The notes under the pieces: model-generated | Told to the model about the DNA's origin: nothing | Database searches by the model: none | The model's input: the letters and a program-made list of their open reading frames with translations, nothing else | Made by a program: the position numbers and the translations under genes | In this document: positions 1 to 40,021 of the stretch, piece after piece | Position numbering within the stretch: position 1 is the first letter of the stretch | How the letters are laid out: every line of letters begins with the position of its first letter | Assembly (NCBI GenBank): GCA_020536535.1 | Contig: JAHLWZ010000361.1 | Location: 1-40,021, forward strand | DNA length: 40,021 bases | Direction of reading: 5' to 3' | Source of the DNA: Pelomyxa schiedti | Lineage: Eukaryota; Protista; Evosea

Positions 1-729
1 CCGGTGACAATGACGAGGAGGAGGAAGTGGTTGCAGTTACGTTGGGAAGGAAGGTGCATTTGAAAACAGTTCCATACGACCCAGACCCAAGTGTGGACAC
101 AACCTTCAGGTCTGTCTCTTGTATTGACACCGTTGATTTGATTCGAACTTGGAATTGAACAACTGTGTTCGTGCTGCCGTTTCCTTGTTGTTGTTGATGA
201 CGATGAATGTCATCCAAGGTTCTGTACAAGTCATTCAACAGCTGTTCCTCAGAGTTGTTGTTTTCTAGACCAATAGTGAAAATAACTTGCTGAGATGGTT
301 CCACTCCAAACTTCCTTGAAATGATGAGTCTCACAACCTGTGTTTGTTTGTTGGTTCCCCCAGTATGCAGTGAGAAACAAAGCAAACAAGAGGGGAGGAG
401 GTTTCAAGAGAGGAAAGAGCACCATTTGAACAGGACAGAAGCCGCACACAATTTCATTGAAAGCGGGAAAGTCTTCGAACACAATCCTGATTTGTGATCG
501 CTTGCAGTTATTGTTGTTGTTTTCAGGGAGAATGTTGCACCACGTGCCTTCTCCTTGTTCAACATGTGACATCACGTGATTTGTGTCTGTTTGACAGTTA
601 CAATATTAGTGGTGCCGTGTTGTGTGTGGTTGGTTGAGAAAGGGGAAGGGGATGGTAATTAGTGAGCAGAACAAACAGTGTTGGAGATCAAGAAATCTTT
701 GTTGGTCTGATGCTCTTTCATCACTTTCT
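1..729 (-). CDS. Internal fragment (coiled-coil end, Ubl exons, kinase N-lobe start) of an ANK-Ubl-kinase gene; one branch of an assembly bubble belonging in gap 23899-23998
   Basis: Encodes HVMSHVEQGEGTWCNILPE..IVCGFCPVQM / RLIISRKFGVEPSQQVIF / LGSGSYGTVFKC. Bases 1-121 equal 23778-23898 and 609-729 equal 23999-24119. Confidence 0.85.
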
Positions 730-829
730 NNNNNNNNNNNNNNNNNNNNNNNNNNNNNNNNNNNNNNNNNNNNNNNNNNNNNNNNNNNNNNNNNNNNNNN
801 NNNNNNNNNNNNNNNNNNNNNNNNNNNNN

Positions 830-1298
830 ATACACACAGAGGGAACAGAGCCTCCGCGAGGGACAGCAAGTCCCTCCACGACCACATGCCCAGCCTCACG
901 TCCGCGTCGTCCGGCGTCATGTGGTACTCCCTCAGCACAGCTCCCACAGCCCCCACAGCACCCGCACCTGCACCACCCGCCCCCGCCGCAGGTCGCTCCC
1001 CGCACGGTCGGTCGACACCCCACCCGCACCACCCGCACATTTGTTCCAGCATGTACGGCCACGACGAAAAGGGGGTGGTGGAGCAGGGACCCGGGGCTGC
1101 CGATCGCGCCACCCACGCAGACCCGGCAGCGTGCCACCCACCAAGGCAGCGGGGCACCACGTGGTCCCGCACAACGCGGGCCCACGCGAGAACCTCCTCG
1201 GCGGCCGCTTGTCCCTCCGCCTCCCTCCCATCTCCGGTGCTATTGTGGTTGTGGTTGTGGTTGTGGCTGTGGTGATGGTGGTGGCGGCGTTGGCTCAT
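830..1298 (-). CDS. 5' part of a helical-repeat family protein, truncated by a gap; homolog of the 14346-16556 gene
   Basis: ATG at 1298: MSQRRHHHHH...EEVLAWARVVRDHVVP...LLSLAEALFPLCV, matching SRVVWDFVVVP...VGLADALFPLVP at 16146-16556. Confidence 0.65.
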
Positions 1299-1410
1299 AC
1301 GAACAAGAGAAGTTCGGTTCCCCGGTGGTTTTTTTTTTTTTTTGCTTCGGAAAAAAAAAGTTTCGTGGAAAAGAGTTTCGGCGTGATTGGTTGACGACAC
1401 GGTGTCGGGG

Positions 1411-3417
1411 ATGTACAGCAACACCAGACATGGTCCCACGTGGGGGTCGAGCCGCAACAAGTCCAAGTCGCCGCCACGCGCGCACGGCGCGGCGACCACG
1501 AGCCCCGGCCACCCGCGCCGCTCCTCGCCCACCACGCGCCCCGCCGACGACCACTGGGACACCCCCCACAAGGAATCCCCGGTGATTATGGGAGGAGGAG
1601 GACGAGGAGGAGGGGGCGCCACCGCCGCGGCATCGAACAAGGGGATGGGGATGGGGACGGGGATGGGGGAGGAGCAGGCTGTTGTGATGGGGCACAGGAA
1701 GCGGCGGTCGTGGGGGACCAGGAAGCCCCTCGGGCCTCGGTCGCGGGCCAAGTCGCCATCGCGAGGCGGGGTGATCGACGAGATCGACCTGGAAAACAAT
1801 GACGGAGGCGGCGAGGAGGAGGCAAAGGTATAGATCGATAGATATGTGGGATAGACAGACAGATAGAAATAGTCATCGAATCGCTCTCTTGCTACATTTT
1901 TTTTTTTTTTACCACTAATGTGTGTAAAGTGGGGGTGTGCTTGTGATAATTAATTATAGGTTTGGGAAGTGTGTAAATTAATTACTAATTTTGGTGGGTA
2001 GGCAAGATTTGCAAAGAGAAAGGAATCGTGGGCCAACCAGATGGAAACTCTGTTGAATGATACTCAGCAGTCTTGTGTGTAATTTCAATGTATATTGTAG
2101 TAGTGGGCACCAACAAGAACAACCATTTCACCACAAAAAAAAAGGTAATATAAACAAGCATCGTAGCAACTCACCATCAAGGAGCCGCATGTGTTGTGAG
2201 ACATCAAAACTCGCTGTAAGTTTTGTGTTTGTTCTTCCTCCTCCTCTTCTCACATCCAACAGGAGGCACTAAATTCCGCCCAAGTTGAGGTGGATGCCTT
2301 TTCTCAGCAGTTGACAGTTCTGACAAGCATCTCTACATTTCTGTCCGTCTGTCCACCCATGTGTGTTTGCTCGCAAATGAACAAAAAGCAAGCACCTAAC
2401 GAGTTACAGGATTGGGCAAAGTTCACCACCGCCAAGTCTTGGCAACACAATGTTTTCCAATACAACAGACCAAATGAGATTCCCTGGTATCACATAACTT
2501 AATATTATTGGACAACCAACTAAATCCACACAGGTGTCCAACTGCCGGACCAACTTGGCAACGTAAAACCATCCCAACAACCTCCCTTCTCAACAACCTT
2601 TTCCCCTGACCAGCCTCACCAACTGCTTCCATCTCCGCAAATACAAGAGCTGCTGCAAGACAGTGCTAATAATAATGTATATGACCAAGAGTCACACCCT
2701 CCTCAGGAATCAGAACCAAACACCTCACAACCGCAATCACCGCAGCACAAGGGACGCACATCCCACACGCACTCAAAAAAAGCAAACACCCAACCGGCAT
2801 CAACCGGCTCAAAATCAACCAAAGTATCAACACCACACACAAGCAAAACAGCCAAATCACCCCTGAACACCCGGCACAAAGACCAACCAAATTCTAATGT
2901 AAAGTACCGCAGCACCAATCAACAAGCATCCTCAACAGATGAGCTTCTGTGCACAAAAGAGGAAGACCCCGCACTCGACTCCCACTCACCAATCACGGCA
3001 AAATCAACAACAACAAAATCCGCAAAAACGACAACAAGAAGCCCAAGGGAAGAAGTTGTCCCAGAGTCAACAACACACACAGCCTCATCATTCCAACAAA
3101 AACCGGCACTGTTGGAGGACAACAATCAAATTCTGGATAGCATCGACCTTGCCGGCCAATTGGCAGAAGCCAACCTGAAGATAGATAAGCTCAAGAAGAG
3201 GAACGCAAAGCTGAGGCTATTTATCAGGGACTACCTCTCAAACCACGTAGCCGCCAAAGACAGGTACCACCGAAAAACAAAAACCCAAAACGCCTCACCA
3301 TCCAATAAATACACTCCAACAAACAGACTAATATTATCCACAACAAGGAAAATCAGAGTTCTGGAGAACCGTGCCCAATTCCTCCAAGCACAGATGGCTC
3401 AACAGCAATCCCATTAG
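1411..3417 (+). CDS. Multi-exon hypothetical protein with low-complexity N-terminus and C-terminal coiled coil; internal exon structure uncertain
   Basis: GC-rich first exon from ATG 1411 ends AAG|gtatag near 1827. Last ORF 3112-3417 is heptad-like (LAGQLAEANLKIDKLKKRNAKL). Confidence 0.45.
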
Positions 3418-3544
3418 AGACCACCATAGGCACAACACAATGTAGGACTCATAAAAAACTCTTGTCTTCTTCCACAAACAACAGGCGTTTTTTTTCCTTG
3501 GAACTACCTACGACAAGAGCGACACCAACCAACCCGTCATCGCA

Positions 3545-6500
3545 ATGACATCACCACTAACACTACTGTCATACGATGCAATGACAGCACCACCAACACC
3601 ACTGTCAGACGATCAACGCGTGGCCATGATGCTCGAAGCGTGCCGGCGTGTCCCGGTCATGCCCGAGTTTCCGTCACCCACGTGGGACATCAACACTCAC
3701 TTCCATGGTATTAGAGAAACCATGCTTCACATTGCGTGCTCGGGCGGGGACGAGTCGGTTGTTAAGCGGCTCCTCGATGTGGGTGCATCACGCAACCCCC
3801 CGATCGACCCAAACTCAATCGACAAGTATGGTGATACGCCACTGTGTTACGCTGCTTGTTGGGGCAAGGAGGCAGTGGCGAGGATGTTGGTGGCGAGACC
3901 AGATGTGGATGTGAACAAGGGGTGCCCACTGGTCATCGCATGTAGTAGTTGCAGAATGGGTGTGGTGGTGGCGTTGCTTGAGTGCCCACGTGTGGATGTC
4001 AACTTGGTGGTGCAAATAATAGAAAAGCTTGGGGGTCAAACAGCACTGCTCGCAGCTTGTGAGCGGGGATTCGTGGAAGGGGTGAAGGTTCTGCTCAAAG
4101 TCAATGGAATTGACACAAACTGCAAAAACAGAGACGGTGAAACACCACTTGATGTGGCAACAAGATGCAAATTCACTGATATCTGCAACCTCTTGAAGGA
4201 TCACAGATCTCAATCCTCAAGGCCCACCACTGTAAAGCAGCTGAAGAGTAACCCTTCACATCAAATATTAACTTTGCACACACACACATCACTCACACTT
4301 TGTGTTCAAAAGGAGAACTCACAGAACTGAATGCGCGAATCACACAGTTGGAGGATGAAAACGCGAAGAACCTGAAGCGTCTCCAGGATGAAAGAGAATG
4401 CAGATACGTCACCCAACAAAGGTTTCGTGAACTGCAACGGAAATGTTTGTGCCCCCTTCTCCTTTCCTTCCTTCCTTTTCCTCCCTTTGGAGATTGCACT
4501 TCTTCTTTTTTTGCTTCTGACACTTGTTCTCAATCATCAATGTGAACAGATCAAGGGAAACAGAATTCAGAAGTGTGTGTTTGTTGTTGGTCTTATGATA
4601 ATAATATTAATCTCTTTTGACGCATTCCCTCCTTACAGATGGAACTGCAAAGGTTGCAAGAAAAAAGCGTGTTGGACATGACTGCAAAGAACAAGGGTTT
4701 TTCATACCTTTTCTTTCTTCTTGTTTCAATTTCAAAAAAGTAAACTCCTTTGCTCACCCCCCAAACCCTTTTTTCCCTTCTTTCAAAACAGAGCTCATGG
4801 AACTGGAGGCACACATCACAACATTGGAGGAAGAAAGTGCAAGGAACCTGAAGATCTTTTGTGACGAAAGAGAGTCTGAACAACAAAGACTTCGTGATCA
4901 CCAACACTGTATGTGTTGGAGTCAACACCCCTTTTTCAACCTCCCACGCATACATAACATAAGCCACACTCTTCATTATTCTAACTGTCAAGCCAGACAT
5001 GAATCACGTGATGTCACATGTTGAACAAGGAGATGGCTCATGGCGCAACATTCTTCTCCCTGAAAACAACAGCCACAACAACAAGCACTGCAAGCCATCA
5101 AAAATCAGGATTGCCTTTGAGGAATTTGCCTCTTTTGATGAAATTGTGTGTGGCGTCTGTCCTCTTCAAATGGTGCTCTTTCCTCTCTTGCTTGACTTGA
5201 AACCTCCTCTCCTTTCTCGTTTGATTTGTTTCTCACTCTGAAACACAGGTTGTGAAGCTCATTGTTTCAAGGAAGTTTGGGGTGGAACCATCTCAGCAAC
5301 TCATTTTCATTGGTCCCGAAAACAACACCTCTGAAGAAGTGCTGATGGATTCATCCATAACCTTTGATGACATCATTCAACAACAACAACAAGGCAACAG
5401 CAGCACGGACAGAGTTGTTGTTCAATTCCAAGTGCGAATCAAATCAACGGTGTCAATACAAGAGACAGACCTGAAAGTTGTGTCCACACTTGGATCTGGA
5501 TCGTATGGAACTGTTTTCAAGTGCACCTTCCTTCACAACACCGCAACCACAAGCACTTTCTCCTCCTCATCGTCGTCATCATCAGAAACAACGTTTGTGG
5601 CAGTAAAATCGCTTCACGAAATCATCAAGTCTGAGTTCAACATCACACAATTTCAACAGGAAGCTCTGGTGAGTGAGATGGGTGAGGGGGGGGGGGTTCG
5701 TTTTCTTTTCTCTCTGAGTTTGAAAAAATTCCACTCAGAAACTAACTAACACAAAACTCACAGATTTCATCGAGGTTGAGGCACCCCAACATTGTGAGAT
5801 GCCTTGGAACGTGCGTCACGAGCACAGGGTCACTCTGGATCGTCTCTGAACTCATGGAATTGAGCCTCAGACAGCTCCTTCATCATGTTTGTTTTGTTGC
5901 TCCCGCCTTAAAATATATCTATCAATTGCAGAATCTCAATACACACACGCATTCAACACAGAAAACATTGACATTCATGGAAGTTGTTGCAGTCTCTTCA
6001 GGGATTGCCAAAGGAATGACAGCACTCCACATGTTTGTTTCTTTATTGATGTCTTCTAATTCCTTCTTTCTGTTGTTGACCAAAACATTATGTGCCATCA
6101 CCTCCTTCCATGATTGATGACAATTCAACACAGGAGGAATTTCATGCACCGAGACCTGAGCAGCAACAATGTTCTCCTGGATTCTTGTGGAATTCCAAAG
6201 ATTGCTGATTTTGGTGCTGTTATTCCTCATGTCACAACGTTATAACTAAGCATTATCATCATAATTTGTAACTTGTGCGTGCGAATTGCAGGAGTGTCGA
6301 GAGCTCTCCCAACCAACAGTGCTGGCACTGGCACCGCTCTCCTTCGTACTTTCACGAATGGGGCTGGAACACCAGTTTACCTGTCACCACAGATGCACAC
6401 TCGTCACTACGGAATTAAAGGTTGGTGGAAAAGTGTTCATCAGCACATACTTCACACTGATCATCAACCACCTCTAGGTGACATGTGGGAGTTTGCAGTT

Positions 6501-7195
6501 CTGTTGAGTGAAATTCTCAGAGGCACCACACCAGATACCATTGTTCCAAAGGCTGCCACTCAGATTCTTGAGTTCATCAGAGTCCAGAGAACTCGGCTGT
6601 CACCCACGGAAATTGCCGGTTCGTCGTTGCGCAAAAGTCTCCCCCCTTCACTCACTGTGACTTACAACACAAACATACAGAGGTGGACCGGCTTTGCACT
6701 GATGCTGGAGATTATCCCGTTGTGGAGTGCCTCATCCGGAGGAATGCAATCATTGAGGCACTGCGGTTGGACCAAGAGTTGAACAACACGCACCCTGCGT
6801 GCGTTGGTCAGTTCTCACTCGTTGTTGAGTCTTGCCTCTCAATCCTCGGTTCGTTCTTCCCCACCTGACATGTAATTAAGATTGTACTATATGTCGTCCA
6901 CCCAACTCACCAACACACACACACAGAGATCAACCGGCCATCGTTTCCGGTGATTGAGAGAATGCTGATGACATGTGCCGAGATCGTGTTCGCGAATTCT
7001 CGCAACACCACCACCGCAACAACCGCCGCCAACACCACCGCCAACGCTCCCATGATTGACAACCGCGACGTGGCCGCACACATCACCACGTGCCTCGCAA
7101 ACATGGCCGCGTCGTTCCCTGGCCGCCGCAACAACAACCTTCACACATCTTCATCTCCATCGTCAACAACAAGCTCTTCCAGGTCGTCGTCATGA
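3545..7195 (+). CDS. Ankyrin repeat - coiled coil - ubiquitin-like - TKL-type protein kinase (paralog K1; ankyrins in one uninterrupted exon)
   Basis: Ankyrin motifs ETMLHIAC, DKYGDTPLCYAA, GQTALLAAC, NRDGETPLDVA; coiled-coil exons; Ubl-like VKLIVSRKFGVEPSQQLIFIG; kinase GSGSYG, VAVK, FQQEA, HPNIV, HRDLSSNN, DFG (split by an intron), GTPVYLSPQ, NRPSF. GT-AG introns throughout; stop at 7193-7195. Confidence 0.9.
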
Positions 7196-7520
7196 AAAAC
7201 AAAAACGCAAGCAATGTTGTTAGATACTCCCACAAAGTCACACACTTGTGAATGTGTTTGTGTGTGGTGTTGTGGGGGTGAGTTGATCATCATGACGAAG
7301 ATGTTGTGTTGTTGTTGCGGCCAGGGAATGATACGGCCATGTTTGCGAGGCACGTGGTGATGTGTGCGGTCACGTCGCGGTTGTCAATCATGGGAGCGTT
7401 GGCGGTGGTGTTGGCGGCGGTTGTTGCGGTGGTGGTGTTGCGAGAATTCGCGAACACGATCTCGGCACATGTCATCAGCATTCTCTCAATCACCGGAAAC
7501 GATGGCCGGTTGATCTCTGT
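6923..7520. repeat. Inverted repeat formed by the near-identical last exons of convergent K1 and K2 (arms about 6923-7138 and 7308-7520)
   Basis: Both encode IERMLMTCAEIVFANSRNTTTATTAANTTANAPMIDNRDV.AHITTCLANMA.SFPGR with only a few mismatches. Stop codons are 94 bp apart. Confidence 0.9.
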
Positions 7521-10500
7521 GCGTGTGTGAGTCGGGTGGAAGGCATATTATGAGATTAACTTAAGTTTAACAGCTATATCGATGGACCCACTTGTATATT
7601 CTTGTCCAGGCCCCCGTATTTTACGCAGTTGTTATTTAAAATGGAGCGGTGGTGGAGGGGGGAAATAACGAACCGAGGATTGAGAGGCAAGACTCAACAA
7701 CGAGTGAGAACTGACCAACGCACGCAGGGTGCGTGTTGTTCAACTCTGGGTCCAACCGCAGTGCCTCAATGATTGCATTCCTCCGGATGAGGCACTCCAC
7801 AACGGGATAATCTCCAGCATCAGTGCAAAGCCGGGTCACCTCTGTGAGGGTGTGTGGTTGTGAGTTACAGTTGGGAAGGGAGAGACTTTTGCACAACAAC
7901 GAACCGGCAATTTCCGGGGGTGCCAGCTGAGTTTTCTGGACTCGAATGAACTCAAGAATCTGAGTGGCAGCCTTTGGAACAATGGCCTCCGGTGTGGAGC
8001 CCCTGAGAAGTTCACTCAACAAAACTGCAAACTCCCACATGTCACCTTTGAGATGATGGATGATCAGTGTTTAAGGGTGGTTGGTATGGTTTGAACAATT
8101 CAATTTTCCGAACCTTTAATTCCGTAGTGACCAGTGCGCATCTGCGGTGACAGGTAAACTGGTGTTCCAGCCCCATTCGTGAAAGTCCGAAGTGCAGTGG
8201 CAGCACCATTGCTTGGGAGAGCTCTCGACACTCCTGCAATTCACACACACAAGTTATTACATTATGATGGCACCGTGAAACATTGTTGAGGCATAAAAAT
8301 AAGAAAATACCAAAATCAGCAATCTTTGGAATTCCACAAGAATCCAGGAGAACATTGTTGCTGCTCAGGTCTCGGTGCATGAAATTCCTCCTGTGTTGAA
8401 TCGTCGTCAATTATGGGATGGGAGGAGATGGCACAGAAAAAAAATCTGGTCAACAAACAAAAAGAGGGAACCGAGAGGAACATCAAGAAAGAAGGAAACA
8501 AACAAACATATGGAGTGCTGTCATTCCTTTTGCAATCCCTGAAGAGACTGCAACAACTTCTGTGAATGTCAACTTTTTCTGTGAAGTGTGTGTCGATATT
8601 TATATATTGCCAATTGAGTGTGAGCCCAACAAACATGATGAAGGAGCTGCCTGAGGCTCAATTCCATGAGTTCGGAGACGATCCAGAGTGACCCTGTGCT
8701 CGTGATGCACGTTCCAAGGCATCTCACAATGTTGGGATGTCTCAACCTCGATGAAATCTGTGTGTGTGATGGTGAGTTTCAATGAATGAATTGTGTGCAT
8801 TTCAAGATCAATGAGAGAGAAAACGAAAGTCGCTCACCAGAGCTTCCTGCTGAAATTGGTTGATGTTAAATTCACTCCTTATGATTTCGTGAAGTGCTTT
8901 TACTGCCACAAATGTTGTTGTTTCTGATGATGATGAGGAGGAAGATGTTGCTGCTGCAGTGTTTTTGTGGAGGAAGGTGCACTTGAAAACAGTTCCATAC
9001 GATCCAGATCCAAGTGTGGAAATAACTTTCAAGTCTTTCTCTTGTATTGTCATGCTTGATTTGATTCGCACTAGTATTGACACAACAACTCCGTTTGTGC
9101 TGATGCTGTTGCCGCTGTTGCCTTGTTGTCGTTGTTGAAGAATTTCTTCCAAGGTTCTGAATGGATCAGTCAACAGCTCCTCCGAGCACTCATCTGAACC
9201 AACAATGAAAATGACTTGTTGAGTTGGTTCAACCCCAAACCTCCTGGAGATGATAAGTTTCACAACCTGTGTTTGTTCGTTTGGTTTGTTTCAAGGAAAA
9301 AGAGGGGCTTCATTCAAGGGAGGGGAAAGGGCACCATTTGAAGAGAACAGGATCCACACACAATTTCTTCGAAAGAGGGAAGATCCTCAAACACAACCCT
9401 GACTTGTGATTGCTTGCAGTTGTTGCAGTTGTTGCAGTTGTTGTCGCTGTTGTTTTCAGGGAGAAGAATGTTGCGCCATGAGCCATCTCCTTGTTCAACA
9501 TGTGACATCACGTGAGTGGTGTCTGGCTTTACAGTTAGATTGATTGTGTGTAGATATCGCGTGTGTGTATCGTGTGTGTGTGGTGGTTGAGAATGGGGGT
9601 GTGTTGACTGAACACAAACAGTGTTGGAGATCACGAAATCTTTGTTGTTCAAGTGCTCTTTCGTCACAAAAGATCTTCAGGTTCTTTGCACTTTCTTCCT
9701 CCAATGTTGTGATGTGTGCCTCCAGTTCCATGAGCTCTGCTTTTGTAGTAAAAAGGGAAAAAAAAAAGGGTTGGGATGACCAATGAGTTCAATCAGTTGA
9801 ATTCGAAACAAGAAGAAATAGAAAATGGAGGAGGAGAAAAGGTGTTGACAAACCGTTGTTCTTTGCAGTCATGTCCAACACGGTTTTTTCCTGCAACCTT
9901 TGCAGTTCCATCTCAATGGATGATGTGTTGTCAAAAGAGAATATTTTTATTATTTATTATTGTTATTGCAAGACAAACAACAAACACACACTTCTGAATT
10001 CTGTTTCCCTTTATATTCATCCACATTGATGAGAGGTGTCAGAAAAACAAAAAAAAAAAGAAGCAATCGCTGAGAAGGGAGGAAAAGGAAAGGGGAGGAG
10101 TGGGCACAAACAGTTCTGTTGCAGTTCATGAAACCTTTGTTGGTCGACTTGTCTGCATTTTCTTTCATCATGGAGAAGCTTCAGGTTCTTTGAATTTTCA
10201 TCCTCCAATTGTGTGATTCGTGCCTTGAGTTCTGTGATCTCATCTTTTTGAAAACAAAGTGTGGGGAGTGCCAGTGCACAAAGTTTGAATTTGGTTTTAG
10301 GAACAGGGAGGGGGGTGGGGGAATTTGTCTCAACTCTTCTGCTGTTTTGCCTCGATTTCCCAGGAGGCTCTTCCTTGTCTCCCAACTGTTTGTGGTGCTT
10401 GCATTGATTGTGGTTGTGATGAGGTGAGTGATGAAGATGATGATGACTTGTTTGCGGTGGAGGGTGGTGGTGGGTTGTTTTGAGGCAATGAGAATGAAGA

Positions 10501-12758
10501 CTCCAGCAAGTCTTGGGCAACAAGATTGTGGGGTTGTTGTTGTTGTTGTGCTATTTTGGGAGTGGTGGAGACTGTCCGCGTTGCAATTGTTGTTTTTGCT
10601 GTGGCAGCAGGGATTTTGCGACACACAGATTGGAACAGTTGCTGGACTTCATCATTCTGGGAGTACTCAACAGCTGTTTTTCCCTCTTTGTTCTGTTCCA
10701 ACAGGAAAATTATAACACATAACAAGCAACACAGGGAAAAACACCACACCTTGATGTGAGTGCCAGTGCCCACACAAGACAGAAGTTGTTTCACAATTTC
10801 ATGATTTCCCCTTCTGGAGGCAATGTGAAGTGCGGTCTGAGAGAAAGATGAAAATTAAGTTTAAGTGTGTCAAACAACAGACAAAGGAAAGGAAACACAA
10901 AGGACATTCACATACATCACCCTTTTCATTTGACAGAGACCCCCAAGAAAAGTAGAGATGACATTGAGGAATGCAAAAAAAAAAAAAAAAAAACAAGCTC
11001 ATACTTCCTGAAAAAAAAAAGAGTTAATTAATTAAAGAAAGAATCAAGGTGAGTTCATGTACAATCTGGTGGCCAGTAGTGTAAAGCAGTAAAAATTTCC
11101 CGAAAAGTTAGAAACAAAAAGCTTGGCAGGTTGTGTGTTTACTTACTCCCTGAGATATGGCAGCCCAAAAAGAAAGAAAGAAAGTGTCACAGAAAATTGA
11201 AGCAATAAAAGGGTGGGTTTACACACATACTAAAGCATGCCATAAAGACATGGAGAGAGATAGAGCAAAGAAAAGAGTGACAATTGAAGCAAGTCATAGA
11301 AATCGATGAATAACAACGCCATAAAAGGATGGGTTTACGCACATGCTAAAGCATGCCACAGAAACAGAGAGCGCAAAGCAAAGAGTGAAAATTGAAGCAA
11401 GTCATAGAAATCGATGAATAACAACATAATAAAAGGATGGGTTTACACACTCCCTGAGTTTATCACAGAGAGCAAAGCAAAGAGTGAAAATTGAAGCAAG
11501 TCATAGAAATCGATGAATAACAACGCAATAAAAGGATGGGTTTACACACACGCTAAAGCATGCCATAAAGACATAGAGAGAGATAGAGCAAAGCAAAGAG
11601 TGAAAATTGAAGCAAATCATAGAAATCAATGAATAACAACGAAATAAAAGGATGGGTTTACACACACGCTAAAGCACGCCATAAAGACATGGAGAGAGCA
11701 AAGCAAAGAGTGAAAATTGAAGCAAGTCATAGAAATCGATGAATAACAACATAATAAAAGGGTGGGTTTACACACATACTAAAGCATGCCATAAAGACAT
11801 GGAGAGAGATAGAGCAAAGAAAAGAGTGACAATTGAAGCAAGTCATAGAAATCGATGAATGACGACACAATAAAAGGAGGGGTTTACACACACACTAAAG
11901 CATGCCACGGAGACAGAGCAAAGCAAAGAGTGAAAATTGAAGCAAATCATAGAAATCGATGAATAACAACGCAATAAAAGGATGGGTTTACACACACGCT
12001 AAAGCATGCCATAGAAACAGAGAGAGCAAGGCAAAGAGTGAAAATTGAAGCAAGTCATAGAAATCGATGAATAACAACACAATAAGGGTGGGTTTACACA
12101 CATACTAAAGCATGCCATAGAGAGAGCAAAGCAAAGAGTGAAAATTGAAGCAAGTCATAGAAATCATGAATAACAACGCAATAAAAGGATGGGTTTACAC
12201 ACAGTCTAAGGCATGCCATAGAGAGAGCAAAGCAAAGAGTAAAAATTGCGCAATAAAAGGATTGAGATTATGAGTACATACAGTCTCCCCCTGGATTTCA
12301 GGTTTTTAAAGGAAAGAGAATGTAAACCTATAATCAGGATGGATAGTAGTAGTATCACACACAATCTGTTTGTGAAGCAAGAGATACAAGTGTGGTTAGT
12401 GACGAGGCACATCAACCAGTGGCGTACTTGAGAATTGACATCAATATTCATTGACAACAGGAATTCGACACACCGTGGTTTCTCCCCCCACGTCGCTGCA
12501 TGCAACGCTGTCTGTGGTGTATGTGTGTGTGCAAAAAAACCGAATTGTTGATGCTTGTGGGGAAAAAAAAACATAGAAAAAAAAAGATTTGTTCAACATT
12601 CACACCACTCGTTCGTCATTAACGGAGTTTAGCAGGCCGCGGTCACCGGCCAACAGACGCTCCAGTGCGTAGGTGTTGCCGCCATACGCGGCATCGAACC
12701 ACTCAGTGGGTCCGACGCGTGGACCCCCCGTGGGTGAAGTTGTTGTTGCTGCTGCCAT
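7290..12758 (-). CDS. Ankyrin repeat - coiled coil - ubiquitin-like - TKL kinase (paralog K2) with an expanded microexon array
   Basis: ATG 12758 MAAATTTSPTGGPRVGPTEWFDAAYGGN..LLNSVNDERV; exon 2 TALHAATWGEKPRCVEFLLSMNIDVNSQ ends 12428; exon 3 TALHIASRRGNHEIVKQLL starts 10836; then NKEGKTAVEY, coiled coil, Ubl and kinase motifs as in K1; stop at 7290. Confidence 0.9.
10916..12365 (-). other. K2 microexon array: 14 single-codon exons, one 9-nt (or 3-nt) exon and one 6-nt GD exon
   Basis: AG-exon-GT units in transcript order: ATT 12363-65; GGGGAGACT 12282-90; ACT 12203-05; TAT 12102-04; CGT 11996-98; TGT 11892-94; TAT 11776-78; CGT 11666-68; CGT 11550-52; GGA 11451-53; CAT 11343-45; TAT 11227-29; GGA 11147-49; ATT 11063-65 (weak donor gtacat); GAA 11005-07; GGTGAT 10916-21. 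Donors are gtgtgt, gtgcgt, gtaagt, gtatgt or gtatga. Confidence 0.8.
11195..12250. repeat. Tandem repeat of about 100-120 bp units (about 9-10 copies); each unit is one intron plus one 3-nt exon
   Basis: Recurring core gagtgaaaattgaagcaagtcatagaaatcgatgaataacaac..ataaaaggatgggtttacacacNNNctaaagcatgcc. Confidence 0.95.
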
Positions 12759-13517
12759 AGGTGGGCGGCCAGTGGGGTGAGAACCAAAAGATCAAAAAAA
12801 AAAAAAGATCTGGTTCTGTCTAGAGAAGAAGCCAGAACCATTTTTTTGGTGCTAACACCAAGACAAGGGTGGATTGGGTGGCTAATACCAAAATAAATAA
12901 ATAAATCCCTAATTTGTGGCTGGCAAAACAAGTTTTAGTGTGGGTGATTGTTTGGGGGTCACCAAAAAAAAAAGGTGCCCCCTCCTCATCAGTTAACAGG
13001 TAGTGACGGAAGAACCAGCAGCTGGGTATCCTTTCGAGTGGTGAGTATGATGGATGGAGTAAAAGCAAGAACATGATACAACTAGAGCATGCAACAAAGC
13101 ATGCCAAACAACAACAAGCAACCTCCACTTGAAGAGAAACAGAGGACGCGGAGATACCGGCATGATAGTGGCATGGTGATTACACTACAAGAGTTACTGC
13201 AGAATCGCGTTCTCAGCCGGCACTGAAGCGGACATTTCCGGCACTGGTAGCATGCATACTGCCAACAGGGATTAGCACAGAAATGATGGGAATCATGCAT
13301 ACAAACGTTCATACAAATGCAGCGGGAATGCTAGATATGTAGAAGCTTCGAAGCTCGGAAATTCATTCCAAAGCTATGTGGCGTTAGTATTCCGCTTGGT
13401 TGTATTTGTTTTTATTGGCTTGTATTTACATTTCATTAAGCAGTTAATTCTATTGGGATTAATTGCACGCACGTGGTAAAAAAGACAGGGGGGTGGGTGG
13501 GTGAGTGGAAAAGAAAC

Positions 13518-14295
13518 CTTGATGTTGGTGGGAATCCCCACAGATGAGAGAAGTCGTTGTTTCCCCATTTCAACCTCCCCTCCTCTGGAGGCTATGTGAA
13601 GTTCAGTTTGAGAAAGATAGCGCGATAGAGACAGAGAGATGAAAATTAAGAGAGGATGCTCATGCATAAAAAAACCCTTATTGTTTTTTATTGTGTTATT
13701 CATCAACTTATTTATTAACCTCAATTTATTAATAAATAAGTTCTCTCCAACTTCAATTTTCACACCTCACTTTTCAATGATTAACTCACCCCCAACGCCA
13801 CTAACTATTTACTTTATTGGCATTGTTCATCATGAATTTCTTTGACTTGCTTCTCTCTGTTTCTTGAATGAAAGGGTGAGGTTAATAAATAAGTTGATGA
13901 ATAACACAATAAAAAACAATAAGAGTTACACACGAACTGGGGAGGGAAAAAAAAGGAAGTTAGAAAAATGACTAATATATAATGCAAACAAAAGGGTTGG
14001 AGGATACAGCGGAACGCGCCGCAAGACAGAGTAAGTGAAGTGAAAATCGAAGCAAGTCAGAGAAGGGAAAACATGAACGTTTTACACACATCCTGGTGGC
14101 TCAGTGTGAGGATGTGCACAACGAACAAACAATACCAAACAATACCAAACAATACCAAACAAACCTGTAAATTGGCATCGACATTCGGGAACAGGAAATC
14201 AACACACTGTGAGCTCCCATTAAACCCAGCATCGAACCACTCGTAGGGCCCGACCAGCTTGTGCTTGTGACCCCCGTCGATGCCGTCGACGATGG
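13518..14295 (-). pseudogene. Degenerate ankyrin-microexon paralog (A5)
   Basis: Exons 1 and 2 are fused in register (EWFDAGFNG|SSQCVDFLFPNVDANLQ). Microexons GAT 14090-92 and TTC 13934-36 are intact; the middle unit lost its AG; the exon 3 acceptor is mutated to caa (TELHIASRGGEVE); no obvious ATG. Confidence 0.7.
13677..13923. repeat. 47-bp perfect inverted repeat (13677-13723 / 13877-13923) bracketing an inverted piece of the microexon region
   Basis: cttattgttttttattgtgttattcatcaacttatttattaacctca and its reverse complement. Confidence 0.85.
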
Positions 14296-14345
14296 TGGTT
14301 CCGTGATCGAATTGAATCAGCCGAAAAACCAAGCTACTGTCTCTT

Positions 14346-16556
14346 TCATTCATCACTGCTGCCACTTGTATCACTTGAATTTTCGTTGGGCTTGTTGTTG
14401 ATATACCAGTCAACGTCAGCCTTTGTGAGCCCAACGGTTTTCATTGTGACAGATGTGTGAAGTGGAGAGACCAACACCCATTGCATGAAGTGGTCCCTCA
14501 CAACAGAGGCTGTCATTTCAGGGAACACACGCATCAGCATCTTCCACATTCCCACTGAAACAGAGGTAATTTTGTGATTGTCTGCCAGTCTGGTTATCTC
14601 GTTCAACTTGACATGGAACTGGTTGATGAGCCACTCAGTGCAACCAACTCTCTTCTGGTGCATCATCATCGCGAGCAAGTTGTTGTGATTCACCTTGATT
14701 TGGTCTTCAGTCATGACGAATTCATTGATGAGCCACTTGACAACTTTTCCAGAATTAACATAATCACATGCAGAAAAGGCCTCTGCAACGTCAGATGAAG
14801 AGAAGTCGCCATAATTGACAATCTGGCGGGTCTGTGAAACATCGGCATCTTCAATCAATCTCTGGACGATAGAGGACCTGTGGGAAATGCATGAATTGAA
14901 TTGCCGCAGCAAAACCAATGTGAATGTGATGAACTGACAGTTTTCGACAGCAGAGAGCACTGCAGTTTCCCTGATGTTGCGCAACATTGCATGTGAAAGG
15001 AACCACTGAATGCCCCCGATTCCACGGTTGCCCCTACCACCACCACAAATCTCACTGAAAATCCTCTCTGTGCTGCTGGGATCATCATCGGAATTCACAC
15101 CATCCATCACGTGGAACTTGCTCTCCAACCACTCTGCCACTTCAGTGTTGTTGTTTGAAAGGCTTCTTGCAAGACACTTCCTGAGGTTGGGTTGCGTTGG
15201 AGGCATTTTTGCTTTTTCCAACAACAACATCACCACTGCCACACTGTCTTTCTTGTTCCCACATGCATCGTAGACCACTTGGAAGCTGACCGGGCTGAGG
15301 GTTCCAAAGTTTTCAAACAGCCACTCAATGAGCCTCACATCAGCGATTTTGTTGCATGCATGTGACAAAAGTTTTTGTGTTGGTTCAACATGAAAGCTTT
15401 TGATCACCCACATGAGTCCCCTGCTGTTTTCACACTGTATTGTGGAGAACTCCGTCACTGAGAAGGTTTTCTTGATCCACTCACATCCTTCCTCGAAGTT
15501 GTTGTTGTTGTTTTTGGAGTCACCGCTGCTGTGGTGCTGTGAACAATTCCTAATGAATTTTGCAAGAACTGCCCTGCCGTAGTATTCCATCACATCAGAA
15601 CTCTCCAGGCCGAACACCTTGATGCAAAGCTTCACAGCTTCCAAGAAGACCTCAGGGGCACACTGACTGTGAGGCGTGACAATCTTTTCCTCACAGGAGT
15701 CCACCACACCAAGAAGGGATGATGATGCCATCCACTCTGCAGTGTCGATGCGACCACGAAAAAGAGCAGCTTGAAATGGTTTCATGAGCTCCCATGGCTC
15801 TGTTCCACCCACACCACCAGCAAACCTTGACATCACCCACTTCACAACATCCAAATGGCCACCACTGCACGCTGCATGCAAAATACTGGTGGAATGGTCA
15901 TCCATTTCCTTGATTTCATCCAAAAGGTCAGACTCACCGACCACAGGCCACCTCAGAGCACCACCCCTCCACGGTGTATTGCCATTGTCAACGAGTTCCT
16001 GTGCCAGTGCCAGGTGTCCCCCTTTGTGTTGAAAGTATTAATTTGTTTTTGTCATTCAACTTTTGGAGTTTTATAATAATAATAAAAATAATAAAAATGC
16101 GCATGCCACTCTACGATCTGGTTCTATTAGCAAGAGTACTTGTTATTAATTACCTTCACAAAGACCACCAAGCACAGTGAGGCACTCCCTTGCGTTGTTC
16201 CTCGTCCTCTTGCTTCCCACAATCCATTCCACGCACCTCACGCTCCCCACCACCCCGGCACACCCAAGAGCGAAATACCGCGACGTCAACCTGCGGGTGG
16301 ACCCCCCGACGCACGGCCACCACAACTTAGAGCCCGGCGCACTCACGCCCATAATCGCCCTGCAGGCCCGCGGCACCAGCGGGAACAGCGCGTCGGCGAG
16401 TCCCACAATCCAGCAACACTCGGGCCTGGTCATCTGCGGCCCGCGGGCGGCTGTTGGGTCCAACACAATCGGAACCACCACGAAGTCCCACACGACACGC
16501 GACACCATCATCACCCGTTCTGTCATTCGACTCTTCGCCACTCCATCTTCGCTCAT
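14346..16556 (-). CDS. Large protein with degenerate ankyrin-like helical repeats (lineage-expanded family), two exons
   Basis: Exon 1 MSEDGVAK...ECLTVLGGLCEG|gt, intron about 16022-16153, then GHLALAQELV... continuing into the 532-aa ORF with ILHAACSGGHLDVVKWV and NNTEVAEWLESKF repeats. Confidence 0.75.
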
Positions 16557-16779
16557 TTTTCCCTTTTCACAGAAGCCGTCACCGTCGTTGATGTCAGCTC
16601 CGTCGAGGCACGGCTGCCAGTTGGGCCCATAATTGGCACCAGCGGGAACACTGGCGTATCTGAGTCCCAGAACCGCGAAAACAAGTTGTTGCACCGCAAC
16701 ACTGGCTTTTTTTTTTACTCACTTGGTGTGCCTTTCCAAATGACGTTTGATAGCAATCACTTGGCTTTCCTTCATACCT

Positions 16780-17164
16780 TTATGAAGTTGCTCCTTGCTT
16801 GTTGCTGATGTACCAGTCAACGTCAGCCTTTGTGAGCCCAACGGTTTTCAATCTCCTGATGATGCATGACTTGTGGGAAATGCGTGAAAATCCTCTCAGT
16901 GGTGCTGGGATCTGTGAATTCACAGATCCATCACATTGAAATTGCTTCCAACCACTCTGCAATTTCTGTGTTGTTGTTGGAAAGACTTCTTGCAAGGCAC
17001 TTCCTGAGCTCCTGTGGTGTGGGAGGCCTTTTTGCTTTTGCCAATGGCATTACAAACTTCACCACTGCCACACTGTCTTTGTTGTTTCCCCATGCATCAC
17101 GGATGACTTTGAAGCTGACTGGGGCGAGGTTTGGAAGTATCAATGCCGCGTCGCCTCGGCTCAT
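16780..17164 (-). pseudogene. Deleted, partial duplicate of the C-terminal region of the 14346-16556 gene
   Basis: PVSFKVIRDAWGNNKDSVAVV..LRKCLARSLSNNNTEIAEWLE and KTVGLTKADVDWYI match, with large internal deletions and frame breaks. Confidence 0.75.
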
Positions 17165-17236
17165 CTGGCTCGCTCATTTTTTCCTTAAAAAAAAAGGCCA
17201 AACAAAGCAACAAACCATAAGGTTCGGTATTGTCTT

Positions 17237-18292
17237 TCATTCCTCACTGTCACTGCTGTCACTCGACGACGATGATGGGTTGTTTGGAGCAGGGGGTGGT
17301 TGTTGGTGTGTTCCTTTTGTTTTTGCTGGGAACAGCTGCCCCACTTCATCATTGTAGCGGGTAGCAAGAGCTGTCTTTCCATACTTGTTCTGTGATGTGA
17401 TTAACCCCCACATGCACACGCACGTGGTAAAAGTCACGGGTGGGTAGTGGAAAAGAAAAAAAAAACCTTGATGTTTGTGGCAATCCTCACACATGAGAGC
17501 AGTCGTTTCACAATTTCAACCTCTCCTCCTCTGGAGGCTATGTGAAGTGCAGTCTGAAAGGGGATAGAGAAAATTAAGTGTCAAACAACAAAGAAAGGAT
17601 GCTCATACATCGCCCTTTGATTCAACAGATTTGATTCAAGAGAGAAGAATAAAGTGAGGTAAATAAGTTGATGAATACTCAATAAAAAAAAGGGTTACAC
17701 ACGAACTGGGGTTATAGGAGGGAGAAATGAAGTCAGAGAATTTTCAATTCAATGCAAATAAAAGGGTTGGAGGATACATGCTAAACGCGCCGCAAGACAG
17801 AGCAAGTGAAAATCGAAGCAAGTCAGTCAGAGAAGGGAAAACAGGAAAGGTTTTACACACATCCTGTGAAGTATGTGTTTGTCAGTGTGAGAATGTGCTC
17901 AACAAACGAACCTGTAAATTGGCGTCGATATTCACTGACAACAGGAAATCAACACACTGTGAGCTCCCTCCCCACGTGGCTGCATGTAATGCTGTCTGTG
18001 TGTTGTGTTGGTATACAAAGCCCACAAAACGAAAAACAAAAAGTTAATATCATCAGTTCATAGAATCGTAACAAAAAATATCCAATAAATTAATTATTAT
18101 GAAAATTGCACGTGTGCACACAACAACCTCTCCTTTTCGTTCGTTTACAGAGTTGAGTAGCCCTGGGTCGAGCGCCAGCATCGCTTGCAACTTGTCGGCG
18201 TTGCCATTAAACGCAGCATCGAACCACTCGTCGGGCCCAACACGTGGCCCCGGCCCGCTTGTGCTTGTGGCGCTCGTTGATGCTGCTGCCAT
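17237..18292 (-). CDS. Short ankyrin-only paralog (A4) with four microexons and no kinase
   Basis: Exons 18292-18128 (MAAAST..LNSVNERKGE), 17995-17912 (TALHAATWGG..ANLQ), microexons D/H/F/GD, 17553-17467 (TALHIASRGG..TNIK), 17389-17237 (NKYGKTAL..SDSEE*). Confidence 0.8.
17609..17863 (-). other. A4 microexon set: GAT (D) 17861-63, CAT (H) 17778-80, TTC (F) 17703-05, GGCGAT (GD) 17609-14
   Basis: cag GAT gtgtgt; tag CAT gtatcc; cag TTC gtgtgt; aag GGCGAT gtatga. The joined product ANLQDHFGDTALH matches the ankyrin consensus N-x-x-d-x-x-G-x-T-A-L-H exactly. Confidence 0.85.
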
Positions 18293-18528
18293 CACAATGA
18301 TGATGATGGTTCTGGTAATGAAACTGATGAATTCTCCAAAGGATCTCGATCTCCACCGATTAACTAAAATAAATAAACAAACTTCGCTTCAGAACGAACA
18401 CGTACGTCACTCACAGCCCTACAACCAAAATCAGGTGCACTCAACCAAACACAATCAACAAATCTGAGAGAAAGGATTTCTCGTTTGATCGACACAAATA
18501 ATGCACACTCCCTGGTCTTTGCTGTTGC

Positions 18529-19230
18529 TCATGATCTATCGCTTGAGTCTTCTCGTTTCCTGTGAGGGGTTGGTGTGGTTGGTTGTTCCCAGGGAAAAAA
18601 AGTGCGCAATAAAAAGACATTTTGTGTGGTTTCCTCTTTTCCTTTACTGTGTCCTGTGGACAGTTGGCTATCCCCATGCAGCAGAGAACACAAAGAATAC
18701 CAAGTGTAATGGCTCACAAGCCCAAACACCAGCAGCGCAGCTTGGAACTCTGCAAGGGAAAGAAGTCCGTCATGATTTGTATGCAATGGATTCATGAAGC
18801 TTTTGGTTTATGAGTGTGGAATTGGTGCTGCAGGTACATTACATACCCGTTTTATCTGCTCATCACTGAGGGGTATATCCAGCAGAATGGATAGGGCCTT
18901 CAGTTCATCAGCGGTGATGGTTCCGGAACAATACACATCCATTTGCCGGAACAGCTTCACCTGAGAAACAACGATATGATTAAGTTTAAGAAGTGAAAAG
19001 TGGTGGAATCTTTACATAGAGAGATGTTGTTGGTTTTGGTCATCATAGACTTGAGTAGAACCGCGGTGTCTGATTCTGTACGCTGAGCCCATTTTGTGGG
19101 TGCTTCAGAAACGGGAGAATTCTGGTGGCGAAATAAGGCCATCAGAGTCTGAGTTGATAGAACTGAACACCAAGTGCAACTTTGCAAGGTGAGAACTGCA
19201 GCCAGTTCCCGATGACGTCAGGTTTGATGA
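18529..19230 (-). CDS. EF-hand (calmodulin-like) protein, possibly degenerate; boundaries uncertain
   Basis: Three EF-hand-like segments: LVFSSINSDSDGLISPPEF (about 19115-19175), LFRQMDVYCSGTITADELKAL (exon about 18848-18960) and HTNHDGLLSLAEFQAAL (about 18730-18785). Confidence 0.55.
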
Positions 19231-19575
19231 CGGATCAGCCGGGATGGAAGTGGATTCCACAATAGAAAATAGAAGCAGTTTATGCTCATTGCTCCATGTT
19301 GCCTTTTGGGGAGGTTAATTTCGTTCAATCATTGTTTGTTGGTACCTTTGAAACCGCTTCAAAGTTTTTATGCAACCAATCGTTGAACTCGTTGTAGTCT
19401 AGACAAAGAGAGAGTGTAAGGAGAACAACACGTGACTCTTTCAATGGCTAACGGAATCATACCAAGTTTTTCCATCTTTATTTTTATCAACAACCAAGAG
19501 AACAGATCACATATCTTCATTTTTACGTTAGTCTGCCATGTAAATATTGAAAACCACAACCTGCTCGTTGTTCAC

Positions 19576-19890
19576 TCAACTTGAGATCAAATGAACTGAG
19601 TGACTGTAGAAATTCAGCGTCTGATATTTGCCCATAATCCGCTCTATGCACCTCACGCCACCCCAAGCCCACCGAAGTGCGAAATATCGCGGCGTCATCA
19701 ATTCCGCCCATGGGCGTATGAGTCTCACGCGTGATGGATGAGCGCTCACGAGCGGGAACAGGGCGTCGGCCAGCCCCATAATCCAGTCGCTGTACGGCGA
19801 CCTGTAGCCGCGTGTTGTTCCAACACCGTCGGTACAACCCCGAAGTCCCACACCACGCGCGACTTCTGTAATCACCTCTGATTTACTTTT
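19576..19890 (-). pseudogene. Frameshifted fragment of the helical-repeat family N-terminus
   Basis: RVVWDFGVVP and WIMGLADALFPLV..RYFAL..VRCIE lie in different frames and match 16146-16556. Confidence 0.65.
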
Positions 19891-19937
19891 CATCTGATCA
19901 AAAGCCAATTAGCAGATGTTTGTTTTCTTGGTGTTTT

Positions 19938-21826
19938 TTACAAGATGATACAGTGGTGCTTTTGTTTGGGTGCTGTTGTTGAAGATGCTTCAGTTGCTGT
20001 TGTTGTTTTTGGCGGTGCAGTTTTTTCTGTTGATTCCTTGTTGCTGGTTGCTGTGCCTGAGCCTGATGTAGTACTGGTAGTACCACCACCACTGGGCGTT
20101 ATGAGCCGGCGGGAGGGTGACACAGCCTGGGTTGTGGCTACGGCCGGGAGAGGCTCCCCTGTGAACACAAAAGGGAATCCGTTCTCGTCTGCCCACGTTT
20201 TGATGGTCTTCATGACAGTCGCGTTCGTCTTGTGCCGGATGTTTATCACGGCGCCGGCAACGTGGTCCTTGAAGGCAACTGGCCCGTGGACTTGGACCTC
20301 CTTGTAACTGTAAATGCAAGAGCTGTCTTTGTGAATTCTGTGTAATAATGTTAGGGCAAAGATAGAGTACTGGCGGAATGGAGTGAGTGTGTTTGCTGGT
20401 TGGGATTTTTGGATTTAAGGGTATCTGGGAACGCACTTTAATGGGTCTTCGGCAACACTCAGGGTTGCGGAGATTTCTACGTCGTTGTATTGCTGGAGGA
20501 CATGGGCATACCATTCACATGACGAAATTTGAACACTGCTCTGCGAAGTGTCCGCATTGGCAAAGCTCGTTCTCAGGCGGACACGCCGGAGGACCAGGAA
20601 GGAGTCCCCATAAGAGCTGCAGCATCTGACTCCATTCAGGTCCTGCAATTACAACACGTGAACAACACTGGATAGAACCTGAGCATACTTACATTCACCA
20701 TGTTGAGAACACCGTATTTTGGCCTATCAAAGCCTGGGCAATCGTGTGGGTATGTCCGGTTGAATATCCGGTCTTCCCATTCCATCCTTCGGGAGTGACC
20801 GGCTTCATACCAGCCCCCACTGGTTTTGGTCTCAAACTAAATATGCATGGAAAAAGGTAAGTTCAAAGGCATTTTATTGTGGAACAAAAAACCTGATTCC
20901 GATAGTGTGTGTCCTTTGAAAAGAAGTTCATGACTTTATCCACATTGAAGTGCACAATGATTGGAGCATCATCCCGAATGTACCTCAGCACTTTCTGGAG
21001 TGCATCTTCCCCAGAGTCCTGCTTGGAAATTCGGGCCAAGCGAGGAATCAACGGGGTCTTGGCTGCTTCACTGAGTGGCTTGGCCCTGCTCACCTCGTAG
21101 CACAGTAGAATCAGGATAAAAAAATCACGAAATGGAAATACTTACAACATATGCCATTGCCTGAGGAAAAGGAAAAGGAAAAGGAAAAGGAAAAGGAAAA
21201 GGAAAAGGAAAAGGAAAAGGAAAAGGAAAAGGAAAAGGTACAAAAAAGGTCAGTGAGAGGTGGAAACACTTTCAAGAAAGTTGATCAACCTGTTCTTGGC
21301 ATTTGTTCAAGCACCCAACCGCTTGCACTTCTTCAGGAGGAGGAAGAAAACATTTGCTCATATCCACCAAGTTTGGGTTGATATCCGGATTCATGTCTGC
21401 CAATCACGTGGCGCCAAAAATTAGCAAACAATCAACTCTCACCAACACACAAAACACATAAACACACACAAAAACTACACACAACACACAACACACACAC
21501 ACACACAACACACTTGGGGGTGCGCCGCCTGCGCGGTGCTGCGTTGTTGTTGAATCAGTCAAGAACCCATCCACTTCGTCGTCGTAATCGTCGTCGTCGG
21601 CGACGCCGCCACCGCCCCCGCCGCCGCCGTCATCGTCGTCGTCGTAGTAGTAGTCGCCCACGCTGCTGGCCGTCAGCATCGACCGCGTGAGGTGGTCGCG
21701 GTCGCGCTTGGCCGCCGTGATGGCTGTGGCCGGTGTGGTCACAGCGGATTCCATCGCCGGAGTCGGCGCGGGTGACGATGGCTCCTCGCTGGCGGCCGTT
21801 GCTGTGTGTGATGATGGGTCGCCCAT
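19938..21826 (-). CDS. DUF3626-like protein (multi-exon); the start is duplicated at 22047 by an assembly overlap
   Basis: Motifs IIVHF, HYRNQ|FETKTSGG, WEDRIF, DRPKYGVLN, YGDSFLVL, RLRTSF and YKEVQVHG, recognised from memory as DUF3626 family signatures. Confidence 0.7.
21165..21237. repeat. (GGAAAA)n microsatellite in an intron (polypyrimidine tract on the minus strand)
   Basis: About 12 perfect hexamer copies immediately upstream of a cctcag acceptor. Confidence 0.95.
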
Positions 21827-22243
21827 TTTAAGTGTTCTGTGNNNNNNNNNNNNNNNNNNNNNNNNNNNNNNNNNNNNNNNNNNNNNNNNNNNNNNNNNNN
21901 NNNNNNNNNNNNNNNNNNNNNNNNNNNNNNNNNNNNNNNNNTGGCTGTGGCCGGTGTGGTCACAGCGGATTCCATCGCCGGAGTCGGCGCGGGTGACGAT
22001 GGCTCCTCGCTGGCGGCCGTTGCTGTGTGTGATGATGGGTCGCCCATTTTAAGTGTTCTGTGAATTAATGTTTTCCTGGAACAGAATTCTCGAGACGATG
22101 CCCCCCTGTTGTGCGTTTACTGTGACAGAGCCTGCTGAGAGCGAAAATTGACCAAAATGAAAATCTCACTGGGCTGTTTGTTGTTGCTGTTGTTTTCAAG
22201 TGTGCAAGGTATAGGTCCGGTTGGGGAATGTTGTTGATGAGGA

Positions 22244-25200
22244 TTATGATGATGATGAGTGAGTGTTGGGAGGGCGGCCGGGGAATGATGCGGCCATGTT
22301 TGCGAGGCACGTGGTGATGTGTGCGGTCGCGTCGTGGTTGTCGCTTGTTGTTGTTGTTGATGTGGCGAAGTTTGTTGCGGAGGTACCGAAACTTGTGAAT
22401 ACGATCTCGGCACATGTCATCAGCATTCTCTCTATCACCGGAAACGATGGCCGGTTGATCTCTGTGTGTGTGCTGGTGAGTTATGTGGTGATATGGGAAT
22501 ATTAATTTACATTTAATCGCTGTTTGATAGTTACCACTTGTATTATTAGCTTCTCCACTTCACCCACCCCCCTTTGTTGTTGTCGCAGTCACATTAATTT
22601 CAAATGGATTGGGGTAATTCCAAGGAGGGAAGGAACGAACCGAGGATTGAGAGACAAGACTCAACAACGATTGAGAACTGACCAACGCACGCAGGGTGCA
22701 CGTTGCTCAACTCTGGGTCCAACCGCAGTGCCTCAATGATTGCATTCCTTCGGCTGAGGCACTCCGCAACGGGATAATCTCCAGCATCAGTGCAAAGCCG
22801 GTCCACCTCTGTGTGGGTTGTGAGTCACAGTGAAAAGGGAGAAAACTCCTTTTTATTGCATGCAGACAACGAACCGGCAATTTCCGGGGGTGACAGCTGA
22901 GTTCTCTGGACTCTGATGAACTCATGAATCTGAATGGCAGCCTTTGGAACCGTGGCCTCTGGTGTGGTGCCTCTGAGAATTTCACTCAACAAAACTGCAA
23001 ACTCCCACATGTCACCTGGAGATGGATCATCAGTGTGAACAGTATATGATTTTCTAAACCTTTGATTCCGTAATGACAAGTGTGCATCTGCGGGGAAAGG
23101 TAAACCGGTGTTCCAGCCCCATTTGTGAAAGTACGAAGTAGAACCGCACCATTGCTTGGGAGAGCTCTCGACACTCCTGCAATTCACACAAGTTACAAAT
23201 TACGATGATGTTGTGACATGAGGAGTAACAATACCAAAATCAGCAATCTTTGGAATTCCACAAGAATCCAGGAGAACATTGTTGCTGCTCAGGTCTCTGT
23301 GCATGAAATTCCTCCTGTGTTGAATCAGTCGTTGGAGATGTAGTCAACAAAAGAGAAAAAGAGAGATCATCAAGAAACAAACATGTGGAGTGCAGTCATT
23401 CCTTTCGCAATCCCTGAAGAGACTGCAACAACCTCCATGAATGTCAAACTTTTCTGTGGAGTGTGTGTGAGCCCAACAAAGAAAGCGGGAGGAGGAAGGT
23501 GGGAGCAACAAAACAAACATGATGAAGGAGCTGCCTGAGGCTCAATTCCATGAGTTCAGAGACGATCCAGAGTGACCCTGTGCTCGTGATGCACGTTCCA
23601 AAGCATCTCACAATATTTGGGTGCCTCAAGCTCGATGAAATCTGTGTGTTTGTGTATTATGTGAGTTCAAACCACCGTCCCACTCACTCACCATAGCTTC
23701 TTGCCGAAATTGGGTGAAGTTGAATTCACTCCTTAATACGTCATGAAGTGCTTTTACTGCCACAAACGTTCTTGTTTCCGGTGACAATGACGAGGAGGAG
23801 GAAGTGGTTGCAGTTACGTTGGGAAGGAAGGTGCATTTGAAAACAGTTCCATACGACCCAGACCCAAGTGTGGACACAACCTTCAGGTCTGTCTCTTGNN
23901 NNNNNNNNNNNNNNNNNNNNNNNNNNNNNNNNNNNNNNNNNNNNNNNNNNNNNNNNNNNNNNNNNNNNNNNNNNNNNNNNNNNNNNNNNNNNNNNNNNGT
24001 GGTGCCGTGTTGTGTGTGGTTGGTTGAGAAAGGGGAAGGGGATGGTAATTAGTGAGCAGAACAAACAGTGTTGGAGATCAAGAAATCTTTGTTGGTCTGA
24101 TGCTCTTTCATCACTTTCTTCCATCAATGTTGCAATCAAGTCCCCCAGATCTTTTGTTTTTTGTTTTTTTTTGGAAGGAAAAAAGAGGGGAATTGAATTT
24201 GAACGACTAAAGAGAAAGAAATTTAAAGACCCTTGTTCCTTGCAGACAAGTCCAACAAATTTGCTTCTTTCTGTGGCAAGATGTGTTGAAAGAGACAGAT
24301 AGTACCATTCAGAAACAAACACCTCTTCATTCTGTTTCAGGTTCCTTGCGTTTTCTTCCTCCAATTGTCTGATACGGGCCTTCAGTTCTGTATTCTCTTC
24401 TGTTTCACAAAGTGTGAGGTGTGAGATGATGTTTGAATGTTTTAAGAAGAGGGGGTTGCTCTCAACTCATCTGTTGCTTTGCTGTGATTTCCCAGTTTCG
24501 TTGGATGGTGATCATGTCACCACCTTCTTCAAGTGTGTTGGATACCACATTGCAGGTCATGCTGGTGTTCAGTGTTCTTGTTGTAGTCGCTGTTGGTTGT
24601 TGCTGTAATAAGGTGGGTGATAATACTGGCGATGGTGGCTTGTTTGGAGCAGAGGCTGGTCGCGGTGGAGGGGCCACTCTCTGCGTTGTTGTTGATGTGG
24701 CTGTGAACAACTGCCGCACTTTATCATCGTTTGAGCACTCAAGGGCCGTTTTCCCACTCTTGTTCTGTGCCCAGCACACACGTAAATCACAACACAGTCA
24801 GGGGGGCAGGCATGGGTGAGGGCGGGGGAAAACCTTGATGTTGGTGTCAATCCCTACATATGAGAGAAGTTGCTTCACAATTTCAACATTTTCTGCTCTG
24901 CAGGCAATGTGAAGTGCAGTCTGAGAGTGGATGGAGAGATGAAAATTAAAAAGTTGTGTCAAACAGCAAGGAAAGAAGACACACATCACCCTTTCATTCA
25001 AAAGAGCCCAAAAAGAGATATGATATAAGCTGGGAGCACAAGTCAAGAAAAAAAAGACCATACTGCCTGATGAAAAACAAAAAAAAATAGAAGTGGATAA
25101 ACATATACCAAACACGCCAGACAGAGCCAAGGCAACGAGTGAATTGATGAGAATATTCAAAAAGAGTTGGATACGCACATTCTAAACAGGCCAGAAAGAA

Positions 25201-25802
25201 CAATTCAAGGAGTGAAAATTGAAACAAGTCAGTGAAATTGATGAATAATGAAAAGGGGTGGGGCCTTGGAAGATACACACATTCTAAACACAGAGTGAAG
25301 AAGAGAAAAATGACAAGTCAGAAGGAAACAGGAAGGTTTTTACACACATTCTGTGAAGTGAGAAAACAAGTTTGTTAGTGTGATGAGGACAAGTAGTGCC
25401 CAACAACAAACAAACCTTGGCATTGACGTTGATATTCATTGACAACAGGAACTCAACACACTGCGTTCTCCCACTTGCAGTGGCCGTATGCAACGCTGTC
25501 TGTGCGCGTGCCAATTATCAGCTTGGATGGAGTCCAAAACAAAAAAGGAGTGCAAGAAATAAAAAAAAAAAAAAATATTATGTGCGAAAGGTAAGAGGTG
25601 GGTGGTGCCCAAATCGATTTTATTTATTTTCTAGGCATAGGCACATAAAACCAACCGCATGATTCCACAGGTCTACGGAGTTGAGCAGCCCGGGGTCGGC
25701 GGACAGCATCCCCCGCAGCTTGTCTACGTCTCCAGATTGTGCGATGTAGAACCACTGATTGGGCCCAACCGGCGCGCGTCTCGTTGCGGCCGATGCAGCC
25801 AT
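22244..25802 (-). CDS. Ankyrin repeat - coiled coil - ubiquitin-like - TKL kinase (paralog K3); the Ubl region falls in gap 23899-23998
   Basis: ATG 25802 MAASAATRRAPVGPNQWFYIAQSGD; exon 2 25499-25416 TALHTATASG..NVNAK; microexons; exon 3 from 24920 TALHIACRAEN; NKSGKTALE; kinase GSGSYG, VAVK, HRDLSSNN, DFG, YLSPQ. Confidence 0.88.
24985..25350 (-). other. K3 microexon set: AAT 25348-50, AAT 25281-83, AAT 25179-81, GCA 25064-66, GGTGAT 24985-90, plus one decayed unit near 25100-25115
   Basis: cag AAT gtgtgt; tag AAT gtgtgt; tag AAT gtgcgt; cag GCA gtatgg; aag GGTGAT gtgtgt. Product NAK-N-N-N-A-GD-TALH. Confidence 0.8.
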
Positions 25803-25946
25803 CGAAAAAAGTTGGTGATAAAACGAAAACAACAAAGACCAGACCGCTCGATCGAGCAGAGATGGGTTTCCGGTCCCTTGATTATTCTGTTTTTTTTCTC
25901 TTTCACATCACCCAAGTGATTTGGGATTTTGAAAACTACATTTGCG

Positions 25947-28900
25947 TCAGTGGAATGTGGTGCTTGTTGCATTGCTGGTGGTGACAGTGTTGCTGTTGCT
26001 GTTGTTGCTGCTGTTACCCTTCAACTGAATCAGGTTCTGATAAGCGTGGCCAGCGGGATTGTCGATGGGGAACTTGGCAATGAATTCACCCAGCAATGCC
26101 TGGACCGCCTCGGCATTGTTGTCATTCCCGCTGCATAGGGCCTGATCAACCGCGGCATAGTTCTGCAGCATCACTTGGGTCTTGCTGTCAACTCTGTGTG
26201 CGTGTGTGGAACGAGTTAGAAAAGAACAGGAAAGATGAAAGAAGCTTCTTGGGTGGCTCACTTGAATGTGGACCCGACGAATTCATGAACCAAGATGGGA
26301 TCCTGGAAGCCGCGGACCTGTTGTGTGTGCGAGTGGTTTCGTTGTGTGAGGAATGGAATCTGGGAGAGGGAGAACACACAAAGATCTTGCCGAGGGCCCT
26401 GAATGAAAATGATTTGCAACAGGGATTCCGGATGCTGTCGGTAACAAGAACAGCGGTTCCGAACTCTTTGTTCAACGGTTCTAATCTCGCAGCAAGGTTG
26501 ACGGTGTTTCCTGTGATCATTGTTATTCTTGATATTTCGGAAGTGTTTCAGACACACCAAGTACAGTGTAATTCAATCTCTGGCTTGATCTGTAATTGAA
26601 TATATATATCAGAAGAATGATGGACGAGAGATAAATATTCAACCCGACATTGCCGGCCTTTACTTCTCCGTAGTGAAGCTGTGTGTTATTTAGAGATAAT
26701 ATTGAGGGTTGAACACTCACCCCAATGCGAATGTGCATGGTGATGTTGAACTTTTGAAGGAACATGGCATTTAATTTTGCGAGTTCTTCAAGGATTTCGT
26801 CCACTGCAACACATGAACGCATTTCGGGATCATTCAGAGTTTCTGGGCAACCCCACAGGGCCATGATAGCATCTCCGATGTACTGAACGTTGTGTGAGAT
26901 TGTTTTGCTGGAATGCAAAGGAACCAACCTTGTCAATTGTGCCTGAATTTCTCGTGATGATTGTTGAGAATGCTTCAAACATCACTGATAGAACTTCGAT
27001 GATGGTCTGAGCACCGAAGGCATCCATGTTTTTCGTCTGGAAATAAAGAGCGAGTGAGTAAAGAGCCATTGAGGCGGCGAGATATTCATCATACAAAATC
27101 GACAACGTCAAGGAACATCACAACGCACTTCATTCCGCGGAATCCCACCACTGGGCGCAGTTTGTATTTACATAGGTGTCTGCATGAGTATTAGTTTGCA
27201 GGAAAGTACTTCTGAGGAATTCTTGCACCTCACAACTTGTGTTGGAACGTATCTTAAGTAAGTAAGAATAGAAGAGAGAAAGCGGGGGAAAAAAGGGGGA
27301 CACTCACTGACTGAATGACTCCAGAGTGCTCTGCATGCTGCACACTTCAGTATTCAACTGTGTGAAACGGTCATAACCAATTACTGGGGATTTAATAATT
27401 ATTATGCACACCATGTCAATCTCTTTGATTGCACTTTTCTTCAAAACTGTGTAGCTCTCAGTCCTGCGTGCTTTTAAGTAAAAACAAAAACAAAAACAAA
27501 AACAAAAACAAAAACAAAAACAAAAACAAAAACAAAAACAAAAACAAAAACAANNNNNNNNNNNNNNNNNNNNNNNNNNNNNNNNNNNNNNNNNNNNNNN
27601 NNNNNNNNNNNNNNNNNNNNNNNNNNNNNNNNNNNNNNNNNNNNNNNNNNNNNAAAAACAAAAACAAAAACAAAAACAAAAACAAAAACAAAAACAAAAA
27701 CAAAAACAAAAACAAAAACAAAAACAAGCAGGGGGCACAACCTCGAGAATTTTCCCCTGGAAACACCATGCAACTTTGTAGTCACTCTCTTGAGGGCCGA
27801 TGCCAGAACAACAGCCAACGAAATGCTCAGGACAATTGTGCAAAGAGCGATAAACAGTTCCACAGCGAGGACTCCCCACAACGACTTGTGGGCATCTGCC
27901 TCCGCCTTGTCCTGCTGTGCTGTGATGTTCGAAAGGAAATCCTGCGTGTGAAACGAAAAGCCAATCAATCAGAAATCGAAGGGAACGAAAAAATGGCGAA
28001 GGGGTTTTTCTACGCACGCTTTCAGGAGTGACGAGAGTCAACCAGAGTACGAGGCCACCGTCCGCAGTTATGGGAACGACGTCGGCGTAGCATGGACCCT
28101 TGTCGGACAGAGTGACGACGAAATGTGCCTCCTGATGGATCTGATTCGTGTGATGGAGCCACGATTGTGCCGTGAGCCCAATCGACTCCTCTGAGCTATC
28201 TGTTGATTTCATGATTGTTCCATTTGGAAATGATATGTTCAGTCCTGGTGTGGCAGCCATCAACTTTGTTTGTGTAAGAGATATGCAAAGGTCAGTGCGA
28301 ATTGGGCTTTGGCGATTTGGAACCTGAAGTGTTGAATCAACAAGAAAGGCACTTCCGGTCTCGGTCAGGTTCATTGATGTGAAGTACTTCCTCATGGATA
28401 CAAGTGTGATTGTGATTTGGATGACTGCCGGGACTGGGATACCCATGACTCTCTTTGTGTAACCCATTGTGTACGCATTGGAGAAGTCTTTGTAAACGTT
28501 CGTCCATGCTCCGTCTATTGCTGAAAGGCCTGATTTCCTGTGGAATTGTTGATTTTCTTTTATTTGGTGAAATGGCAACACACCACCAAGCCTGTTTTGT
28601 GAAATTGTAATTTGGCAGACTTCCACTGATATTTTTTGTGGCCACGCCATCAATATACTTGTAGGACACAAGGGACAAACTGATTACGCTGTCATAAGCC
28701 ACATAGAATCCACCTGGAAATGAAATTAGTGAACTGATGTGCAGAGGCAATCGTACTTGAGAAGCGTTCATTGTAATCATGGTCACCATTCGAATTTTGG
28801 AAAGCAACCATCTTTTTCAAATTAATTGACAAAAGAGCAGAGATACACTCACGAGATTCACAAAGTCTTTCCACCCAATGTTTATTGGCTTCAGAATCTG

Positions 28901-29412
28901 CCTGAACTTTGATGAGTCTTCAGTCAATGTCACATCAGTTGTGAATGCTTCCTCTGGAATGGCACCCTCAATCAAATCGGCCACGTTTGGTGCCTGTTGG
29001 ACAACGGAACTTATGTTTGCCACTGCCTGCACAACCAACGACCTTCTGTACAGTTCCAAGGCCTTTTGCCAACAGTTAAAAGACAAAGGCGGGGAACGGA
29101 ATGAATGATACACACTTCAAGTAAGTTCGACTTCGCAGTTTGAGATACCGTGTTCAAGGACTCATTCCACTGCTGTGTCATTGGAACCAGACATACCACA
29201 ATTACACACAGCACGATGGCCACGGACGACCCTGGAACAATGACCTTGAGTGGAAGCGAACCCCAGCATCCCTTCTGTTTTTTGTTTGCGCTGTCAGATG
29301 AGGACACAGGCACTCCAATGACATCCAGGAAGTCGTCGTTGTTGCTTGTGGCTGTCAATGCTGTTGGTAGTTTGTTGCTGCTGTCCCCAACTTTATTGCT
29401 GTGGTAGTGCAT
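25947..29412 (-). CDS. Receptor-type class III adenylyl cyclase (TM - extracellular Cache-like sensor - TM - HAMP-like linker - cyclase)
   Basis: Hydrophobic segments VAIVLCVIVVCLV and LWGVLAVELFIALCTIVLSISLAVVL; YVPTQV; MFLDVVDF; IDK|YIGDAIMALWG; IRIG|LHYGEVKAGNVG; RLNYTVLG|NTVNLAARLE. Confidence 0.88.
27481..27726. repeat. (AAAAAC)n intronic microsatellite spanning a gap
   Basis: Perfect hexamer runs on both sides of N 27554-27653. Confidence 0.95.
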
Positions 29413-29914
29413 GCTGTGTTTGTATGTATACTTTTTTTTTTTTNNNNNNNNNNNNNNNNNNNNNNNNNNNNNNNNNNNNNNNNNNNNNNNNNNNNNNNNN
29501 NNNNNNNNNNNNNNNNNNNNNNNNNNNNNNNNNNNNNNNNNNNACCTCAGGCTTCGATCCGCCGCCGCCGGGGAACCGTGATGTATCCGCCGCCGCGAAA
29601 TTGGGTCTGTGGCACCTCAGGCCTCAGCGCCCTGACCAGGCTCAATTTGTGTGAGCAAAGTTTTGGGGGCCGAGGGACCCATAATTAATTATGCCGACAA
29701 GGAACTGATTGTTGTAAACTTGTACCGGCAGCTAAATTCCAATGTTCTCATTATTTATATAATATAATTGCTAGTACCGATGGAGTGTAATGTTTTATAA
29801 GAAATATATATCTTTGAGAGCCACTGGTTTAAACTTTTTTTTTTTAAAAAAAAAAGGGAATCACTTGCGGGACTCATCGGAATTTTAAATGTACAAAGGC
29901 GTGATATCTCTGAC

Positions 29915-31760
29915 ATGGAAATTTTATCGGCAGTACTGCAGTGCAACCACATGTTTTTGTGGCCATGCATGCAACCAATGACCATCACATGGAAATCTGC
30001 TTGGGCAATTCAAGAACTTCTCCCTTTTTACGCAAACGAGAGCCCACTTTGCCGAGTCCCAGTTATTGATGGCACCGTATCAGTGCACCTGTCTAATGAT
30101 TCTTGCATAGAGGGTCTGGATGCTGACCACACAGAGAATGTGGTGGCAACCCTTTTGAGGTATTTGAGTGGGCACTTTCGAGGCGAACTCACAGTCTGCA
30201 TCAAGTGCTGTCCAATCACAGAAAAAGTGAGCGCATCCTTATCATAGCATTTCTGGTCTTTGACCCACCTTGACCTCTCTGGATGTGACCTCAGTGCCGA
30301 GGGCGCCAACTTCACAATTGCCACGCACATTGCCTCATCTGGGACAATAAAAGCGTTCTCGGCACAGGGATGCAATATTTCTGGATGCGGTTTGTCTTAC
30401 TACGCTGCCATCATCGGAGAAGAACGTTCTGTGCTGGAACACATGTATTTTGACTGCAACACCGCAATTGGAGATGATGGAGCTCAGTGCATGGCTTCTG
30501 CTCTTTCTGCACTCTCAGACAATGTCGTTAAACTCAGGAGGATCACACTCCGACAATGTGGCATTGGACCAAAAGGGATTCTATCCTTGGCAAAGAGTGC
30601 CCTGCACAGCATGACAATCACGATGATAGTCTGCGACAATTGCCCCATTCCCAGAAAGAAATTGACCAAGGTATTTTCTTCTCAGCCGAAATTACTGGCG
30701 CCAGAAGAAGCGAAAGTCAGAATTACCGTGCTTGGAGATGGTGGAATTGGAACAAAATCTTCGTTGCTTGATTGGTTTGTCGGGGTAAGGAGTAAACTTA
30801 CCCAAATTCTTCACTCACCACATTGTCCAGTACCGGTGGAACGGCGAATATGACCCATCTGACGACAGGCATTAATTTTACAACAAAAAACCCGAAAGGG
30901 CTAATAAATCCTTCCAGTTACCAAACAGAAAGAGAGATTGATGGTGTTAGGGTTCGTATCAACATTTTAGATACAGGTATGAATCAAGTATTATTATTAA
31001 AGCTCACCAACCTGACTTGGGATAACAGCGGGATGTGTCAGGTATGCAAAACCGAGTACCATTTGTACTTTAATGTGTGTAGTTCTTTGAGGGAAAGGTA
31101 TGACTTCTGTTTGATTTATCGGAACAACTAAGGCAATTCCAGGCTCTACGGAGATGCTTTTTCTCTTGGGTTTTTCTTTTAATATTGCATATCCACCTTT
31201 TTACGTACTTTACAGGTATTCCATCACCTCCCGGCGGTCATTTGATGCCCTGGAGGTGACACATTCCACATTGCTAAAAATGAAAGAATGTTGTGACTAC
31301 CCGAAAGTGATTGTTGCCGCGAATACAGACACGGATTCCATAAGAGTGGTAAGATATTCCGAGGGAAAAGAACTAGCACGCAAGTTGAACGGACCCTTTT
31401 TTGAGATACAAAACCACTTTTCTTTCATACCCTCACACACCACCCTAGGCAAGTTCTGGTACCGACCAGAACATGGAGGAAGCATTCTGTGAACTTGTGA
31501 GGCAAGCTTTGCAATTCCGGAACCACCGGTTCTTTTACGCATGCGTGACCGCGGTTCCGCCAATCAAGAAGAAGGTCACACGGAAAGGAGGGAGCATTGC
31601 CTTACCGCGTCTGCACTTGGTTGAACCGGAACAGGTCACATTCAACCCCGACCTTATCGGCATGTGTTTCTCACTCCAAAAACAAAACACCCCATACTTA
31701 CCAACCAACTTACCTCATCCCTTCATTCCAGACTGGAGGCACAAAGCAACCACAGACTGA
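29915..31760 (+). CDS. RNI-like LRR fused to a divergent Ras-family GTPase domain; 3' end uncertain
   Basis: LRRs LTHLDLSGCDLSAEGA, IGDDGAQCMASAL, LRRITLRQCGIGPKG; GTPase RITVLGDGGIGTKSSL, EYDP, IDGVRVRINILDT|AG, YSITSRRSF, NMEEAFCELVR. Confidence 0.75.
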
Positions 31761-31963
31761 CACCCCCCCCAACCCCAAACCAAACAACCAAAATCCCACA
31801 ATCACCACTGGACTCTAATCTAATCCACACCCGATTCCATCTTGCATCTTAGATGTCCCCAACAAACCCACCAAGCGGCGCACGCACCATCAATCCCACC
31901 AACAGATCCGCCGAATCTGCTGGGTTCAAAAAGAAAAAAAAAAACCCCACACCAACTAGTCGA

Positions 31964-34669
31964 ATGGCAGGGGTTTTCGAGGGAGGGGGGCCGCCGGCAT
32001 CAGCAGCAGCGGCGGCGTCCTCGTCGACCACCACGACGACCACGTCCTCGGCGGCGGCGGCGGGGGGCGGCGCGCCGGCGGTGCTTGTTGGGAGCCTGGG
32101 GGCGGACGCGGGGGTGAGCGCGGTGCTGTGGTACTGGTACAACACGTCGCCGGTGGGGTGGGTGCCCTACGCGATGAACGTGAGGGACATACTGGAGAGA
32201 GGCTACTCCCACCGCATAAAGGAGATAAAAGTAGACAACGGTGTGTCTGTGTCTTGGCGCTGTTGATGTGTCTGTTGTTGTTGTTTTTGTTTCTGTTGTG
32301 TTTTTGAGTTTTTGTTTGGTTTGGTTGTTGTGTTGTTTTTTTTTTTTTTTTTTTGTGGTAGGGATACACAATGACGATATATTATCGTGACTTAACTTGG
32401 TGACTAAAAATGATAGACCGTTTTGTTGAGATTTGCGCGTTTGATGCGGTGAAGAAGAACTTTGCAAAGCTTCCTGCAGATGCTTCAAGCACTACTTGTA
32501 TTGGGATACAGAGGAGATATGATGATGAAACAAAACGGTTGCCTTCGTTTTTAGAATGTGTTTTTTCTCTAACCTGGGAACCAAGGCGTTTGGTGAAGCG
32601 CGAAGTGCCTCAGTTCTTTTCAGCACACACTTTTCACATTACTGGTGGTTATTCCCAACAAGTGTCCGACGAACTCACTGATATGATATGCCTTTATGGT
32701 GGTGTTATAAGTGCATTACTGTCCAAGAAGGTTTTCATCTAGTAGGGCATTACAGTTTGTAACTGTTGCGTAGGTGACAATAGTTATTATGCCTGACAAC
32801 GACGCTGAAATGTATACAAAAATCAAAGGGAAAGTCTCTGGTAAAAATATGATAAAAACCTGAATGCTTCTCAAAATTCCACTTAGGCTGGGCACTGCCA
32901 GTTGTTGACCACAAGTGGATCCTTGAATGCATAAAACGGTCAGGCCTCATTGATCATACCCCCTATGTCGTGGTAAGGCAGCACCCCGCCCCTCTTCCAA
33001 GTTCCTTACCAAAATGACAGAAACCCCCTCCTCCCACACCAAAGCAAGGCAAGAAATATGAACAATGAGCTTATCTAATGATTTTGCAGTTCCGCAAAAA
33101 CGCAAGCATGGTAGTTCCAGTGAGGAGGAAGAGGAAAAAAAGCCCAAAGGACCTGATAAAAAGAAAGGTAGTCTTACTTCTCCTTCTGTAACTGACTGTA
33201 TCACAGGGCGCAAAGCCAAGTCCTCTTCAAGCAGCTCCAGTAGTGATAGCGATAGTAAGAAAAAAAAGAAGAAGGATAAAAAGAAGAAGAAAGATAAAAA
33301 GAAGAAGGACAAAAAGAAGAAGGATAGGAAAATGAAAGGTTTGGCAAGTTGTCTCTCTCAATCAGGACCTTATTGAATCAGATCTTGCTCCTGCTGTGAG
33401 TATTGAGCAAGGAAGTCAGTGGGCGGGATCTTGCACATATGCTGAAACTAAGGAAGTATACCCTTTTGTTGTCTACATGGACAAAGTGTGTAGCTACCGC
33501 TCTCAGATTGAGTATAACAACTGCATTGAGGTGGTTGATGATAAAGTTGAAGGCAGAGTAAAGTGGACATCACTGAATGATGCCGAAACTCGTTTTAGAG
33601 GCACTACAGATGGTAGTGCTTTTGAGTTCCAAGAATATGAAGTAAGAGCGTTCCTATCTTGTTTCTCTTCTTGTATTCTTATATTTTCGCCAGATTATCA
33701 AGGGAGTCGATGATGTCGAAGGTGTCACTACTCTTCTTTTTTACAGACTCAACTAAGAGGAATTATAGTTCCTCAGACATACAAGGGGAGAATTACAGGA
33801 AATTGCGTAATTGGGAAATTGGAAAGCAAACAAGATATTGCATTTTCCCTCATGTTATCTGCTGCGGCACCTCCGCCTCCACCTCCTCCAAAGCCACTGT
33901 TTGTAAAAGGTAGCTTCTTGCTAATGTTCGAATCTAATGTGAGGAAACAGAGCTGGAGGCACTTGAGGGGGGAACAGTCTGGTCCGGTGTTTTCGTTACA
34001 GAAATACCTTTCACCCTAAAAATCGACACTGCCAACGCAGGTCCCCTTTTTCTTTATCTTTTCCTGCAGTTTATTCACCACTAACTCTTCTCAGTCGACC
34101 TGACCGGCACGCTCTCATGGTCGACACTTTCCGGCTGTACCCAGACACTCTTCAAAGGAAAGAGGGAGGAAAGCACCCTCACGTTCACCGAGACGCTGCC
34201 GGACAGCCAGCCTCCCACCCCACTCACAGTCCCCCTTCCCCGCTTTTTCCAAGCAACGCCGCAGCCGCAGCAACAGCAACCGGCAGCAGCAGCAGTAGTA
34301 CCAGCGGCAAACACCCCAGCTTCTGACAACAAGCCCGCATCACCCCCACAAACCTCGGCCAGCAATGCCGCGGCACCTCCGCAGACAACACAAACAACAG
34401 CGACTTCTGCAGCAGCACCACCTCCGCAGCAGCAACAATCCAGCACCACTACTGCCGCTGCGGCTCCTGCAACTAATGCTGCAGCCCCGCCTGCACCACA
34501 GCAACCTCCGGCTAGTGCCGCAGTGATTACTCTCTCAGGAACTGTTTCACAAGGGCAAGGCCTGGCTCCTGTACCACTTGGAACTTTCCGGCTCTCACCA
34601 GCACCCCAAGCACCTCCTCAACAGCAACAGGCACAACAACCACCAGCACAACAAACCAACCAACCCTAA
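31964..34669 (+). CDS. WWE + BRCT domain protein with a Lys-rich tract and a C-terminal beta-rich region
   Basis: WWE-like WYWYNTSPVGWVPYAMNVRDILERGY...QRRYDDETK|RRLVKR; BRCT-like FFSAHTFHITG..DMICLYGGVIS..VTIVI..PVVDHKWILECI; stop TAA at 34667-69. Confidence 0.75.
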
Positions 34670-34804
34670 CCAGGCATCTTCTTCAAGACTTCTCCAAGAC
34701 TGGTTACAACTAAGTTTTTTGCCCGTTATCCAACAACAAGACAAAAAAAAAAAACAAAAATACAAAAAAAAAAACCAAACTCCAAGCAAGCACAGCATTC
34801 TAGA

Positions 34805-36319
34805 ATGTCAGATATCGAGTGGGAATGGGAATCATCGTCGTCATCAGCATCGTCCTCATCCGGATCAGACTCTGAATCCGATTCCTCTTCCTCTGGTTCC
34901 GAAAGTGATGGTGACAATGGCGTTGGCGCGCGCGAGCCGGTACCCAAGAGGCCCCGCTGCTCGTCCTCCGACGAGGCGCGCGCGGGCGCCCCCGCGAGCA
35001 CAGGCTCCTCCTCCTCCTCTTCGTCCTCCCCCGCCTCCGCAGCAGCAGCCTCGTCGTCGTCGGCGGTGCCGCCGCCGCCCCTGCAGCCTGCGGAGACGCC
35101 CGAGGAGATGCCCATAATAGCGTGCACGGGGGCGATGCAGGAGGAATTAATACTGAGGACAGTCCAGAGGGCTACTTCGTACCTGGACCAACTCGCGTCT
35201 CAAGCCCAAATAGTGAGTGCCGTTTGGATTTGATCCGATTCACCTAATTGGCCGATTATAACCCGTTTGTATATTTAAATAAACAATAACACAGAGATAA
35301 TAATGGTAGTAGTAACAATAATCACCAACTACACAAGGGAACTGCTGCAATAAATGCGGAGATTGACAGGAAGATGTCGGAAGTGAAGGCTAGCTTTTGC
35401 GAAATGGTTGATGTGAGAGTGGCCCAATTGAAAGGGCAAGTGCAAGCTAATCTTGAAGTGTGTTACATGATGCCATTCAACTCTAGTTATTGACAAACTA
35501 CAAGAGGTCCGTGACCAACCTTAAGATGCTCAACACAACCGATTTCACAGCAAAACAAACAGTGAGTTTCTCCTTTATTATTGGGTTTTTCACAGGATTC
35601 ACTTTGATTGAAGCTTTTCTACCCTGAAAGGGCCCTCACAACACAACTCTCTCGGGTACATGAAATCTTTGGAGATATTTTCGTTTGCAGAGGTATTTCA
35701 TTTTGCAAGATAGCTCAAAAATGAACACTTTCCAAAAGGAACCCACATTTTGGACCTTCCTAGGCCTGTGTTGGTTCAGATCATTAAGCAATTACCGCGG
35801 CGCTCTATTTTAGCCACTCGCACTGTATGCTATGAATTTTGGGAAGCCGTTCGTGAATGTAAACAACTCCCGAACTCAAAACAATCACAATAAAACCCTG
35901 TGCCACTTACTTATATTTTGGCAGCGTCATCTTGCAACTGTGTATTCTTCTCACCCGTGCAAATGAATGTAAGTGGCAAATGGAAGCTCCTTGGCGGCAA
36001 CACTATTACCACTCCAACCATAGATTTCCGTGTCAAAGTGAAAAAAGACGGGAAGGACTTCGTTGTGTCACTAAGAATTGCAAAGTGGAAGCTGTACATG
36101 CAACCAATGGACCTCCGCTTTAAGGCCACTGTGACGATGGACAACAATGAGGTGCTTGTGGCCAGGCATTCCGGGATCACCATAACACAAAGGGACTTGC
36201 AGCTCATGTCGGATGGTTGTCCCACAACAGTGAGGCTAGAGTATCCTGAAGGTTCCACAACAACCCCACCAACAAAACAGTTCAACCTCACTATCAAAGT
36301 CAAGGATTCCATCCCTTGA
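34805..36319 (+). CDS. F-box protein (Ser-rich N-terminus, coiled coil, central F-box, C-terminal beta domain), paralog 1
   Basis: Exon near 35740-35858 encodes HILDLPRPVLVQIIKQLPRRSILATRTVCYEFWEAVRE (F-box pattern LP..l...I...L....l.....VC..w). Confidence 0.75.
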
Positions 36320-36617
36320 CAACTGCCCTCAACTAAAATTGTATAATAACAAAATCATATGGGTTCGATACCAGATACCACCCCCTCTTTCCTGAATCTT
36401 CCAAAACTTTGAACCAACACATTGTTGAATATTTACCTTTCGGATCCCATCGCTGTTGAATGCAACCACGGTGTTATCCCAGCTACAAATTGGTAGTTGC
36501 ACCAAAAACCCTCCACANNNNNNNNNNNNNNNNNNNNNNNNNNNNNNNNNNNNNNNNNNNNNNNNNNNNNNNNNNNNNNNNNNNNNNNNNNNNNNNNNNN
36601 NNNNNNNNNNNNNNNNN

Positions 36618-37862
36618 GCGGCGGCGGTGCTACGCAGCAGGAGGGGCAGGAGGGGCGGGAGGGGCGGGAGCAAGGAGGCGATGAACTGGAACTGGTGCAG
36701 TCGACGGTGAGGGATGCCACCTCGTACGTGGACATACTCGCTACGCAAGCTCAACGTGTGTGTGTTCTGTTTTTGTTGTTTTGTTTGTTGTGTGTTGTTG
36801 TTGTTGTTTTTGTTGCTATTGTTATGGTGTTGTTGTTACTGTTGCTGTTGATTGACAATTGAGTTAACAAACAACCACAAAAGGGAACTGCCGAAGTTAA
36901 TGCGGAAATTGACAGGGAGATGTCAAGATTGAAGGCTGCTATCGATGGAATAGTTGATGAGAGAGTGACCCAATTGAAAGAGCGAGTGCAGGTCAATCTC
37001 AGAGTGTGTTGCATAATGCCATTCAACTCTAGTTATTTACAAAGCACAAGAGGTCTCTGGCCAGCCTTAAACGGCTCAACACAACCGATTTCACAGTGAA
37101 ACAAACAGTGAGTTTCTCCATTATTATTCGGGACTCACTTTGAGTGAAGCTTTTCTACCCTGAAAGAACCATCACAAGACTACTCTCGAGGGTACATGAA
37201 ACTTTGGGAGAAATTTCCGTTTTCAGGGGTATTTCACTCTACCTGAAAGATATTGAGTAACACTTTCCCAAAGGAACCCACATTTTGGTTCTTCCTAGGC
37301 CTGTGTTGATTCACATAATTAAGCATTTGCCTCCAAAATCTATTTTAGGTTCTCGTCTTGTGTGTTCCCAATTTTTGGAAGCCATCCGTGAATGTATGCA
37401 AACAACCACAAAACACCCTGTATAAATTCCTTACATTTTTGCAGGGTCCGCTTGCAGTGTCTGTGTATTCTCCGCAGCTGCACAAAGGGACTCATATGGG
37501 AAATGGAAAATCCTTGGAAGCAACGCCATTACCACTCCAACCATGGATTTCAGTGTGATCTGTGAAGTCATGGAAGGGAAGGACATGGTGTACACTTGGC
37601 GCTTGCAATGCAGAAGCTGCACAGGCAACCAAAGGAGCTGAGCATTCGGGCCACTGTGCCAGGAAACAACAAAGAGGTGGTTGTGGCCAGCCGCTCTGGG
37701 GTCATTATAACACAAGAGGACTTGCAACAGATGTTGGACTGGGGTGCACTGATGCCAATAAGTTTGCAGGAATGCGGCACAGATTATACAAAAAAGCCTG
37801 ACAAGTTCAACCTCTCCATTACAGTCAGTGACTACTTTGCTGCTCCTGTGCACTCTCATTGA
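36618..37862 (+). CDS. F-box protein, tandem paralog 2 (5' end in gap)
   Basis: Same exon series as paralog 1; HILVLPRPVLIHIIKHLPPKSILGSRLVCSQFLEAIRE; C-terminal VVVASRSGVIITQEDLQ..FNLSITVSD. Confidence 0.72.
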
Positions 37863-37953
37863 TGTAAACAAGGGCAAACACAAACATTTTTTGTTTGTTT
37901 TTTTGAGCAAAAAAATATTTGAGTTGTGAGTTTGAAATATAGATACAAACAAG

Positions 37954-39096
37954 TTACACTTTGAGGATGCCATCATCATGCATGGTGATCAACCTGCGGC
38001 AAACCTCCTGGAATAGGTTCATTACATTGTCACCGCTTTTGGCACTGCATTCAAAGAATACAGGTTCGCCACCCCCGGTAAGGCCTTCTGGGAATGTCTC
38101 ATGCAGGAATTTCTGTGCCTCAGAGGCCTCCACGGCCCGCTGGGTGTCAAGGTCCGATTTGTTCCCCACAAAGGCTAGTAATAGGTTCTGTGGAGCACAT
38201 AGTTTGAGTTCATCCACCCACTTTTTGGCCACGCTGAATGATTCCTGCGGAGGAAATCAGTTTGAAACTTGATTGGGAAAGACGCACAGGACTGGTAATA
38301 TCATAAACTGGGGAGCCGGAAAGCGGCAAGTTAATACAAGGTGAAAGAAAAGATACTAACCTATAAGAGCAACACGCGCATCTACTGAGAGTTAACTCAA
38401 TGAAAAGATCTAAAGATAGTGCATACTTCGATAGTACATTGGTGTCAACGATCGGTAACGCTCTGAGTTGAGTGATTACATGAAGTGGCGAAATCAAAAT
38501 TGTGCATGGTACCTTGGCCCGCAGTATCCCACAGCTGCTGAATGTTAATAACCACGGTATTATCACTAAAAAATTATTCAATTAAAAATGTACTCAAGAA
38601 CCTCAAGTTTGACTGTGCGGGAATCAACGGACAGCCTGTGAGCCTGAAATGATGCCCTTTATTGGCAAAAGTTAAAAAAGAGTGAAACCTATTTTTAATT
38701 AAATAATAATTTCGAGTTAGTGGGAATTTGGCAGCTGCTCTCATATGTGGTAAGTAGAAATTACCCAATTGTCGGCAATGCTTCAACAAACTGTCCCTGG
38801 ACCAGGCGCCCAACGAGGCAAGTCTTCCCGGCACTGGTATGTCCCAACAGCACCACTTTAATACCGACTTCCAACAAATTCGGCCCACTTCCACTACCAT
38901 TGCTACTTGTACCACTGCCCCCTACCTTCACTATCAAAAACAAAAAAAAAAAGTTAGAGAAAGGGGTACCATGCACGCAAAAAAAAAAAAAAAACCAAAT
39001 GGAACCACACAAAAGCCGACGGGGAGGTAGAAACAAAAACAAAACAAAAGCCCAACCTTGAGACGAATTTGAACTCGAAGAGTGGCGACACCCCAT
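37954..39096 (-). CDS. Rab5-family GTPase with N-terminal MGC acylation motif and no C-terminal prenylation cysteines (ARA6/RabF1-like)
   Basis: Spliced product MGCRHSSSSNSSQ..IKVVLLGHTSAGKT..PTIG|ASF..LWDTAGQ|ERYRSLTPMYYR..VYDIT..VGNKSD..ECSAK..HDDGILKV*. Confidence 0.85.
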
Positions 39097-39293
39097 CGCC
39101 CGCCACGCACGTTTGATTTCACGGAACCAACAATCTCCGATCTCAAATCTACCAATCAAAGCGGTTTGGAGAATGGCAGAACACCCAACCTCANNNNNNN
39201 NNNNNNNNNNNNNNNNNNNNNNNNNNNNNNNNNNNNNNNNNNNNNNNNNNNNNNNNNNNNNNNNNNNNNNNNNNNNNNNNNNNNNNNNNNNNN

Positions 39294-40021
39294 CCGGTGA
39301 CAATGACGAGGAGGAGGAAGTGGTTGCAGTTACGTTGGGAAGGAAGGTGCATTTGAAAACAGTTCCATACGACCCAGACCCAAGTGTGGACACAACCTTC
39401 AGGTCTGTCTCTTGGATTGACACCGTTGATTTGATTCGAACTTGGAATTGAACAACTGTGTTCGTGCTACCGTTTCCTTGTTGTTGATGACGATGAATGT
39501 CATCCAAGGTTCTGTACGAGTCATTCAACAGCTGTTCCTCAGAGTTGTTGTTTTCTAGACCAATAGTGAAAATAACTTGCTGAGATGGTTCCACTCCAAA
39601 CTTCCTTGAAATGATGAGCCTCACAACCTGTGTTTGTTTGTTGGTTTCCCCCCAGTATGCAGTGAGAAACAAAGCAAACAAGAGGGGAGGAGGTTTCAAG
39701 AGAGGAAAGAGCACCATTTGAACAGGACAGAAGCCACACACAATTTCATAGAAAGCGGGAAAGTCTTCGAACACAATCCTGATTTGCGATTGCTTGCAGT
39801 TATTGTTGTTGTTTTCAGGGAGAATGTTGCACCACGTGCCTTCTCCTTGTTCAACATGTGACATCACATGATTTGTGTCTGTTTGACAGTTACAATATTG
39901 GTGGTGCCGTGTTGTGTGTGGTTGGTTGAGAAAGGGGAAGGGGATGGTAATTAGTGAGCAGAACAAACAGTGTTGGAGATCAAGAAATCTTTGTTGGTCT
40001 GATGCTCTTTCATCACTTTCT
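39294..40021 (-). CDS. Second variant of the K3 Ubl-region fragment (other bubble branch)
   Basis: Near-identical to 1-729 with SNPs and indels (CKQSQ vs CKRSQ, FYEIV vs FNEIV, one fewer CAA); same 121-bp flanks. Confidence 0.85.

Follow-up and report, generated by a model that had tools for sequence, protein, structure and literature searches.

Single-codon microexon arrays predicted to encode a hypervariable ankyrin loop in a Pelomyxa schiedti gene family

Results

An ankyrin-kinase locus with a microexon array

The DNA analyzed here, called the window, is a 40,021-nt stretch of the Pelomyxa schiedti genome (contig JAHLWZ010000361.1). The gene of interest lies on its minus strand. Exon 1 (12606 to 12758; 51 codons, phase 0) carries the start codon and encodes an ankyrin repeat that caps the N terminus, together with a first hairpin of the normal 5 residues; it ends at the same junction that is spliced in the RNA of a paralogue, L029. 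Exon 2 (12428 to 12511) encodes an ankyrin repeat core, TALH...NSQ, which covers positions 4 to 30 of Pfam Ank, aligns with DARPins, and ends in phase 0 at NSQ/GTACGC. Exon 3 (10750 to 10836) encodes a second core, TALH...HIK, starting in phase 0 at CTCAG/TALH, and exon 4 (10335 to 10692, the 3′ end being predicted) adds the C-terminal capping repeat and a low-complexity linker. Exons 2 and 3 both score above the curated Pfam Ank cut-off.

Downstream on the same strand are coiled-coil exons and protein kinase exons (7500 to 10250, minus strand, boundaries approximate) with GSGSYG, VAVK, HRDL, and DFG motifs. The catalytic K, HRD, and DFG of the kinase are thus all found in same-strand exons, and pieces of it match the Pfam kinase model. 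This agrees with the original prediction of a kinase linked to the array, the linkage being read from same-strand exons and not from one transcript. No signal peptide was found in exon 1 by eye, where a polar stretch and the ankyrin cap form the start; therefore, a cytosolic location is probable for the proteins. Two coiled-coil kinase genes that are related to each other stand tail to tail at 4300 to 7500 (plus strand) and 7200 to 10250 (minus strand), and the plus-strand copy follows a three-repeat ankyrin exon without introns (3545 to 4330).

The 1,591 nt between exons 2 and 3 resolve into 17 GT..AG introns of 55 to 113 nt and 16 units without a stop: fourteen of 3 nt, one of 9 nt, and one of 6 nt, all with canonical splice sites. 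Their order, I, GET, T, Y, R, C, Y, R, R, G, H, Y, G, I, E, GD, is the one that had been proposed for the stretch from NSQ to TALH, in phase 0 throughout. The series opens with a 5′ stem, a 3-nt ATT (Ile) unit at 12363 to 12365, a first unit being present in 20 of 20 paralogues, and a 9-nt Gly-Glu-Thr unit at 12282 to 12290, mostly G-x-P in the family. The variable core (11227 to 12205) follows with ten 3-nt units, each within a tandem unit of 100 to 116 nt: T (12203-12205), Y (12102-12104), R (11996-11998), C (11892-11894), Y (11776-11778), R (11666-11668), R (11550-11552), G (11451-11453), H (11343-11345), and Y (11227-11229). Inclusion of these ten units in mature RNA is suggested by selection. 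The conserved 3′ stem consists of GGA (Gly; 11147 to 11149; 18 of 20 paralogues) with a GTAAGT donor, ATT (Ile; 11063 to 11065; I or T in 18 of 20), GAA (Glu; 11005 to 11007; E, Q, or A in 19 of 20), and a 6-nt Gly-Asp unit (10916 to 10921; 20 of 20), which supplies the G-x before TALH. All of these units are on the minus strand.

In the 1,591 nt, 13 matches to the strict pattern YAG-N3-GTnnG were found, compared to 0.16 in Markov shuffles (maximum, 3 in 2,000), a contrast that overstates independence because positions 11256 to 12224 form a tandem repeat with a 100- to 116-nt unit and the ten central units are therefore copies and not independent events. The same pattern with exon lengths of 2, 4, 6 to 8, or 10 to 12 nt was found 0 times in this stretch. 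Four of the units (three CGT and one TGT) have an alternative reading as 1-nt exons whose donor is just as good.

The array coincides with a gap in the ankyrin fold. In the alignment with DARPin 5LEB, exon 2 corresponds to residues 49 to 75 and the following TPLH begins at 82, which leaves five residues of the hairpin unaccounted for in the large exons, as had been claimed. That the units encode this hairpin is borne out by a short paralogue in the same window (17609 to 17863, minus strand), in which exactly three 3-nt units, D, H, and F, plus GD make up a canonical 5-residue hairpin.

A family of paralogues with conserved stems and variable cores

Searching the 52.4-Mb genome (5,337 contigs) with exon 2 gave at least 27 paralogues. 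Microexon units occupy the gap between exons 2 and 3 in 20 of the 20 copies that have both exons assembled. Eighteen of these have the long layout, which is a stem of I and a 9-nt unit, a core array, and then G, I, E, and GD. In this layout, the opening 3-nt unit is usually Ile and the 9-nt unit usually G-x-P; the latter was located by pattern in 17 copies and by eye in one. Each of the six stem units (the opening unit, the 9-nt unit, and the final four) is conserved in 17 to 20 of the 20 paralogues. If read through in full, the 18 long-layout copies give loops of 11 to 33 residues that are rich in Y, G, F, L, D, I, and H. Most of the 318 core codons specify Y, G, F, L, D, I, H, R, S, or P, a composition similar to that of antibody CDR-H3 loops.

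Both short-layout copies sit in the window. One is the D, H, F, GD copy, whose gene (17237 to 18292, minus strand) stops soon 3′ of the ankyrin repeats and has no kinase; in the other (24921 to 25415, minus strand), exons 2 and 3 flank the units N, N, N, and A, followed by GD. A decayed short-type paralogue is also present (13500 to 14300, minus strand), with exon 2 partly deleted and one unit lacking its AG. An intron of this copy contains a 51-nt inverted repeat (13673 to 13723 and 13877 to 13927, 98% identical), which shows a local inversion. Elsewhere in the genome, another array with a seemingly truncated exon 2 (L056, G000:C530:204800-207300) is likely a pseudogene between two other copies.

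The downstream partner of the loop module is either a kinase or SAM plus U-box domains. The latter is the case in L029, L031, L045, and L048 (C328, C479, and C530), in which SAM and U-box-type domains, and not a kinase, are fused to the variable ankyrin module. The public gene models that were found start at exon 3 and lack the microexon units. A protein search of 1.8 billion sequences matched four Pelomyxa models, all without the hairpin. Two word-indexed protein searches, which are blind to loops of other lengths, returned the query alone, and a metagenome scan with the exon 2 alignment gave one unrelated ankyrin and no array.

Spliced microexons in paralogue RNA

RNA was available as contigs from two runs on one sample in the same study, and these were aligned to paralogue L029, which has a short array. 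A 352-nt contig from run X1 matches L029 with no mismatches as exon 1, exon 2, ATT, the 9-nt exon, and the unspliced intron downstream of it (178, 85, 3, and 86 letters), so that every letter is explained. In the genome, ATT stands next to neither of these junctions, and the three letters match the L029 unit at 848 to 850; thus, a 3-nt exon was spliced on both sides, and the acceptor of the 9-nt exon was used. In a second contig, from another paralogue, the 6-nt GD exon is joined to exon 3 and the preceding intron is retained. These junctions substantiate the original prediction that such units are real microexons, for one 3-nt exon and for the 6-nt exon. They also show splicing running stepwise from both ends, observed for the 3-nt ATT exon and the 6-nt GD exon and probably extending to the core. 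Core arrays appear in the RNA contigs only in unspliced form, with contigs extending into array introns, and mature RNA across any core array was absent from the contigs listed (paralogues, one sample).

The idea that three units are picked so as to keep a 5-residue hairpin does not fit the L029 contig. The I and 9-nt exons occur together in RNA and, with GD, exceed five residues.

Selection and splice-site constraint in the core

Several features of the core codons are not those of neutral repeats. First, the differences are concentrated in the codons themselves. In 117 pairs of units whose flanks differ by no more than 6% (mean, 3.2%), codon positions 1 and 2 differ in 48% and position 3 in 5%, compared to 4 to 13% for six control triplets taken from the flanks. 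The amino acid was changed in 82 pairs, and a silent change was found in only 1; related units are not independent in this test, so that P values should be read with caution, and the effects are large all the same. The proposal that the array is a diversification device gains from this result, and from these codon comparisons the core appears to be a codon-by-codon hypervariable loop under diversifying selection.

Second, the splice sites hardly change. When units were located by anchors outside the splice sites, AG and GT were kept in 182 of 182 units at the usual spacing and in 10 of 11 others (192 of 193 in total), the remaining one having a damaged donor. This extends to units that look dispensable. 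Of 288 units, 213 are redundant, meaning that the amino acid is already present in the same array; an extreme example is an array with nine CAT units. Among these 213, 0 acceptor losses were found compared to about 14 expected if they were dispensable, an expectation that assumes neutral flanks and counts related units as independent.

Third, certain motifs are scarce in the arrays. The codon GTT, which would give a zero-length exon, is absent compared to 12 expected, and inside the array introns AG is depleted (85 compared to 414 GA). Stop-codon units are seen once compared to 2.8 expected, which is weak evidence of avoidance and is given no weight here. The single case is a TGA core unit in L053 (G000:C219:12194-12209), upstream of intact-looking kinase motifs.

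Finally, 182 of 275 array introns have a branch-like motif 40 to 62 nt upstream of the acceptor, and distant branch points are known to help the inclusion of mini-exons. Donor and branch are about 50 nt apart, a distance as great as entire introns in these genes; in ordinary introns, branch-point positions are too noisy for a clean contrast with the array introns.

Turnover of arrays in DNA

A good example of array turnover is the closest paralogue (C1194), whose exons and stem introns are 93 to 97% identical to those of this locus and whose core has seven units, HLYLLGF, compared to ten here, TYRCYRRGHY. Units are 85 to 95% similar within their own array and about 70% similar to most other arrays, and the arrays have higher-order periods that point to block duplications. 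This turnover at the DNA level is the diversification that is actually shown. Judged from about 30 gene copies, codons appear to change, or to be gained or lost, fast enough for an antibody-like variable loop.

In L013 (G000:C2052), the terminal Gly unit with its GTAAGT donor occurs twice, once ahead of ten more core units; this is either a block duplication or a misassembly. L030, L008, and L054 (C706, C3085, and C2695) contain blocks of the same core units in a different order, and it is possible that they represent alleles, different nuclei, or recent copies of one array.

Discussion

It is very probable that these genes contain a hypervariable loop encoded by microexons, whatever the mode of splicing. 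How the core is read can be explained in more than one way. The best explanation overall, which we hold with about even confidence, is that most core units are included, that diversity is made mainly in the DNA, and that the loop senses variable ligands. The family would then consist of cytosolic sensors with an ankyrin module, a coiled coil, and then a kinase or SAM/U-box domains, in which the second β-hairpin is replaced by one long hypervariable loop encoded codon by codon. Conserved microexons would provide the fixed stem (I and GxP on one side and G, I, E, and GD on the other), and each core codon would lie in a repeat of about 100 nt supplying its donor, distant branch point, pyrimidine tract, and acceptor. 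Splicing would proceed stepwise from the large exons inwards, including, by extension, the core. Most core units would probably be retained, giving a loop of up to 19 residues at this locus compared to 5, and any skipping would stay in frame and may add isoforms to some degree. The intron padding may allow unequal crossing-over or short gene conversion to add, delete, or replace single codons without a frameshift, with selection, as the codon comparisons show, favoring amino acid change. The most likely role of the loop is to bind ligands that are variable and foreign or non-self, and to switch on the kinase or ligase. In favor of this explanation, the units of the shortest paralogue are exactly the five missing residues, and the lack of acceptor loss in redundant units likewise favors inclusion of all or most units. 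The TGA unit and the one damaged donor count against it, since both are easier to bear if units can be skipped.

Combinatorial skipping is a serious though less probable alternative. Here the stem would be constitutive and each transcript would carry an ordered subset of the core codons, giving hundreds of loops per gene on top of the turnover in DNA. All core units are 3 nt in phase 0, and a TGA unit is tolerated in one array. The RNA contigs enter the intron after the 9-nt exon and cover array introns, and none is listed on L029 introns 826 to 896 or 1465 to 1677; mature forms could be too varied to assemble and would drop out, as this model predicts. A precedent exists in the brown-algal ROCO repeat exons, which are both shuffled and alternatively spliced (PMC11378527). 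However, no isoform was seen among the RNA contigs listed, slow stepwise splicing accounts equally well for the retained introns, and the almost complete preservation of splice sites among redundant units suggests that every position matters. The possible scale is also smaller than first thought. A ceiling of 2^15 patterns, which would give 19,166 peptides, had been calculated with the stem units as optional. The stem is conserved across the paralogues, and I and the 9-nt exon occur together in RNA. At most ten core units are therefore variable at this locus, and ten optional units have a ceiling of 1,024 patterns and 640 distinct peptides.

A mutually exclusive choice, in which each transcript takes one or a fixed few core codons and loop length stays constant, is improbable and the least favored of the three splicing modes. 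It would suit a fixed stem flanking duplicated cassettes with uniform donors, the stronger GTAAGT donor of the last Gly unit, and arrays that vary in length without requiring loops of varied length. Redundant units that have lost no acceptor argue against a Dscam-like choice of one unit, however, and with about 50 nt from donor to branch, steric exclusion is not implied. Very improbable is an inert core, an intronic minisatellite derived from a real microexon-intron unit and spliced out or retained with only the stem exonic; the core is indeed a tandem repeat seen only unspliced in RNA contigs, but its variation centers on codon positions 1 and 2 and is nearly all nonsynonymous, its splice sites are invariant, AG is depleted in its introns, and GTT is avoided.

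Exon-wise shuffling in candidate receptors is already known from brown algae, where ROCO (LRR) and NB-ARC-TPR proteins are candidate immune receptors with exon gain, loss, and alternative splicing (PMC3341825, PMC11378527). As in those families, a variable ligand-binding part is wired to a signaling domain with one module per exon, recent paralogues are near-identical outside the variable part, and rearrangement goes with diversifying selection. The ROCO pattern of turnover (PMC3341825) is matched here at one codon instead of one repeat. In brown algae, an exon is a whole 72-nt repeat and repeat number varies, whereas in Pelomyxa an exon is one codon, the scaffold is fixed, and one loop varies; the effectors are a kinase or SAM/U-box and not ROC-COR or NB-ARC. 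Schistosoma micro-exon genes likewise have series of tiny exons whose lengths are multiples of three, which makes in-frame variation possible, although their exons are mostly 6 to 81 nt, their introns 0.1 to 5 kb, and their proteins secreted (PMC10526429). The Pelomyxa 3-nt exons, in contrast, stand in tandem units of about 100 nt with introns of 55 to 113 nt and are confined to one loop of a folded domain that is probably cytosolic.

Arthropod Dscam1 also has tandemly duplicated cassette exons between constant exons that encode a recognition surface. Each of its cassettes encodes a half or a whole Ig domain, and RNA pairing makes their use strictly mutually exclusive; duplicated cassettes between constant exons are common to both systems, and the redundancy of the Pelomyxa units argues against exclusivity. 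DARPins are an ankyrin scaffold varied at the hairpin, and in LoopDARPins an elongated loop replaces the β-turn. Both are engineered, as synthetic libraries; the LoopDARPin is cited as ref. 59 in PMC10542815. The same hairpin variation and elongated loop are predicted here in a natural gene family, in which, unlike in DARPins, the first hairpin and the helix positions vary between paralogues only. Neither the single-codon unit nor the restriction to one loop matches any of the families tested, and a literature search, which covered subscription journals thinly, found no description of such single-codon exon arrays.

These arrays have implications beyond the locus. When every codon is padded with an intron, single amino acids become cassettes that can recombine without risk to the reading frame, and 10 to 25 consecutive 3-nt exons are a natural case for a direct test of how the spliceosome defines exons below its own footprint. 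Standard annotation misses such arrays, as the public models beginning at exon 3 illustrate. A single variable loop on a fixed ankyrin scaffold, alternative effectors, tandem copies, and pseudogenes fit a sensor of variable ligands, for which symbionts, prey, or parasites are a putative source. In its boldest form, which we offer as unlikely speculation, the family would be a natural LoopDARPin repertoire, with one-codon exons rewritten in DNA (perhaps also between the nuclei of what is a multinucleate cell) and then combinatorially spliced into hundreds of antibody-like loops per gene, coupled to kinases or ubiquitin ligases, for anticipatory recognition in a free-living amoeba with bacterial endosymbionts. 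Overall, the arrays point to a fast-evolving recognition system in an amoeba.

Follow-up and report, generated by a model that had tools for sequence, protein, structure and literature searches.

How does a eukaryotic gene come to carry, between two ordinary exons, a tandem array in which every repeat unit holds only a single codon between a 3' and a 5' splice site? To answer this question, we examined a 40,021-nucleotide stretch of Pelomyxa schiedti DNA (contig JAHLWZ010000361.1, assembly GCA_020536535.1, scaffold C361; hereafter the window). The genome comprises 52,367,397 bp in 5337 contigs, matching the published assembly (PMC8887013), and other contigs are named here by C and their number. 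The preliminary description had proposed that repeat units of roughly 110 bp duplicate in tandem and keep a near-identical intron core, whereas the 3-nt exon takes six states. It further proposed that these cassettes undergo birth and death by unequal crossover, with selection for new codons.

In the first step, we tested whether the repeat is real. Tandem Repeats Finder reported periods of 104, 116, and 226 bp over 11256-12248, with a score of up to 1383, and a second repeat search gave 9-10 copies. The interval 11195-12250 holds ten head-to-tail units of 99-116 bp. The variable triplet is read on the minus strand, as TTTAG-NNN-GTGTGTAAACCC, and each unit reads the AG of a 3' splice site, 3 nt, and a GTGTGT-type 5' splice site. 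The six triplet states are exactly those of the preliminary description; they encode six amino acids without a stop, and AG and GT are intact in 10 of 10 units. Each intron has GTGTGT(A), a TGAC-type putative branch site inside the conserved core, a pyrimidine tract, and TTTAG or CTCAG. Chance occurrence of AG-NNN-GT was rejected, as about 0.15 are expected per 1.6 kb against 10-25 observed. A plus-strand gene was also rejected because only repeat-derived ORFs were found on that strand, and an Rfam scan of the window gave no match.

The array could also be an artefact of assembly or whole-genome amplification, with repeats mis-joined from single-cell MDA data. Indeed, Logan short-read contigs of the three DNA runs break between about 11233 and 12191, and one contig joins 11470 to 12041; hence, the copy number and unit order rest on the published hybrid assembly. 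However, that assembly used MiSeq 2x300 reads, Nanopore reads, and k up to 121, which is longer than a unit, and the same architecture appears at about 30 loci with locus-specific unit sequences and codons. An artefact could alter copy number or unit order, but not create the cassettes, and we consider this explanation very unlikely.

In the second step, we placed the array in its gene. It lies between ankyrin repeats 2 and 3 of an ankyrin-kinase gene, at the inter-repeat D-x-x-G-x-T turn, as judged by alignment to the consensus turn. Ank_2 and Ank Pfam hits were obtained on the annotated paralog model P0013, and family members carry precomputed Ank domains. An AlphaFold2 model of residues 1-140 of the paralog model P0025, made without an alignment, was of low confidence (pLDDT 52) and too poor to use beyond the helix pattern. 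Table 1 summarizes the features of the locus.

Table 1. Features of the ankyrin-kinase locus and of related sequences in the window, in transcription order for the gene carrying the array.
Feature	Position	Strand	Sequence or content	Support
Exon 1	12606..12758	-	Start codon and N-terminal capping repeat, ending ..NSVNDERV	ORF and translation; matches family profile A1 in a search of the genome
Exon 2	12428..12511	-	Ankyrin repeat 2, TALHAATW.. to ..NIDVNSQ; ends in phase 0	Translation; family alignment; Pfam Ank hits on P0013
3-nt microexon candidate	12363..12365	-	ATT (Ile), first after exon 2	cag-ATT-gtgtgt; same place in most paralogs; most arrays begin with ATT
9-nt microexon candidate	12282..12290	-	GGGGAGACT (G-E-T)	Equivalent exon included in NCBI models of paralogs; P0025 and P0013 carry GMP and GKP here
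Tandem array	11227..12205	-	Ten cassettes of one codon plus a 96-113-nt intron	Repeat searches; unit alignment
Cassette codon 1	12203..12205	-	ACT	
Cassette codon 2	12102..12104	-	TAT	
Cassette codon 3	11996..11998	-	CGT	
Cassette codon 4	11892..11894	-	TGT	
Cassette codon 5	11776..11778	-	TAT	
Cassette codon 6	11666..11668	-	CGT	
Cassette codon 7	11550..11552	-	CGT	
Cassette codon 8	11451..11453	-	GGA	
Cassette codon 9	11343..11345	-	CAT	
Cassette codon 10	11227..11229	-	TAT	
3-nt microexon candidate	11147..11149	-	GGA (Gly), gtaagt 5' splice site; first of four terminal microexons conserved across the family	Invariant island AG-GGA-GTA.G in 17 paralogs
3-nt microexon candidate	11063..11065	-	ATT (Ile)	Conserved across paralogs; CAG-ATT-GTA island in the alignment of 17 paralogs
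3-nt microexon candidate	11005..11007	-	GAA (Glu)	Paralogs have GAA, CAA or GAG
6-nt microexon	10916..10921	-	GGTGAT (Gly-Asp), supplying the G-x of the D-x-x-G-x-T turn	GGTGAT in 18 of 21 paralogs, two synonymous variants (GGCGAT, GGTGAC), one GGTGAA; included in NCBI model P0025
Exon 3	10750..10836	-	Ankyrin repeat 3, TALHIASRRGNH.. to ..THIK; starts in phase 0	Translation
Downstream exons	10194..10590	-	91-nt GT..AG intron 10244-10334 removed	Single-cell RNA contig covering 10590-10335 and 10243-10194, 100% identical
Kinase domain exons	7636..9263	-	Same gene	Pfam PK_Tyr_Ser-Thr / Pkinase pieces matched exon by exon
Array-less paralog	17554..17911	-	GAT, CAT, TTC and GGCGAT, rebuilding D-H-F-G-D between ..NIDANLQ and TALH..	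Introns carry the core of the array
Intron core, single occurrences	14040; 17806; 25212		Core as given on the plus strand	Next to single microexon candidates of three paralogs in the window

In the third step, we searched the whole genome for the same design. An exact pattern search (TTAG-NNN-GTGTGTAAA) was too strict and gave 17 hits, almost all from this locus and from C1194, a collinear sister locus. The broader search found about 36 clusters with about 380 candidate cassettes, all at this same position of one gene family or on small array-only contigs. The design recurs in about 30 related genes, whose annotated proteins are the Pelo_ proteins of P. schiedti. Likewise, all 105 matches within the genome lie in arrays on contigs that carry the same gene family or on small array-only contigs. 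A mobile introner, which would leave near-identical copies at unrelated positions in unrelated genes, was therefore rejected.

The two outcomes named in the preliminary description as refuting it were then tested on this family, and neither occurred. Regarding the first, exon-site diversity is about 5-7 times intron diversity. Within the array of the window, the triplet is the most variable 3-column window, with a mean diversity of 0.54 against 0.07-0.08 for the intron columns, although a second hot spot lies inside the intron (columns 26-28, GCG/GTG/ATG/TCG, diversity 0.45). The triplet ranks first in 16 of 19 arrays, with a diversity of 0.64, 0.68, and 0.32 at codon positions 1-3 against 0.12 in the intron. 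Additionally, nearest-neighbour units differ at 0.39 per codon site against 0.053 per intron site. Regarding the second, all 206 homology-defined units keep AG and GT, that is, 0 changes in 824 sites, whereas about 55 were expected at the intron substitution rate (P near 1e-25 if sites are independent). As the units are related by descent, the P values are upper bounds on significance. Only one stop codon occurs among the 206 triplets against 9.2 expected from positional composition, although one cassette on C219 reads TGA. Old arrays with diverged introns of irregular length (C368, C1120, and C530) still keep AG-NNN-GT.

These results bear on the possibility that the array is only an intronic minisatellite, in which one long intron runs from the 9-nt to the 6-nt exon and the AG-NNN-GT motifs are unused relics of one duplicated ancestral microexon. 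The DNA has the form of a minisatellite, which does not exclude an exon function, and most NCBI models stop at the arrays. However, this explanation offers no reason for the hypervariable triplet, and it does not explain the invariant splice dinucleotides, the retention of AG-NNN-GT in old arrays, the scarcity of stops, or the conserved terminal microexons. Furthermore, the array-less paralog rebuilds the D-H-F-G-D-T turn only with its 3+3+3+6-nt exons. We regard the minisatellite explanation as improbable, although no RNA contig covers 10600-13100 in the single RNA run examined, and inclusion of any cassette of this array in mRNA is therefore unproven.

Growth by tandem duplication is supported by the 226-bp two-unit period, by repeated multi-codon motifs in other arrays, and by the homology of the unit to the single-copy microexon introns of array-less paralogs. 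It is further supported by C1194, which is 87-97% identical to the window locus and has 7 cassettes instead of 10, with mostly different codons. Two orthologous introns are 95/96 and 77/77 identical, whereas their codons differ (CGT versus CTT and TAT versus TTT). A tree of the units from both loci was unresolved, with 12 of 13 inner branches open, and unequal crossover, as inferred in the preliminary description, cannot be told apart from replication slippage.

Selection for new codons is favoured, but it is not separated from the alternative that the loop residues drift almost freely, helped by CpG mutability, while the introns are held constant by purifying selection (all splicing information for a 3-nt exon must be intronic), gene conversion, or both. 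In this array, 8 of 10 codons (CGT, TGT, CAT, and TAT) are linked by CpG transitions, CpG is depleted in the window (observed/expected 0.66), and an intronic CpG site is nearly as variable; CpG decay explains most of the states here. Array introns are also more alike between the two sister loci (95-100%) than the rest of the gene (87-91%), so intron constraint or gene conversion inflates the codon/intron ratio, and the intron core is conserved across arrays that are otherwise only ~70% alike. Conversely, codon changes across the family are richer in transversions (79 ts / 121 tv) than intron changes (489 / 402), unlike CpG decay, and gene conversion should homogenise the triplet together with the intron. 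Codon position 3, where T to C is synonymous for most of the codons used, changes much less than positions 1-2 (0.15 against about 0.5), and pN is 0.47, pS 0.16, and intron divergence 0.058 (pN/pS about 2.9). However, position 3 is also the -1 base of the 5' splice site. Overall, drift without selection appears unlikely.

We consider it somewhat more likely than not that the array is a run of ten real, phase-0 single-codon exons in the loop (beta-hairpin finger) between ankyrin repeats 2 and 3. In this explanation, the ancestral state, still seen in the array-less paralog, encodes the five-residue turn with four microexons. One cassette was then copied head to tail, singly and in two-unit blocks, and each copy lengthens the loop by exactly one residue without any risk of a frameshift. 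Because every ~100-nt intron carries its own splicing signals, the spliceosome can recognise the introns rather than the exons. We infer that neighbouring introns are removed one after the other, as the two splice sites flanking a 3-nt exon cannot both be occupied at once. A complication is that CGT and TGT codons create a competing GT one base into the exon. After duplication, the codon changes much faster than the intron, most likely through selection for loop diversity, and as a result each of the ~30 family members carries its own germline-encoded loop. If all candidates are used, the loop of this gene has 19 residues between exon 2 and exon 3: I, GET, TYRCYRRGHY, G, I, E, GD.

A less likely alternative is that the exons are real but used optionally. 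The NCBI model Pelo_4155 (P0025) of a paralog joins exon 2 to a 9-nt exon, a 6-nt exon, and exon 3, skipping all 3-nt cassettes, which gives exactly the canonical ankyrin loop length. This may merely reflect an annotation pipeline that could not place 3-nt exons; however, the models P0006 and P0009, truncated inside the following intron, join the first ATT to exon 2, showing that the pipeline could place at least that junction. As all cassettes are in phase 0 with near-identical splice sites, any 5' site can pair with any later 3' site without breaking the frame, and one gene could yield many loop variants, as in Dscam or a DARPin library. Against this, short introns would suggest intron definition, under which exon skipping is usually rare, and the strong conservation of the terminal GGA, ATT, and GAA in 17-21 paralogs fits constitutive use. 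Moreover, the folds of the units were not better than shuffles (z = 0.04, 1.46, and -0.15), giving no sign of a docking/selector structure. It remains possible, though speculative, that variable inclusion in about 30 ankyrin-repeat signalling proteins provides each gene, and perhaps each cell or nucleus, with a repertoire of loop variants, a splicing-based receptor diversification system in an amoeba that lives with several prokaryotic endosymbionts.

Single 3-nt exons flanked by AG/GT, often missed by annotation and with conserved flanking introns, are already documented in animals and plants (PMC7821500, PMC8042270, PMC8831610), as isolated exons or small clusters. In our literature searches, we found no report of 10-25 consecutive single-codon exons generated by tandem duplication, and nothing relevant on microexons in Archamoebae. 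The micro-exon genes of Schistosoma and other flatworms (DeMarco et al. 2010) appear to build most of their coding sequence from symmetric exons of 6-36 nt, whereas here only one ankyrin loop of intracellular-type kinases and E3 ligases is built this way, and exons 1-4 and the kinase exons are ordinary. In LRR exon arrays and collagen 54-nt exons, a protein region grows by unequal crossover, but the unit encodes a structural repeat of 18-28 residues rather than one residue inside a loop. Dscam1-type exons form a tandem array of frame-compatible exons at one position of a recognition domain, but they are ~120-300 nt and are chosen one at a time through RNA pairing. In recursive splicing, a 3' splice site is directly followed by a regenerated 5' splice site, but nothing is left in the mRNA, whereas here 3 nt would remain at every step.

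If the cassettes are spliced as read, these are the longest known runs of single-codon exons, up to about 25 in a row, and they would push the lower limit of exon size as a routine, repeated event. They show a simple way for a loop to grow, shrink, and change one residue at a time, and they mark a fast-evolving family of ankyrin-kinase and ankyrin-U-box proteins that looks like a recognition repertoire. A HMMER scan with exon 1 and word-index searches of protein sequences returned only NCBI genome-based models of P. schiedti, which are not independent transcript evidence. Interestingly, most of these models are truncated in the intron after the first microexons, and the arrays explain why many published gene models of this genome are truncated after about 90-130 residues.

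Within the window, a head-to-tail repeat was detected by Tandem Repeats Finder with periods of 104, 116 and 226 bp and scores up to 1383, and a second repeat search gave 9-10 copies. The informative strand is the minus strand, on which each unit reads as a 3-nt triplet, then GTGTGTAAACCC.., about 100 nt of pyrimidine-rich sequence, and ..GGCATGCTTTAG (one unit ends ..AAACTCAG) before the next triplet. The six triplet states, the absence of stops and the intact AG and GT in every unit, as claimed in the preliminary description, are all correct. The intron core given there is the plus-strand reading of ..TGACTTGCTTCAATTTTCAC.., which recurs once each beside single AG-NNN-GT sites of three paralogs.

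The window is contig C361 of an assembly of 52,367,397 bp in 5337 contigs, in agreement with the figures published for Pelomyxa schiedti, a free-living anaerobic archamoeba (52.4 Mb, 5337 scaffolds and 7.43 introns per gene; PMC8887013). The database proteins of the family are NCBI 'Pelo_' proteins of P. schiedti. The table summarizes the features of the gene and its surroundings. Exon 3 is followed by low-complexity, coiled-coil and kinase exons, and all junctions are phase 0. A single-cell RNA contig, 100% identical, covers two downstream segments with the 91-nt intron between them removed. The gene is therefore expressed and spliced, although nothing in that run covers 10600-13100, and there is no transcript evidence for any cassette of this array.

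Features of the array-bearing gene, its paralogs and the surrounding sequence (window coordinates unless a contig is named; for the cassettes, the first base on the plus strand)
Feature	Position	Strand	Description
Tandem repeat	11195-12250	-	Ten units
Exon 1	12758-12606	-
Exon 2	12511-12428	-	Ankyrin repeat 2, ending ..NIDVNSQ
3-nt microexon candidate	12365-12363	-	ATT
9-nt microexon candidate	12290-12282	-	GGGGAGACT
Cassette 1	12203	-	ACT
Cassette 2	12102	-	TAT
Cassette 3	11996	-	CGT
Cassette 4	11892	-	TGT
Cassette 5	11776	-	TAT
Cassette 6	11666	-	CGT
Cassette 7	11550	-	CGT
Cassette 8	11451	-	GGA
Cassette 9	11343	-	CAT
Cassette 10	11227	-	TAT
3-nt microexon candidate	11149-11147	-	GGA
3-nt microexon candidate	11065-11063	-	ATT
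3-nt microexon candidate	11007-11005	-	GAA
6-nt microexon	10921-10916	-	GGTGAT
Exon 3	10836-10750	-	Ankyrin repeat 3, starting TALH..
RNA-covered segments	10590-10335 and 10243-10194	-	Single-cell RNA contig
Intron core, single occurrences	14040, 17806 and 25212		Beside AG-NNN-GT sites of three paralogs
Array-less paralog	17911-17554	-	Microexons GAT, CAT, TTC and GGCGAT
Regions of truncated gene models	12606-12758, 17897-18295 and 25407-25796
Segment collinear with contig C1194	14698-2264		87-97% identity
DNA contig junction	11470 / 12041		Run X2
Ankyrin-kinase gene	3545-7195	+	Tail-to-tail paralog
3' ends of the two genes	6887-7553		Inverted duplicates
Mirror ORFs	6950-7195 and 7290-7493	+ and -	Same peptide
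Mirrored TRF repeats	7009-7045 and 7398-7434
Window ends	1-724 and 39305-40016		Match C1194 2599-2890 and 8069-8794
Microsatellites	27480-27553 and 27654-27727		(AAAAAC)x12
Array L028	C219:8000-13450	-	TGA in the sixth cassette
Older array L044	C1120:14356-15945		Irregular introns
Older array L050	C530:181685-182219		Irregular introns
Older array L025	C418:4606-6250		Irregular introns

To assess whether 3-nt exons are credible, we used the array-less paralog of the same window as a control. Between ..NIDANLQ and TALH.. it has cag-GAT-gtgtgt, tag-CAT-gtatcc, cag-TTC-gtgtgt and aag-GGCGAT-gtatga, which together supply D-H-F-G-D, exactly the D-x-x-G-x that precedes T-A-L-H in the ankyrin consensus. 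Without the three 3-nt exons, that repeat is three residues short. Additionally, the last four microexons of the array-bearing genes (GGA, ATT, GAA and GGTGAT) are present in 17-21 paralogs and stand out as conservation islands together with their own splice signals; the variants of the 6-nt exon are mostly synonymous (GGCGAT and GGTGAC). The introns of the control's cassettes carry the core of the array, so the array unit is a copy of an ancestral 'codon plus intron'.

However, the database proteins are genome-based models made with Augustus, PASA and EVM, and most of those of the family (among P0002, P0003, P0006, P0007, P0009 and P0013-P0020) are truncated (87-136 aa) inside the intron after the first microexons. 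Pelo_4501 (P0002, 904 aa) is a chimera that reads through a microexon intron and fuses the 18295 gene with the neighbouring 14346-15944 ORF. One full-length paralog model, Pelo_4155 (P0025, contig C328), goes from exon 2 to a 9-nt exon, a 6-nt exon and exon 3, resulting in exactly the canonical loop length. This either shows that the 3-nt cassettes are optional or reflects the inability of cDNA aligners to place 3-nt exons. Interestingly, in Pelo_4155 the same N-terminal ankyrin module with a microexon loop is fused to SAM and U-box domains instead of a kinase; the module is therefore shared between different signalling outputs.

In the genome-wide search, a profile of exons 1-2 found about 35-40 genes, and the repeat unit gave 105 matches. 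All of them are on contigs that carry this family or on small array-only contigs, which argues against a mobile element. A scan of these regions for AG-NNN-GT with a GTRHGT donor resulted in about 36 clusters with about 380 candidates on the coding strand, whereas the chance expectation is about 0.15 per 1.6 kb. The arrays hold 3 to about 25 cassettes, and they usually start with ATT plus a 9-nt G-x-x exon and end with GGA. The codons are mainly NNT after a TAG acceptor (TAT, TTT, CTT, ATT, GAT, CAT, CCT) and NNA after a CAG acceptor (GGA, CGA, TCA, GAA), giving loops rich in Y, F, L, I, D, H, G and P. Codons beginning with GT, as well as GCT, GGT, AGT and most codons ending in G or C, are nearly absent, which suggests splice-site constraints on which residues a 3-nt exon can encode. 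The older arrays L044, L050 and L025, with irregular introns of 49-114 nt, encode Gly/Tyr/Asn-rich loops, in contrast to the F/L/D/H-rich young arrays, and sub-families seem to have their own residue composition.

The preliminary description had proposed duplication of cassettes with selection for new codons, and had named two outcomes that would count against it; neither occurred. In the first test, we compared exon and intron diversity in 19 arrays with at least five regular units. The mean pairwise diversity was 0.64, 0.68 and 0.32 at codon positions 1-3 and 0.12 in the intron, and the triplet was the single most variable 3-column window in 16 of 19 arrays. In the array of this window, the figures were 0.54 against 0.08. 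For nearest-neighbour unit pairs, they were 0.39 against 0.053 per site, a ratio of 7.4. By Nei-Gojobori counting, pN was 0.47 and pS 0.16. Codon changes were enriched in transversions, with 79 transitions to 121 transversions, against 489 to 402 in introns. In this particular array, however, CGT, TGT, CAT and TAT are one CpG-transition series, the CpG observed/expected ratio of the window is 0.66, and an intronic CpG is almost as variable. Furthermore, array introns are more similar between this locus and its sister locus on contig C1194 than the rest of the gene, and intron constraint or gene conversion therefore contributes to the contrast. A special selective regime at the triplet is shown, whereas positive selection is likely but unproven.

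In the second test, which concerned the decay of splice dinucleotides, units were found by homology alone, using nhmmer profiles centred on the junction. All 206 near-full-length units in 18 arrays keep AG and GT, although 54.6 hits were expected in those 824 sites at the arrays' own intron substitution rates (P about 1e-25 if independent; units share ancestry, so the P value overstates independence). The 'double-length' intervals of the first scan turned out to hold cassettes with intact AG-NNN-GT and a GTGTGC or GTAAGC donor. Arrays whose introns have diverged in sequence and length (48-100 nt; contigs C368, C1120 and C530) still keep the motif. Stops are scarce, with one TGA in 206 against 9.2 expected from positional composition, although this test is weak because most codons end in T. 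The only stop-like cassette seen (ctcag-TGA-gtgtgt), in array L028, is probably derived from CGA or GGA; that array is preceded by a 100-N scaffold gap joined to a kinase fragment.

The duplication model is well supported. The 226-bp period is a two-unit block, and other arrays show repeated multi-codon motifs. Contig C1194 is collinear with segment 14698-2264 of the window apart from one extra family gene, and it is either a diverged haplotype or a recent segmental duplicate. Its copy of this gene has seven cassettes (CAT CTT TAT CTT CTT GGA TTT) where the window has ten. Two clearly orthologous introns are 95/96 and 77/77 identical, while the codons in front of them differ (CGT against CTT and TAT against TTT). 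Short-read contigs break inside the array, so the copy number rests on the published hybrid assembly, which used MiSeq 2x300 reads, Nanopore reads and k up to 121. One DNA contig of run X2 skips 570 bp, or about five units, which could be a collapsed repeat path or a real shorter allele and bears on copy-number polymorphism.

As for the mechanism, which is inferred, each ~100-nt intron is self-sufficient, with a GTGTGTAA donor, a CTGAC/ATGAC-type putative branch site inside the conserved core, a pyrimidine tract and TAG or CAG. This fits recognition by intron definition, and it also fits stepwise removal of adjacent introns, since a donor and an acceptor 3 nt apart cannot both be bound at once. 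The intron shows no stable or unusual RNA fold. Unequal exchange or slippage between near-identical introns adds or removes whole codons, and codon substitutions then diversify the loop. Inclusion of the cassettes in mRNA is likely but unproven, and full inclusion would put 19 residues between exon 2 and exon 3. All searches were carried out exon by exon or with database proteins.

Single 3-nt exons are documented in animals and plants, and schistosome micro-exon genes appear to have tandem exons of 6-36 nt. We found no report of runs of single-codon exons, or of microexons in Archamoebae, in the literature searched, and the P. schiedti genome paper (PMC8887013) does not mention them. Pending RNA proof, we regard the array as taking the microexon or micro-exon-gene theme to an extreme, with runs of single-codon exons.

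In the surrounding sequence, the plus-strand ankyrin-kinase gene and the minus-strand gene studied here are tail-to-tail paralogs; their 3' ends are inverted duplicates of each other with mirrored ORFs and TRF repeats. Both ends of the window match the same stretches of C1194 at 75-85% identity; a family repeat therefore sits at both contig ends. Additionally, the two (AAAAAC)x12 microsatellites are identical and lie 174 bp apart.

Follow-up and report, generated by a model that had tools for sequence, protein, structure and literature searches.

One-codon exons in series build a beta-turn in a small ankyrin gene of Pelomyxa schiedti

The ankyrin gene A4, on the minus strand of the window (the whole 40,021-nt stretch analysed, from contig JAHLWZ010000361.1 of Pelomyxa schiedti), very probably makes a spliceosome-processed transcript for a small, stand-alone ankyrin protein, whose D-H-F-G-D beta-turn, between the two full repeats, is put together from three one-codon exons and one two-codon exon. 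The observations comprise its splice sites, a product with 15 nt between exons 2 and 3, and an RNA, spliced in part, that had lost the outer introns and kept the inner three. The assembly used comprises 52,367,397 bases in 5337 contigs; the genome has been described as 52.4 Mb in 5337 scaffolds, with 7.43 introns per gene and 98.4% GT-AG, in a paper that also names BioProject PRJNA672820 (PMC8887013).

The A4 model encodes 167 amino acids in 501 coding nt, with no internal stop and no kinase. Exon 1 (18128-18292), whose ATG was placed from the open reading frame, contributes 55 residues of a degenerate first, or capping, repeat; as read from the sequence, the N-terminus is rich in Ala, Ser, Thr and Gly and has no evident hydrophobic core. 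The joint between exons 1 and 2 (18128-17995) is present in both RNA runs. Exon 2 (17912-17995, 28 aa) codes for ankyrin helices and ends in the codons for NLQ; exon 3 (17467-17553, 29 aa) starts with TALH and again codes for ankyrin helices. Both were identified with Pfam Ank PF00023 (22.1 and 24 bits, respectively, against a cut-off of 21.1) and with RNA contigs, and the top matches to exon 3 were PDB ankyrins and DARPins. Exon 4 (17237-17389) carries an unsplit NKYGK spacer, a capping helix, a Pro/Ser/acidic tail and the stop, and is covered by RNA contigs reaching 17234 and 17215.

Between exons 2 and 3 lie, in order, intron 1 (17864-17911, 48 nt), micro-exon 1 (17861-17863, GAT, Asp), intron 2 (17781-17860, 80 nt), micro-exon 2 (17778-17780, CAT, His), intron 3 (17706-17777, 72 nt), micro-exon 3 (17703-17705, TTC, Phe), intron 4 (17615-17702, 88 nt), micro-exon 4 (17609-17614, GGCGAT, Gly-Asp) and intron 5 (17554-17608, 55 nt). 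All five introns are GT..AG. The four micro-exons are all in phase 0, make up 15 of the 501 coding nt and fall within the size by which micro-exons are defined (at most 27-30 nt, with GT-AG flanks). Elsewhere in the genome, a contig end (G000:C2267:13-200) holds a 96% copy of the first exon region, which may be an allele or a recent duplicate. An intronless ORF of 532 codons with an N-terminal ankyrin match occupies 14346-15944 of the window, and a broken partial copy lies at about 16780-17200, right behind A4.

The preliminary description had placed GAT, CAT, TTC and GGCGAT between NLQ and TALH, and all of these coordinates hold on the minus strand. Its count of exactly four AG..GT-bounded units was slightly overstated: the 358-nt interval contains 7 internal AG and 19 GT, and with introns of at least 40 nt it permits three 15-nt parses (DHFGD, DVSFR and DVISC), of which only DHFGD fits an ankyrin spacer. 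Joined, the units give an open frame, NLQ-DHFGD-TALH. The repeat spacing is 33 residues with the micro-exons and 28 without them. In 150 unrelated ankyrin proteins, which are generic many-repeat ankyrins taken from a profile search with protein representatives, the modal spacing was likewise 33 (452 of 721 cases), with Asp or Asn at position -5 in 68% and Gly at -2 in 68%. DHFGD is thus the canonical five-residue spacer that it had been taken for, restoring the spacing of 33 with Asp and Gly at the favoured positions. No dinucleotide shuffle of the interval, out of 5000, scored as high (P < 2e-4); any [DN]xxGx parse appeared in one of the 5000, and at least three AG-NNN-GTRT units in none. Units of 5 or 7 nt, which the GTGTGT donors would permit, were rejected on their poor scores and on the RNA, which shows the first GT in use at unit 3. 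A 12-nt unit at 17601-17590 was also discarded, since it would leave an intron of 7 nt.

RNA was taken from two runs (X1 and X2) of one sample in one study, and the assembled contigs were aligned to positions 12410-18400 of the window. Contig 11 of X2 (392 nt, depth 16.4) spans exons 1, 2, 3 and 4. Exon 2 corresponds to record positions 32-115, with no difference listed inside it, and exon 3 begins at 131, so that exactly 15 nt stand between them. The last 7 nt of this insert were read directly as the last base of micro-exon 3 followed by micro-exon 4. The first 8 nt had been aligned to the 5' end of intron 1 at two mismatches, the number predicted from the units; the presence of GAT and CAT was deduced from this fit and from the length of the insert. 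In contig 5 of X1 (642 nt, depth 7.1) introns 1 and 5 are cut at the predicted sites, with use of the micro-exon 1 acceptor and a joint at 17553-17609, and introns 2, 3 and 4, which are missing from the X2 contig, are kept. The donor of micro-exon 4 is used in both runs. The X1 form carries a premature stop and is most simply a splicing intermediate; it could also be a stable intron-retention isoform. One all-included contig and one intron-retaining contig are the forms of A4 found; assembled contigs drop rare forms, so that some skipping in A4 may occur. The exon 2-exon 3 junction for which an RNA search had been proposed was tested by this contig alignment, and the spacer NIK|NKYGK chosen for comparison also stands, its intron (17466-17390) being spliced in both runs.

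AG close to GT is also a signature of recursive splicing. On that resemblance the A4 units might be recursive splice sites, or else chance AG/GT pairs or an assembly artefact, the 15 nt having come from elsewhere by way of a processed copy or editing; we consider this extremely improbable. Recursive sites leave zero bases, yet 15 matching bases are found in the mRNA, and the same RNA contig refutes chance pairs or an artefact for A4. The reading is further opposed by two other runs, which contain 99% of the words of the region, and by X1, which reads the inner introns with 1 difference from the genome in 254 nt. A processed copy was rejected on a search of the assembly, in which a single locus carries A4 exon 2 and the second-best match shows 75% protein identity. 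We conclude that the micro-exons are present in the mature mRNA, on the strength of 7 nt read directly and 8 nt by mismatch fit. The single base difference in X1 lies at 17663, in the retained intron 4 (A>G on the plus strand), and may be an allele or an error.

Splicing of A4 would probably proceed by intron definition, each 48-88 nt intron being recognised across itself and excised singly, a route suggested in C. elegans for micro-exons that adjoin short introns (PMC8378409). Once one flanking intron had gone, a 3-nt unit would be the new end of a long exon and would never need to be recognised by itself. Removal of intron 1 would make the Asp codon the end of exon 2, and removal of intron 5 would make Gly-Asp the start of exon 3. 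The chain would then close inward with the inner introns last, an order suggested by the one X1 contig. The 358-nt interval offers a compact natural test case for splicing, and for its order, with exons too small for exon definition.

Exon 2 of A4 has 31 matches in the genome, and the family numbers about 30 genes. In 17 of the 20 genes for which both exons were in hand, the sequence can be parsed into arrays of 8-30 units; paralogs on C219, C1936, C2052, C2552, C530 (about 182 kb), C422 and C1075 lie outside this 20-gene set. The predicted layout of the 17 begins with Ile (15 genes; Leu and Met once each) and a 9-nt unit, mostly G-x-P, continues with variable one-codon units, and closes with Gly (17), Ile (15), Glu or Gln (16) and Gly-Asp (17), so that the slot of A4 micro-exon 4 is common to all of them. 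The loops would be 11-33 residues long, their middle rich in Y, L, I, D, H, P, F and G; the array introns are 44-170 nt and are tandem copies of one another. Within the window, K2 (10837-12427, minus strand) is parsed as 16 units, I-GET-(10 one-codon units)-G-I-E-GD, and K3 (24921-25415, minus strand) as a short array, N-N-N-A-GD, with one decayed cassette. Kinase fragments recognised by Pfam come after both K2 and K3, on their strand, and are candidates for linkage to them. Since A4 ends after its capping repeat, it may be a sensor module without an effector, a decoy or adaptor for example, although this is a guess. An ankyrin ORF with unsplit spacers (3545-4330; Pfam Ank_2, 90.7 bits) also lies upstream of kinase fragments and shows that the genome has ordinary ankyrin exons as well. 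Near-identical blocks of coiled coil and kinase start at 1-1700, 23700-24400 and 38760-39970 stand beside 100-N scaffold gaps and may be recent duplicates or scaffolding redundancy.

The family intervals (27 kb) contain the motif YAG-N3-GTRYR 222 times, and other window sequence (73 kb) contains it 7 times; a peak at a unit length of 5 comes from reading these sites at their second GT. A 16-nt cassette pattern had 183 genomic matches against 2 for the control. The 100 of these 183 matches that were listed form tandem clusters, mostly on contigs with family exons. Introners, which are made by transposons, are defined as similar introns scattered over unrelated genes. Further clusters or single matches were seen at C530 (about 182100-182600), C422:18526 and C1075:18546 and on C219, C1936, C2052, C2552, C2470, C2695 and C3085; some short contigs among these appear to consist of array sequence alone. 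Sister cassettes were compared in 32 disjoint pairs with a difference of 2.4% between their intron cores; codon positions 1, 2 and 3 differ in 17, 16 and 2 pairs and the residue changes in 23. Positions 1 and 2 are thus about 50% different, roughly 20-fold more than the introns, and the variable exons of the array paralogs appear to be under diversifying selection. Among 249 three-nt units of the array paralogs (L060-L077), 173 are NNT; none is a stop, none begins with GT (hence no Val), and Gly is always GGA, presumably to keep stray GT dinucleotides away from the acceptor. This codon use resembles a stop-free NNT library minus the GT-forming codons. The beta-turn of the family would then have grown and shrunk by tandem duplication of an intron-plus-codon cassette of about 100 nt, and diversifying selection on codon positions 1-2 would have given these ankyrin sensors a hypervariable loop for binding, held between two fixed stems, I-GxP and G-I-E-GD; binding is suggested by the position of the loop.

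A3 (13470-14260, limits approximate, minus strand), 3.5 kb from A4, is a decayed copy of it in which a deletion has fused exons 1 and 2, and which has lost units 2 and 4 together with the exon-3 acceptor. A3 also has an inverted cassette-like piece at about 13670-13860, and its intron 1 contains a 10-nt tandem repeat. A short paralog on C1160 (L078:1545-1914) has a 370-nt interval with predicted units D-A-D-GE, a canonical spacer made through other slots than those of A4. The claim of the preliminary description that the 3-nt exons are real is borne out by the RNA, the shuffles, the 33-residue spacing, the losses in A3 and the D-A-D-GE paralog alike. Its further claim, that A4 probably shows the ancestral state and that the K2 array arose from it by expansion, was not supported. 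That A4 keeps an ancestral five-residue layout, and that the arrays grew from its two middle exons, would agree with several observations: A4 and C1160 both rebuild the canonical spacer, the middle units of A4 resemble the two cassette types repeated in the arrays, and the three short genes (A4, C1160 and K3) share one side of a branch in a tree built from the conserved exons, micro-exons left out. That branch is weak (72/26), however, the tree has no root, and the nearest neighbour of all three short genes is an 11-unit array gene. The three inner introns of A4 (introns 2, 3 and 4) are themselves homologues of the cassette that the arrays repeat in tandem (z 8.5, 8.6 and 9.6), and two of them resemble each other (z 4.8). 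The introns of C1160, in contrast, are of the terminal G>I and E>GD types (z 4.9 and 5.2), and K3 mixes repeat-cassette and terminal types and includes a dead cassette. Each of the three short genes thus retains another subset of the array slots, and the union of the three is already array-like. At most one short layout can be ancestral, and loss of array units explains all three; contraction therefore fits at least as well, and we think an ancestral A4 unlikely.

The RNA result for A4 supports the view that the one-codon units arrayed in about 30 related genes are genuinely coding, and moves these arrays from a pattern to a supported gene structure. The public annotation mostly misses them: the models retrieved for paralogs (named Pelo_) end inside the array or retain just the 9-nt unit. 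A4 validates the splice signals but is no control for array splicing, since array genes have Ile as their first unit, possess extra fixed slots and do not rebuild D-x-x-G-x from three units. Both RNA runs contain transcripts of the second ankyrin gene on C328 (L060:3410-4500), which has a predicted 10-unit array: contigs aligned on K2 exon 2 (8 differences) match exon 2 of this gene.

Two readings of array splicing were weighed. Array paralogs might splice in variable subsets of their one-codon exons, each gene serving as a library of loops, and we give this close to an even chance. Every unit is predicted to be frame-neutral and stop-free, sister cassettes hold different codons in near-identical introns, and fixed stems flank a variable core with the residue preferences given above; diversifying selection, however, would act equally on a loop with all units included, and the sole product seen, that of A4, includes every unit. 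The other reading is that array paralogs would include all units and that the diversity of their loops arises in the germ line alone, through duplicated cassettes and codon change between paralogs or alleles. The product of A4 accords with this, short introns favour intron definition and hence inclusion (PMC8378409), and two public models, Pelo_4541 and Pelo_16377, whose basis is not stated, join the first 3-nt (Ile) unit to the 9-nt unit in order; faithful inclusion would nevertheless be demanding with up to 30 near-identical splice-site pairs in tandem. We put this reading, too, at nearly even. A codon-by-codon splicing library, in which up to about 25 variable stop-free one-codon exons per array gene would yield a somatically diversified receptor repertoire with A4 as its RNA-proven minimal case, is proposed tentatively, at somewhat below an even chance.

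A4 shows that the spliceosome can build protein one codon per exon, several in series, within a conserved structural motif. If the arrays are alternatively spliced, they would give a single-celled eukaryote a new way of diversifying its receptors; if they are not, they would still represent an unusual residue-by-residue evolution of the length and sequence of a loop. Skipping within the arrays, which we hold to be a possibility on the low side of even, would if shown make them categorically new. The literature was covered incompletely, and within it no paper was found on chains of consecutive one-codon exons or on these arrays.

Single micro-exons of 1-3 nt are known from the Drosophila homothorax 3-bp exon (PMC7392893) and the 1-nt exon of Arabidopsis APC11 (PMC4674806), and from a plant micro-exon survey (PMC8831610), which includes an adjacent pair of 5 and 12 nt. 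The A4 units share with these the canonical GT-AG flanks, a frequent preservation of frame and the tendency to be missed by annotation. Unlike such single exons between normal exons, A4 has three of 3 nt and one of 6 nt in series, spelling a conserved structural motif, and its paralogs are parsed with up to 30.

The micro-exon genes (MEGs) of Schistosoma have exons of 3-81 nt, mostly 15, introns of 0.1-5 kb and secreted products with signal peptides (10.1101/2023.06.21.545858). Like the arrays, they line up units that mostly preserve the frame (10-20 short exons per run) and belong to a multigene family; MEGs also vary by skipping of central exons, as the array genes might. The arrays differ in that the exons would be of one codon, the 44-170 nt introns are copied in tandem and the effect is confined to a single loop of a folded ankyrin domain. 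A4, which works as a chain of micro-exons, was itself rejected as a MEG, having 15 of 501 coding nt in micro-exons and introns of 48-88 nt, which are not long. The ROCO LRR genes of brown algae (PMC11378527, PMC3341825), candidate immune receptors, are likewise repeat-domain sensors with tandem exons under diversifying selection; there the exon is a whole LRR repeat that is shuffled or skipped, whereas here the unit is one residue within one repeat junction. [quoted passage not shown] The 33-residue ankyrin scaffold is the same, and the array genes would enlarge the same beta-turn, although DARPins are engineered libraries and the likeness is a structural analogy only.
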